A stretch of 64,000 bases of DNA from Mobula hypostoma (lineage: Eukaryota): contig NC_086099.1 in assembly GCF_963921235.1 (NCBI RefSeq), forward strand, positions 87,296,001 to 87,360,000, given 5' to 3'. The first letter of the stretch is position 1, and every line of letters starts with the position of its first letter. A program made the position numbers and the translations under genes. The notes under the pieces were generated by a model. That model was not told the origin of the DNA and made no database searches. It saw only the letters and a program-made list of their open reading frames with translations. Of the stretch, positions 1 through 64,000 are shown piece by piece.

Positions 1-183
1 CCTCAAAATGCCCATTTTCAATCTCATCTTTGACTACTTCACTCAAATCTTCTCATCCAAATGTAGGACTTTGGGGAAATTTAACACGCTTATTGCCAAG
101 TTAAAAAATGATCCCACAATGTAGTGGCCAAAGCATCACATCTATTTGACCTATATCTGCATGTATAATAGCATCAGGGTAGG

Positions 184-480
184 GGGAGGCATGGTATCAT
201 AGTGGCTAGCGGAATCGCTTTACAGTACCAGCAATCATCGATCGGGGTTCTATTCCTGCTATTGTCTGTAAGGAATTTATACGTTTTCCCTGTGACCACA
301 TGGCTTTCCTCCAGATGCTCTGGTTTTCTCCCACATTCCAAAGTCGTACCAGTTCGGGTTAGTAAACTGGGGGCATGCAATAGCATGCTGATGCTTGCAG
401 GCTACTCCAACACAACCATAATGCAAATGACACATCTCATTATATGTTTCAAGGTACGCGTGACAAATCAAACTAATCTC
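184..480 (+). mobile_element. tRNA-derived V-SINE (HE1-like)
   Basis: tRNA-like head (tagtggctagc ... ggggttctattcc) followed by a V-SINE-like core (catggctttcctccagatgctctggttttctcccacattccaaag). Related copies at about 3790-4040(-), 50140-50400(-), 57765-57980(+) and 60666-60975(+). Confidence 0.7.
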
Positions 481-624
481 CTTCTAAGTTTTTTCACTTC
501 TACGGTGTGACAATGTATACTCATACAACAAACAAATGATTCAAGAACATATTGAACTCATTCATATCAATCAAATATCTTTCCCAAAATTTGTCTCCAA
601 TTTACCTTTGAAAACTATACTTAC

Positions 625-740
625 ATGGTCAAAAGTTCCTTCAGTCTTCCAGATATAGAGAAGTCAAATGCTTCCCCTGCTTTTGTGAACTGAACAGGTT
701 CATCCACTTTCCCTCCCTCATATACACCAAGAACCAGGCC
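625..740 (-). CDS. LAP3: cytosol aminopeptidase (leucine aminopeptidase 3), exon 2
   Basis: 116-nt exon between tag| acceptor (741-742) and |gtaagt donor (623-624). Translates GLVLGVYEGGKVDEPVQFTKAGEAFDFSISGRLKELLT, matching human LAP3 GLVLGIYSKEKEDDVPQFTSAGENFDKLLAGKLRETLN. Later exons are beyond the left edge. Confidence 0.95.
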
Positions 741-1083
741 CTACAGAAAAATGACATCAAGAAAAAATATTAAACACAATATACTTCAAAAGCTGCTTTA
801 ATGGATTTGTTTTGCCTCAATTATATGTAAATTAAAATTTTCAACATAAACTCAAAAAATTCTGCAGATGCTGGAAATCTTGAACAATGCACACAAAATG
901 CTGGAGAAACCCAGCACGTCAGACAGCATCCATGGAGGGGAATAAACAGTCAACATTTCAGGCACATCAGTCACAGTCACATTGTGTGAGTTGCTGCTTC
1001 ATACACGTTACATGCTCCACTATTAATATGTACATTTTGTCCAACATTGTGAGAAAATCCTAAAAACTATTCCCTCAGTATTT

Positions 1084-2562
1084 AAAAACGCAATCAACAG
1101 GAATTCTGCAGATGCTGGAAATTCAAGCAACACACATAAAAGTTGCTGGTGAACGCAGCAGGCCAGGCAGCATCTGTAGGAAGAGGTGCAGTCGACGTTT
1201 CAGGCCGAGACCCTTCGTCAGGACTAACTGAAGGAAGAGTGAGTAAGGGATATGAAAGTTGGAGGGGGAGGGGGAGATCCAAAATGATAGGAGAAGACAG
1301 GAGGGGGAAGGATGGAGCCAAGAGCTGGACAGGTGATAGGCAAAAGGGATACGAGAGGATCATGGGACAGGAGGTCCGGGAAGAAAGACAAGGGGGGGGG
1401 GACCCAGAGGATGGGCAAGGGGTATATTCAGAGGGACAGAGGGAGAAAAAGGAGAGTGAGAGAAAGAATGTGTGTATAAAAATAAGTAACAGATGGGGTA
1501 CGAGGGGGAGGTGGGGCATATGCGGAAGTTAGAGAAGTCGATGTTCATGCCATCAGGTTGGAGGCTACCCAGACGGAATATAAGGTGTTGTTCCTCCAAC
1601 CCGAGTGTGGCTTCATCTTTACAGTAGAGGAGGCCGTGGATAGACATGTCAGAATGGGAATGGGATGTGGATTTAAAATGTGTGGCCAGTGGGAGATCCT
1701 GCTTTCTCTGGCGGACAGAGCGTAGGTGTTCAGCAAAGCGGTCTCCCAGTCTGCATCGGGTCTCACCAATATATAAAAGGCCACATCGGGAGCACCAGAC
1801 GCAGTATATCACCCCAGCCGACTCACAGGTGAAGTGTTGCCTTACCTGGAAGGACTGTTTGGGGCCCTGAATGGTGGTAAGGGAGGAAGTGTAAGGGCAT
1901 GTGTAGCACTTGTTCCACTTACACGGATAAGTGTCAGGAGGGAGATCAGTGGGGAAGGATGGGGTGGACGAATGGACAAGGGAGTTGTGTAGGGAGCGAT
2001 CCCTGCGGAATGCAGAGGGGGGGGAGGGAAAGATGTGCTTAGTGGTGGGATCCCGTTGGAGGCGGCGGAAGTTACGGAGAATAATATGTTGGACCCAGAG
2101 GCTGGTGGGGTGGTAGGTGAGGACCAGGGGAACCCTATTCCTAGTGGGGTGGTGGGAGGATGGAGTGAGAGCAGATGTACGTGAAATGGGGGAGATGCGT
2201 TTAAGAGCAGAGTTGATAGTGGAGGAAGGGAAGCCCCTTTCTTTAAAAAAGGAAGACATCTCCCTCGTCCTAGAATGAAAAGCCTCATCCTGAGAGAAGA
2301 TGCGGCGGAGACGGAGGAATTGCGAGAAGGGGATGACAGGGTGAGAAGAGGAATAGTCCAGATAGCTGTGAGTCAGTAGGCTTATAGTAGACATCAACAG
2401 ATAAGCTGTCTCCAGAGACAGAGACAGAAAGATCTAGAAAGGGGAGGGAGGTGTCGAAAATGGACCAGGTAAACTTGAGGGCAGGGTGAAAGTTGGAGGC
2501 AAAGTTAATAAAGTCAACGAGCTCTGCATGCGTGCAGGAAGCAGCGCCAATGCAGTCGTCAG
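1084..2562 (-). mobile_element. Penelope-like retroelement, 5'-truncated (RT C-terminus/thumb + GIY-YIG endonuclease + terminal repeat)
   Basis: ORF 1360-2397 contains CESAGVIYCVWCSRCGLLYIGETRCRLGDRFAEH (GIY-YIG). ORF 2285-2761 contains DDCIGAAS...PFLDLSV...VYYKPTDS. 12-bp TSD ccctcagtattt at 1072-1083 and 2563-2574. Confidence 0.92.
1189..1230 (-). ncRNA. minimal type I hammerhead ribozyme (Penelope terminal repeat), sense within LAP3 intron 1
   Basis: Minus strand reads agtc-CTGACGA-agggtctcggcct-GAAA-CG-TC-gact: intact core, stem I agtc/gact, stem II, palindromic ACGT stem III. Confidence 0.8.
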
Positions 2563-3099
2563 CCCTCAGTATTTGCTGCCTTTTGTTCTCTCTCTGCTCC
2601 TCAATCACTGAATCGCGATCTTGATTTTCACATCTAACACTAACTTTTACAATAGTAAAACTCTGACAATGACTTAACCAATTGCTCGGAAATCCTGATG
2701 ATTTGGCATCTGGTTGACTTACTAGCTCAGAATGTGTCACAGTCCAGAGCACAAGCACCATTTGGAGCCAGTGCTGAGAGTCTGGAGTGTAGATGGCGTC
2801 TGGTCAGTGGCTAGGTGCATGGCAAAGTTGGCATCAGCTCTAAAACACCAGGGGTCAGGAACAAATAGATATGCTACAGGAGCCAGGATCCGGAGTGCTG
2901 TGCACTCTCTTTAAACTCAACAAGTTCACTGGTAAATTTACTGCACTACTGTGTTTCTTGTAGCAGGAAGTGAAAGCAAAGTATATTGTGTATTAATAGA
3001 GTTAAGATACAGTAGTCCAGAAATTTGGGCTGACCACTCAAGTCCCAGGGATACTACATTATCACTTTTACTGCACTGCCTTTAATCATCCTGCAAACA

Positions 3100-3720
3100 T
3101 GTAATAATGCAGCCACACCACCAACATGAAGTACTCCCAAGAGGCTGGTCATGGCGCACATCAACTCCAGCCTCCCACACAAGCTCAACCTACAGTAATT
3201 TGCCTACTGCCAAAACAGGTCTCCAGCAAGTATCATCTCCCTGGCCAATTAGTTATGTAGAAGTTAAAAAAGGAAGTCCATGGGAATGTCAGGCAAAGGT
3301 AGTGAAAACAAACATGGGAGATATTAAAAGGGTACGTCCGTAGAAAGAATATCTCAGGTAAGAGAACAAAAAACTTTGTAACCCTCACAAGTAGTTCAGG
3401 ATCAAAGGTAAGCTGGGCTAGAAAGCATTGAAGATACATTTTGCAGAGACAGAATGCATGGATGAAAACCGAGATAAACACTTTTGTATCTGTCTTCACT
3501 GGAGAGATGCCATTGTCTCAGTAACATTAATGAAGTTCACAGAGATAATACTGGATATGTAATTTGAAAATAAGGTTAGCAGTGATATGTCACGTGGTTC
3601 GGAGCGCGAGTACCTAAAATTAATGAGGGAATTTAAGAGTGTATTTAATGGAAAATCTCGACAAATTTCCAATGCATTTTAGTTACCGGCATCTTTAAAA
3701 ATGTGAAAATGAGGGGCATT
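3100..3720 (+). mobile_element. degenerate LINE fragments (Rex1-like, then CR1-like)
   Basis: atgaagtactcccaagaggctggtcatggc...taatttgcctactgccaaaacaggtc resembles Rex1 RT. The downstream aaacacttttgtatctgtcttcact resembles the CR1 ORF2 linker. Confidence 0.5.
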
Positions 3721-4405
3721 GGGAAGAATAGATAATACTAGAACTGTAAAAGAAAGCAATTCAAGTAAAGTAAGCTTGATCAAACCTCATGCTGAAGAAG
3801 AGATTAGCTTTATTTGTCACATGCTCGTCAAAATTTCCAAACTTATAGTCAAATGTGTTGTTTGCAAAAACAACCAAGACAGTCTAAGGATGTGCTGGGG
3901 GCAGCCCACAAGTGTTGCCATGCTTCCAGTGCCATCACAGCATGCTGACAACATACTAACACCAACCAATACATCCTTGGAATGTGGGAGGAAACCCATG
4001 CCATCATGCGGAGACCATACAAATTCCTCACAGACAACAGCAGAAGCCTCCACCTGCCCCCTCCCCCCTTGGAAATTAATGGTCAGGCTGTGTCAGCAGT
4101 CAAGTTGTTCATACTCCTGGGGACTACCATTACTAACATATTGAAGTGGGACAAGCACGTTCCACTCATCACTAGGAAGGCCCAGCAGTGATTGTTCTTC
4201 CTACGTCAGCTATGGAAACCAATCATCTCAGGGCGTATTCTGATGAATTTTCACTCAGTCATCATTGAGTGTTGTGACCACGTCTATCACTGGTTTCCCA
4301 CTGCCTCCGCCCGCTACAAGTTCAGGTTGCAGTGAATGGTCCACTCAGTGGAGAAAATCATTGGCTGTCAGCTACCGACACTAAAAAAAAATGTGTTCAT
4401 CAACA

Positions 4406-5422
4406 GAGTTGCGAGAAGGGGATGGCATTTTTGCAAGAGACAGGGCGAGAAGAGGAATAGTCCAGATAGCTGTGAGAGTCAGTAGGCTAATAGTAGACAT
4501 CAGTAGTTTCCCACCACTAAGCACATCTTTCCCTCTCCCCCCTCTGCTTTCCGCAGGGATCGCTCCCTAAGCCACTCCCTTGTCCATTCGTCCCCCCCAT
4601 CCCTCCCCACTGATCTCCCTCCTGGCACTTATCCTTGTAAGTGGAACAAGTGCTACACATGCCCTTAAACTTCCTCCCTTACCACCATTCAGGGCCCCAG
4701 ACAGTCCTTCCAGGTGAGGCAACACTTCACCTGTGAGTCAGCTGGGGTGATATACTGCGTCCGGTGCTCCTGATGTGGCCTTCTATATATCGGCGAGACC
4801 CGGCACAGACTGGGAGATCGTTTTGCTGAACACCTGCACCCTGTCCGCCAGAGAAAGCAGGATCTCCCAGTGGCCACATATTTTAATTCCATATCCCATT
4901 CCCATTCTGACATGTCTATCCACGGCCTCCTCTACTGTAAAGATGAAGCCACACTCAGGTTGGAGGAACAACACCTTATATTCCACCTGGGTAGCCTCCA
5001 ACCTGATGGCATGAACATTGACTTCTCTAACTTCCGCTAATGCTCCACCTCCCCCTCGTACCCCATCCATTATTTATTTATATACACACATTCTTTCTCT
5101 CGCTCCTTTTTCTCCCTCTGTCCCTCTGACTATACCCCTTGCCCATCCTCTGGGTCCCCCCCCCTCCCTTTTCCTTCTTCCCGGACCTCCTGTCCCATGA
5201 TCCTCTCGTATCCCTTTTGCCTATCACCTGTCCAGCTCTTGGCTCCATCCCTCCCCCTCCTGTCTTCTCCTATCATTTTGGATCTCCCCCTCCCCCTCTC
5301 AAATCTCTTACTAGCTCTTCCTTCAGTTAGTCCTGACGAAGGGTCTCGGCCTGAAACGTCGACTGTACCTCTTCCTACAGATGCTGCCTGGCCTGCTGCG
5401 TTCACCAGCAACTTTGATGTGT
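4406..5422 (+). mobile_element. Penelope-like element with an inverted 5' segment
   Basis: About 4509-5422 is the reverse complement of about 1130-2050 (GIY-YIG + terminal repeat). 4406-4506 is an antisense piece from further 5' in the element, matching 2320-2400 in the same orientation. Confidence 0.9.
5324..5365 (+). ncRNA. minimal hammerhead ribozyme
   Basis: agtc CTGACGA agggtctcggcct GAAA CG TC gact. Predicted cleavage after C5360. Confidence 0.8.
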
Positions 5423-5872
5423 ATTGCGGAAATTGTTTAGGCTCCAGTTGAGAATCTGCCTCAATCCCAGACAACACAGAAATAACAGCTAGGGCTTCCC
5501 CATTAAAGCACAGGCTCAAGATTTTTTTTTCCAAAAGAACTTTGTCGGTATAAAATAACATTACAAAACAATCCCGGTGATAGAATCTCTAAATCATCCG
5601 GAGATTTAAGTAGTTTATCTGAAAGAGACAACTGTCCCATTTTGTGTGACTGGATGCAGTGAAGGGGCGAGATAGGACGTTCTGCAGAGACAATTACCAG
5701 GCTCCGAGGAAAGAGCGGGGATTAATTTCAGAGCCAGTGGGATTCTCCTTCACCTCGGGGAGACACCAGAAGGACCAACTATCGGCCAGACACTAACGAC
5801 CCCGCGACCCACCCATTCCTCCGACCCGAAGCACATGGTAAAGTCCGAGCCGCCCCGCCTTGCTCACTGCAC

Positions 5873-5974
5873 CTTGGAGCCGCTATTAGACCGGCAGAAA
5901 CGCAGCGAGTTCCAGCCCAAACCAGCCCGCAAGAGGGAGCGGAACGGCACCTTGCCGCAGACAGCTAGTGACAT
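5873..5974 (-). CDS. LAP3: LAP3 exon 1 (mitochondrial-presequence-like N-terminus)
   Basis: ATG at 5974 with an in-frame TAG 33 nt upstream. The 102 nt encode MSLAVCGKVPFRSLLRAGLGWNSLRFCRSNSGSK (Arg/Ser/Leu-rich, no acidic residues). AAG|gtgcag phase-0 donor joins exon 2 in frame. 34 codons, the same number as precede GLVLG in human LAP3. CpG-rich context. Confidence 0.88.
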
Positions 5975-6030
5975 CTTCAAACGGCAAAGGAGGGAATAGA
6001 TTCGCTATGAACTCGCAACGGGCAGCTGAC

Positions 6031-6205
6031 GCTAACACCGCGGCTTCTCCACTCCCCGAACAGCGCTCCCGACCACCAGCCGACGCTATTACCGCGGCTT
6101 CTCCACTCCCTGAACAGCGCTCCCGACGACCAGCCGACGCTATTACGGCGGCTTCTCCACTCCCTGAACAGCGCTCCCGACGTCCAGCCGACGCTATTAC
6201 CGCGG
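6031..6205. repeat. 54-bp minisatellite, proximal block (3 units + partial)
   Basis: Units start at 6031, 6085, 6139 and 6193 (gctattaccgcggcttctccactccctgaacagcgctcccgacgaccagccgac). Confidence 0.97.
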
Positions 6206-6300
6206 ACAACCGGAATTCTGCAGATGCTGGAAATTCAATCAACACACATAAAAGTTGCTGGTGAACGCAGCAGGCCAAGCAGCATCTATAGGAAGAGGTG

Positions 6301-6342
6301 CAGTCGACGTTTCAGGCCGAGACCCTTCGTCAGGGCTAACTG
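6301..6342 (-). ncRNA. minimal hammerhead ribozyme (left arm of fold-back)
   Basis: Minus strand reads agcc-CTGACGA-agggtctcggcct-GAAA-CGTC-gact. Core intact, one stem I mismatch. Confidence 0.7.
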
Positions 6343-7613
6343 AAGGAAGAGTGAGTAAGGGATTTGAAAGTTGGAGGGGGAGGGGGAGGGGGAGATCCAA
6401 AATGATAGGAGAAGACAGGAGGGGGAGGGATAGAGCCGAGAGCTAGACAGGTGATAGGCAAAAGGGATATGAGAGGATCATGGGACAGGAGGTCCGGGAA
6501 GAAGGAAAAGGGAGGGGGGGACCCAGAGGATGGGCAAGAGGTATATTCAGAGGGACAGAGGGAGAAAAAGGAGAGTGAGAGAAAGAATGTGTGCATAAAA
6601 ATAAGTAACAGATGGGGTACGAGGGGGAGGTGGGGCCTAGCGGAAGTTAGAGAAGTCGATGTTCATGCCAGCAACGGAATATAAGGTGTTTTTCCTCCAA
6701 CCTGAGTGTGACTTCATCTTTACAGTAGAGGAGGCCGTGGATAGACATGTCAGAATGGGAATGGGATGTGGAATTAAAATGTGTGGCCACTGGGAGATCC
6801 TGCTTTCTCTGGCGGACAGAGCGTAGATGTTCAGCAAAGCGGTCTCCCAGTCTGCGTCGGGTCTCGCCAATATATAAAAGGCTACATCGGGAGCACTGGA
6901 CGCAGTATATCACCTCAGTCGACTCACAGGTGAAGTGTTGCTACACATGCCCTTACACTTCCTCCCTTACCACCATTCAGGGCCCCAAACAGTCCTTCCA
7001 GGTGAGGCAACACTTCACCTGTGAGTCGACTGGGGTGATATACTGCATCTGGTGCTCCCGTTGTGGCCTTTTATATATTTGCGAGACCCGACGCAGACTG
7101 GGAGACCGCTTTGCTGAACACCTACGCTCTGTCCGCCAGAGAAAGCAGGATCTCCCAGTGGCCACACATTTTAATTCCACATCCCATTCCCATTCTGACA
7201 TGTCTATCCACGGCCTCCTCTACTGTAAAGATGAAGCCACACTCAGGTTGGAGGAACAACACCTTATATTCCGTCTGGGTAGCCTCCAACCTGATGGCAT
7301 GAACATCGACTTCTCTAACTTACGCTATGCCCCACCTCCCCCTCGTACCCCATCTGTTACTTATTTTTATGCACATATTCTTTCTCTCACTCTCCTTTTT
7401 CTCCCTCTGTCCCTCTGAATATACCTCTTGCCCATCCTCTGGGTCACCCCCCCCCCGTCTTTCTTCCCGGACCTCCTGTCCCATGATCCTCTCGTATCCC
7501 CTTTTGCCTATCACCTGTCCAGCTCTCGGCTCTATCCCTCCCCCTCCTGTCTTCTCCTATCATTTTGGATCTCCCCCCCCTCCCACTTTCAAATCTCTTA
7601 CTCACTCTTCCTT

Positions 7614-7655
7614 CAGTTAGTCCTGACGAAGGGTCTCGGCCTGAAACGTTGACTG
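7614..7655 (+). ncRNA. minimal hammerhead ribozyme (right arm of fold-back)
   Basis: agtc CTGACGA agggtctcggcct GAAA CG TT gact (GUU cleavage triplet). Confidence 0.75.
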
Positions 7656-7715
7656 CGTCTCTTCCTATAGATGCTGCTTGGCCTGCTGCGTTCACCAGCA
7701 ACTTTTATGTGTGTT

Positions 7716-8515
7716 GCTATTACCGCGGCTTCTCCACTCCCTGAACAGCGCTCCTGTCGACCAGCCGACGCTATTACCGCGGGTTCTCCACTCCCTGAAC
7801 AGCGCTCCTGTCGACCAGCCGACGCTATTACCGCGGGTTCTCCACTCCCTGAACAGCGCTCCTGTCGACCAGCCGACGCTATTACCGCGGCTTCTCCACT
7901 CCCTGAACAGCGCTCCTGTCGACCAGCCGACGCTATTACCGCGGGTTCTCCACTCCCTGAACAGCGCTCCCGACGTCCAGCCGACGCTATTACCGCGGCT
8001 TCTCCACTCCCTGAACAGCGCTCCTGTCGACCAGCCGACGCTATTACCGCGGCTTCTCCACTCCCTGAACAGCGCTCCTGTCGACCAGCCGACGCTATTA
8101 CCGCGGCTTCTCCACTCCCTGAACAGCGCTCCTGTCGACCAGCCGACGCTATTACCGCGGCTTCTCCACTCCCTGAACAGCGCTCCTGTCGACCAGCCGA
8201 CGCTATTACCGCGGGTTCTCCACTCCCTGAACAGCGCTCCTGTCGACCAGCCGACGCTATTACCGCGGCTTCTCCACTCCCTGAACAGCGCTCCTGTCGA
8301 CCAGCCGACGCTATTACCGCGGCTTCTCCACTCCCTGAACAGCGCTCCTGTCGACCAGCCGACGCTATTACCGCGGCTTCTCCACTCCCTGAACAGCGCT
8401 CCTGTCGACCAGCCGACGCTATTACCGCGGCTTCTCCACTCCCTGAACAGCGCTCCTGTCGACCAGCCGACGCTATTACCGCGGGTTCTTGACTCCCCGA
8501 CCAGCGCTCCCGACA
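7716..8515. repeat. 54-bp minisatellite, distal block (14 full units + 1 degenerate)
   Basis: Exact 54-bp period from 7716 to 8472. Variants ggct/gggt and cctgtcga/cccgacgt. It explains the repetitive ORFs 7613-8659, 7671-8492 and 7678-8523. Confidence 0.98.
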
Positions 8516-8647
8516 GATATTGACCTCAGTGATCTGGAGGAAGGAACTAATGGCATTAGAGGCAAATTTGTAAACGATACAAAGTAAGTTGAGGAACACG
8601 TAGAATTGCGGAGGTAGGGAACTGCAGAAGAACATGTTAAAATAAGT

Positions 8648-10785
8648 CCATAATACCATAAGACATAAGAGCAGAATTAGGCCATGAGGCCCACTGAGTC
8701 TGCTTCAATCATGGCTGATCCTTTTATCCCCTCCTCAGTCCCACTTCCTGGCCTTCACCCCATAAACTTTGATGCCATGTCCAATCAAGAAGCTATCAAG
8801 ATCTGCCTTAAATACACCTAACGACCTGGCCTCCACAGCTGCCCATGGTAATAAATTCCACAAGTGCATGACCATGCATTTTCCAACATTTGGCACTCTC
8901 TTGCCCATTCTCCGAATCTGCCTAAGTCCTTCTGCAGCCTACCTGTTTCCTCGACACTACCTGCCCCTCTACCAATCTTTGTATCATCTGCAAACTTGGC
9001 AACAAAGCCATCTATTCCATCATCTTGATCATTTATATACAGCATAGAAAGAAATGGCCCCAACATCGACCCCTGCGAAACACTACTAGTCACTGGCAGC
9101 CAACCAGACAAGGATCCTTTTATTCCCTCTCACTGCCTCCTACCAATCAGCCAATGCTCTAACCATGCCAGTAATTTTCCTGTAATACCATCGGCTCTTG
9201 ATAAGCAGCCTCCTATGGGGAACCTTGTCCAAGGCCTTCTGAAAGTCCAGATATACTTCCCTCACAGCCTTCAACATCTGGCACACTGCTCGTGTTTTTC
9301 ACAGTAAAGACTGATGGAAAATACTCCATTTAGTTCACTTGCCATCTCCTTGTCCCCTGTTATTATTTCTCCCTCATTTTCTAGCGGTCCTATATCCACT
9401 CTCATCTCTCTTTTATTTTTTCAAACTTGAAAAAGCTTTTATTATTCACTTTGATATTGCTTGCTAGCTTGCTTCCATATTCATCTTTTCCCTACTAATC
9501 ATTCTTTTAGTTGCTCTCTGTAAGTTTTTAAAAGCTTCCCAATCCTCTGTCTTCCCACTGGTTTTTGCTTTATTGTATGCCCTCTTGTATGCTTTTACAT
9601 TAGCTTTGACTTCCCTTGTCTGCCATGGTTGCACTATTTTGCCATTTGAGTATTTCTTTGTTGTTAGAATACGTTTATCCTGCACCTTCCTCATTTTTTT
9701 TCCAGAAACTCACACTGTTGCTGCTCTGCTGTAATCCCTGCCAGCCTCTCCTTCCAATTTACTTTGGCCAACTCCTCTCTCGTACCACAATTATTTCCTT
9801 TACCCCACTGAAATACTGCTATTCAGACTTTACTTTCTCCTTATCAAGTTTCAAGTTGAACTCAGTCATATTATGATCACTGTCTCCTGAGGGATATTTT
9901 ACCTCAAACTTCCTAATTGCCTGTGGTTCATTACATAACACCCAATCCATATCCCCTAGTAGGCTCAATGACAAGCTGCTCTAAAAAGCCATCTCTTCGG
10001 CATTCAACAAACTTAATCTCTTGAGATCCATTATCAACCTGATTTTCCCAATCGACCTGCGTGTTGAAATCTCCCATGATTATCATAACATTGCCTTTCG
10101 ACACACCTTTTCTATTTCTCATTGTAATCTGAGATCCACATGCCAGCTATTGTTGGAAGGCCTGTACTGTATATAACTGCCATCAGGGTCCTTTTACTGT
10201 TGTAGTTTCTTAACTCAGCCCTCAGGGATTCAACATCTTCCATCTTTCCACTGATTTGATGCCATTCTTTACCAGCAGAACCACACTCCCCTCTGCCTAC
10301 CTTCCTATCCCTTTGATACAACATGTAACCTTGAACATTCAGCTCCCAACTACAATCATCCTTCAGCCATGTTTCAGTGATGGCCACAACATCATACCTG
10401 ACAATGCATAATAGTGCATCAAGATATTTCTCCTTATTTCTTATACTCCGTGCATTGAGATGTAACACTTTGAGTACTATATTTGCTACCTATTTTGATT
10501 CTGCAACCCTAATGCACTGCTACTCACAGCAATTTTGTCCTGTCATATACCCACCCTTCCTGACAGTCTTACTGCACACTATCTTTGCTTTTTTACCAAC
10601 CATTCCATCCTGAGTCACTCCAGCTCCTACACCCCCCCCCCGCCAAATTAGTTTAAACCCTCCCCAACAACTCTAACAAACCTGCCCACGAGGATGTAGG
10701 TCCCCCTCGGGTTCAGGTGCAACCTGTCCCTTTTGTACAGGTCATACCTCCCCCAGAAGAGATCCCAATGATCCAAGAACCCAAA
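8648..10785 (-). mobile_element. CR1 LINE, internally deleted (ORF1 esterase end, APE endonuclease, RT, 3' tail)
   Basis: Minus ORFs: HLNARSIRNK...AITETWL and IIMGDFN (APE); VTSSVSQGSMLGP...FADDTKIG (RT); WDLFWGRYDLYKRDRLHLNP (esterase). Tail cttatgtcttatgg at about 8650. Confidence 0.88.
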
Positions 10786-10948
10786 GTGGCAGTTGGAGTG
10801 AAGATTAGGGAAATATGGGATTATAGGAAAAATAAAGGTGTATACTATTTTTAAATGGGGTGTGAATTCAGAAATCAGAGGTACAAATGGATTTGGGAGT
10901 CCTAGTTCAGGATTCCTTCAGGATTAACTTGAAGGGTATAGTAGTAAG

Positions 10949-11189
10949 TGTTATGTTTTGTAACTTCAAAACTGATTGAAAGAAAAACATGGAGCCGGAG
11001 ATAACTCATGTACGACTTTGTTCTTTACTATAATGAGTTGTGCACTTATGACAGGAGGCATACAGACTTATGCCATTCGAGTACTTTTACATTTAACCCC
11101 AATAAATTATGCAAACAACAAAGAATGCTTAATCAAACAATATATTTACAATGTTATTCAAGTATTACTGAAATATTAAATACACAACA
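10949..11189 (-). repeat. 3' LTR of Gypsy element
   Basis: tgttatgttttg ... aaatattaaatacacaaca, similar to 16580-16829. Confidence 0.9.
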
Positions 11190-13910
11190 GTCTACCTTGC
11201 TTAGCTATAAAATCCAATTCAATATAGAATGTATCTCAACTCAATTATATAATGCATTGCTGTCTAGTCTTAAGTATATTTATTTATCTGTTTGTTTATT
11301 TATTTATTTTTATGCTCATAACGCAGTATACTATCAAATATAACTACCGTACACACATCCGTAGCATAATACATTTTAAATCGTCCCATTCAGGCCTAAA
11401 GATTTAATCTCTGTGGAGGATTTCTTAGTCTTGTAGGGCAGCATCTTTCCTGACAAGGGGATCACTGTGCTTGGCAGGAAAGTCTTGTGGCTTCCTCTGT
11501 GGTGATTGTAGGTATTGACTCTGGGACTACAGGAAGTGCTTCTGACTGCTCTAGGCACCCCCTTTCTCTAACAATTGACTCCAATCTCTTCAACTGGTCG
11601 ATGTGTCATCTCTAGATGACCTCAGTCACAATCTCCATTGTGTCAGAGAGTGGTCCAGTTCTGTCCTTGATCTTTCTAAATACCCACCCTTGGTCACCTC
11701 TGTAATCCCTCGCCAGCATTCCTTGTCTAGGAGTGAAACCTCCTTGTTTGAAGACCCCTTAATTTGTCTCAGCCCTCTGTCCTGCTTTATCCTTCTGAGA
11801 TTCTGAGAAGATCCAAGCAAGAGCACAAAGGGTGACCTAGGAACAGTGTGGCTGGTGAGTTGTTGGTCGTCAAGTGTGCTGCATTGCAAAATGTAAGAGG
11901 GAAATTGGAGAGCTTCAGATTCAGTGTGAGCGTAGTGTTTTCTGCTGACATTGCATTCTTTAGACTCTGGACAAACCTTTCCACCAAGCTATTTGTAACA
12001 TGTCATTTTCATTTCATTTTCAGGAATGACTGAAACTGTTCCATAACAAACTGTGGCCCATAGCCACTGCTAAGTGATCTTGAACACCAGTCCTTGAGAA
12101 GGATTTCTCAACACAACAGCAGTGTGCAAGGCTGTCATGGAGGTTACTGGGAATACTTCTGGCAATGTGGTATCTGCATCCACTACCACCAAGAAACCTG
12201 TGCCCACGAATGATCCGACAAAATCCACATGAATCCTCTGCCAGGGCATTGCAAGCCATTTCCAGGGATGGAGAAGCACTGCTCTTGCCATCTTCTGGGC
12301 CTGTTAGCATCCCACCCAGTACATGACAAGATGCTCGATCTACTGATCTATCCCAGGCCACCAGATAAAGCTTTAATCCAACACCTTCATTTTGACCGTG
12401 CCTAGATGACCAGCAAGTAGCTCCTCCAACACTCAGCTTGGATGGTACAACAACCCTCAATTCCCACATAAGGCAACCCCCATCAAGGGCAAGTTCACCC
12501 TGAAACCCCCATCAAGGGCAAGTTCACCCTGACGCTGGTGAAAATGAGGGAACTGGAATTTCTGCTGTCCATTCCAGCCATTTTGGGCAGCCATGTAGAC
12601 CTCAGCCAGTGTGGGATCTTTTCTGGTTTCGCTTTTGATTATCTCTGCCATAGTAGAGGAACTTTCAATTTGCTTTAGGTCGAATATATTGAGAGGAATG
12701 CCCTCTTCTGTAAATTTTTCTTGTTTTCCTTTTCCAAAGTAAACAGGACAATCCATCAGCATTTCTGTGATTAATTGTCCTTTTGAATTTGATCTTGTAA
12801 TTGCATCCTCCAAGAAACAGAGCCTGCTTCTACATTCATGCTGCTTCTGTGAGTGGAACACCCTCTGTGGGTTGAAAATGGACTTTAGTGGGTGCAGAGA
12901 GTAATGAGGGTAGATTGTCTCCCGTACAAGTACTGGATGAAACAGTCTACACCCCAGAACAGATTCGCTGTCTCCCTGTCAATTTGTGCGTAATTTTTCT
13001 TTGCAGTGGTAAGGGAATGTGATGCAAAGGCTGCAGGGTGATTACCTCCATCACTCAAATCATGTGATATGACTGTACCTATACCACAAGGCAAGCTTCA
13101 CTGGATGAAGTGAATCATAATGTGTGAGTGCAATGTCTGACGTCACCACTGCTTTGTCCATTTCCATTTCTTCCCAGTCCGTAGTCATGAATTTAAGGGG
13201 TGGAGCACAATAGCCTGGTTTGGCAGGAACCTGTTAGAGTAATTGATAAATCCTAGAAAGGATCCACAACTGTGACGTGTTCTTTGGTCTTGGAGCATCC
13301 ACCACTGCTTGAATTTTCTCAGCACATTTGTGTAAATCTTATGCTTCAATGGTGTGATCACAGTAAGTGAGGGCTTGGTTTAAAGAATTCACACTTGTCA
13401 CATTGTACCCTGAGCCGATAATCTTCTAATCTTTTTAACAGGGTTTTAAGATATTGGAGATGTTCCTTTTCATTCTTACTGGTAATACTGATGTTATCCA
13501 GGTAACACTGAGTGCGCCTGGTCCATAACTTCCTGCCATAGTGCTACTGAAGTTGCCACTATAGGCCTATTATAGTGATGTAGCTCTTTCTGAGTGTTTA
13601 TGATGAGAAACACTCTGACTCTTCTTCCATCTCCACCTGTAGGTAGGCCTCAGCTAAGTCCACTTTGCTGAAGTATTTTCCTCCAGAAAGGTTTGTGAAG
13701 ATCGAAGAAATCCTGTATCCTGGTCAGAGCTACTGATCTACATTCAGTACTGGGTTGACAGTGACCTTAAAATCACCACAGTTCCTGACAGACCCATTCT
13801 TCTTGGCTACGAGGAGCACTGGCATTGCCATGGGTTCCACTCAATCTTGGGAAGAATTCCTTCAGCCTCCATTCCATCTGACTCACTTGCTATCTTTATC
13901 ATGGATGATA

Positions 13911-15006
13911 TAGTCATAGTCATAGTCATACTTTATTAATCCAGGGAGAAATTGGTTTTCGTTGCAGTTGCTCCATAAATAATAAATAGTAATAGAACCA
14001 TAAATAGTTAAATAGTAATATCTAAATTATGCCAGTAAATTATGAAATAAGTCCAGGACCAGCCTATTGGCTCAGGATGTCTGACCCTCCAAGGGAGGAG
14101 TTGTAAAGTTTGATGGCCACAGGCAGGAATGACTTCCTATGACGCTCAGTGCTGCATCTCGGTGGAATGAGTCTCTGGCTGAATGTACTCCTGTGCCCAC
14201 CCAGTACATTATGTAGTGGATGGGAGACATTGACCAAGATGGCATGCAACTTGGACAGCATCCTCTTTTCAGACACCACCGTGAGAGTGTCCAGTTCCAT
14301 CCCCACAACATCACTGGCCTTACGAATGAGTTTGTTAATTCTGTTGGTGTCTACTACCCTCAGCCTGCTGCCCCAGCATACAACAGCAAATATGATAGCA
14401 CTGGTCACCACAGACTCGGAGAACATCCTCAGCATCGTCTGGCAGATATTAAAGGACCTCGGTCTCCTCAGGAAATAGAGACGGCTCTGACCCTTCTTGT
14501 AGACAGCCTCAGTGTTCTTTGACTAGTCCAGTTTATTGTCAATTTGTATCCCCAGGTATTTGTAATCCTCCACCACGTCCACACTGACCTCCTGAATGGA
14601 AACAGGGGACACCGGTAGCTCTCCTCAGGTCTACCACCAGCTCCTTAGTCTTTTTCACATTAAGCTGCAGATAATTCTGCTCACACCATGTGACAAAGTT
14701 TCCTACCGTAGCCCTGTACTCAACCTCATCTCCCTTGCTGATGCATCCGACTATGGCAGAGTCATCCGAAAACTTCTGAAGGTGACAAGACTCTGTGCAG
14801 TAGTTGAAGTCCGAGGTGTAAATGGTGAAGAGAAAGGGAGACAAGACAGTCCCCTGTGGAGCCCCAGTGCTGCTGATCACTCTGTCGGACACACAGTGTT
14901 GCAAGCACACGTACTGTGGTCTGCCAGTCAGGTAATCAAGAATCCATGACAGCAGGGAAGCATCCACCTGCATCGCTGTCAGCTTCTCCCCCAGCAGAGC
15001 AGGGCA
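13911..15006 (-). mobile_element. Rex1/Babar LINE 3' fragment nested in Gypsy pol
   Basis: STGAPQGTVLSPFLFTIYT...KFSDDSAIVG RT; C-terminal HPLHNVL...RLIPPRCSTERHRKSFLP; (gactat)n tail at 13911-13930. Confidence 0.9.
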
Positions 15007-16579
15007 GATGGTGTATAGGAACTGGACCAACTTTGCAAAACTTAGGTATGACATTTTAATTTGCACTATTTTACCTTGGATATGTTTGAGTTTTTCAATG
15101 CCATTATTGAACACTGCTACCGTTTCTTCCAGCACCTTTCTTAATTTGCTTTCAGTTGACTCCATTGCAGGGAGTGTGGCATGCAAATAGTTGATGGATA
15201 TCCAATCAAGTTGCAGTTGTCTCAGCCAATTGTGACCCTAGGATGCTGGCCCTCCTGTTTTGACCACATACAAACTCAGTGTGGCTTGTTGGTTGTTGAG
15301 TTTTACTGTTAAAATTGTCATTCCCAAAGGAGTTATTTTCTCCAGTTTGAGTCTTTAGTTGGATATCTTCAAGCTTCAGTTCAGTGTCAATGAAACACCA
15401 TTCAAACTCATTTTGTGGAATGACTAAAACAACTGAGCCAGTGATCAATCCAATTTCAATTAATTTGCCATTCACTTCTGGTGTAAACCATATTGCTTGA
15501 TTCCTGTTAGTTTTCAGATTCTATATCTCAAAGGTACCTAGTCCTGTGTCACTCTCATTATTATCATATTTTTCAACATTAGTTCTCTTTTTGAAATTGC
15601 AACTTGACTTTTTATCTTTTTCTCTTTCCTGCACAGTCCATTTATTTTTGTCTGCCTGACCTTATATTTGTCCTTCTTTGTTGCATTTTCTGCAAATTTC
15701 ACCTTTAAATCTGCATTAAATCTGGTGGATCTGACCCTCCCCCACCCCAGCACAATGGTAACACAATTTGTTCAGCCAGACAGGTTTCTGTTTAGATATT
15801 CTAATTTCGTTCATGCTCACTTTCTTTGCTGACTGCAACTCAATTGCATATCTGTCTGCAATTTCCATTGATAAACTAATTTCACCTCTCTTTTAAAAGT
15901 GGGTTGCGCTTCAGTTAGGGATCATTTTTAAATGCTTTCTTGTAAGATTTCACAAACTAAATGATCTCTCAGTGCATCATTAATCCCATCACTGAACTGA
16001 CAGTGCTCAGGCAAACTCCTCAATTTAGCCACGTAAGCTGAAATGGTCTCCCCTTACTTTTTGATTCTGCTTATGAAATCTAAGACGTTCTGCATTAACA
16101 GTGGTTTTGGTTCTAAATGTTCCTGTATTACTTTCATGATATCAGCAAAGCTCCTTTCAGCTGGTTTGGTTGGAGCAGTTAAACTTCTAAGAAAACTGCA
16201 TCTCTTCCACCAATTACACTCAGTAAAACTGGCACTCACTTTTCATTGGCTACTTAATTTACTTTAAAATACTGCTCAATTCACTCAGTATACATATTCC
16301 AGGTATGGGTCATGTTATCAAACACTTCTATCTTTCCAATGTAGCCAGCCATTTCTGCTTTTTTTATTTATGATTATTATCACCTAGTACTGGTTGTTTA
16401 TGAACCTGTAAATTTTGACTGTTTTCTGCCTTTTACACTAACTCGACCAACTCTCTCCTTTTTCAAAAAAACATGCTGTGCTTAACTGTTACCCTCCTCT
16501 TGCAAAGAAAAAAATTGTATGGCACTTCAACAGGTTAAGTAGTCACCTTGGATTAATTTTAAAACTTACTCATCACCTC

Positions 16580-16829
16580 TGTTATGTTTTGAAACTCTAA
16601 AACATAAAACAACTTGAAAGAAAAACACGGAGATAACTCATACGTGACTTTGTTCTTTACTTTAGTGAGTCACTAAATGACTTATGATGTGGTGACGTAA
16701 TAACATATGCCATTCATGTACTTTTACATATAACCCGTAATGAATTATGTAAACATCAAAGAATGTTTAATCAAACAATATATATATGCAATATTACTTA
16801 AATATTACTGAAATATTAAATGCACAACA
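16580..16829 (-). repeat. 5' LTR of Gypsy element
   Basis: tgttatgttttg ... aaatattaaatgcacaaca, followed on the minus strand by a degenerate PBS (gaggtgatgag). Confidence 0.9.
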
Positions 16830-17484
16830 GTAAGGAAAGCAAATGCAATGTTAGCATTCATTTCAAGGGGACATTATAAAAACAAGGATAAACTGTAAAG
16901 AATTTATAAGACAGTTAGTCAGAATGCATTTGAAATATTGTAAGGAATTTTGGACCCCATATCTAAGGAAAGATGTGCTGGCCCTAGAAAGAGTCCAGAG
17001 GTGGTTTACCAGAATGATCCTAGGAATGAAAGATTTAATGTATGAGGAGAGTTTGATGGCTTGAAGTCAAAATAATGAAGTGGATGGAGTTTGCGGGCGG
17101 GGGAACTCATTGAAGCCAAACAAATGCCAAAAAGCCTGGACAGAGTGGACATGAAGAGATTGTTTCCTTTTGTAGGAGAGTCTATGATCTGAGGGAAAAG
17201 CCTCCGAATAAAGGAATGTCCCACTGAGATCAAGAGGAATTTATTCAACCAGAGGCTGGTGAATTGTGTAATTCATTTCCATGGAGGATTGAGGAGACAA
17301 ATTTAAGACAGACTTCATGAGCTGAATTGCCTAATTCTGCACCTATATCTTATGGTCTATACCACTGGGCTCCCAGTTCTCTTCCTGGTACTCCCAATGG
17401 CCATTTGCAAATTATATTTCCCAAGTGGTGGAAGTCTTTATAGCGACACAGACTGAGACAATGAAAGTACCCCAGAAATACAAT

Positions 17485-18000
17485 TATGCAGATTCTGAGA
17501 ACCTACAATTGCTCTGCAGGTCAGGCTCTATGCAGAGAGAAACAGAGTTAATGCTTCAGGCAGAACTGGGAGCAGAAGTTTTAAGATGCGAAGAATGACA
17601 GAAAGAAGGGAAGGTCTGTGATCAGGTGTAGAGCAGGAGAGTGTGAATGACAAAAGCAATAATGGGGTTGTTTCTCAAAGGGTGGGAAAAGCAGTGGTAA
17701 ATAGCAAGAACATCTGGAGGAAATATTAATAAGGCGTGGAACAAATATGAGATCAGCAACCATAGAAAGGATAACATTCAAAACAATAAATGCTGGCATG
17801 TAAAATGCAAAAATTGAAATTACTAAATTCAGTATTAAGTCCAGAATGTTGTAATCTACCTGGGCTAAAGATAAGATGCTGCAACGTGAGTTTACAATGA
17901 GTATTATTGGAACGCTGTGGCAGTCCAAAGCCAGAGAAGTCCAAACAGAAGTGTGTTGGAAAATTGAATTACTTGGCAAGTGTAAGCCGTGAGCCACGCT
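17485..18000 (-). mobile_element. older, diverged Penelope-like 3' fragment
   Basis: KLTLQHLIFSPGRLQHSGLNTEFSNF resembles the C-terminus of the younger copies (LEEQHLIFRLGSLQPDGMNIDFSNF). Confidence 0.65.
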
Positions 18001-18020
18001 TACAGATTAACAATTTGTAC

Positions 18021-18216
18021 GGGCTGGTGGTGTAGTGGCATCAGCACTGGACTTCAAGGCAGATGGTCACGAGTTCAAACCCAGACGGGTCCCAACCTGG
18101 GCAGCAGCAGCATCTGCGCAGAAGAAGGGCCTGGCAACCTACTTCCGTATCCTGCCATGAAATTCCTATGGAACATGAGGTCATGAAGAGTCGGACTGAA
18201 TGACTGAACAACAACA
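18021..18216 (+). mobile_element. tRNA-derived SINE with RTE/BovB-like 3' end
   Basis: A box tggtgtagtgg, B box gagttcaaacc; then ggcaacctacttccgtatcctgccatgaaattcctatgg ... aagagtcggactgaatgactgaacaacaaca. Confidence 0.7.
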
Positions 18217-21200
18217 GAGGGAATGATAAACGGGTTCAAAGGGTTTAGATCAGTGAGGGAAAATATACACTCCAACATTGCTGCAGGGTATTTTATTAGA
18301 GTGATAGGTGATTTATTGTAAGTGATAGGAAAAGGAAGCATAAAATATATAAAACACTGTCTAAAACAATGCGTAAAATAATTAACAAAACATGTCCGCC
18401 TCCGTCCGCTACGTAATGGTAAGAATTGACAAAACAACAAGTCTAAAACAGAGTGCAGAGTAATTAATACAGCAGCAAGGCTCACACAATTTTCTACCCA
18501 TTGAGGACTCCAACTTATGATGACTGGCCTGGAAACTGTTAGGTATCTTTGGCATCGATCACAATTCTGGTCCGTGGACAAAAGTCTGAAGAGCTTGCTC
18601 ACTGTTAACACTTATACAATCAAGAAAGCTTACACTTCTTTTCTAACCTATGCATTCCAAGGTGCTGCAATGCTAAAATTAATTATGTCTTAATGAGAGA
18701 TTTATAGGGAAGATTCTATGTTCCCACCAGAACTAGTCTCACTGTTTCCAAAAAATCTTGTCAGTCAAGACTTTACTTTGACAACTGCAATGCTCATCCT
18801 TGAAAAAGAAACCAAGTTATCCCATTCCCTTGGCGGCTTACATCAGTCTAGGCACTTGACAAGGTCCCACATGGGAGGTTGATCAAGAAGGTTCAGTTGC
18901 TCAGCATTCAGGATGAAGTGAATTGGATTAAACATTGTCTTTGTGGCAGAAGCTCAAGAGTGGTAGTGGAGTGTTGCCTTTCCGACTGGAGGCCTGTGCC
19001 TAGCGATGTGCTCAAGGGATCAGTGCTGGTCCTTTATTGTTTGTCATCTATACAGTATCAATGAACTGGATAATAATGTGGTTCACTGGATCAGCAAATT
19101 TGTGGATGACACCAAGATTAGGGGTGTAGTGGACAGTGAGGAAGACTATCATGGCTTGCAGAAGGATCTGCATCGTCTGGAAAACTGGGCTAAAGAAATG
19201 ACAAATAGAATTTAATGCAGACAGTGCGAGGTTTGGTACTTCAGTAAGAGCAACCAGGGTAGGTCTTACACAGTGAACGGTAGGTACTATGGAGTGCAGT
19301 TAAACAAAGGGATCTGGGAATACAAGTCTATAATTTGTTGAAAGTGGCATCACAGGCAGGTAGGGTCATAAAGAAAGGTTTGGCACACAGTGGCGTATCT
19401 AAGGTATGGCACGTGCCCTGGGCGCCACTTGAAGGGGGGCTCCACTGAGCAGTTTCTATTAAAGTCAGACAAGCCATCCTCGGATAGTGAAAAAGGAATT
19501 TTCTTCAGATGTATGATCTGCCTTTGATTATCATGGGTGAGAAGCACTAGGATGCCTTATTTCAGAGCATTGTATAAGAAGACCATGAAACATTTCTTCA
19601 CGAAGAAGAAGGAAAGTGGAGCTGAACGATGGAAGAGACGAAAGTTGAAGGCGGAGGAAGCCAAGTATTCGAGCAAGTTCTTCATGCCCTTCTTTGCAAA
19701 GCCCGGAACAAGTAGTTCGACACATTCCATAGAGTCGCCTGCATCTGCTACAAGTTTGTTAGAATCCGAAGGTGGATCAAGTACAAATGCGTCACAAGTC
19801 GAGGAGGAAGTCAAGTCAGATAAACCTGAGTATGACGAGATTAAGAGTGAGGCTGCCACAGAGAATGTGGACATGACAGGAGGGGAAGACGATGGTGGTG
19901 GTGGTGATGTTGAGTTTATTGACGAGATTTTACTTGATGAGATTTTACCTGACGACACTGAACCTAGTGAACTGGATGGTGTCAAAGAGCCTCGAACTGT
20001 CATAACAGAAGTGATTGAACAGCATGACATTGGACTTCTGAAGTTCGACAAGGATACTGGAAAAACAATTCTGCCTGATGCGTTGAGAACAGAAATAATA
20101 AAACTGGGTTCAAAGTATTTTCAGAACAGTGAGGGACCTTTCCTACTAACAAATAACCACTCAATGAATAAAACTTGGTACAAGAGGAAATTGGGAAATG
20201 ATCATGGTGAGGAAGTGACTCACCCATGGCTGGTCTATTCCCCTTCTAAAAAGTCTACATTTTGTATCTGTTGTCTTCTCTATTTCCGGTCAGACCATCA
20301 ATCCTCATTGGAACAGGAAGGTGGATTCAACCAGTGGAAAGCACCTGAAAGGATTAGTGTTCATGAAAGTGCCAGGAATCATCGGGAACTCTTCACACAG
20401 TGGAAAGAAATGGAAAGAAATTTAGCTGGAAACAGAGGAGTTATTGACACGGTATTTCAGTCACAGATTGAGAAGGAAAAGCAGAAGTGGCGTGATATCT
20501 TGACGAGAATCCTTCACTGCATAAAATTCCTTGTGACTCAGAACCTGGCTTTGTGAGGACACAGGGAGTCACTTCAGCTAGACAATGACTCCAATGTGGG
20601 AAATTTCCTTGGCTTACTGAAACTACTGGCCATCTTTGACCCTGTCATAAAAGAGCACCTCACTCATTTGGAAAGTCATCTTGGATCCACGTCTTATCTT
20701 TCACCAGGTGTCCAGAATGAATTCATCCACATGATGGCATCCACTGTTTGCCAGAGTTTACTAAGAAGCATTCGTAAAGCCAAGTACTCATGTTCGACCC
20801 GACTCCTGATCAGGCACACCGTGAGCAGATGTCAGAAGTAGTGAGGTATGTGGAAGTTGATTTTGAGAGGAAAACAGTCCGTGTTAGAGAGTCCTTCCTT
20901 GGTTTTATCCAGATAAGCCAGAAGGATGCTGAGAGCTTGGTTGAAGACATCTTGAAACAGCTAGAGAAGGACGAAGTGGAGCTACAAGATTGTCGGTCAC
21001 AGTGCTATGACAATGCTGCTGTGATGGCTGGACACAGAAGTGGTGTTCATCAAAGAATAAGTGAGAAAAACAACCTGGCAGTGTTTGTGAATTGCGACAA
21101 TCACTCATTCAACTTGGTGGGTGTACATGCAGCCAAGCAGGATTACAATGATGGTCACATTTTTTGGAACAATCAAAGCTCTCTACTGTTTTTCCCTTGT

Positions 21201-22055
21201 TCAACAGCGCTGGGAAAAACTCAAAAATGCCGTGCCTGTGGTTGTTAAGTCGGAGTCCAAAACCAGGTGGAGTGCAAGGACAGAAGCAGTGAAGCCCGTC
21301 AACAAGTACCTTGAGGAGATACTTCAAGTTCTCCAGGACATGATAGACAATGAAAACGAGACCATTGAAACAAGAAGTGATGCAAGGCAGCTGTACAACT
21401 GCATGTTGGGTTACGATTTTCTGATTTTGCTAGGATTTTGGAACAAAGTACTCATTCGCATTGACCGTATTCAAAAGAGGCTGCAGGATCCTAGGATGAA
21501 CTTCCACGATGCTGCCCTGGATTTGAAAGCCATCCAAGATCATTTTTATGATGAAAGAGAAGTGTTGGGCAGTGAGTCACTCGAAGAAGTCAGTTTTTGT
21601 CAAAAATGGAATATTGAAGTTGAAATACATCAGAGACAAAAGAAACAAATGGCTGATGAGAACTCGAGCGATGCTGAGTTAACAGCTAAGGAGGAAATGG
21701 AAAGAGTCACAAAGGGAACACTCGATCGACTTCACAGAGAAATGGACGAAAGGTTTGCTCGTTTGCATGACACTGATGCCAAGTTTGGCTTCCTTCTCAA
21801 TGTCGAGGGACGTGTTACAGCGCCGACAGTAACAACCTAAAGAAGAAGTGTGAAAATTTGGGTGAATTGTACAGCTCTGATGTTGATGGACAGCAGCTAT
21901 ATCAGACATCCCACCTCTCCCGGAAGTTCCGGGAGTCTCCTGCATATCGATAGTGGCTCCCTGACGCCTGGAAATTATATACAATATCCCGGAAATAGAT
22001 TTTTTTGAGAGGAAGAGGGAGAGCGAGCATCCTGATTGGTCTCTCTTCATGCTAA

Positions 22056-23255
22056 GAGTGGTCCCCAACCACCGGGCCGCGAGGAAACAATATGATTTGG
22101 CGATGTGAAATGATATGAGTCAGCTGCACCATTCTCCATTTCCTGTCACGCACTGTTGAATTTTAATGCACGTGAGGTCATCAGTGACCCAAGACGTGCA
22201 AAGGAATGGGTCCGTGACCCATTTGTGAATGTTCCCAGTGAATCATCCATGTCAGCGCGGGAAAAAGATCAACTCCTCGAGCTTGCAAATGACGGTGGGC
22301 TAAAACGTATGTTTGACATAACATCTCTGCCAGCATTCTGGATCAAAGTCAAGGCTGAATATCCTGAGATAGCCACGAAAGCACTGAAAACGTTGCTTCC
22401 ATTTCCAACATATTTCTGCGAAGCAGAGTTTTCTGAAATGAATGCAACAAAAACTAAATTGCGGAATAGACTGGACATAAGGAACCCCCTTCGAGTATCG
22501 CTGTCTCCCATCACCCCTCGATAGGACCGTGTTGTTGAATGAAAACAAGCCCAGGGCTCCCACTGATACAGTGATATTGGTGTGTTGCAATGATTTTATA
22601 TGTTTATACGGGGAAAATATGTACTGTGTGTTTAATATCCAAACGTTACTTAAAACTTTATGATGCTATTGACTTATAAGTGACTTATAATTCAGTGGTC
22701 CCCAACCTCCAGGCCACAAAGAATACAGCGGTGGCCGAAACGCACCCAGCACATCTTTAAGAAAAAAGCCGAAATAAACAAGCGAATTAATTAGGTGCTG
22801 CCCCATGTAAATGTTGGCCCAGATCAGAGGCGATTGCCGATTGCGTCATCTCTGATCTGGGCCGACATTTACGTGCCAGGCAGTACCTAATCAATTAGCT
22901 TGTTTATTTTGGCTTTTTTCTTAAAGATGTGCTGGGTGCATTCTGGCTACCACTGTACCGCTGCATTCTTCGTGGCCTGGAGATTTGGGACCACTGTTAT
23001 AATTGACTTATCACTACATTCATGCGAGGAAAATATGCGCTGTGTGTTTAATATTAAATTCGTTAGATAAACCCCTTTACAAACGAAATTGAATGTATTA
23101 GCCACTTACAAGTGACTTATAGTTGACTTATCACCCATATTCCGGTCGCGTTTAACACCCCCCGCCCCCGCCCCCCCCCCCCCCCGTCGGCCAGTCCGCA
23201 AGAATATTGTCAATATTAAACCAGTCCGCGGTGCAGAAAAGGTTGGGGACCCCTG
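22056..23255 (+). mobile_element. hAT-Charlie/Buster deletion derivative
   Basis: TIRs (g)agtggtccccaacc / ggttggggacccctg. Transposase C-terminus EWVRDPF...FWIKVKAEYPEIATKALKTLLPFPTYFCEAEFS...KTKLRNRLD (22156-22524). Confidence 0.9.
22693..22996. mobile_element. palindromic MITE (Charlie-type TIR)
   Basis: 304-bp near-complete inverted repeat, cagtggtcccca ... tgggaccactg. 8-bp TSD ttataatt at 22685-22692 and 22997-23004. Confidence 0.93.
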
Positions 23256-25739
23256 ATTTAAACTAGCTGGCTAGCTGCCAAGGAGCTACGCTATTGATGT
23301 CCTACGTGATGAGGCCAAACTCCCTGTAGACTTGCTTAAAGTTGTAATAGAATAAACATGATGATATAAGTACATATTTTAATGTTACATTTGCTGCATA
23401 TACCCAACTTGGTTTACAGATTAGACAAAATCACTAAACAAGGTATTACATACACCCTTGGAGGTCAACGGGGTGGGGGGGGTATGGGGTTGCAGGGGGC
23501 GGGGATGCTACCTCCCTGAAATGCGTTTTTGCAGGGTGGGATGTCTGCTATATGAAGAAATTTTGGATTGCAGAATGTTGCTATCAAGGCAGGTAAACAT
23601 GAAAGTATCAAGACCTGAAGAGTTTCTTGAATTTATTGTTCAGTATGGAGATGACAGCGTCTTCCCCAATCTTCGCATTGCTATTGAGATAATGCTAACC
23701 ATCGCAGTTTCCGTCGCCAGCTGTGGGAGATCACTCAGCAAGTTAAGACTGATACTTTCGTATTTGGGAGCCTCCATGGGTTAAGGCAGAGTCTGTGACC
23801 TTGCTCTGCTGAGTGTAGAAAGAGAAGAAACTGAAAAAACTGCCTTTGATCACATCATAGACCAATTTGCATCAGTGAAAGCAAGGAAGGTGCAATTATA
23901 ATTTTCATGTAGTGCCATAATTTGTTAATTAAAAGATTAACAAGCTTGACTTGTATTTTTGAGCTGATATTATGGTAAAGTTATCTAAAAGATGGGAGTC
24001 AGATATTTGGATGGGCGCAATTTCAGTGCTTCCCACAGGTGCTATTTTCCGTGGATACGCCCCTGTTGGCACATTGGCCTTCATAAATCAGTGTATTGTA
24101 CAGGAGAAGGGATGTTATGTTGTAGTTGTATAACACATCGGTGAGGCTAATGTGGAGTATTGTATGTAATTTTAGTCACCTACCTCCAGGAAAGATGTAA
24201 ACAAAGAGGAAAGAGTACAGAGGAAATTTACAAGGACATTGCCAGGTCTGGAAGACCTGGGTTATAAGAAAAGTTTGAATAGGTCAGGACTGTATTCTTT
24301 AGAACGTAGAAGATTGAGAGGAGATTTGATGGAGGTATACAAAATTATAAGGAGTACAGATAGGGTAGATGCAAACAGGCTTTATCCGCTAAGGTTGGGT
24401 GGGACTATAACCAGAGGTCATGGGTTAAGGGTGAAAGGTGAGAAGTTTAAGGGGAACATGGGAGTAATTTCTTCACTGGAGGGTCATGAAAGTGTAGAAT
24501 GAGCTGCCAGCACAAGTGATGCATGTGAGCTTAATTTCAATGTTCAAAAGAAGTTTATATACGTACTTGGATAGTAGGGATATGGAGTGCTATGGTCCTG
24601 TAGCAGGTTAATGGGAGTCGGCATTTTCAATGGTTTTAGCATGGACTAGGTGGGCCAAAGGGCTTGTTTCTGTGCTGTACTTCTCTATGACTATGACTCT
24701 ATAAACAAAGACAGACAAACAACCAATGTGAAAAAGAAGACATACCATGCAAGTAAAAATAACACTGAGAGTATGAGGTGTAAAGAATCTTTGAAAGTGG
24801 GTCTGTAAATGTCAGAAATTATAAAGGATGATCTGTTGGACATGTAAGTTGACGGGGTGGTAGGTTCAAGTTCAAGTTTAGTTGTTTTTCAACCATACAT
24901 GAATACCTATGAATACAGCCAGATGAAACAGTGTTACTCCAGGGCCAAGATACAAAACACAATACCAATAGTCATACACAGAACAAGGTACACATAGCAC
25001 ATGTAAGGTAGCAGTAAAATACAATCACACAAAAAAAATGGTCCAAGTCCCTGAGTCTATGAATGTTGCAGCAGTCTGCGGTTGGACATAATACATCTTG
25101 TCTTCTGCCGAATGACCAATGAAGAGCAGGGCTGACTCCAGCATGGATGCCATGTCACATTGCCTCTAGCACTCTGGTGGAGTGCACCAACTCCTTTGCC
25201 ACTCTCCTCGTCGGCCGCAAACAGGTAACACTGCAGCTTGAGGCCGAGACCTCAGCACAACCAGGGCCACGCGGTTCCCCCACTGTCTGGCCCTACTGTT
25301 CGCCAATAAACCAGTGAATCAGAATAACAGCATTCCACAATAACAATGTCCAACAGGGTCTTTTGATCACAAGAAAAGCGATGGAGATGACCACTTGTGG
25401 TTGGACTGCACACTTCATTGTCCCTCGGACAAAGGCACAGCAAGTCCAGCTCATTCAGTTTCTCTACCAATGAGCAATTTGCTGATAGGGTAGACATACA
25501 GTATTTAATGCCTAGTAGGGTCTTGTGATCATAAAAATATGCTTAAAAAAGACAATAACATCTTTGGTTAGCCCCATAGAAACCATTGCGTGTTAGCCTG
25601 TCACCATCTTACAGGAATTCTCCAGAAAGGTGAGCATGAGGACCCAATTCTTGTTCTGAGATAAAGGAAAAGGGGTATGAGCAAAGGTGTGGAAATTGCA
25701 TCTTGAGAAGATGAGAGCCTGATGGAAATTGCCATCAAA

Positions 25740-28100
25740 GATAATTGAACCTCCTTGTTCAGGAAATCAGATCGTCTGATGGTCCTTCTCCTACCTGCAT
25801 ATAGGCAGAGACTAAAGAGCAAAGCACTAAAGGTAAGGTCAATAAAGAAATGGTCACAGAAGGCAGAGGAGTGGCTACAGGACTGCTTCAAATGTGTGGA
25901 CTGGGCCATGTTCTTATGACTTAATTGTTTCCAGTTGTAATGGAATTTATAAAGCCACTCATTGATACAAAATCATTCAGAATCTTCCCCAACCAGAAAC
26001 CCAGGGTGAACCAAGAGATTTACAGTCTGCTGAGGGCTAGAAAGATGATGCTCAGGACAGGTGATCTGGGAAAATACAAGAGATCCAGGTATGATCTCCA
26101 GCAAGACATCTCACTTACAAAGTGGCAATTTTGGACTGAACTTGAGTCACGGAGGGATGCTCAACAATTGAGGCTGGGCTTGAACGTTCCCCAGAATGAA
26201 AGGTCAAGCACCATAAGATATAACAAGATTTTGCTCTCAGATGAATTCACTGTCTTTTTTGCTCACTTTGGCCAACGGAACATGGAGGCAACCCTCATAG
26301 CCCCCACCAACCTTATGATGTCGCTGTGATGAGATGGTTAGGACCCAAGTGCTGGAGTATCCAACACATTATGAGACAGAAACAGGACCAGATGCTGGAC
26401 AAGAATCCAAAGTAGAGCTGACGACTGAGCTCTGAACCTCAGTTCAGGTGCTCTTTAAATATCAAAATCCTGCCACCAAAACATGGCCGCCAATTAGTGG
26501 GGTAAGCCTGAATCTTTAAAAGTGCTGCGTCAGTTATCCATATTCTGGAGATTCAGAGCCTCTAAACCCTGGACGCAGTAATGGTCGGGTGAATATCATA
26601 ACACTCAGTCTCTGAAACCACCATGAGAGCATCTATCAGGAGGATGAATCCATGGAAATCATCTGGTCCTGAAAATGTACCCGGCCAAGTACTGGCTGGA
26701 GTGTTTACAAGCATCTTTAACCTCTTGCTTTGGCAGTCTGAGGTACCCACTTGCTTCAAGCAGACATCAATCATACCCATTCCCAAGATAGTCACAGAGG
26801 CATGCGGTGACCTGCCTCCATGATTACTGTCCAGTAGCACTTACACCCACTATGATGAAGTGCTTCAAGAGGCTGATCATGAAGCATACCATCTCCAGCT
26901 TGGGAAATGACCTGAATCTGCTCCAATTTGCCTACTATCACAACAGGTTAAAAGCAGGTGCCACTGCATTGGCTCTTCACTCAGCTCTGGACACCTGGAT
27001 AATGAAGACGCATACATTAAGATGGTCTTCATTGACGAGAGCTCAGCATTCAACACTATCATTCCCCTGAAACTCAACACTACCCTCCAAGACCTAGGTC
27101 TCAGTGTTTCCTTGCAACTGGATCCTCGTCTTCCTGACTTGCAGACTTGGATTGGCAACAACATCTCCTTCACACTCATCATCAGCAGAGGTGCACCACA
27201 AGGCTGTGTGCTTAGCCCCTTGCTCTAATTACTTTACATTCATGACCGTATAGTTATATAGCTATGCACAGATCTAATGCCATATTGAAGTTTGCTGACG
27301 CCACCACAGTCGTTGGCAGAATCGAAGGTGGTGACAAATCAGCATATAGGCGGGAGATTGAAAATCTGGTTGAGAGGTGCTACAACAACTTCTCACTTAA
27401 AGTCAGCAAAACCAAAGAGCTGATTATTGACCACAGGAGGGAGAACCCAGAGATCCATGAGCCAGTTCTCATTTGGGAAATGGAAGAGGAAGGGTCAGGA
27501 GCTTTAAGTTCCTTGTCGCCAACCTATCAGAGGATCTGTCCTGGGATGAGCTCATAAGTGCCATCACAAAGAAGGCAAACAGCACTTCTACTTTCTTAGA
27601 AGTTTGCGCAGATTCAGCATTTCACCAAAAACTTTGACAGACTTCTAAATGTCCACAGAGGAGAGTATCCTAATTGGTTACATCATGACCAGGGATGGAA
27701 GCACCAATGCCCAGGAATAGAAAAGGCTGCAGAAAGTAGTGGATACGGCCCATTCCATCACAGATGTAGCTGTCCCCACCACTGAGTACACTTACATGGA
27801 GTGCTGCCACAACCATCATCAAAGATCCTCACAGTCCAGGCCATGCCCTCTTTTTACTACCATCGGGCAGAAGGTACACCACCAGGTTCAAAAGCTCAGA
27901 AAAAATCAGAAGTAAATTTTATTATCAAAGTATATATATGTCTCCATATACAACTCAGAGGTTTATTTCCCTGTGGACATAGTCAATAAATCCATAGTAG
28001 AATAATAACCAAGATTCAATAACAGTTATGACCCTACAACCATAAGACCCTTGAACTAACATGGATAAAATCATTCACCACTACTTTGAGCTGATTCTAC
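25740..28100 (+). mobile_element. Rex1/Babar-type LINE, decayed
   Basis: FPNQKPRVN; VPTCFKQTSIIPIPK; DYCPVALTPTMMKCFKRL; SSAFNTI; GAPQGCVLSPLL; KFADATTVVG. Confidence 0.88.
26325..26603. mobile_element. about 280-bp insertion in the Rex1 element, possibly a solo LTR
   Basis: Non-LINE sequence bounded by tgtgat...ataaca interrupts colinear Rex1 sequence. No clear TSD. Confidence 0.4.
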
Positions 28101-30604
28101 AACCTGTTGGAGTGATTTTGGGTTTAGATCATTTACATTTAGTAAACGGCTTTGACTACCAGTCTTCTGCTCCTTGATAATGCATTGTGGTTTCAGTTTG
28201 GGACAATGCATTCCTAAAAGCTGTGCATCCCAGTCCAGACTGGTTGCCAAAACTGAATGTAAATATGCTGAACCCAAAAACTGTTCTAACAAGTGATTTT
28301 ATGGAAAATGTAAATGTTTCATCAGTAACAAAAATGCCTCTTTCATACTGATTTCTATAAATTAATTTATTGACATTTACTAAACTAAATTGCCACTTGG
28401 TGTTTGCAATGAATGAAGGCAAAACATTAACCAGAAGAACTGGATCAATGAGTTAGATATATCTGTTCTGAAAATGAATTAAATGTTTAATCCATATTAA
28501 AGTTAACTATAAGTATTTTGTTAATTGAGTAAAGAAACAGTGAGATAAAAGTACAAAAAAGTGATTGATAGATTTGAATTCGCATTGCAAAGCTCATTTT
28601 TGGATGGGTCAGATGAATTTTCAACTAATCTCAGAGTTTAGTGTAAGTGAAGCCATGTCCCACTGGCTAAAACCCAAGAATTTCAACTTACTGTTAGTTT
28701 CACAGCTGAATTCAAATTAATGTGTTAATGTTGTACTCTATTTCTTCCCTTGATAAATTCACAGTTTTGTGTTAAGTATTTTTTCTACCTACACTGTTGT
28801 AAACAGAAAAGTTAATTTTCTCAATATATTATTCATGAAACTAATTTAAATACATTTATGAATTCTTTCAATTGTTTCTTTCTAAATCTGTACTCTATAA
28901 CAACCAGTTCTCCCAAAAAAAAATCAAAATTCTGAATCTTTACTTATTTTTCCCTAACTAAATTAATTATTTGGAAGCTACTGACATGATGAAGGAAGCC
29001 CTGAACACTGCCAGAGATCAAGGACGTTCATTGTGCCCTGAATGCCAGTGAAAGAAATTAATCAGTTATTAAATTGTGTTTGCAGTCTTCTCAGTTAATC
29101 CATAGTTTCCGTCCCACAACTGTCTCATCATGTATCCAATAAATTAAACAGCTTGATTTATTGAATCTCATTTGTCTTTCAATCATTTACTTTTGTCCAC
29201 CATGAACAAATTCTCTAAGGGACAATTGCTTTACTAACTTCAAAGTATCATTGGTTGTCAGCTTGTAGTTTCTGTAGACTTTTATCATCTCTATTGTGAA
29301 TGACAACTGATCTCGCAAGTGAAGAATTCAAACATATACCATTTAGCAAATGGTCAAGATCCATAAATGCTTTTCAATTGTGTATAAAAATTATTTGTTC
29401 TGACTTCAGAACAGTGTGCAGAGTGGTGACAGAGACCTCGCTGTTCTTCCCGTGCACACGTGAGATAAAGTGTGTTTGAATAGTATGAGTATGTGTGTTT
29501 TGGGTCCAGTTATTTTATTTTTTTTATCGATAATGACAGTTACTTGCAAGTTCCACCGAGATGGCTAAACATTGACCTTGTCACATAGGAGAATGGAATT
29601 CAGCCCTAAATTTAGTCCTAAATCCTAGGCTGCTCATAGTTGAGCAAGGGACTGAATCTGTTGCTGGAATGCAACTTTACTTCTGTATGGAGAAGTCAAG
29701 GTATGCCAGCACCTTCATCACTAACATAGGAAAGCTGCAGTGTTAAAAAGTGGGTGCCCTGGTCTGAGTCAGGTCCCACGGAAGCACAGGAATAAATTGC
29801 TGTAGTCCAGGTTGAGTCCCATGCAAAGTTATCCTAGTCCTGGGTCGAGTCCAACAGGAAGGACAGGTAAAAGTTTCCCTGGCTTGGACTGGGTCCCACA
29901 GGAAGCACAGGAAAAAAATGGGAAGTGTGTTGTTACAAAAAGAGGGAATTCTGAAGGGTGTGTGCACACTGATTGTGCGTGTGTGAATGGTAATGTGAAA
30001 GTTCCCTGTCCTGGACTCCGGTAGCATGTATGCTTGTGCATTATGGACCGGAAAGCATTAAGTATGTTGAGAAGTATATTATATGGGTGGAATGCACTAA
30101 GTGAGTGGCTGCAGACCTGTTGTTAGGGAAAGGAAAATGTGAGGAGACTGTAGGGTGGTCTGTGTTTGTTCAATGTAGATGTGAAATGCAAAAACAGTTA
30201 GACGAATCTTATAAAAAGACAGAGAAAGTGAGTAAAAGTTAACAAGAAAAAGACACAGAAAGAACAGGCAGGGTACAATAGTGCCTACCTCAGTGTTTGA
30301 AAAGAAACAATTAGCACCAGAGTCTGAGGATGAACTAGATGCTGTACCTCTGCCTTCCATGGGCATGGTTTCAACAAGGCCCATGTCAAGTGGTGCCTCT
30401 TGAGTATTTGGTGAGGCCTGCATCGGCCAGTGCCCTGCACAGGCTATGGTTCCCAATAGCATTCTGGGAGAAGGGAGATGGAGGGGTGTGGACAAGATGT
30501 GTGAAATGCTGATTTGAATACCATGAACTAATCTAGCAGGAGCTCTAAGAAAATGTTTCCCTAGCACTGTAGATGGGCATAAAAATAGCAGAGTTGGAGA
30601 GAAG

Positions 30605-32987
30605 ACAAACAGCACCTTTAAATTCCTTGGTGTTATCATTTCAGAGAATCTGTCCTGGGTCCTGCTCGTAAGTGATGTTGAAAAGAAAGCATGGCAGCAC
30701 CTCTACTTAGAAGTTTGCGAAGATTTGGCATGCTATCTGAAACTTCGACAAACTTCTATAGAGATGTGGTGGAAAGTATGTTAACTGGTTGTATCACAGC
30801 CTGGAATGGAAACACCAATGCCCTTGAATGGAAAAACCTATGAAAAGTAGGGGTTTACAGCCCAGTCCATCATGGGTAATGTCCTCCACACACCATTGAG
30901 CACATCTACATGGAGTGCTGTCGCAGGAAAGCAGCATCCATTATCAAGGATCCCCTCCATCCAGGCCATGCTTTTTCCTCACTGCTGGCATGAGGAAGGA
31001 GGTATGGGGACACATCACCAGGTTCAGGAACAGTTATTACTCCTCGATCATCAGGCTCTTGAACCAGCAGGGATAACTTCATTCAACTTCACTCAATCCC
31101 ATCTCTGAATTGTTCCCACAACCTATGGACTCACTTTCAAGGACTCTTCATCTCATGTTCTCAAGATTTATTTCTTATTTATTATTATTATCTTATTTTT
31201 ATTTTTATTCTCAGCTCAAGCCTGGTAAAACCTGAGGTACAGGCATCACCAAGCACACTCATTTCTCAATTGCTAGGAACTTTCAGTTTATTCTAGTGGT
31301 GTTTAGTATTGTGGCTTTCTGGAGATTTACATAAATATTGCTGTGTAGACCAAATTGTTTAATGCTGTTGTGTAGTGACTGGGACGATACAAGTTGTGGA
31401 TATTACTATCGGGACAATGTATATCTTGTTCATGATCCATCCTCTTTCAATTTCCTCCTTAAATTCAGCACATTTCTGGTGTTTTTCACTTACTGATTTT
31501 TGTATGTTATGTGTGTTTGGAGTAGCTATATCTATAAAGTAAGTTGTTTTTGTTTGTTTATTCTGTAATATTATATCTTGACAGTTGTTATGGATTGTAA
31601 TAATGGATCGGTCATAATGTAGTATGTGGGACTCTGACTCAAACTGGATTAGGCTCGTACTTACAGTAAGGTGTCTTCTATGAGTTTGTATTTTAAAGCA
31701 AGATTTTGGTGAATGATGTTTGCCGGTTGATTGTACCTGTGGAAGTAATCACATTGAGTTCAACTGCTGCAGAAACCTACAATGTTTTGGATTGTTTCTG
31801 GTTTCTCTTGGCATTTTCTGCATTTATCATCTTGAATTTGTTAGTGTTTTATTATGTGTTTGTGATAATCTTTTGGTTAACCAGCTGGTCCTGTCTGGCC
31901 ACAAGGAGCCCATATATTTCTGGGCAGAGGTCCCCAACTCCGAGCCAGGCATTCAAGCTTCCTTGTCAACATCTCGTCTGCTCAGATTGTTGGGATATCT
32001 TCCACAGGGAGTCATGCTCTTCCATTGGTTACCTGTTTTTTTGGGCTGTGCTTTTATTAAAGTTTAGTGGTGTGTACTTCTTATGACATATGCTCGCGTG
32101 GACTGCTGAATCCTATTTCCATTAATAAAAATTTATCCTTACAAGTTTTATCTGACTGTTGTGTGAAGTTTTAATGTCTGTTATTCCTCTTCTTCCTTCT
32201 GTCCGAGGTTGTGTTAATGTAAGCGTGTTCAGGTGTACACAGTGTTTTCTAAAATTTGTCATTTCAGTTCTTACTTTTCTTTGTAAATTTTCCAGATTGG
32301 TTTCAGACCAAGATATTATGCCAAAAGAATACAATAGTACAGGTATAGTGAAAGTGTTGATTGCCTTTGTTATATTTTACAATTGAGCTCTTTTTGGCAG
32401 ATTTTCTTAAGCCTTGAAGTAAATTCTTTCTCGCACTATGATCTATTTTTTTGTTGATATCCCTGCTGTTTACAGGTTTCATGTTTACCCATCGGTTGTA
32501 CTGTATCCTGCTGCTCTGTTTTATATTCTATTAGCTGCATCGCACCTTTCTTTGTACTTAAAGTTCTGCACTTATCTAGTCCATAGTTCATGCTTATTTC
32601 TTTAGAATTAATTGCTTTAGCTTTACTGATGAAGGAGCATATCATTTTAAGTCGTTCACATATACTGTAGGTGTGTCAAGGTATAAATCGTTTGGTTGTC
32701 TCTGATTTTTGTCGGATTCAGTAAATTAGACCCCAGTTAAAGCTGGACAAAACCATAGTGGGCTTTGAGAGCTGCCCTGGAAAATGCTTTGGTTTACTTT
32801 GATAACAGTGATTGTTAATAGATAGGGTAATTATAGTATGCCACTGTTTCATCAGTATAATAATAATTATTATTATTTTGATTCTATTGTGTTTTTGTTG
32901 TTTTTACTGTAAATACTCACAAGTGCTGTATGTGGTGATAGGTATGTATTTTGATAATAAATTTACTTTGAACTCTGAACTTTGAAC
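30605..32987 (+). mobile_element. Rex1-type LINE 3' end, split by the R4/Dong element
   Basis: tttaaattccttggtgttatcatttcagag... 3' ORF remnant up to about 31190. The 3' UTR resumes at about 32867 and ends aataaatttactttgaactctgaactttgaac. Confidence 0.8.
31195..32860 (-). mobile_element. R4/Dong-like non-LTR retrotransposon (restriction-like endonuclease), 5'-truncated
   Basis: Minus-strand remnants: IFQGSSQSPLWF and GLDKC (RT); YSFGIISWS...PRTEGRRG; CRKCQEKPETIQNI (zinc knuckle); DIILQNKQKTTYFIDIATP...EKHQK (PD-(D/E)xK region); ILNTTRI..KFL stop; AAT-rich tail. Confidence 0.8.
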
Positions 32988-34039
32988 ACATGCATAAATG
33001 TTTTCAAAAATAGTCTGGATTAACTCTAGAAGTGGGGACATCCATCCTAATAAATGTTACTGTAAATAAATTGCAATCTAGGTTAAAGGAAAACATATGC
33101 TGTTACTTATGGGAAATGAGAAGCGTTAAATAAAATTGCAAGTGTTTTACAATATTGCAAAAGCAACTACAACTTCAAAAGATTAAAGCTGTTAAGTGGA
33201 ATAGGGATGATACTTGTGTGAGACTTCCTGACTTTTCTGCTATAGCGCCGGGCAATAATGTATATCATTTGTAAAGTATTGTGATAGCTGTCCCAAACAA
33301 TTTGAATGTTAACTTAACTTATAACTTTGGTTTATATTTAACAAAATTTTCAGTGACCAAGTTTTGGCTAATCATTATCAGATTAACTTCTGTTGAGAAT
33401 TTCACTGTAAACTTTGTCTTTAACATTACCTGCTTTACACACGTGGCTCATGTGATCTGCTAGTGACTAGTAATTTTTGTTGTGAACAGCAAAGACATAT
33501 TTCAGATAATGCTATTCTAAATGTATGATTTTTATAGTTGTTTGATTCCCACCATTAATCCTGGAAATGGGATGGTAGACACAGTAGAGGTAAAACATTA
33601 CAATGTCTGTGAGGGGTGTGTTTTGTTCAGCCTGGCCACTGGTCTCAAAGATGCTCTCAGGCGAAGGCAAATTTGATAACAGTTTCTGGCTCCATTGCTA
33701 TCAGCATCATAGACTACACAATTTACTTTAAATAATCCATTTCTGAACTGTATGGAAGAACTTGTATACTTTTAATTCTGGCCTGTTGTAAAATTTCCCA
33801 TATGTTACTTTCTTTGACTTTTCCACCACCTCATTTAGCAGCAGAAGTGGCAGAGTTACCTTAGCTCCTGTTCTACTCAAGCAGCTGAACCATTTTACCT
33901 GAATGAAAGCCTGCATCATTGCAGCTGGATCCCATTATGTCTTAGGAGTAACACATGACAATGAACAATTATGGAAACCACATGGGTTTCTCACCCCTTC
34001 GGAACGCCAATAAAATGCAGTAAATCTTTTCCTACATGG

Positions 34040-35185
34040 AAACATAGAAATCTACAGCACATTACAGCGTCTCTTAAAATACCCTATCGTATCCGCCTCC
34101 ATGCACCCACCACTCTCTGTGAGGCCTCATGTACCACCTAGGCACTAAGGGTTCAGACGACTACAACCACTTTCTGTGTGAAAAACTTACCTCTGACATC
34201 CCCCTTTTACCTACTTCCAAGTATCTTAAAAGCTATGCCCCCTCGTGTTAGCTATTTCAGCACTGAGGAAAAGCCTCTGGCTATCCACACAATCAATGCC
34301 TCTCATCATTTTATAAACCTCTCATCCTCCATCACTCCAAGGAGAAAAGGCCAAGTTCACTCAACCTATTCTCATAAGGCATGCTCTCCAAACCAGGCAA
34401 CATCCTTGTAAATCTGCTCTGCAATCCCTATAGTACCCAGATCCTTCCTGTAGTGAGCTGACCAAAACGGAACACTGTACTCCAAGTGGCATCTAACTAA
34501 AGTCCAATATAGCTTTAACATTACCTCACGGCTCTTGAACTCAATTCCACGGTTGATGAAGGCCATCACACCACACGCCTTCTTAACAACGCTGTCAACC
34601 TGCGCAGCAGTTTTGAATGTCCTATGGACTTGGACCCCAAGATCGCGCTGATCCTCCACACTACCAAGAGTCTTACCATTGACATTATATTCTGTCTTCA
34701 AGTTTGACCTACAAAATGAACCACTTCACACTTATTTGGGTTGAACTCTACCACTTCTCAGCCCAGTTCTGCACCCTATCGATGTCGAGCTGTAACTTCT
34801 TACAGGTTCTGTAACTGTAACATATATGCAGGTCCTCCATGCAGAATACAAACCATCTACAACTACCCTTTGCCTTCCGTGGGAAAGCTAATTCTAGATC
34901 CACAAAGCAAGGTCTCCTTGGATTCCATGCCTCCTTACTTCCTGAATGAACCTTGCATGGGAAACATTATCAAATTCCTTACTGAAATCCATTTACACTA
35001 CATCTACTGCTCTACCTTCATCAATATATTTTGTTACATTCTCAAAGAATTCAATCAGGCTCGTAAGTTATGTTTTGCCCTTGACAAAGCCATGCTGACT
35101 ATTCCTAATCAGCTACTCATAAATGCTCATAAATCCTGCCTCTCAGGATCCTCTCCAACAACTTGCCCACCACTGGAGTAAGACT
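34040..35185 (-). mobile_element. CR1 LINE 3' fragment inside ERV pol
   Basis: EDQRDLGVQVH...LYWTLVRCHLEYSVPFWS; tail ctatgtttc at about 34040. Confidence 0.85.
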
Positions 35186-36389
35186 TTTCAATGAGTTACT
35201 TCAGTTCATTGTTATAGACTATGTGGCTCATAGTAATGGGAATGATGAAAGAGCTAGAAGGAACAAACGAGCTGATTCCTTTGCTAAGGCAGGAGTAGTA
35301 TTAGCATCCAGAGTGATCAGGCTGCCAATACTTTCTAAATTCTTTGACAAACTAGTACAATTACAGCATGAGGCATCAGTGGCTGAAAAGACCTTATGGA
35401 CTAAAGGACTTTATGTGCAAGAGAGACTATAAAGGATAATGGGTATAATTGAAATTGAGAGATTCTTGACCATAGCAAGAAACGTAACAGCAACTGTATG
35501 ATCTGCCAGAGACATAATCCCGAAAGACACTGCCAGTATCTGCCAGTGCTGCAACCTCCCCCAGGGGGTTATTTGAGGATCTCCAAATGGACCTTATTCA
35601 GTTACCTAAAATAATGGGTTGTGATTATGTACTTTCTATCGTTTTTGATATCTCCATGGGTAGAAGTTTATCAAACTCAGAGAAATGATGCTGTAACTTA
35701 CTGAATCTCTGATTACCAGAAACTATTCCTATGTTTGGAATCTCTAAGAAAATCTCAAGTGATGGCGGTCCTCATTCTACTGGTAAAGCTATATAGGAGT
35801 TGACAAAGCCTTGTACTGTAAACACCATTTCACCTGCTCTTACCACTATCAATTTAATGAGACAGCCGTGAAATGCAGGTTAGCTAAATTGTGTGATGAG
35901 ACCAAGCTAACGTGGCTACAGATGCTTTCACTGGCTCTTACGACAATGTGCTTCACTCCAAACTGTGTAACAGGCCAATCTCCATGTGAAATATTTTGGA
36001 ACATCCTATGAGCTTGTCAGTCGCTCTGCCCTTTTTAATTACACAGATGCTCATCCACACTATGAGTGAAAGCATGTTGCATTATTGTATAGCACTAACA
36101 CAAGTTCTTAACAGTTCCCATCAACAGGTACCTGAAGCCCAGAAGATCTGCAGGGTGCCACTCCTACTGGATGGGAGATTGGGTACTGGTGAGAGCCTAC
36201 TGATGAATGAACTTCCTGGAACCCCGCTGGGGAGGTCCATTCCTAGTGTTGCTGACCATGTACACCACTCTAAGGGTCCAATGTGGATATATACCTCACA
36301 CATTAGGCTAGTGGTGCCACCAGACCAGGGATCGGATGGCCAGAAGAACCTTGATGGTAAGGACTAATGAATTGAATTTGACCACCTTG

Positions 36390-37285
36390 AATGATCAACA
36401 TGTGTTGTGTTTTGGACAGTCTGTGCATTTGTTTTCTGAACTACCTCATGACACCAACACTCTGAACACTTTATCTTAGCTATGAATATGCATGATGTGC
36501 TAATCGGTCAAGTTGTTGGGTATGCTGCTGAGGACCTATATATTCAGAAGGTGACTTACCAGTGTGTGTTGCTTTGATCCCACAACTATGACTGTAAAGG
36601 AAGCAAGGGACTGCACTCCCATTGGAACGATTCTTGGAACTGTTTTGACGGTTGATATCAATGCTCTGCTCTGACGCTGGTTCATGGCAATAGGGGTGAA
36701 GTATGTTACTGTAGCCATCAAGGGACAGGACTAGATTTAGGTAACAATACGTGCAATGTCAATACTATCGGTGACACTCTGAATCTTGTCAATGGTAATT
36801 ACTAGATATGTGGCTATCAGGCCTATCAATGGCTGCCGGAGTACCTCTCCTATAATGGGATCTTTGGCCTGAAGCAAAGCTGTGGCGAGGTTGTTGTTAT
36901 CTGGCTTATGTAGTACCACAGATGTATCACATTCCTACTCTCTCTACATCATGCTGTGTGGGCAGCCATTGAAGGGCTATGGTGTCTGAGTACTTCTGGA
37001 TTGTACTGTTCCTGTTCTGGGGTTCTGGAAACTGGCTCACAAGAGCATTAGTATGGTTTCAGCAATGAGGAAATTGGCTAATGATACAGCCTTAGTGACT
37101 TATGGTATGAACCAGGTCACCAATGACATTGCTGCTGAAATACAGGCAATCCACACTGCAGCCCTTCAAAACCAGCTAGTGCTGGACTTCTTGTTACCCA
37201 AGAGAGGTGGTACTTGTGCCGCTATTAACCAGGAGTGTTGTACGTACAGTACATCCCTGACATCAACAGCCAACTGTCCCTGATG
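36390..37285 (+). pseudogene. retroviral env remnant (gamma-type SU/TM)
   Basis: NRSSCWVC (CWVC at 36514-36525); NGNY*ICGYQAYQWLP; LQNQLVLDFLLPKRGGTCAAINQECCTY. Multiple stops and frameshifts. Confidence 0.88.
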
Positions 37286-37879
37286 CAACTGTCACGGAGT
37301 TTCAGAAACTACGCGCTTTGGAATTCAGTAAGGTTAGTGTTGTCCTGTACAGGACAAAAAGGAGGGAGCATAGAAGGTGCAGTAACATCCAGGCAAGAAA
37401 GACTGTGGTGGTATGTAGTCAACCTAGATAAGGGAGACCTTTGAGATGAGACCATCGGCAGCAGCCCTGCTCATGACAGACGAGAGAGGCAAGGTGACAG
37501 CAGCAATGTGTCCAGTTATTTTATTTTATTCTCAGTGATGACAGTTATGTAGTTTTGTCAAACATCCAACACATTTTCACAAGCATATGAAAAAAAGTTT
37601 TAAAATACATATCAAAGCAAATGAAGATTTTGAATAATAACTGGCTGGATGAAGAAAATACACGTTTTACTATTAAATATTTACACTTTGTACATAAAAA
37701 AACAACTTGTGTGTAGCTCTATCGAGACAAAATACATTTAATGTTAGTTTTAAGGGCTCCTCCAATATTACACCAGATATGAATTGTTTGTCACAAGATA
37801 AACAAGATGTATTTGGCTTTTGGAAGTACTTCATTACAGGTGAAATTTTCCAATTATATGTTCCTGCATGATACCAATA

Positions 37880-38145
37880 CTAGTACATCAGGTCTTCAGC
37901 TGTCACATTTGCTTCCTCTGACTTGGTCTTCAATGTGGGGAATTGTACTCCACTGATGCACACAATTAGAATATTCACCACATGTACCACAGGACTTGCC
38001 ACACAAATCCAGAAGGAAGAGTCGAAGTATTCCTGAAGTATAACAAACTTAAAGACTTGCTCACGAAAATTGGCAACTCGTTCTGTGTGGTGGTGAAGTT
38101 TCACGGCAGCAAAAAAGCAAACAATTGCAAACAATCCACATAGAC
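37880..38145 (-). CDS. CLRN2: clarin-2 exon 3
   Basis: 266 nt after cag| acceptor: LCGLFAIVCFFAAVKLHHHTERVANFREQVFKF...SFWICVAS...KTKSEEANVTAEDLMY*. Confidence 0.96.
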
Positions 38146-39812
38146 CTGTGGAAGGAAAACATTGCAATTCCAAGATAGAATAATATAGCACATTTCCCTG
38201 TCTATAGATTTGCCTCATCTAAAACTTTTAATTTGGCTCTGCTCATGCCTCAGCCAGTTTTAGTCAATGAGAAGATGACTTACAAACAGGATAAAGATGG
38301 AGATTTAGATGATGTTAACTGGATGGGTGACTGCTGTACTGCAATGGACCTTGATGCAACATTGATTAAGGTGCTGAATTCAGTCATGCTCCTATGTCAG
38401 TCCATGATCAAGTAACTTCTAATAGAGGTGTGTACATACAAATATCAGAATGTAGAGGTGAATGGATGATGAATTCATGCATTGCAAATAACCATTTGGT
38501 ATGAAGACATAGAGGAAGCATCATGTCAAACCCAACAGATGGCATGGAGTTAATGCTTTCAAGAAAGAACTATCAGTCTCAACAGAATCCTAGCAACTAC
38601 AACGTATAACTTCTCTGCTAGGCAAGAGTGAGTTAATTAAATAATAGTTTATTATGCTTCTGATTGGAGAGATTTGTTTCTGCCTAGATATATTGTTGTA
38701 TTGTGCCCAATAATAGTTGAATGAGACACAAATTTATATTATATAAGCAACAGATGATAATAGGAACAGGAGTAATTCATCTGGCAACCCAAGCCTGCCC
38801 CATCATGCAATAAGATCATGACTGATCTACACAAACCTCCACTACTTTTTTTATAACAGTTCCCCATGGCCAATAATTCTCCAATTTTTCTAAAATTCAC
38901 CTATTACTCCTTGCCACCTGGAAAAACCTAATTACTGATCTGTGAGGGACAGACATCAATCTGAAGTACTGCTGAAGTCATCTCTCAAAAAATATTTAAC
39001 ACATGATGTACATAGTTTCTGATTTCTTTAGTATACCTTTAAGGTATATATGAGTATGCAAAGGAAGTATTTTTAAAGTGACATTGGTTCAATGCAGAAT
39101 CAGGGAGCCTTACCAAAGCTATCTACTATGATGGTAGCACTATTGATGCCTTGTAAGGAATTTTTATAATTACAAAGAGCTAAAATAACAGACATTATGT
39201 AATCTCAGCATTAATGTTAGCAAGAAAAAAAAAAGATATTTCTTTTGTAGGATGTACAGCTAATTCTTCTTAAATTATTAATTTATAAATAAAACTATTT
39301 ACTAAAGGGATATGTGAGATATTAAACAATTTAGATTAAAAACTGTGTAACAATGTAACGTTTCTGCAGATGCAAAGTATTGAAATACATTCATACAGCA
39401 TGTAAACATGCCCTTTGGCCCAACTTGTGCATGTGAAATAATCACAATATAAAGCAACAAAATATTAATGTCATGATGGTTAAGAGTCATGAGCAGCAAA
39501 AACATAAATGTTACATGTTATCAAGAAAAAAGTCTATTTTTCTTTCAAATATGTGGAATATTAATTTGAGGCATTAAAATTACTTCAGCTAATGATTGGA
39601 GACAACAGGAGACTGCAGATGCTGGAACTGGAATCAAAGAAATTGAGGAAATCAGAAGTTCAGGCAGCATCCGTGGGAGAAACTGGACAGTTGACTGATC
39701 AGGATTTTGACCCATAAAATCAATTGTCCATTTCCTTCATTTGATTATTGATGATCATATAAAGTTAGGACAGAACAGCAACAGCCCAATTTATTTATGT
39801 ACTTTGGATTTA

Positions 39813-39910
39813 AAAACTTTGGATAATGGTATGCTTTGTAACAAGCATTCACTTCCAAAGATTATTGAAACTGGAAGCTTGTAACAAAGCATACCATTAT
39901 CCAAAGTTTT
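39813..39910. repeat. inverted repeat, 34-bp arms (1 mismatch), 30-nt spacer
   Basis: aaaactttggataatggtatgctttgtaacaagc (39813-39846) pairs with gcttgtaacaaagcataccattatccaaagtttt (39877-39910). Confidence 0.92.
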
Positions 39911-40027
39911 AAATTACTGTAGTATAAGTAGCACTAATTATGTTTCAACTATTTAATATCATACATATCCCTTTATTTGAAAACAGGAAAGGAACACTGA
40001 GTTAAATATTGTATTCAATACACTTAC

Positions 40028-40207
40028 TTGCAAACAAATTCCATAGGTGGATGCCCATTGATCCTTTCATGGCTTGGTAAGGGATTTTCACTGCATTGTA
40101 AATACAAAATCCAAAACTAACCATAGCAAATGCAATTGCTAGGCAGATAAACAATATAACCAAAATGTGAACAGCAGTATTCAATGTTTTCACCAACTGT
40201 GGAAAAA
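40028..40207 (-). CDS. CLRN2: clarin-2 exon 2
   Basis: 180 nt, cag|...|gtaagt, phase 1/1: FPQLVKTLNTAVHILVILFICLAIAFAMVSFGFCIYNAVKIPYQAMKGSMGIHLWNLFA. Confidence 0.96.
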
Positions 40208-43200
40208 CTGAAAATATAGATTAAAAATATTATAACAAAAGCATGCATGTTTCTGGAAAAGGATTCATATTAATGCATATGTAAAACTGATTAACAATAA
40301 TGACAAATCTGAATTTTCAAATTAAGTTTAGTTGTCCACAGTGATGCTACTTTCCCATGACAATTATTTTCATATCTGGAATAATTTTATCAATATATAT
40401 ATTTTTTTATCTAATAGATCAATGAGTTTATCCAAGAAGTAGTGACATGTAATCTAGAACAAGGCAACTCCAGATCTGGCTTAACTGAATTAATTGCTCT
40501 TAACTGGGCCAGTGCTCAAACTGGAAGGCTCTGTAATGCAAGAGAGAATTATTGGCTGCAATGTATCGGCAGATACCTTGGGGAAAAATATTGGGAAGGA
40601 CTGGTGATTTATTTTGAATTTCATGCATTTATGTGTGCACAGAGTTCAGACATAGAGACCTGCACAAAACCAATTTCACATTACTGTCATCTTTGACAAC
40701 TCGGTATTTTTCTGGAAAATCATCATAGTCCCATTGGCTGATTATTAAATTATAGGCACACGATATGCACATAATTTACCGTATACTGCTGTAACATGAC
40801 TTTACATGACATTCTTTTATCCATTTTATCAGCACTATTATTATTCTTTAAAATTATGGTAGAGGAAAGCCTATAAGTATCTTAATTGTTAATATTCTCA
40901 ACATCATTTCTAAGACTTTTATTTCCACTTCTGCACATCTTCAATTAATCAGGTTACATTTTAAATTTATCTATATCATTCATCTGCTAGTAAACTGTTG
41001 CACATTTTTACTGTTCATTGTGAAGAAAATTATAGCAGAACTGCATATTCAGTTTACCTCCAAATTTAACTGTGTCATTTAGTTACAGAGTTTGTTATTG
41101 TGCATGACAGTCTTAGTTTTCATTTATCTTAACTCTAAAAAAGCCCAATGCTATTTTATCTCCAGTTTGAAAATTGTTATATCTTTTTCTTTTTACCTTT
41201 TTTTGATATCACCTTATGTGTTTACAGTCTCAACAAGATATTGCACAGGACTCCTAGACTCCCACTGAGTGCTGTGTGCTTCAAGTTATTCTTACTCATT
41301 GCACCTACACATGTGTGATGGACCAAGTGGCCTCATCTGTGTGATGAGTTCTGGAGCAATGAAGCTTCTTAATGGTGCTCCCAGTCCAGCAGCAGCATTC
41401 CACCCAAACAGGATTGAATGAGGAAGGATTGAGCATCTGCAATGAATTTTACAAGATCAACATACCTTTCTTATTCTGATCTGCCATTATTTTCTACCTG
41501 TTAGCACTACCCCCTACTTAAGTCATGCAGTTATTTCCTATATCAGATTGGCTGATCGATATCTTGTAAACTTCAGCCAACATGATGGAAGGTGGCAGCC
41601 AGGCACTTCAATATAATCCAATCACACAGGCATTGATGTTGTTTATTTTAGATAAGATTGGTATATGGGTAGATTCTCGTCTTCACAGTCCAGTTATTAG
41701 GTTTACTTACCTATCTTCCTAATTACCATTCAGGTAGTAAAGACAATAAAACGTTTAAAATTTTAGAGATGCTTACAAGTGTGAAGAATAAGTTTTGCTT
41801 CAAAAGGCAGCTAGTTCTTCTACAAGCTTCATAGGATTTATGAGCTCAATAAGTTTCACAGCACATATGTCATTTATCATCCAGAACGTAATTCTCTCTT
41901 CAAGTTCCGTTTATTTTTTAATGTAAATGAACTCCCATTTACATATAGCAATGTGTGCTGTTTTATCATGTTGTATATTCCACTGACATTTTGTGCTGAC
42001 ACTTGTTCTTCTTGGGCACAATAAAACTGAATGTAAGATGAAATGATCCAAAAACTGATCTGATTTAAAACAAGTTGCCCCTTTGATTTTTTTTGTATTT
42101 GACTAAATCACATTTGTGAAAATTTGTGCACACTGGAAAATGAAGAATGACTGCAATTTCAACGAGTTCTGTACCATCTTGCTACTGAAATATTAATAAA
42201 ATTTTGATCCACTCCATAATTCTCATTGAAAATGAGTCATGCTATAGATAAACTCTCATGAAAAGGTCATTTCTTTTGCAAAATGAACTATAATATTCTT
42301 TTTATATGTGGTCTTCAAGTTGAGAAATGTCAGAGTTAACACTTAACAGCTCGAAAATAGATTACCCAGCACTAACTTTTAAAGTGCTATGCAATCCAAA
42401 ATTAATTTAGTTCAGAAAAATATTATGTTAGTAATCATTTCCAGATGAAACTGACTGGACGCTTCTGATCAAAATTCATATTAGCCTGCCGAACATTTTC
42501 CCACAGACAGAAGTGTATCTAATGACATAATTTGCCGTACAGAACATATTTTTAACTCTACTAACATAAATCCAAACCAAACCTTCATACAACTCCTGCC
42601 ATGGAATAGGCTTGTTGGAAGTAGAACAACCTCATGGCAAGTTCTTGTCTTTCTAGCTACTTAAAGTTATACTCTCCTGACACTGGGAGATGTGATTGGG
42701 CAGCTTCAGAGCCAGATACAGAAAATTAAAGTTCACAGAGTATGAAACGACTAACAAGGATTTTCTTTTTTTTTACAGTTTTTGGATGCTATTCCCTCCT
42801 TAAACAGACTCCTCAATGATACATGATTGGCAATATTGCATTGGACATTTCACAATAGGCACTGCAGGCCACTCAGTTTGAGTTAGAGAGCTCAGGCAGG
42901 AGATACAGATAAGTCCATCTGTGAAGTGCTTCAAAACAATAGTCCTCAGAGCACAGCAAACGGTATACTTCGTTTCCCAATCATTATCACCAATACAGTG
43001 ACTCAATTACCAGACATGAGATATGAGATAATGTATCAGCAAGGTGCAAGATCATCATGCATTTCCACTTTGTATGTAGCTTTGCAGGTCCATTTATCTC
43101 ATCAATGAATGAATCACTGATCCAACTACTTTATTGGCTTGCTGCAATATCTCTATGTTCCTTGATGAGTGGTAAAATGCACAAATAACTTTCCTTCAAA

Positions 43201-43479
43201 GAGCAACACTTGGAAGTGCAAGCAGAGGTTGAGAGCTTTTAACATGTTGGACTGCCACAGGTATCAATAACGTTTATTCATTATTGTAATCAATGTAGTT
43301 AAAAGTAATGCACTGTTCAGTATATTGTTTAGATTAGCAAGAAATTGTTAGGGAGATGATTAATGAGCCCATATTTCAAGCTAATTAAGTTCACACTCAA
43401 TCATTCCTCATGGAGCTCCAAGTGAAGTTCACTTTAAGTCTTTGGACCAGTTGCCTATTCCAAAGTACACAAGGGAGAA

Positions 43480-43780
43480 GACCTGAGGAAGCGCCACCTT
43501 TCAAAGTGTCACACTTTCCTGCACAAGCTTGTCACCTTTGTGAGGTTGTGAAGTTTTTACACTGACTGGCAACATTCACATCTTGGAGGAGGCAACTCAA
43601 GCCACCCCCTGCCAAGCTTTTCCAAAGATGATCAGGGTAAGTCCTGGCTCATCAGACAGAGACCTCCTTCCTGAAAAGGATCATGCTCAGTGGGACTTTA
43701 ATGTCCTCTGATGAATCTGGGATGTCTTTTCCACCTTCCTGCAGCACTTCTTTCTCCTTTGACAGCCATATTGTCATCTA
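43480..43780 (-). mobile_element. possible ancient Harbinger Myb/SANT remnant in CLRN2 intron 1
   Basis: Frameshifted PRF..SEDIKVPLSMILFRKEV ... AWQGVA ... QCKNF resembles Myb/SANT-like domains. Very degenerate. Confidence 0.3.
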
Positions 43781-44309
43781 CTCTTGTTTGGCTGCTATTG
43801 GTGGATATTACTTAAAGGGCCAACACCCTTCTCTGATTGCTGTACACCAAAGATTTGGTAGTTGTGCTAAATTTGTTTCCAGACTATATTCTACTTCTAG
43901 TATTAAATACTCACATGCTTTTGTGGATTTGCTTTTGGGCAATTTCCCCTTTATTTTTGAGGGGGCTTATTTATAGATAATGCTAAACATGTGCCAAAAA
44001 CAGGTGCAATCCAATTGCTAGGAATATATGTCCTCAATCTAGCTTCAGATATGGCAGCCTTGTTCAAAGACATGACAGCCAGCAACTGGGTTGCCAATTT
44101 AATGCCAATTTAAGAAAAGTCAAGAGACTCACTAGGAGATTTGTACAATGATCTTGGTCTGAATAGTTTGCAAATGAGGGAAAAGTTCATCACTTTCATC
44201 AGGACCTGTATTTATGAGTTCCAGGGATAAAACCTGAGTGTGCCACAGAGTATATTTAAATAACAAATTAAACACAGTAACATAATTTTCCAATATTCAC
44301 TATAATTAC

Positions 44310-44562
44310 TTGTGATTTCAGAGTACCGTCCTCCAAGACCACACTTCCGTACTTTTCGTCCTCGGAATAATCCATAGTAAAGGTGTCCTATAAACTTTGC
44401 CATTTCTGGATCTGTAGCATTCACTATTTCAGCCCCTGTTTTGCACAAAATGGTACCAGTCACCCATCGTGTTGTTCCTAGTGCCACAGCAAGCAGGATT
44501 GCAGATAAAAAACTTACAATGGCAGATATAGAAAACAGAGCTTTCTTCAGAAGGTTAGGCAT
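44310..44562 (-). CDS. CLRN2: clarin-2 exon 1
   Basis: 253 nt from ATG 44562 to A|gtaatt: MPNLLKKALF...ILCKTGAEIVNATDPEMAKFIGHLYYGLFRGRKVRKCGLGGRYSEIT. The three exons total 699 nt = 232 aa + stop. Position between LAP3 and QDPR supports CLRN2. Confidence 0.96.
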
Positions 44563-46969
44563 CACATGAAATGTAATTTTAATACAGGTCTCTGTCACTC
44601 TCTTAATAAGTGAATGGCTCACGGAAGTCTTCCAGTTCTAGTTGAAGCAAAGTTGCTGCTAAATCTTACTGCAAACCTATTTTGATGCTTTACAATTCGT
44701 CACTGATGTAATAAGGTAATTTAAAGCAACTCAGACATATATTGTCCAGTGATTCATTAGTCCTACTATTGTTGTTATTCATTTGATAGTGCTTACATTT
44801 TCTTTTGAGTACATTGCAATTTTCAAAAAACCTAATAATCTTCGCACCTTCTCCAAATGCATGTTTAGCTCCTCTCAATCAATATGAAAAGGTCTAACCA
44901 TTGCTTATCTCACAGTTGTCACTTCATTGACAGTTCCAGTTTAGTTCCAGTAGATGTCTGTTCCACCAAAACAGAATATGTTGTGAACATTGGCATGACT
45001 GTAAAAAAGAAAACCAAAAAAAGACAAAAATTGGAAGGAACCACTCCTGAAATGCACTTTTGTTCTAACATTTAATGTTGTAAATCAAAATCAAAAACTT
45101 CCTTATATCAGTTTTCTAGACATGGGATTCAGTGGTATTTGAGGCCGAAGAAAAGGCTGGGAGAGAAATAGAATGATATCAATGTGCTATTCCTGAACTT
45201 TCTGCTTCAATTGAAATGAAATTCATCTTTTCCAACAAAAAAGTTCTTGATAATTCACAAAATAATACTTACTGGAAAACTTAAATTTTTGGCAATGTTA
45301 TAACTTTATATTCATGAGAATACTGTTTAGCAGCAGGGCAATAACGTTAAGATTTCCATTTTTTTTTTGACATTACTATTGACTTTGATGTACAAAATTG
45401 TAAATGATTCAGATTATGCTAAAATATTTATTTGTTGATATTAAAATTCAAAATACTGCATATCAACCTATTACATTGGACTGATTTCGGAAAGGAAATG
45501 TCATTGCCTTGTAAAATGTCCACTGGTTACCAAACTAACTGAAAGCAGAATTGTTTATAAATAATAGAGACTTCTGCAGTCCAGATCATTATTCTCTTCA
45601 GCTTATATAGAAGGAATTATCTCCTATGAATACATTTGCTTAAATGAAAATTATATGCAATCAACAAGTTCTTCTAAAAGTTAAACAATTCACATACTTA
45701 CTTATTGTAGAATTTACATTTTACTGCTCATGAAATCCAAAACTAAGATTTTCAAGTTGGTCTTTACCACTGTTTTCTTTCTCAATGAATACATTCCACC
45801 TTCATTTTAGTGTAATGTCCTCATTAAATGCTGTGGAGCTAATAAAACCCTTTGGGGCTACTATAGCCAAAGATTTTTCCTTTGCAAAGTTGATTCTTGT
45901 AGAGTAAACACAATAAGTGAACCAGCAATCTCACTGTTGGTGATTCATTAGAAGAGGAGTCTTAAAGCTGCTCATGTGACCATCTCCAAGGTTACTGTGC
46001 TGCTTAGCTCTCACTGGCTTCCTATCCCATGCTTATTGGCACATTAATAATGAAGCTTCTGCAACAAGACAGCATTGAGAATAAAGTACCCCTGGTATAA
46101 TTTATTTTGTTTAATCAATTCTATCTCGTCTTTGATTCCTGTTTTGTGAATTATAAAACAGGAATCAGAAGAATAATAACTTTAGCAAAATGGTCTACAT
46201 AGGAAGTCTTCTTCCTAGCTTTGCTATAATGAAGTCACATAAACAATCCAAACACTTCAACACAATTATGGGGTAAATTAGTTGAAGGATTCATAATCAT
46301 GGTGAAAATTTATCCATTATCAGGATATTTCTGCTCAATCAATTTTGATTGTGTTTTATCTTGTTCAAGCAAGGAATTATTATACCTTGTCTGTGCGATA
46401 TGATGTAAACATGAGCAATTTTAATTAGTTGTGGCTGAACACGTGTCTAATACAAACCTCTATTATTCATGTGATGACTCAGGGATAGAGTAACAATTTG
46501 GTGTACACTCCCCACTTCAGTGATTGTACATCTGATGTAGTAGAACATGAACTATGTGTCTAGTGGGGATCTATCAAAAACAGCATCTTACTTTTCTGCA
46601 TGGTATCTGTCAGTCCTTGATCTTCAATATTGAGTTTCAGATTTCTCTGTGATCTCCTAGACCTTCCTTGTGGGTCATTTTCACAATTCATATTTCTCAT
46701 GTCACCATACGATATAATTGAAGCCTGCTTGAAGCAAGTGGGTACCTCAGACTACCGAAGCAAGTGTTTAAAGATCTCAGTGAATAGTCCAGCCAGATTT
46801 TAGTACTTTTCCAGGTACCCCATCTGGATACTTTTCATGGTTCAGTATTGATTGCAAAGAAGACCACTTGATAAAATTAAATTAAACAGGAATCTCCTGC
46901 TTACCATTAAGATCTCTTTTTGCAAAACACAGGTCTTCTCAATATTCTAAGCGTGATTAATATTAATAA

Positions 46970-48310
46970 AATCAAAAGTCAAAGTTGGGTTGAGCTTATT
47001 GTCATATGACCAGGTGCAACAAACATCTTACTTGACTATCTGGTACAAAGTATCAGATACACATCATTCACAAAAAAATTAAATTAACGGCATAAATTAT
47101 GCAATGTTATACACATAAAGCACAAAATCCAGACCAGCTTAGTGCAAAGTGGTTAAGGTGGTCATAGTGTTGCTAAGCTAATAGTGATTAAGGTTGTGTA
47201 GGTCAGTTTAAGAACTGAATGCTTGAAGGGACATAACTGCTGGTATGGGATTTCACCTCCTGCTCTATGTAGCTATGTATAGATGACTTAGGAGAGAATG
47301 TCCCCACAATATTTTGGGCAGAGTACACTGCTCTCTGCAGCTCCTGCACATTCAAATTGCTATTGCCGTGCCATAAATCTTTGCAGGATACTTTTAACAG
47401 TTTAACTGTAGAAGTTTGTTAGAATGTTTGGTGTTTGGAGACTGTTGTGTGATTTTTACCTCTGTGCTGGGCTCAGGATCGTGCTAACATCGAGGATTTC
47501 AAAGCTGCTGACACTCTCCACTGCTGATCGACCAGTGCAGACCGGAGCATGTTTGCCCTCCTTCCCCTTCCTGATGTCAACCATCAGTTCTTCAGTTTGC
47601 TGCTTGTGTACCATTCAAGCAGCTGTCCTATCTTACTCCTGTACGTGCATTCATCACCATCTGTGATTTGTCCAACAACAGTGAATTTGTAAATGGCACA
47701 GGGGCTGTGCTTAGCCTCTCAGTTATGGTGTAGAGGGACGACAGCAGGGAGCTAAGCACACAGCCTTGAGGTGCCATTATGTTCATGATCAGCCAGGAAG
47801 AGATATTACCAGTTCTCACTGATTGAGGTCCACCAATGAGGAAGTTGAGGGTTCTTTTGTTCAGGGAGGTATGGAGGCCCAGGTCTTGAAGCTTGTTAAT
47901 AAGTTTGGAAAGGAATGTTGAACTGTAGTAAATAAACAGCAGCCTTTCTATGAGTTCCTAATGTCCAGATGGTCCAGGGTAGATCAAAGAGCCAGAGAAA
48001 TCACATCTGCTATTGACCTGTTGTGGTGGAAGGCAAATTGAAGTGGATCCAGATCATCACTAACCTACTGGGTGGTAGTCATTAAGGCAAGTCTTCGGCA
48101 CCTGTACAACAGATGACTTCTTGAGCAGGAGGGGACCTTAGATCACCAAATAAAGGGTTGAATATGTCTGTAAATATGCCAGCCCGTTGGGCCGCACTGA
48201 TCACTTATACTCAGGCAGGGTTGCCAGGTATCTTGTGGGTTCACCCTCTTGAAGGATGCCCTGATGTTGCCCTCAGAGACTGAAATTACAGAAGCTTTCA
48301 GAGATGTGGG
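46970..48310 (-). mobile_element. decayed Rex1-type LINE
   Basis: MAPQGCVLSSLLSSLYT and flanking RT remnants. Confidence 0.7.
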
Positions 48311-49084
48311 GGCTTGCATGAGTGTGTCACAGTATTTAATTTATATATATATATTTTTTTTCCTTATTGCAATTTGTAGTTTTTTATTATTAAGTATTGC
48401 AGTGTATTGCTGCTGCTGCAAAACAACAAATTTCACAACATATGCCACTGATATTAACCTGATTCTAATCCTAATTAAAGTGTTTGGCATATGAATATTT
48501 TGAATGAGAATAATATCATATTTGAATAATATAAGAACATACTAAACAACAAACACAATTACACTATAAAAAAACACAATTACACTATAAAATATTTTTG
48601 TTGAAAAATACAAGGAGCAGGAATAAATATTTGGGTATACAAATATTATGATAAAAAATAGAAAGCAATATTTACAATACCAAGCCTAACAGAAAAGGTC
48701 AGGTACATACAGCATTTCAATCAATAACAAGATGGCAATTTGACCTGCTTGCTTTTTCCGGTAGTCTGGTGTTTGCAAGGATTTGGAAGAACTTTTCAGC
48801 GCAGCTTTGAGCGTTCAAAGCATCCACACCTGAATATAGTATCCCCAAAGCTTTCGATTTGAAGTTCACTACTATAAATAGCTTTGCGTTACTGTAGAAT
48901 CCAGAAATATTCACAATATTTGATAGCTTTGCTGGTTCCGTCTAAGTCAGGGTACATGGTTTAATTGTCTTCTATATGGATGGGATTTGCTGTGCCTGAT
49001 ATCTGTCAATCCAGCCTTCTTCCACCCGCAGGTGTGATTCCATTGCCTATCACACAATAGACAGTAGACCTCTCTAATGCACAG

Positions 49085-50020
49085 ATCTTCACCCCATGGG
49101 ATTCAGCTGGTCATATTCCACAGCAGGATGGGGCTGACTGTCAATATCACCAAGAAAGAAGTGGTTTGCCAATGGAGTACCAGTGTCCCACCCACTCTAC
49201 CTGCCTTCACTGTTGGTGATGAAAAGCTGTCAGTAGTCCCATCTTTCAAATATCCGGGGAGCATTCTCTCTGAGGATAGCGGCATTGACGGCGACATCCA
49301 GAGCTGCAATAAACAGGCATCAGATGCCTTTGGGAGACTTCGGCGTTGAGTCTTTCAGAACAGGAGGCTTCGTCCCTCCACAAAGGTCGCCGTATACCAA
49401 GTGGTCTATGTCACCACCATCCTTTATAGCTGTGAAGCTTGGGTAACCTACAGCTGTCACATCAAGTCCTTGGAGCGCTTCCACATAAGCTGCCTCCAGC
49501 GCGTCCTGGGAATTACCTGGCGTGAGCAGGTGCCTCACACTGAAATACTTGTAAAGACCAACTGCAGAAGTATTGAGGCCATGATCACCCAGCGTCAGCT
49601 GCAGTGGCTGGGGCATGTGATAAGGATGCCCCTATGTCGGCTACCCCGCAGAGTGTTATACGGCCAGCTGCATCATGGTCGACGCTCAGCTGGAAGGCTG
49701 AAGAAGCGCTATAAAGATCAGATGAAGAATGCTTTAAGGAAGTGCAATATCAGACCCGAGGACCTGGAGGAGGTTGCTGCTGATCGTACCACTTGGCGAC
49801 AGCTGTGTAGGGATGGGGTTCATATTCTGGAGATGGAAAGAACAACCAGAAGACAGCAGAAGAGAGCCAGGAGAAATGCAGCCATGGTTGCCACCACTAC
49901 TACATATACATGTCCCACCTGCAATAGAGCTTGTGGGTCCAGGATAGGACTGTATAGTCATCAAAGATCTCACCATTAAAGGAGTGGATATCGTCATCGG
50001 ATTTTGATGGACAACCGAAG
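49085..50020 (+). mobile_element. RTE-clade LINE 3' fragment
   Basis: GLTVNITKKEV; FKYPGSILS; ILYSCEAW; LQWLGHVIRM; RYKDQMK; terminal CPTCNRACGSRIGLYSHQRSH. Confidence 0.9.
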
Positions 50021-50879
50021 AATTCCACAGAGCTTTATTTGACTGGATCCAGGTGTTCAAATTTTATTCAGAAGCCAGTGATGAGTGTGGATTGTTTGTT
50101 CTGGGCCGATGATTATCCTTTCACCGGTATATCTGAGTCAATTTATTTATTGAGATACTGCACAGAATAGCCCTTTAAGCCATGCCGCCCAGCAACCGCC
50201 CGATTTAATCCCAGCCTAATCACAGGAAAATTTACAATGACCAATTTACTACCAACTAGTGCGTTTTTGGATTGTGGGAGGAAACCAGAGCTCCAGAGGA
50301 AACCACCACCCACAAATCCTACAGGCAGAGGTGGGAAATGAACTAGCGTCTCTGGTACTTTAAAACATTGTGCTAACCACTACGCTGTCATGCCACCCTT
50401 TTCTGAAGGCTGCTTCATTAGCAGCTTGATATGTACTAATCTGTAGTGTTACCACATTCCTGACTCTGCAACAGTGACTGCTTTTAATGAAAATATTTCA
50501 TTAACAATTGAACTTTGGGACATTTTGAAAAGATTGTAAAAGATGTTATCTAAATTCAAAGTTTTCTTTGTATTCTGTTGTAACCCAATTTGAAAAATAA
50601 AGTATTTTTTATGATATGAAATGCAGGTTCCCTTTTTTGGTTTATTAAGAAAATACGTGGTAGGCACTGAGAGTGGTGATTGATTCTCCTGTTCTGTGGT
50701 GCTGGTTATTTTCGGGCCGGGCAGCATCTATGGGAAAAAGTTCAATCGACGTTTCCATTAATGCTGCCTAGCCTGCTGAGTTCCTCCAGCATTCTGTGCG
50801 TGTTGCTCAGATGTCCAGCATCTGCAGATTTCTCTTGTCTTGTTTGCTGGTCGTTTCCAGTTTAGTTTTGTGTAGAGGT

Positions 50880-51043
50880 TGCAGTAAGTCCTCCGGGGCG
50901 AAGGTGGTGCTGATGGCAGATGGAGTCGAACCTTCTTTCAACCCATGTTTGGGCTGAGTGCCTCAGTGAACGTCGTCAACTGAGTGACAGTGTGCAGCAA
51001 CCAGGAACAACCGACCTGCTTTCGTTCCGCAAGACGATAGGCA
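50880..51043 (+). promoter_or_regulatory. QDPR promoter / 5' UTR region
   Basis: Local CpG enrichment immediately upstream of the QDPR ATG. Divergent from CLRN2. Confidence 0.45.
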
Positions 51044-51130
51044 ATGGCAGCAGCTCGTAAAGTCATCGTGTACGGAGGAAAGGGCGCCCTAGGAACCAAA
51101 TGCGTGGAGATTTTTAAATCTAAGCACTGG
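51044..51130 (+). CDS. QDPR: dihydropteridine reductase exon 1
   Basis: MAAARKVIVYGGKGALGTKCVEIFKSKHW|gtatgt. Rossmann GGxGALG motif. Confidence 0.96.
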
Positions 51131-51489
51131 GTATGTAGCTAAAGTGGGAACGACTGTGTCCTGGGCACACGGTCAACGCTAGGGACATGTAACTGGGTGA
51201 TAAAATGAATTCAATTCAGAGTTTCTCAATTAAATGTGCTGTGCGAAGCGAAATACACGTTCAACACTAAAGTGTTGAAACGTGAAATGACCTGTGATTT
51301 TACATTTAAGTAACTAAGCGTTACACTTGTCTTTCGTTCTGCACTCAGCACGTTGTGCTTGGTGACCAGTGGAGCCACAGGTGGATTGACAGATGGGCGG
51401 ACATATATGTCAGATTGTGTTGGAGTTTCATCATCGCCTGGATTTGTTTCATGATCCTGTTATCGTGTTATAACTTTTCTCTGTTGCAG

Positions 51490-51582
51490 TGGGTTGCCTC
51501 CATTGATTTCACATCTAATGAAGAGGCGAATGCGAGTGTCATTGTAAAGACGAGCGAGTCCTTCACCGAGCAGGCAGAGCAG
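51490..51582 (+). CDS. QDPR: QDPR exon 2
   Basis: 93 nt, cag|[31 protein letters not shown]|gtaaca. Confidence 0.96.
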
Positions 51583-52367
51583 GTAACAGCTGAAGACTAT
51601 CATAGCCACAGGTGACACCTACTCCTAAAGATACAGCAGAGCAGACGACATTTAGTCCTGGTGTGTGCAGGCGAAGAAGGTGATTATGGTTCTTGACAGG
51701 TGTGGACGAAAAGGTGACAACAGCTACATACAGGTACAGGTAGACCAGGTGACAGCTGCTATTGATACAATGAGTAGGTGACAGTCGGTAGGGATGCTAT
51801 CTCCATCACAGGAGCCTAGATGATAATTGATTCTGACAAGTACATCTGGATGGCAACTGCAGTGGATTGAGACAAGCAGAACAGTAATAAATGTAAGGCA
51901 GGGTCTTATAATTAATAAGATGGATATGAGCATACATATTAGGAGCACAAGTAACCCAAAGAGACTTCAAGCCTTTTCTACAGTTCTAAAAGATCATAGC
52001 TGATCTAACTGTAATTTCAACTCTGCATGCCTATCTATCCCTGGTAACCTTTCACCCCTTGCTAATCCAACATCCATCTGCCTCTGTCTTCACAATATTC
52101 AGTAGCTCTATTCCCACCAGCCTTTTCAGGAAGAGAGCTTCAGACTGGTGACGATGAGAGGAAAACATTTGCTCCACTTCTGCCTTAAATATGCAACTGC
52201 CTTGTTTTTAAACAGTGACTGGTAGTACTGGATTCTCCCAGTAGAGGAAACATCCTCTCCCTCTTTACCCTCTCAACACATCTCAGGACCTTAGGGTGAA
52301 TGGAAAATTCATCTATTGGTTGTGAAAGCAAAGATAGAAGTTTTACATGTCGTTCTCATTTGGATAG

Positions 52368-52464
52368 GTTACCGCTGATATTGCCAGCCTTCTTGGGGAA
52401 CAGAAGGTGGATGCCATCATCTGTGTAGCAGGGGGTTGGGCAGGTGGCAGTGCCAAAGCAAAAT
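52368..52464 (+). CDS. QDPR: QDPR exon 3
   Basis: 97 nt, tag|[32 protein letters not shown]|gtaagt. Confidence 0.96.
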
Positions 52465-53192
52465 GTAAGTGTGTATACTTTACACAGCCACAGCACTCAT
52501 TTATACAAGGACAATGTTTTAATCAAAATGCATATGATTTAGCAATTAAGGATTTTGCATGAATGCATGATATTAAGTTCTAATTTTACTAAGCTTATGA
52601 TAACATCTTGTCACTTCTGCCTTAAATCAGCAGAATGAATTCATTTGGGAAAATTCCTGTTTTTAACATGCTACCTGAATGAGGGTGTGAATGCCTTTGG
52701 GTTTATCGATCCTAAGTTTACATTAGGTTGAATGTCCTGTTTTACCTTTCGGATCATGCATGCTCTGATAATTCTGTGTACTTAGAAGTGACCAGCTGTA
52801 GTCCTTCCATACTTTAGCATGGGGAATGATGCTAAGTGCATGAGAGTAATTAATTGAAATTTAAGATTAATTATGGAAAGATGAAACCACAATATTACAT
52901 GGATGCAATCAGGTCTGTCCCGCAGGTGTAGGAGTAATGAAGGGCCCTAATGCTTTCTGATTCTTTGCTCTGCAGCCTTGCATTAAAGAAAATATTTCAA
53001 CTGTCTCCTTGCTTATTTCTGTGGGGCTATTAAGTAAACACTGATATTGTAATAACAAAGATACTTCAGATGCATACCATTTTCCTTTGACATTTTGGGG
53101 AAATGATCCTCTGTTTACATTTTGCAATATGGCTAATCTTTGTCTGATGCGAAATAAAATTTGGCAATGACTTGTTGTTTTATTTCTCAAAG

Positions 53193-53333
53193 CTCTTTAT
53201 AAAAATGCTGACTTGATGTGGAAGCAGAGCATGTGGACATCTACAATCTCCAGTCATTTAGCCACAAAATATCTCAAAGATGATGGCTTGTTGGCACTTA
53301 CTGGAGCAAGTGCTGCTTTAAGTGGGACACCAG
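53193..53333 (+). CDS. QDPR: QDPR exon 4
   Basis: 141 nt, aag|[46 protein letters not shown]|gtgagt. Confidence 0.96.
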
Positions 53334-53889
53334 GTGAGTAGGACTTTCCTGATTGCTCTCTGAAAATATTAAATGGATTTTATTACCATTAGGTCTTTAA
53401 GTCTTATCAAATGTATGTATGTATCTGCTGCTTTGCTATGTAATTTGAAATGCTACCAAAAAATAACTTGGTCTTTCTTATTTTTGGTGTACATATACAT
53501 TTATATAATGGACTGATTGAGGAGTACAGTGGAATTAGTCACTAATTCATTAAAGATCCAGATGCAGTTTCAACATTGGAGCATAATTCAATAGTATGAA
53601 CTTCTGAAAGTTTATTTTACTTCTAAGTAATGTTTGAAGAACTTTGAGGTTGTCTGAGATATTGCAGCAGCAGATATTAGGACAATCATTTCACTCAATA
53701 GCCTCATTGTAATTAGTGCATATATTTGAAAAGGAACAATGACACCAGGATCTTGAGCTGCAACAGTTAAGTGTGAGACCTTTAGGGAAAGGAGTTCTGG
53801 AAGGGTAAAGTTTCCTGTAGATTTTTTAACAGGTCCCCTATGTTCTTGATTGTTCTGGTAAAGCACCTTCCATGCATTGTACCTTACCT

Positions 53890-54202
53890 TATGACTGTGA
53901 AGCTAAGCACAGCCCCAATCCAATTTTTAAGTTTGTTGATGATACCACTGTTGTTGGCTGAATCAAAGATGGTGATGAATTAGCAGATAGGAGAGAGATT
54001 GAAAATCTGGCTGAGTGGTGCCACAACAACAACCTCTTATTCAATGTCGGCAAAACCAAGGTACAGAAACCTGAGAAGAGTTTCTTTGTCATATATGCTG
54101 GGAAAGCACCTTTTTCAGGGAGTTGATTGTTGACTTCAGCAGGTGGAACCCAGAGGTCCATGAGCCAATCCTCACTGGAGGATTGGAGGTGGAGAGGGTC
54201 AG
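53890..54202 (+). mobile_element. Rex1 RT fragment
   Basis: FKFVDDTTVVG...EIENLAEWCHNNNLLFNVGKTK. Confidence 0.75.
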
Positions 54203-54539
54203 CGATTGAAACACCTTGACTGCACACAGGTCCCCAAAAACATATCTCCATTTAACTAATTATGTGAATTTTAAAACCAACTGGCTGCACCAGTGATGAT
54301 TTGGTGCGTCATATTAAACGGGGAGAAAACACTTATGCAATCAATTATTTTGTGTTTTAGATTTGTAATTAATTTGGATCACTTTGTAAAGATCTGTTTT
54401 CACTTTGACACAGAAGAGTCTTTTTCTGTTTATCAGTGTCAAAAAGGCCAAATTAAATCCGCTGTGATTCAATGTTGTAAAATGATAAAACAAGAAAACT
54501 TCCGGGGTGGGGGGGGGTGAATATTTTTTACAGACACTG
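54203..54539. mobile_element. Tc1/mariner terminal fragment
   Basis: Ends ggggtgaatattttttacagacactg|ta, with an internal repeat of the same subterminal motif. Confidence 0.75.
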
Positions 54540-56690
54540 TATATATACTTTGATAATAAATTTACTTTGAAATTCAAACTTGCTTTAATTCATTTTGAAA
54601 CTGGCAGTGAGATCAGAATCTTGAGGAACTTTAATGGACATCCTTAAATAAATTAAAATATTTAACTTATTGCATTGACATTTACTTAACTTGCGATTAA
54701 TCTGGAATAATTAAAAAACACCTATTTCTGTAGCAATGATCTAGAAACCATAGGATTATCTCAGATATCCATTTGGTTCAGCAGTGTCCTTCTAGGAAGG
54801 AAATTTGCCATTCATACATGCTGCATGTGATGCCAGATCCATTAATCTCTTCCATTCAGAGCGAGTTAGAGATGGGAGATAAATGCCTGTATAACCAGAT
54901 CCTCATCCTATGTGTGGGCTATCCATTCCCACTGAGCCCTCTGCAACCTCTTTTGTCGGTTCTTAATTTCAGTCATATGGCCTTTGGCATCTTGTCCGAA
55001 CTGAGCTGCCAGTCTGCTTTAATCGGGGGGGGGGGGGGGAAGAAGAGTTTCAAAAAAATAACAGTTAATTTAATATCTTATTAGAATTTTAGCATGGAGC
55101 TGTTTGCTTCAGAAAGCTATGAATCAGTGGGGAGATGATAAGGATTGTCTTTACACATCGAGTTGTAGAGGTAGGAAATGACTGAAGACTGAGGAGCAGT
55201 TTCATCGGGATTCAACATTGGGAATTTGATAAATTCTTAAAAAGGAAGGAAAATCACACCACTTCACTTAAAGACAACTGGTGTAGTATTAATTGAAAAG
55301 CTATTTCGAAGAGCCAGGACAAGTGTTATCTTTTGTATGTTCTGTTGTTCTTTGAAACTATGGGACTGATTGTGCTAAATGCTTGCAGAATTTTCAGGTA
55401 TTTATAGTTCGCTCCACGGCTTCATTGGAACCAAATGGATTCTATTGAAGATGACAAGCAAATGTTTAATGCCAAAAACTCAACCCAGGTTACCCCCACA
55501 TGTCTTTGTATCAAAAGCACAATGTTTTGAAACTTTTGTGATCAAAACCATGTTTATTGTTGCCATTGTGCAAACATACCTTGGATGTGGCGGCTTCTGA
55601 ACATTATTTTAGTTACAATTTATCTTTTTATTTATTTACTATAGTTCTTCGCTGGTTTATTGCGTTTACTCATAAGAGATGTGTAAATAGTTTAAGTTTA
55701 GCAAAAATACAAAAATAACTGCTGCTGCTGTAAGCCTGAAATTAAAATAGAAAAAGATAGAAACACTCAGGTTTGGTTTCCCTCATAATTTGCTAATCTT
55801 ATCTGCTTTCAAGCTTTGGAGGTTGCAGTGGGGATAACAAATGTACTGATTATGTAAGAGAGCATGGACAGATTCATAAAATTATGAAGCAGATTTTGTG
55901 AGTTCAAAAGGTTATAACATCCTTGTGTCTTATTTATTGAAGGTATGATTTTATACTTCAATATACTTTGCAATATTGGTCTCATGATGATTATTTCAGG
56001 TTTAATTATAAGTTCCAGCCACTTAGAACCACAATTTCAGGTTCTGTGTTCAGATGAAAATGAACCAGCTGGTTTAAATTTGTGCAGGGTTGTTTGGTTT
56101 GACCTTCTGTCTAATCAATACAATGAACAACCGTTGGAGCCAGTGAACTGTGACCGGTTTCCTAATGTGCACTGTCAATAATTAGTCAGTCGGAACCATT
56201 ACTGCTGGGTTTTAAGGATTTGCTTTTTTGACAATAGAATGCAGTTCATAGTTCTTTTAGATCAATCTACTCTTTAGGAAACCACTAAAAATTGAATGTT
56301 AATGATCTTGCTTTCCAAACATACTTATTGGCATTTCTTTATAATGGTAAATATTAAACCTCTGATTAGTTTAAAGTTTATTATTTAACTATTTATTCCT
56401 TATATAAAGATGTCGTTTCTAAATTATGTTTTAATTATTTTGTCTTCGTATCAACCACAAAGATCTTTGGAATGGATTATACTTATATTTGCCTGGCAAT
56501 CCTATAAAGAATTGGTAGCTTCCTGTCACCTGTTATGCAACTTGCCTCTAACTTTCATGTCTGCATGTAAAAATACAGAAGTCAAAGGTGAGCTGGAGGT
56601 CAGATGAAGCTCATCTGATAATCTACACCACCAGTGGTCTTGTCATTGAACCTGGCAGTTTAATGCAGGAACCAAGGTTACTGAACCTGA

Positions 56691-57608
56691 TGCTACGTCC
56701 ACACTAGACCGGAAAATTTTGAAAAGGCTGATTTTGAGTAAAAATGACAGGCATCCACACTAGGCGTTTTTCAAAATATCTCTGTCCACATTAAAATGGA
56801 TATTTGGGCAAATCTACTCCTACTGGGCATGCGCAGGCACATCTACAGAAAACAAGTGAAGAGGAAACGGTATAATATTTACGTTTCTGCGGCGGCATTG
56901 TGCTATTTCCATTGGTCGAAAACTAGAGTACCAACAATAACAGCAAAAGAAAGTTTTCAACAATGTCTTTGAGGAATACAAAGAAAACCTCCACTGGAAA
57001 AAGCAGACCGGACTTCTTCGTTTAGACAGACAATGAAGTCGAGCTGTTTCTACGAGTTACAAACGACTACAAAGTCAGCAAAGCAGTGGAGAACATGGAG
57101 ATGTTTAATTCCAAACAAGCTAATAACGTAGACAATAAAGTAAACAACACATGCATGAAGCTGTCCTCTACCCAAGATCAACAAGAGAGTGGAATCTTCT
57201 GCCGCCAGACCTGCGCAGTATTTCTGACATTAATATTTTTAAAGATAGACTCAATCAAATCAATTTAGGGTATCTAGTCAAAAAAGCTCACTTTACAATT
57301 TAGCTCTCACACAGTTCACACCGACTGCACGTTATAACAGCCGTCCGGCAGTGCTTGCACAGTACCAAGCAGAAGCAGAAAAAGCATTGTTGTTGTGGTG
57401 TTGTCATGACAGTGTTTTTAAATATCTCTGTTTACCCCGTCCATACTACAACATGCAACAATCGTTTTCAAATTTACACGCTCTGGAGAGTGTTTTAGAA
57501 AAGCTCCGTTTTCGGGGGATGAAAACGCCGTTTCAATGTGGATGGAGGGTCAAAACAAAGAGAAAGGGCTTCATTTTCAAAATTATCCAGCCTAGTGTGG
57601 ATGTAGCC
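56691..57608 (+). mobile_element. PIF/Harbinger non-autonomous element with Myb/SANT-like remnant
   Basis: TIRs (t)gctacgtccacactag / ctagtgtggatgtagcc; 3-bp TSD tga; internal FFV*TDNEVELFLRVTNDYKVSK. Confidence 0.85.
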
Positions 57609-59307
57609 TGAGTTTACTTATTTTACTTTGATTTAATATTCCCATTGCCTGTGATATTTACTTATTTATGTTAAAAACAATTTCAAGATATTCAACTCTA
57701 CTTGAACGATTTTTAAAAATTCTCTGAAAACATTCTCCTTATCAGAGGTTACACATTCCCCCTGTGACTGCGTTGGTTTCCTCCCCCATACCAAAGACGT
57801 GCGGGATGGCATGTTAACAGGACACTGTAAATTATCCCTCGTGTATTATAGAGTGGTGGAACTTGTGAGATGTTCTGAAAAGGTGGGAGAAGAAAATGGA
57901 TTTATGTAAATGGGTGTTTAATGGATGACATGGTCTCCTTTGCCTTGTTTTTGTGCTGCATCACGATGACTCTATGACAAGTTGACAAAAATAAATGGTT
58001 AAAAGCCCCTTGAACAATTTTTAGTGCAATAGTGCCAAAGACATAGACTATCAAAATGCCATCAGGGCTGCCCGGATGGTCTGATTGTGGGATGACTCTC
58101 AGATATCAAGGGTCAGTATGGTCCATCAGATTCCAAACGGGTCAGTCTGGGTGGGATCACAACAGGTTAATGTGGGCGGGATCACAACACTGGTGAGTTC
58201 AGGTAGAAGGCTGGATGCAATCCAAAGGATTGTTATTTACCTCATTATTTATCCCTTTCCTAATCTTGAAGACCTCTGTTGTGACTGAACTAAAACTGAG
58301 TCACAAGGGAGCTGTAACTGGGAAATATAGAAGTCTTTTTTCACACAGCAAACTTTCAGCAGAGAGAGTCCAAAAGAATCTCACTGTCCTGACAGGAAGT
58401 TTTATACTTCTTCAACACAACGATTACAATAAATGATTAACTACAGATTCAATTAATAGTCAGCTACTTAACTTGAACATTTTGAATATAGTTAGGTAAA
58501 TTTACAGAATTTATACTTACAATGGTAGCATATCACAACTAGCAGAACCCCTTTTGAATAGTCAATGCTGGTGTCTGTTTCAAAAGCCAGACACATGAAA
58601 TATACCCCTTTTGTTACAGTATTGTGGGATATCTCCATGAATGCACAACCAACCAGAAAGTTAAGAGACTCTACTGTGCATTAAATAGCAGGAACGTTCA
58701 CCTATTGTCATCTCCAATGTAATTTCAATGGGACAGAATCAAAATGTCCCATTAAGTTGTGCACAGGTTTTATTTCTTAAAGACTGGTTCTTATTTTAGT
58801 TAATCCGTAATTATGCTACCCATAATGTCATTACTCCAGAATGATCCCTAACATCCAACATCAGGTCAAATGTCATAAAGTAAAGCCTAACTTGAAGCCT
58901 CTTCATAATTTTGGGTAGAGTTTATAAATTCAAAGAGAAGGAGATTAGTTCATTGGTTCAAAAGTATGTCAATTAAGGAGCATGGGAATGATTAGACTGA
59001 GAGGATTGTGTAATTAGATTAGGAGGGGCCTTGATTGTGAAAAATACTGAACAAATACAACATATTAGGATTGCAATGTGCGGTACCATTTTTGACTGAA
59101 AAGGATGCCTGGTTGAGTATCTGCTGAGTGATTCTGAGTGTGGAATCTCTAGAAGTCATGGTGCAGCCATTTGGTGGGTGGGGAAATAAAACAGCTTGAT
59201 CTCCCATTTAACATGTCTTTGTGGTTGTTGTGATTGAGGTTAAGAACTTACCTTTGCTTTAAGAACTGCACCAGTTTTGTGTTTCAGCCCATCTGTTTCC
59301 CATTTAG

Positions 59308-59416
59308 GAATGGTGGGCTATGGCATGGCAAAAGCAGCTGTACATCAACTGTGTCGGAGTCTAGCTGGAGAGAACAGTGGATTGCCAGTTGGATCTTCTG
59401 CTCTTGCAATTTTGCC
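59308..59416 (+). CDS. QDPR: QDPR exon 5
   Basis: 109 nt, tag|[35 protein letters not shown]|gtaagt. SDR catalytic YxxxK. Remaining exons are beyond the window. Confidence 0.96.
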
Positions 59417-60413
59417 GTAAGTATCAAGTCCACCCTGAACATGCTAATATTCCCTGTCCCATTTCGGGAGAAAATTACTGTTATCTCTCACAAAGCACTT
59501 GGCATTAATTGTCAGTTGATTGAACTGATGCATGGTGTGCTAGCAATATGCATCTTGAAATTTAGAATAAAATATTTAAAGTTAAATACTTCAATATTTC
59601 AGTCCTGTTTAAATAAGCTTTTTGTCTGTGTTTTATGTGTTATTCCACATTTCTGTAAGACTGTTGTATTTGTGCAAAAAGAATTTATTTTCTGTCATAT
59701 CACATCCTTGGGATTTGGACATGTCTCTGTTTTGTCTGCTGATTAACTTCTATCATTTCCTTCTAACCCTCTGGGGTAATGAACATATTAAGTCTCTTCT
59801 AATCTATCATTACTGTGTTCACTCTTATAATCATTTTGGTTGTTGCTGCTGGCTCAAGGCTATTGCTTTTTTAATAATCGTAGGATTTTTCTCTCTATGC
59901 CAAAATTTTCCTGCATCCTATGTCATGCCTACCCATCCCATTGTGTTTGTTCACGTATGTTGTCTGCCAGAGTTTCACATTTAATATCCTCAGTCTTAAA
60001 TTCATAATTCTCTCCTGCGAAGTGTTTTCTGATGCTTAACACAAATGTTATATAGATGTAATTTCTTGATATTTTTCATGGTAGTGAGATCTCTCCTTTG
60101 CCCTCCTCTGTCCTGGCATCTCCCTAAACTTCCTTGCCTTTTAACCTCTCTCTCAATTGAGTCATCTCCTGTCGTGTGTGTGACTGATTATCCACTTTTG
60201 ATTATATATCTGTAAAGCATTTTGAAATGATAGTTTCATTTGCAACAGATTTCTGTTCCAGTCCTGGAATGTTCATGTTACTTGTGGATGTGACATTTTC
60301 TGGTGATTGACTTAATAATTGTCTTACTGTTTACTGCAAGTATTCAATGTACTCTTACTTCAATAAACTGACTGCTAGATATTAATTACTAAAAGCTGCT
60401 TTAAAAGAACAAA

Positions 60414-60568
60414 CATACATAAAGGTTGCTGGTGAACGCAGCAGGCCAGGCAGCATCAATAGGAAGAGGTACAGTCGATGTTTCGGGCCGAGACCCTTCG
60501 TCAGGACTAACTGAAAGAAGAGATAGTAAGAGATTTGAGAGGGGGAGGGGGAGATCCAAAATGATAGG
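60414..60568 (-). mobile_element. 155-bp Penelope terminal fragment containing the hammerhead (60472-60513)
   Basis: Matches about 1134-1291. 11-bp TSD aaaagaacaaa at 60403-60413 and 60569-60579. Confidence 0.88.
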
Positions 60569-61204
60569 AAAAGAACAAAGTTTATTTCACTCATTAGTAA
60601 CCAGAGTTAGTAAAAAAAACTGCAGAAACCTGAAATAAAATATTCAATAGGTGAGGCAGCATTATGGCACTGTAGTATAGCGGTTAGTGTAACACTTTAC
60701 AATGCCAGCTGTAAGATTAGAATTCACTTCCCATCTGTCTGTAAGCAGTTCGTACGCTCTCCCCATAACCGCATGGGTTTCTTCCGCGTAATATGGTTTC
60801 CTCCCACATTCCAAAAGCGTCTGGTAAGGATTAGTGAGTTGTGCGCCTCTGTGTTGGTGCTGTAAGTGTGGCGATACACTGGGCTATCCAGCACAATCAT
60901 CGCTGATTTGATGTGACACAAACAATGCTTTTCACTGTATGCTTTTACGTGAGACAAATAAAGATCATCCTCTCATATCCTCTTATCCATTTACGCAGAG
61001 GAAAACAGTTAATATTTGAGGTCAGTGATGTTTTCTGGAACAGTTCTGTTGAAAGATTATCAGCCTTAAACTGGCTGAGTGTTCCAACAATTTCTATTTT
61101 AATTTCATTTTACTCTTTTCTGCTTTTGCCTTTCTTAAACTGAACACTATACATCGCTTAACCACACACTTTAGAAATATTTTATAATGTTATCATGCAC
61201 AATC

Positions 61205-62705
61205 TTCAATCAAAGTTCAAAGTACATTTATTATCTTAGTTCATAAATGTCACCATATACAACCCTGAGATCCATTTTCTTGTGGGCACACTCATAAGTC
61301 CATAATAGAATAATAACTATAATAGAATCAGTGAAAGACCACACCAACTTGGCATTCAACCAGTTTGCAAAAGACAACAAACTATGCAAATACAAAAAGA
61401 AATAATAATAATAAATAAATATTGAGAAAATGACATGAAGAGTCCTTGAAAGTGAGTCCATAGGTTGTGGAAACCTTTCAATGATGGGGCAAGTGAAGTT
61501 GAATGAAGTTATCTCCTTTGGTTCAAGAGCCTAATGATTGAGGGGTAATAACTGTTACTGAACCTGGTGGTGTAAGTCCTGAGGCTCCTGTACCTTCTTC
61601 CTGATGGCAGCAGCAAGAAGAGGTCGTGTCCTGGGGGTCCCTGATAATGGATCCTGCTTTCCTGCAACAACACCATGTAGATGTGCTCAGTGATAGGTAG
61701 GGCTTTACCAGACATCCCACCTCTCCCGGAAGTTCCGGGAGTCTCCCGCATATTAATAGTGGCTCCCTGATGCCCGCAAATTATATACAATATCACAGAA
61801 ATCAATTTTTTGAGAGAGAGCAAGAGAGCGCGCGCGAGAGAGAGAGCAAGAGCGAGAAAGCAAGCGCAAGAGCGAGCGCGAGTGAGGGCGACCATGAGAG
61901 AGCGAGAGCGAGAGCAAGGGTGAGAAAGCAAGTGTGAGAGAGAGTGACCAGGAGTGAGAGAGCTCGCGTGCACAAGAGAGAGGGCAAGAGCGAGAGAGTT
62001 CCAAAAAAAGTCAGAGTGGCAGAGTGTTCCAAGAAAAGAAAATATAAAACGTACGTCACTCCAGCCTACACTAAAGTGTACCCCTGCCTAATATGGGTCA
62101 AAAATAATGACAGTTTTGCTCGCTGCACTGTTTGCAACAGTGACTTTTCTATTGCCCATGGTGGGTTAAGACTGTAAAAGACATGTTGAGGTGAGTTTAA
62201 CAGGTGTCATTCATTCATTAGCATAGCTAACGTTATTTAAACTAGCTGGCTAGCTGCTAAGGAGCTACTCTATTGCAGACATCCCACCTCTCCCAGAAGT
62301 TCCGGGAGTCTCCCACAAATTGATGGTGCTACCGTCCCTGAAATGAGTTTTTGCAGGATGGGATGTCTGGCTTTACCCGTAATGGACTGGGCTATGTCCA
62401 CAACTTTTCATAGGGTTTTCCGTTTTGGGGCATTGGTGTTTCCATACCAGGCCATAATGCAACCAGTCAATATACTCTCCACCATGCATCTATAGAAGTT
62501 TGTCAGAGATTTACAAAGTGTAGATGTCATGCCGAATCTTCACAAACTCCTAAGGAAGTAGAGGTGCTGCTGTGCTTTCTTCGTAATTGTACTTATGTCC
62601 TGGGCCCAGGACAGGTCCTCCGAAATAATAACACTGAGGCATTGGAAGTTGCTGACCCTCTCCATCTCTGATCCTCCAGTGAAGACTGGCTCATGGACCT
62701 CTGTT
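61205..62705 (-). mobile_element. Rex1-type LINE 3' end, interrupted by the element at 61709-62369
   Basis: KKAQQHLYFLRSL; LLPSGRRYRSLRTYTTRFSNSYYPS; ctttgaactttga tail. Confidence 0.85.
61709..62369 (+). mobile_element. non-autonomous DNA transposon (probable hAT) with BED-finger-like remnant
   Basis: TIRs cagacatcccacc / gatgggatgtctg; 7-bp TSD gctttac; ARCTVCNSDFSIAHGG; internal repeat of the terminal motif at about 62276; GA-rich simple repeat. Confidence 0.88.
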
Positions 62706-62917
62706 TCAATTCCAGCAAAAAATGTTTCAGAGGTCTTGTACATCAGATGCTTAAATAGTTGAAGGTGGGATTAGATTAATGCTAAATACCATTCTGAGTA
62801 ACATTTGATGATGTAGTAAAACAAAAAAGCACCACAGAAGAATGATTGTACATATTTGAAATTTGAACCAAGTCCATTTGATTTCAACATCTCTTTGAAT
62901 CCAAAGGGTTACCTGCT

Positions 62918-63281
62918 ATAGTCATAGTCATAGTCATACTTTATTGATCCCGGGGGAAATTGGTTTTCATTACAGTTGCACCATAAATAATTAAATAGTA
63001 ATAAAACCATAAATAGTTAAATAGTAATATGTAAATTATGCCAGGAAATAAGTCCAGGACCAGCCTATTGGCTCAGGGTGTCTGACCCTCCAAGGGAGGA
63101 GTTGTAAAGTTTGATGGCCACAGGCAGGAATGACTTCCTATGACGCTCTGTGCTGCATCTCGGTGGAATGAGTCTCTGGCTGAATGTACTCCTGTGCCCA
63201 CCCAGTACATTATGTAGTGGATGGGAGACATTGTCCAAGATGGCATGCAACTTGGACAGCATCCTCTTTTCAGACACCACG
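62918..63281 (-). mobile_element. Rex1/Babar 3' fragment
   Basis: Nearly identical to 13911-14281, including the (gactat)n tail. Confidence 0.9.
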
Positions 63282-63504
63282 GTCCAAATTGTAATTCAGT
63301 AACAGGAATGGGAATGGTCTGTATTTTGTGAATGAAGTAATGGTGCCATCAGCATTGTCATTTAGCTCGTTAGACACAGAATGATTAATACATATATCAG
63401 CTGACTGAAGCTTTTTTTTTGGAGGTTTTATCATATTTATGATTTTAGAACAACATGTATTTATTACACTATTTGTTAAGAAAATATAAATGTTATAAAT
63501 AATT

Positions 63505-63770
63505 GACACAAGAGGTACAGCAGATGCTGGAAATCTAGAGCACAGTGCACTCGAGGAGCTTAGCAGGCCAGGAAGCATCTATGGTTGGGTATAAACAGTC
63601 GAGGTTTTAGGCCATGACCCTTCATCAGGACCGGAAAGGAAGGGGGAAGAAGTCAGATTAAGATGGTGGGGGAAGGGAGGAAGAAGTACAAGGTGGCAGG
63701 TGATAGGTGAAACTGGGATAGGGGGAGTGGGTGAAGTAAAGAGCTGGAAAGTTGATTGAGGGAAGGGATA
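63505..63770 (-). mobile_element. Penelope-like terminal fragment of a second subfamily, with degenerate hammerhead
   Basis: gcagatgctggaaat... terminus. Minus strand reads gtc-CTGATGA-agggtcatggcct-AAAA-cctc-gac (GAAA mutated). Confidence 0.65.
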
Positions 63771-64000
63771 AATTATTTCCTCATAATGTGTTAAATTGCC
63801 AACATATCTGGTGTAATTTGGATGATGTAAAAGGGGAATTGTTGTAAATAACCATTTCTAGTGTATCTGTGGCCATGGTGGTTGTTAAGCAGAGGTTTTC
63901 TTTATCTATCTTGCACTTTCAAACCTCAAGGATCCTCCTGCTCATTAGCAGTAGCAGGATCAGATGTCACCATTCTGAGTATTGATATTCAACCCTATGA

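What the first reader, a model, noticed from the sequence alone, without database searches (positions are those of the whole stretch)
6031..8515. LAP3 promoter built from a minisatellite split by a fold-back, double-hammerhead Penelope insertion
Seen in sequence: a 1.5-kb insertion with about 700-bp inverted arms and a 65-nt loop sits 232 bp upstream of the LAP3 ATG, inside a 54-bp array. The repeat phase steps back 10-13 bp across the insertion, which is TSD-like. Both arms share variants absent from the copies at 1084 and 4406 (ggccaagc, ctatag, gatagagccgag, gcaagagg), pointing to a single template-switch event or to arm-to-arm conversion. Each arm ends in a hammerhead, one per strand. Established: Penelope-like elements form inverted terminal structures and carry minimal hammerheads. 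Inference: any transcript from the distal repeats toward LAP3, or a promoter-antisense RNA, would form a long dsRNA hairpin and meet a ribozyme in either direction. This could act as a bidirectional barrier, an siRNA source or a cruciform at a housekeeping promoter.
Basis: partly seen in the sequence, partly recalled or inferred. Interest (0 to 1): 0.72.

Follow-up and report, generated by a model that had tools for sequence, protein, structure and literature searches.

The report
Penelope hairpin insertion upstream of LAP3
A dead, two-armed copy of a very abundant Penelope-like jumping gene sits in a CpG-rich 54-base repeat array just upstream of the devil-ray LAP3 gene; the layout is real, but it is the standard published shape of such insertions and nothing shows it regulates the gene.

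Summary
A 54-bp array (6023-6205 and 7716-8510) is split by a 1,510-bp insertion (6206-7715). The insertion is two 5'-truncated 3' ends of a Penelope-like element (PLE) joined head-to-head. It lies 232 bp upstream of the LAP3 ATG (A at 5974, minus strand).

- A perfect 13-bp target duplication flanks it. Removing the insertion plus one duplicate restores a 54/54 repeat unit.
- Each arm carries a minimal-hammerhead-like motif on its own strand.
- The arms share 7 variants absent from two other copies in the window.

Four papers describe this architecture for PLEs: head-to-head inverted truncated copies, a 30-40-bp tail at one end only, a variable target duplication, and hammerheads on opposite strands. 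One PLE protein cuts and extends both DNA strands in vitro. Earlier notes of this scan list many such fold-backs in this genome.

The functional ideas (ribozyme barrier, siRNA source, cruciform) are untested, and the barrier idea is unlikely:
- Rfam finds no hammerhead.
- Helix II closes with G·U.
- The monomer does not fold as a hammerhead.
- In a read-through RNA the motif is buried in a roughly 700-bp duplex.

Only short public contigs were available, and none listed spans a junction. Contigs of a run guessed to be RNA suggest the proximal array lies in LAP3's transcribed 5' region. Ordinary; low interest.

The parts
624..740 (-). LAP3 coding exon 2 (GLVLGVYEGG...), preceded by an AG acceptor
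   Evidence: It matches residues 3-40 of bovine lens leucine aminopeptidase, E 1.2e-5. The reading frame and acceptor were read.
5873..5974 (-). LAP3 exon 1 coding part: 34 codons, a presequence-like N-terminus, with the donor AAG|GT at 5873|5872
   Evidence: Read directly from the sequence. In run X9, which the tool guesses to be RNA, a contig break falls exactly at 5872-5901, as expected for a spliced versus unspliced branch. The DNA run X1 has no break there.
5975..6022 (-). 48 bp between the ATG and the first array unit; part of the candidate 5' UTR
   Evidence: The minus strand has no upstream ATG from 6205 down to 5975.
6023..6205 (.). Proximal block of the 54-bp minisatellite: 3.4 units that differ from one another, CpG observed/expected 1.39
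   Evidence: X9 contigs lie on 5872-6123 and 6094-6177.
6193..6205 (.). Left copy of the target-site duplication, GCTATTACCGCGG
   Evidence: identical to 7716-7728.
6206..6240 (-). 35-nt PLE 'tail', present on the left arm only. Copy A near 1094-1128 also has it.
   Evidence: Alignment and sequences. A tail at one end only is described in PMC8557442 and PMC3846280, and explained as the stretch between two reverse-transcription start sites in PMC11167929.
6241..6941 (-). Left arm: a 5'-truncated PLE 3' end holding the GIY-YIG endonuclease coding remnant (with a 17-bp deletion) and the 3' region
   Evidence: Pfam GIY-YIG E 1.7e-4, 22.3 bits, just under the 22.6-bit cut-off.
6301..6338 (-). Minimal-hammerhead-like motif of the left arm. 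Predicted cut is after C at 6306. Helix I has one C·A mismatch.
   Evidence: Pattern match, alignment. No Rfam hit.
6939..6941 (.). Head-to-head joint of the two truncated copies, with a 2-3-nt microhomology (TGC)
   Evidence: Both arms aligned to copy A: element coordinates 1461-2206 and 1393-2175.
6939..7715 (+). Right arm: a 5'-truncated PLE 3' end with no tail. It is about 68 nt longer at its 5' side than the left arm, which accounts for the 'loop'.
   Evidence: Pfam GIY-YIG E 2.4e-3, below the cut-off.
7618..7655 (+). Minimal-hammerhead-like motif of the right arm. Helix I is 5 bp. The cleavage triplet is GUU, with the predicted cut after 7650.
   Evidence: No Rfam hit.
7716..7728 (.). 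Right copy of the target-site duplication
7716..8510 (.). Distal block of the minisatellite: 14.7 nearly identical units, mostly a CCTGTCGAC variant not seen in the proximal block, CpG observed/expected 1.27

Best explanation
This is one old, dead insertion of an abundant devil-ray Penelope-like element (PLE), in the class's standard 'inverted pair' form.

Inferred mechanism:
1. The element's GIY-YIG endonuclease nicked both strands of a CpG-rich 54-bp minisatellite 13 bp apart.
2. Each 3' end primed reverse transcription of PLE RNA.
3. One cDNA started at the distal start site, giving the left arm its 35-nt tail. The other started at the proximal site, giving a right arm with no tail.
4. Both cDNAs stopped after about 0.7-0.78 kb and were joined head-to-head at a 2-3-nt microhomology.
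5. Filling in of the staggered nicks gave the 13-bp duplication.

The hammerhead-like motifs are in both arms only because every PLE 3' end carries one.

The insertion pushed about 15 repeat units 1.5 kb away from LAP3. The proximal 3.4 units stayed next to exon 1, where they probably lie in the gene's transcribed 5' region or core promoter. The insertion is most likely tolerated baggage, not a regulatory device.

Shown here: the anatomy, the target duplication, the element's identity and the kinship of the arms. Inferred: the two-strand priming mechanism and the lack of function.
For: Anatomy:
- Array and arms.
- Both arms align to copy A over element coordinates 1461-2206 and 1393-2175, in opposite orientation.
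- 13/13 target duplication, and a 54/54 restored unit when the insertion is removed.
- Tail on one arm only.

Identity as a PLE:
- GIY-YIG matches in both arms and in copy A, E 1.7e-4 to 2.8e-3, below the Pfam cut-off.
[quoted passage not shown] This was read directly from the translations.
- The nearest Atlas clusters carry GIY-YIG, HTH_animal or a reverse-transcriptase name, score 0.96.
- The hammerhead motif gives 4 hits against 0 expected.

One event:
- A single target duplication encloses both arms.
- The arms are sister copies: 7 versus 3 versus 1 informative sites, p = 0.039.

Published precedent:
- Inverted 5'-truncated copy, a 30-40-bp tail often at one end only, and assembly trouble (PMC8557442).
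- Inverted pLTRs with a 31-bp tail and 8-10-bp target duplications; head-to-head is the most frequent form (PMC3846280).
- Dual minimal hammerheads on opposite strands 100-700 bp apart (PMC4209133).

Abundance: contigs of the family pile up enormously on the arms in three ray DNA runs and in a run guessed to be RNA.

Local precedent: copy B also has an inverted piece at its 5' end, 4439-4502.

Against a technical fold-back artefact: the arms differ at 27 of 691 aligned sites and carry arm-specific indels.
Against: - No read or contig spanning a junction could be shown. Only short Logan contigs were available.
- A search with a 61-mer across the left junction (4 sampled words) listed no run, not even the DNA runs that hold 69% of the locus words.
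- The arms are no closer to each other than to copy A. They could therefore come from two different RNAs of one subfamily rather than from one template.
- Two-strand priming has been shown in vitro only for an Anolis element, not for this family.
- 'No function' is a default, not a result. The insertion sits 232 bp from a housekeeping ATG inside a CpG-island-like array. The outward-facing end of the left arm points at LAP3.
Confidence: 0.82

Rival explanations
1. Co-option as a promoter. The left arm points its 3' end, which in a tandem element would be the next unit's pLTR with the hammerhead and the PLE ORF start, toward LAP3. It would supply a start site or an alternative first-exon sequence, so some LAP3 mRNAs would begin inside the PLE.
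For: - pLTRs of PLEs carry promoters or start sites in Drosophila, rotifers and Chlamydomonas (PMC2377424; PMC3846280; PMC8557442).
- X9 contigs reach 6177, only 29 nt from the PLE tail. They end there for a repeat-graph reason: the 30-mer at 6148-6177 recurs at 6094.
- The left arm is correctly oriented.
Against: - No contig was shown to cross 6205/6206, and no run was listed for the junction 61-mer.
- Transcripts starting upstream of 6285 or 6249 would carry upstream ATGs, whereas the stretch from 6205 down to 5975 has none.
- CpG-island-like arrays are sufficient candidates for a start site by themselves.
- X9's identity as RNA, and the strand of its contigs, are not established.
Confidence: 0.08
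2. One reading: the 0.7-kb inverted arms act as a bidirectional transcription barrier through the ribozymes, as a hairpin source of siRNA, or as a cruciform at the promoter.
For: - A read-through RNA would fold into a long hairpin of -1382 kcal/mol.
- Rotifer PLE inverted structures show small-RNA profiles that switch polarity (PMC3846280).
- The motif core is intact on each strand.
Against: - There is a single sense hammerhead per transcript direction. Minimal hammerheads need a dimer or protein (PMC4209133; PMC11167929).
- Positions 10.1-11.1 are G·U, there is no Rfam hit, and the monomers do not adopt the fold.
- The motif is sequestered in the hairpin.
- A 49-57-nt spacer and about 4% arm divergence disfavour cruciform extrusion. 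This rests on established knowledge of inverted-repeat stability, recalled and not tested here.
- The family has an enormous number of copies, so one locus is not needed as a small-RNA source.
- No small-RNA, stranded RNA or methylation data were available.
Confidence: 0.05
3. Assembly artefact, or a structure private to one haplotype: the fold-back or its placement in the array is a mis-join of repeats.
For: - PLE tandem and inverted structures are known to trouble assemblies (PMC8557442).
- No listed contig bridges a junction.
- No run was listed for the left-junction words.
- The DNA run X1 and run X9 both lack 8 bp at 5849 relative to the window, so they may not be the assembled haplotype.
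Against: - A technical fold-back would give identical arms. These differ at 27 sites, by a 17-bp deletion, by other indels and by a one-sided tail.
- The flanks form a perfect 13-bp duplication in repeat phase.
- The layout matches the element's published biology.
Confidence: 0.04
4. Two independent PLE insertions that happen to abut head-to-head.
For: The arms are as far from each other as from copy A, and the family is very abundant.
Against: One target duplication encloses the pair and none lies at the inner joint. The inner joint is a microhomology between two truncation points. The arms share 7 derived sites.
Confidence: 0.02

Closest known systems
Canonical endonuclease-positive Penelope-like element insertions with inverted pLTRs or an inverted 5'-truncated partner (Penelope/Poseidon type; PMC8557442, PMC3846280, PMC2377424)
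   Same: Head-to-head inverted copies, strong 5' truncation, a 30-40-bp tail at one end only, a short variable target duplication, a C-terminal GIY-YIG endonuclease with cysteines between GIY and YIG, and a hammerhead motif near each outer end.
   Different: Both members here are truncated, with no full ORF or direct pLTR pair. The arms are long (0.7-0.78 kb) compared with the 200-250-bp mini fold-backs noted elsewhere in this genome. The target is a 54-bp CpG-rich minisatellite rather than the AT-rich sites or microsatellites reported for other families.
Minimal hammerhead ribozymes of metazoan PLEs (Cervera and De la Pena 2014, PMC4209133)
   Same: CUGANGA and GAAA cores, an extra unpaired base before helix II, palindromic CG at 15.2-16.2 with no helix III loop, a 4-5-bp helix I, a location near the element's end, and occurrence as dual motifs on opposite strands.
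   Different: Helix II is short (about 4 bp) and closes with G·U instead of the conserved G10.1-C11.1. There is no Rfam hit. Activity is untested.
Two-strand target-primed reverse transcription by the Anolis PLE protein PAc (Frangieh et al. 2024, PMC11167929), and L1 twin priming as an analogy (recalled from memory)
   Same: Both target strands are used as primers. There are two alternative internal reverse-transcription start sites, and the interval between them is the tail. The result is inverted cDNAs inside one target duplication.
   Different: PAc prefers 5'-ATT-3' sites. Here the inferred nicks lie after ...CCGCGG on the plus strand and after ...AATAGC on the minus strand. The mechanism is inferred from the product for this ray family.
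CpG-island promoters that contain tandem repeats, with transposable-element insertions nearby
   Same: A GC-rich, CpG-rich repeat block abuts exon 1 of a housekeeping gene.
   Different: No start site or methylation data exist here, so the promoter role of the repeats is not shown.

Membership tests
Penelope-like element (endonuclease-positive, canonical) | [quoted passage not shown] | tested here: met
   The translations read ...VIYC.WCSRCGLLYIGETRRRLGDRFAEHL... in both arms and in copies A and B. Pfam GIY-YIG E 1.7e-4 to 2.8e-3, 18.4-22.3 bits against a cut-off of 22.6, so it is below Pfam's own threshold. Atlas neighbours carry GIY-YIG.
Penelope-like element (endonuclease-positive, canonical) | Telomerase-related reverse-transcriptase domain upstream of the endonuclease | not tested
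   Both arms are 5'-truncated within or just before the endonuclease region. Copy A reaches only an ...ADDCIGA... remnant, and Pfam gave no hit on 2288-2803.
Penelope-like element (endonuclease-positive, canonical) | Inverted and/or tandem arrangement of 5'-truncated copies within one target duplication | tested here: met
Penelope-like element (endonuclease-positive, canonical) | [quoted passage not shown] | tested here: met
   35 nt at 6206-6240 on the left arm only. The same tail is on copy A and is absent from B and from the right arm.
PLE minimal hammerhead | Catalytic core C3-U4-G5-A6-N7-G8-A9 ... G12-A13-A14, an A15.1-U16.1 pair, and H17 | tested here: met
   CUGACGA ... GAAA-CGU-U/C in both arms. 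The pattern gives 4 hits against 0 expected in the window.
PLE minimal hammerhead | [quoted passage not shown] | tested here: met
   There is an extra A after CUGACGA, and C15.2-G16.2 reads CG. The criteria are taken from PMC4209133.
PLE minimal hammerhead | Conserved G10.1-C11.1 pair and a stable helix II | tested here: not met
   Helix II is GGGU/GCCU and closes with G·U, about 4 bp. This holds in all four copies in the window.
PLE minimal hammerhead | Recognition by curated hammerhead covariance models, or folding as a hammerhead | tested here: not met
   No Rfam hammerhead hit at gathering score or at E <= 10. The minimum-energy folds of 55-nt windows form a different hairpin, z about 0. 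This is expected for dimer-dependent minimal motifs, so it does not exclude the class.
PLE minimal hammerhead | Self-cleavage | not testable with these tools
   Needs in vitro transcription of monomer and dimer constructs.
LAP3 / M17 leucine aminopeptidase gene | Coding sequence homologous to cytosol or leucine aminopeptidase | tested here: met
   Only the N-terminal exon is in the window: 624-740 (-) against bovine LAP residues 3-40, E 1.2e-5. The rest of the gene lies outside the window.
CpG-island promoter | GC above 50% and CpG observed/expected above 0.6 over at least 200 bp at the 5' end of a gene | tested here: met
   Exon 1 region 0.97, proximal array 1.39, distal array 1.27, against 0.34 for the window.
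CpG-island promoter | Mapped transcription start site | tested here: inconclusive
   Contigs of a run guessed to be RNA cover 5430-6177, with a break at the exon-1 donor. Contigs cannot show starts or strand.

The most novel reading that the evidence does not exclude
The outward-facing end of the left arm (hammerhead, PLE ORF start and tail, pointing at LAP3) has been co-opted as a start site or upstream promoter module of a housekeeping gene. Alternatively, read-through from the distal repeats makes a 0.7-kb hairpin RNA at this promoter that feeds small-RNA silencing of the very abundant PLE family.
Probability: 0.08. Interest if true: 0.5.

Novelty: new member of a known kind. Interest (0 to 1): 0.15.

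Why it matters
As it stands, little. It is one more well-preserved example of the published Penelope 'inverted pair with a one-sided tail' insertion.

It does have some use as a record of the integration mechanism. The perfect 13-bp duplication in a phased repeat, the tail on one arm only and the microhomology joint fit the recent in vitro finding that a PLE protein primes from both strands at two start sites.

It would matter more if LAP3 start sites mapped into the element, or if the hairpin produced small RNAs. That would be a case of a PLE end being used by, or interfering with, a housekeeping promoter in a cartilaginous fish.

Tried and rejected
- **Rfam.** The whole window at gathering score and 6150-7780 at E <= 10 gave no hammerhead. 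The only hits were spurious miRNA-like matches caused by the central palindrome (MIR4228, mir-587), all far below their gathering scores.
- **First pattern search.** It had the wrong spacer length and found nothing. The corrected pattern was run.
- **Folding 55-nt hammerhead windows.** No hammerhead fold, z about 0.
- **Read laying on 5430-8900 with four runs.** Only short Logan contigs were laid. The family's copies swamp the arms, no listed piece spans a junction, and the tables are truncated. The assembly, the presence of the insertion in the sister species and transcription of the arms therefore could not be tested.
- **The look-up of sequencing runs on the left-junction 61-mer.** It failed once because the tool was busy. 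The repeat had 4 sampled words and no run was listed. This is inconclusive, not evidence of absence.
- **Arm-to-arm gene conversion.** Rejected, because the arms are no more alike than either is to copy A.
- **CpG decay as a methylation read-out.** Only 3 of 22 arm-private changes are CpG transitions, too few to interpret. In that script a majority string of the four aligned 3' fragments was used in memory only, to count CpG sites. It was neither printed nor saved.
- **Long ORFs across the array** (7613-8659 -, 7671-8492 +, 7678-8523 +). They are mechanical products of an 18-codon repeat without stops, not genes.
- **Pfam on large ORFs farther upstream.** Only transposable-element relics were found.
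Full report
**Observation.**

- Tandem Repeats Finder reports a 54-bp array at 6023-6205 (3.4 units, 93% matches) and again at 7716-8510 (14.7 units, 97%).
- Between the two blocks lie 1,510 bp (6206-7715). Their two halves are reverse complements of each other, in collinear blocks of 58-276 nt at 88-96%.
- On the minus strand an ATG (A at 5974) opens a 34-codon exon that ends at a GT donor (5873|5872).
- A second exon at 624-740 (-) translates to GLVLGVYEGGKVDEPVQFTKAGEAF... It matches residues 3-40 of bovine leucine aminopeptidase, E 1.2e-5. The gene is therefore LAP3, and the insertion begins 232 bp upstream of its ATG.

**What the insertion is.**

Blastn and a four-way alignment show that both halves are 3' ends of the same repeat family. 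That family has two other copies in LAP3 intron 1: copy A at about 1094-2620 (-) and copy B at 4439-5427 (+).

The family encodes a C-terminal GIY-YIG endonuclease.
- Pfam E-values are 1.7e-4 to 2.8e-3, just under the curated cut-off.
[quoted passage not shown] This is the Penelope-like element (PLE) hallmark named in PMC8557442.
- The nearest Atlas clusters carry GIY-YIG, HTH_animal or a reverse-transcriptase name.

The geometry of the two arms is as follows.
- In element coordinates of copy A, the left arm covers 1461-2206 on the minus strand. The right arm covers 1393-2175 on the plus strand.
- The two copies are therefore both 5'-truncated and joined head-to-head at 6939-6941, through a 2-3-nt microhomology.
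- The 'loop' is the roughly 57 nt by which the right arm is longer.
- The left arm runs 35 nt further at its 3' end (6206-6240). Copy A has the same extension. Copy B and the right arm lack it.

GCTATTACCGCGG flanks the whole unit on both sides (6193-6205 and 7716-7728). Joining 6205 to 7729 recreates a perfect 54/54 repeat unit.

**Hammerheads.**

The string CUGACGA-N13-GAAACGUYGAC occurs once in each arm, on that arm's sense strand (6303-6333 minus, 7623-7653 plus), and once each in copies A and B. None is expected by chance.

Judged against the published description of PLE minimal hammerheads (PMC4209133):
- Fits: the core, the extra unpaired base before helix II, the palindromic CG in place of helix III, and a 5-bp helix I. 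In the left arm only 4 of the 5 helix I positions pair.
- Does not fit: helix II is short and closes with G·U rather than G-C.
- Rfam finds no hammerhead even at E <= 10.
- 55-nt windows fold into a different hairpin with no excess stability.

I therefore call these hammerhead-like motifs of the PLE minimal class. Their activity is unknown.

**Kinship of the arms.**

- Over 691 aligned sites the arms differ at 27 (96.1% identity). That is the same distance as either arm from copy A.
- Informative sites favour the arms as sisters: 7, against 3 and 1 for the alternatives, binomial p = 0.039.
- The shared sites are spread along the whole arm. Each arm has 11 private changes plus its own indels, including a 17-bp deletion in the left arm's endonuclease remnant.
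- This fits one source RNA or subfamily followed by independent decay. It does not fit ongoing arm-to-arm conversion, and it rules out a technical fold-back artefact, which would give identical arms.

**Comparison with the literature.**

The architecture is already described.
- Craig et al. [quoted passage not shown]
- Arkhipova et al. 2013 (PMC3846280): inverted pLTRs with a 31-bp tail and 8-10-bp target duplications; head-to-head is the most frequent arrangement.
- Cervera and De la Pena 2014: dual minimal hammerheads 100-700 bp apart on opposite strands.
- Frangieh et al. 2024 (PMC11167929): the purified Anolis PLE protein cleaves and extends both target strands and initiates at two internal sites, and the interval between those sites is the tail.

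Applied here, the plus-strand 3' end at 6205 primed the left arm from the distal start site. The minus-strand 3' end at 7716 primed the right arm from the proximal start site. The 13-nt stagger between the nicks became the duplication. This mechanism is inferred from the product, not shown for this family.

Earlier notes of this scan list many PLE fold-backs with one-sided tails and 14-15-bp duplications in this same devil-ray genome. Their follow-ups called them ordinary. I used those notes only as leads, and my own tests agree with them.

**Reads.**

All available runs are kept as short Logan contigs.
- The family's copies swamp the arms, and no listed piece bridges 6205/6206, 6941 or 7715/7716.
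- A 61-mer across the left junction had 4 sampled words and no run was listed.
- The assembly is therefore not independently confirmed.

Some useful points do emerge.
- A second species (organism B) has the left flank with the array start (5584-6089, 14 differences in 506). It also has pieces of the distal array and its outer edge (7995-8057, 8460-8560).
- The DNA contig of X1 ends at 6104. That is exactly where a 30-mer shared with the distal array is completed.
- The X9 contig passes that point. It breaks instead at 5872-5901, the exon-1 donor. Exon 2 begins with the same G as the intron, which accounts for the one-base offset. It breaks again at the repeat internal to the proximal array.
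- X9 therefore behaves like RNA in which exon 1 and the proximal array, out to at least 6177, are present and the distal array is not evident.
- This suggests, but does not prove, that the proximal array lies in LAP3's transcribed 5' region. Contigs give neither strand nor start sites.
- The minus strand has no ATG between 6205 and the LAP3 ATG. The PLE arm has two, at 6285 and 6249.

**Promoter context.**

- CpG observed/expected is 1.39 in the proximal array and 1.27 in the distal array, and 0.97 around exon 1.
- It is 0.49-0.54 in the arms and 0.34 for the window.
- The arrays are thus CpG-island-like, and the insertion is a CpG-poor patch within them.
- The distal units are nearly identical and mostly carry a variant (CCTGTCGAC) not seen in the proximal units. 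A later expansion or homogenisation of that block would explain this, but the order of events was not tested.

**Function.**

The whole insert folds as an RNA into a hairpin of about 700 bp, at -1382 kcal/mol, with the hammerhead motif base-paired to its complement.

The 'ribozyme barrier in either direction' idea is unlikely for four reasons:
- Each direction carries a single sense motif.
- Published minimal hammerheads depend on a dimer or on protein.
- Helix II here closes with G·U.
- The motif would be sequestered in the duplex.

A cruciform is disfavoured by the 49-57-nt spacer and about 4% arm divergence. This rests on general knowledge and was not tested here. The siRNA and co-option ideas remain possible but have no evidence here.

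**Verdict.**

The structure is an ordinary PLE inverted-pair insertion. Its position in a repeat-built CpG island next to LAP3 is a mildly interesting setting. No evidence makes it a regulatory device.

Noticed in passing
window 4439-4502 (-) next to 4509-5427 (+): PLE copy B in LAP3 intron 1 also has an inverted piece at its 5' end. It is only 64 nt long and comes from an internal part of the element (coordinates 905-966 of copy A), not from the 3' end. This is a different kind of inversion from the pair upstream of LAP3.
   Followed up: partly
window 7619/7620 (element position just 5' of hammerhead helix I): In the contigs of the ray DNA runs X1 and X5 (organisms A and B), many joints have a fixed right side at 7619/7620 and variable left sides in the inverted arm (6237, 6247, 6323, 6332). 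Many copies elsewhere in these genomes therefore seem to start right at the edge of the hammerhead and are joined to an inverted partner (table 5).
   Followed up: no
window 5849: Contigs of the DNA run X1 and of run X9 both lack 8 bp present in the window, 24 nt into LAP3 intron 1. This is either an indel allele or a small assembly difference.
   Followed up: no
window 858-930 (-), 50761-50832 (+), 60412-60574 (-): Short, more diverged fragments (80-89% identity) of the PLE 3' terminus. The two at 858-930 and 50761-50832 also cover the tail; the one at 60412-60574 stops at about the tail's start. They are solo tails of older insertions.
   Followed up: no
window 7933-7986: One unit of the distal array carries the CCCGACGTC variant of the last proximal unit (6139-6192). 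All its neighbours carry CCTGTCGAC. It may be a relic of the array as it was before the distal block became uniform.
   Followed up: no
window 8562-8900 and beyond; 14539-15186 (-); 20790-21248 (+): The DNA upstream of the distal array is repeat-rich. Contig pile-ups begin at about 8562. There is an RVT_1 reverse-transcriptase remnant (E 2.1e-10) and a weak DUF4371 match, below its cut-off. No neighbouring divergent gene was seen near the array.
   Followed up: partly
window 6889-7061: Rfam miRNA models (MIR4228, mir-587, MIR167) give sub-threshold hits on the central palindrome. These are artefacts of the inverted joint, not miRNA genes.
   Followed up: yes
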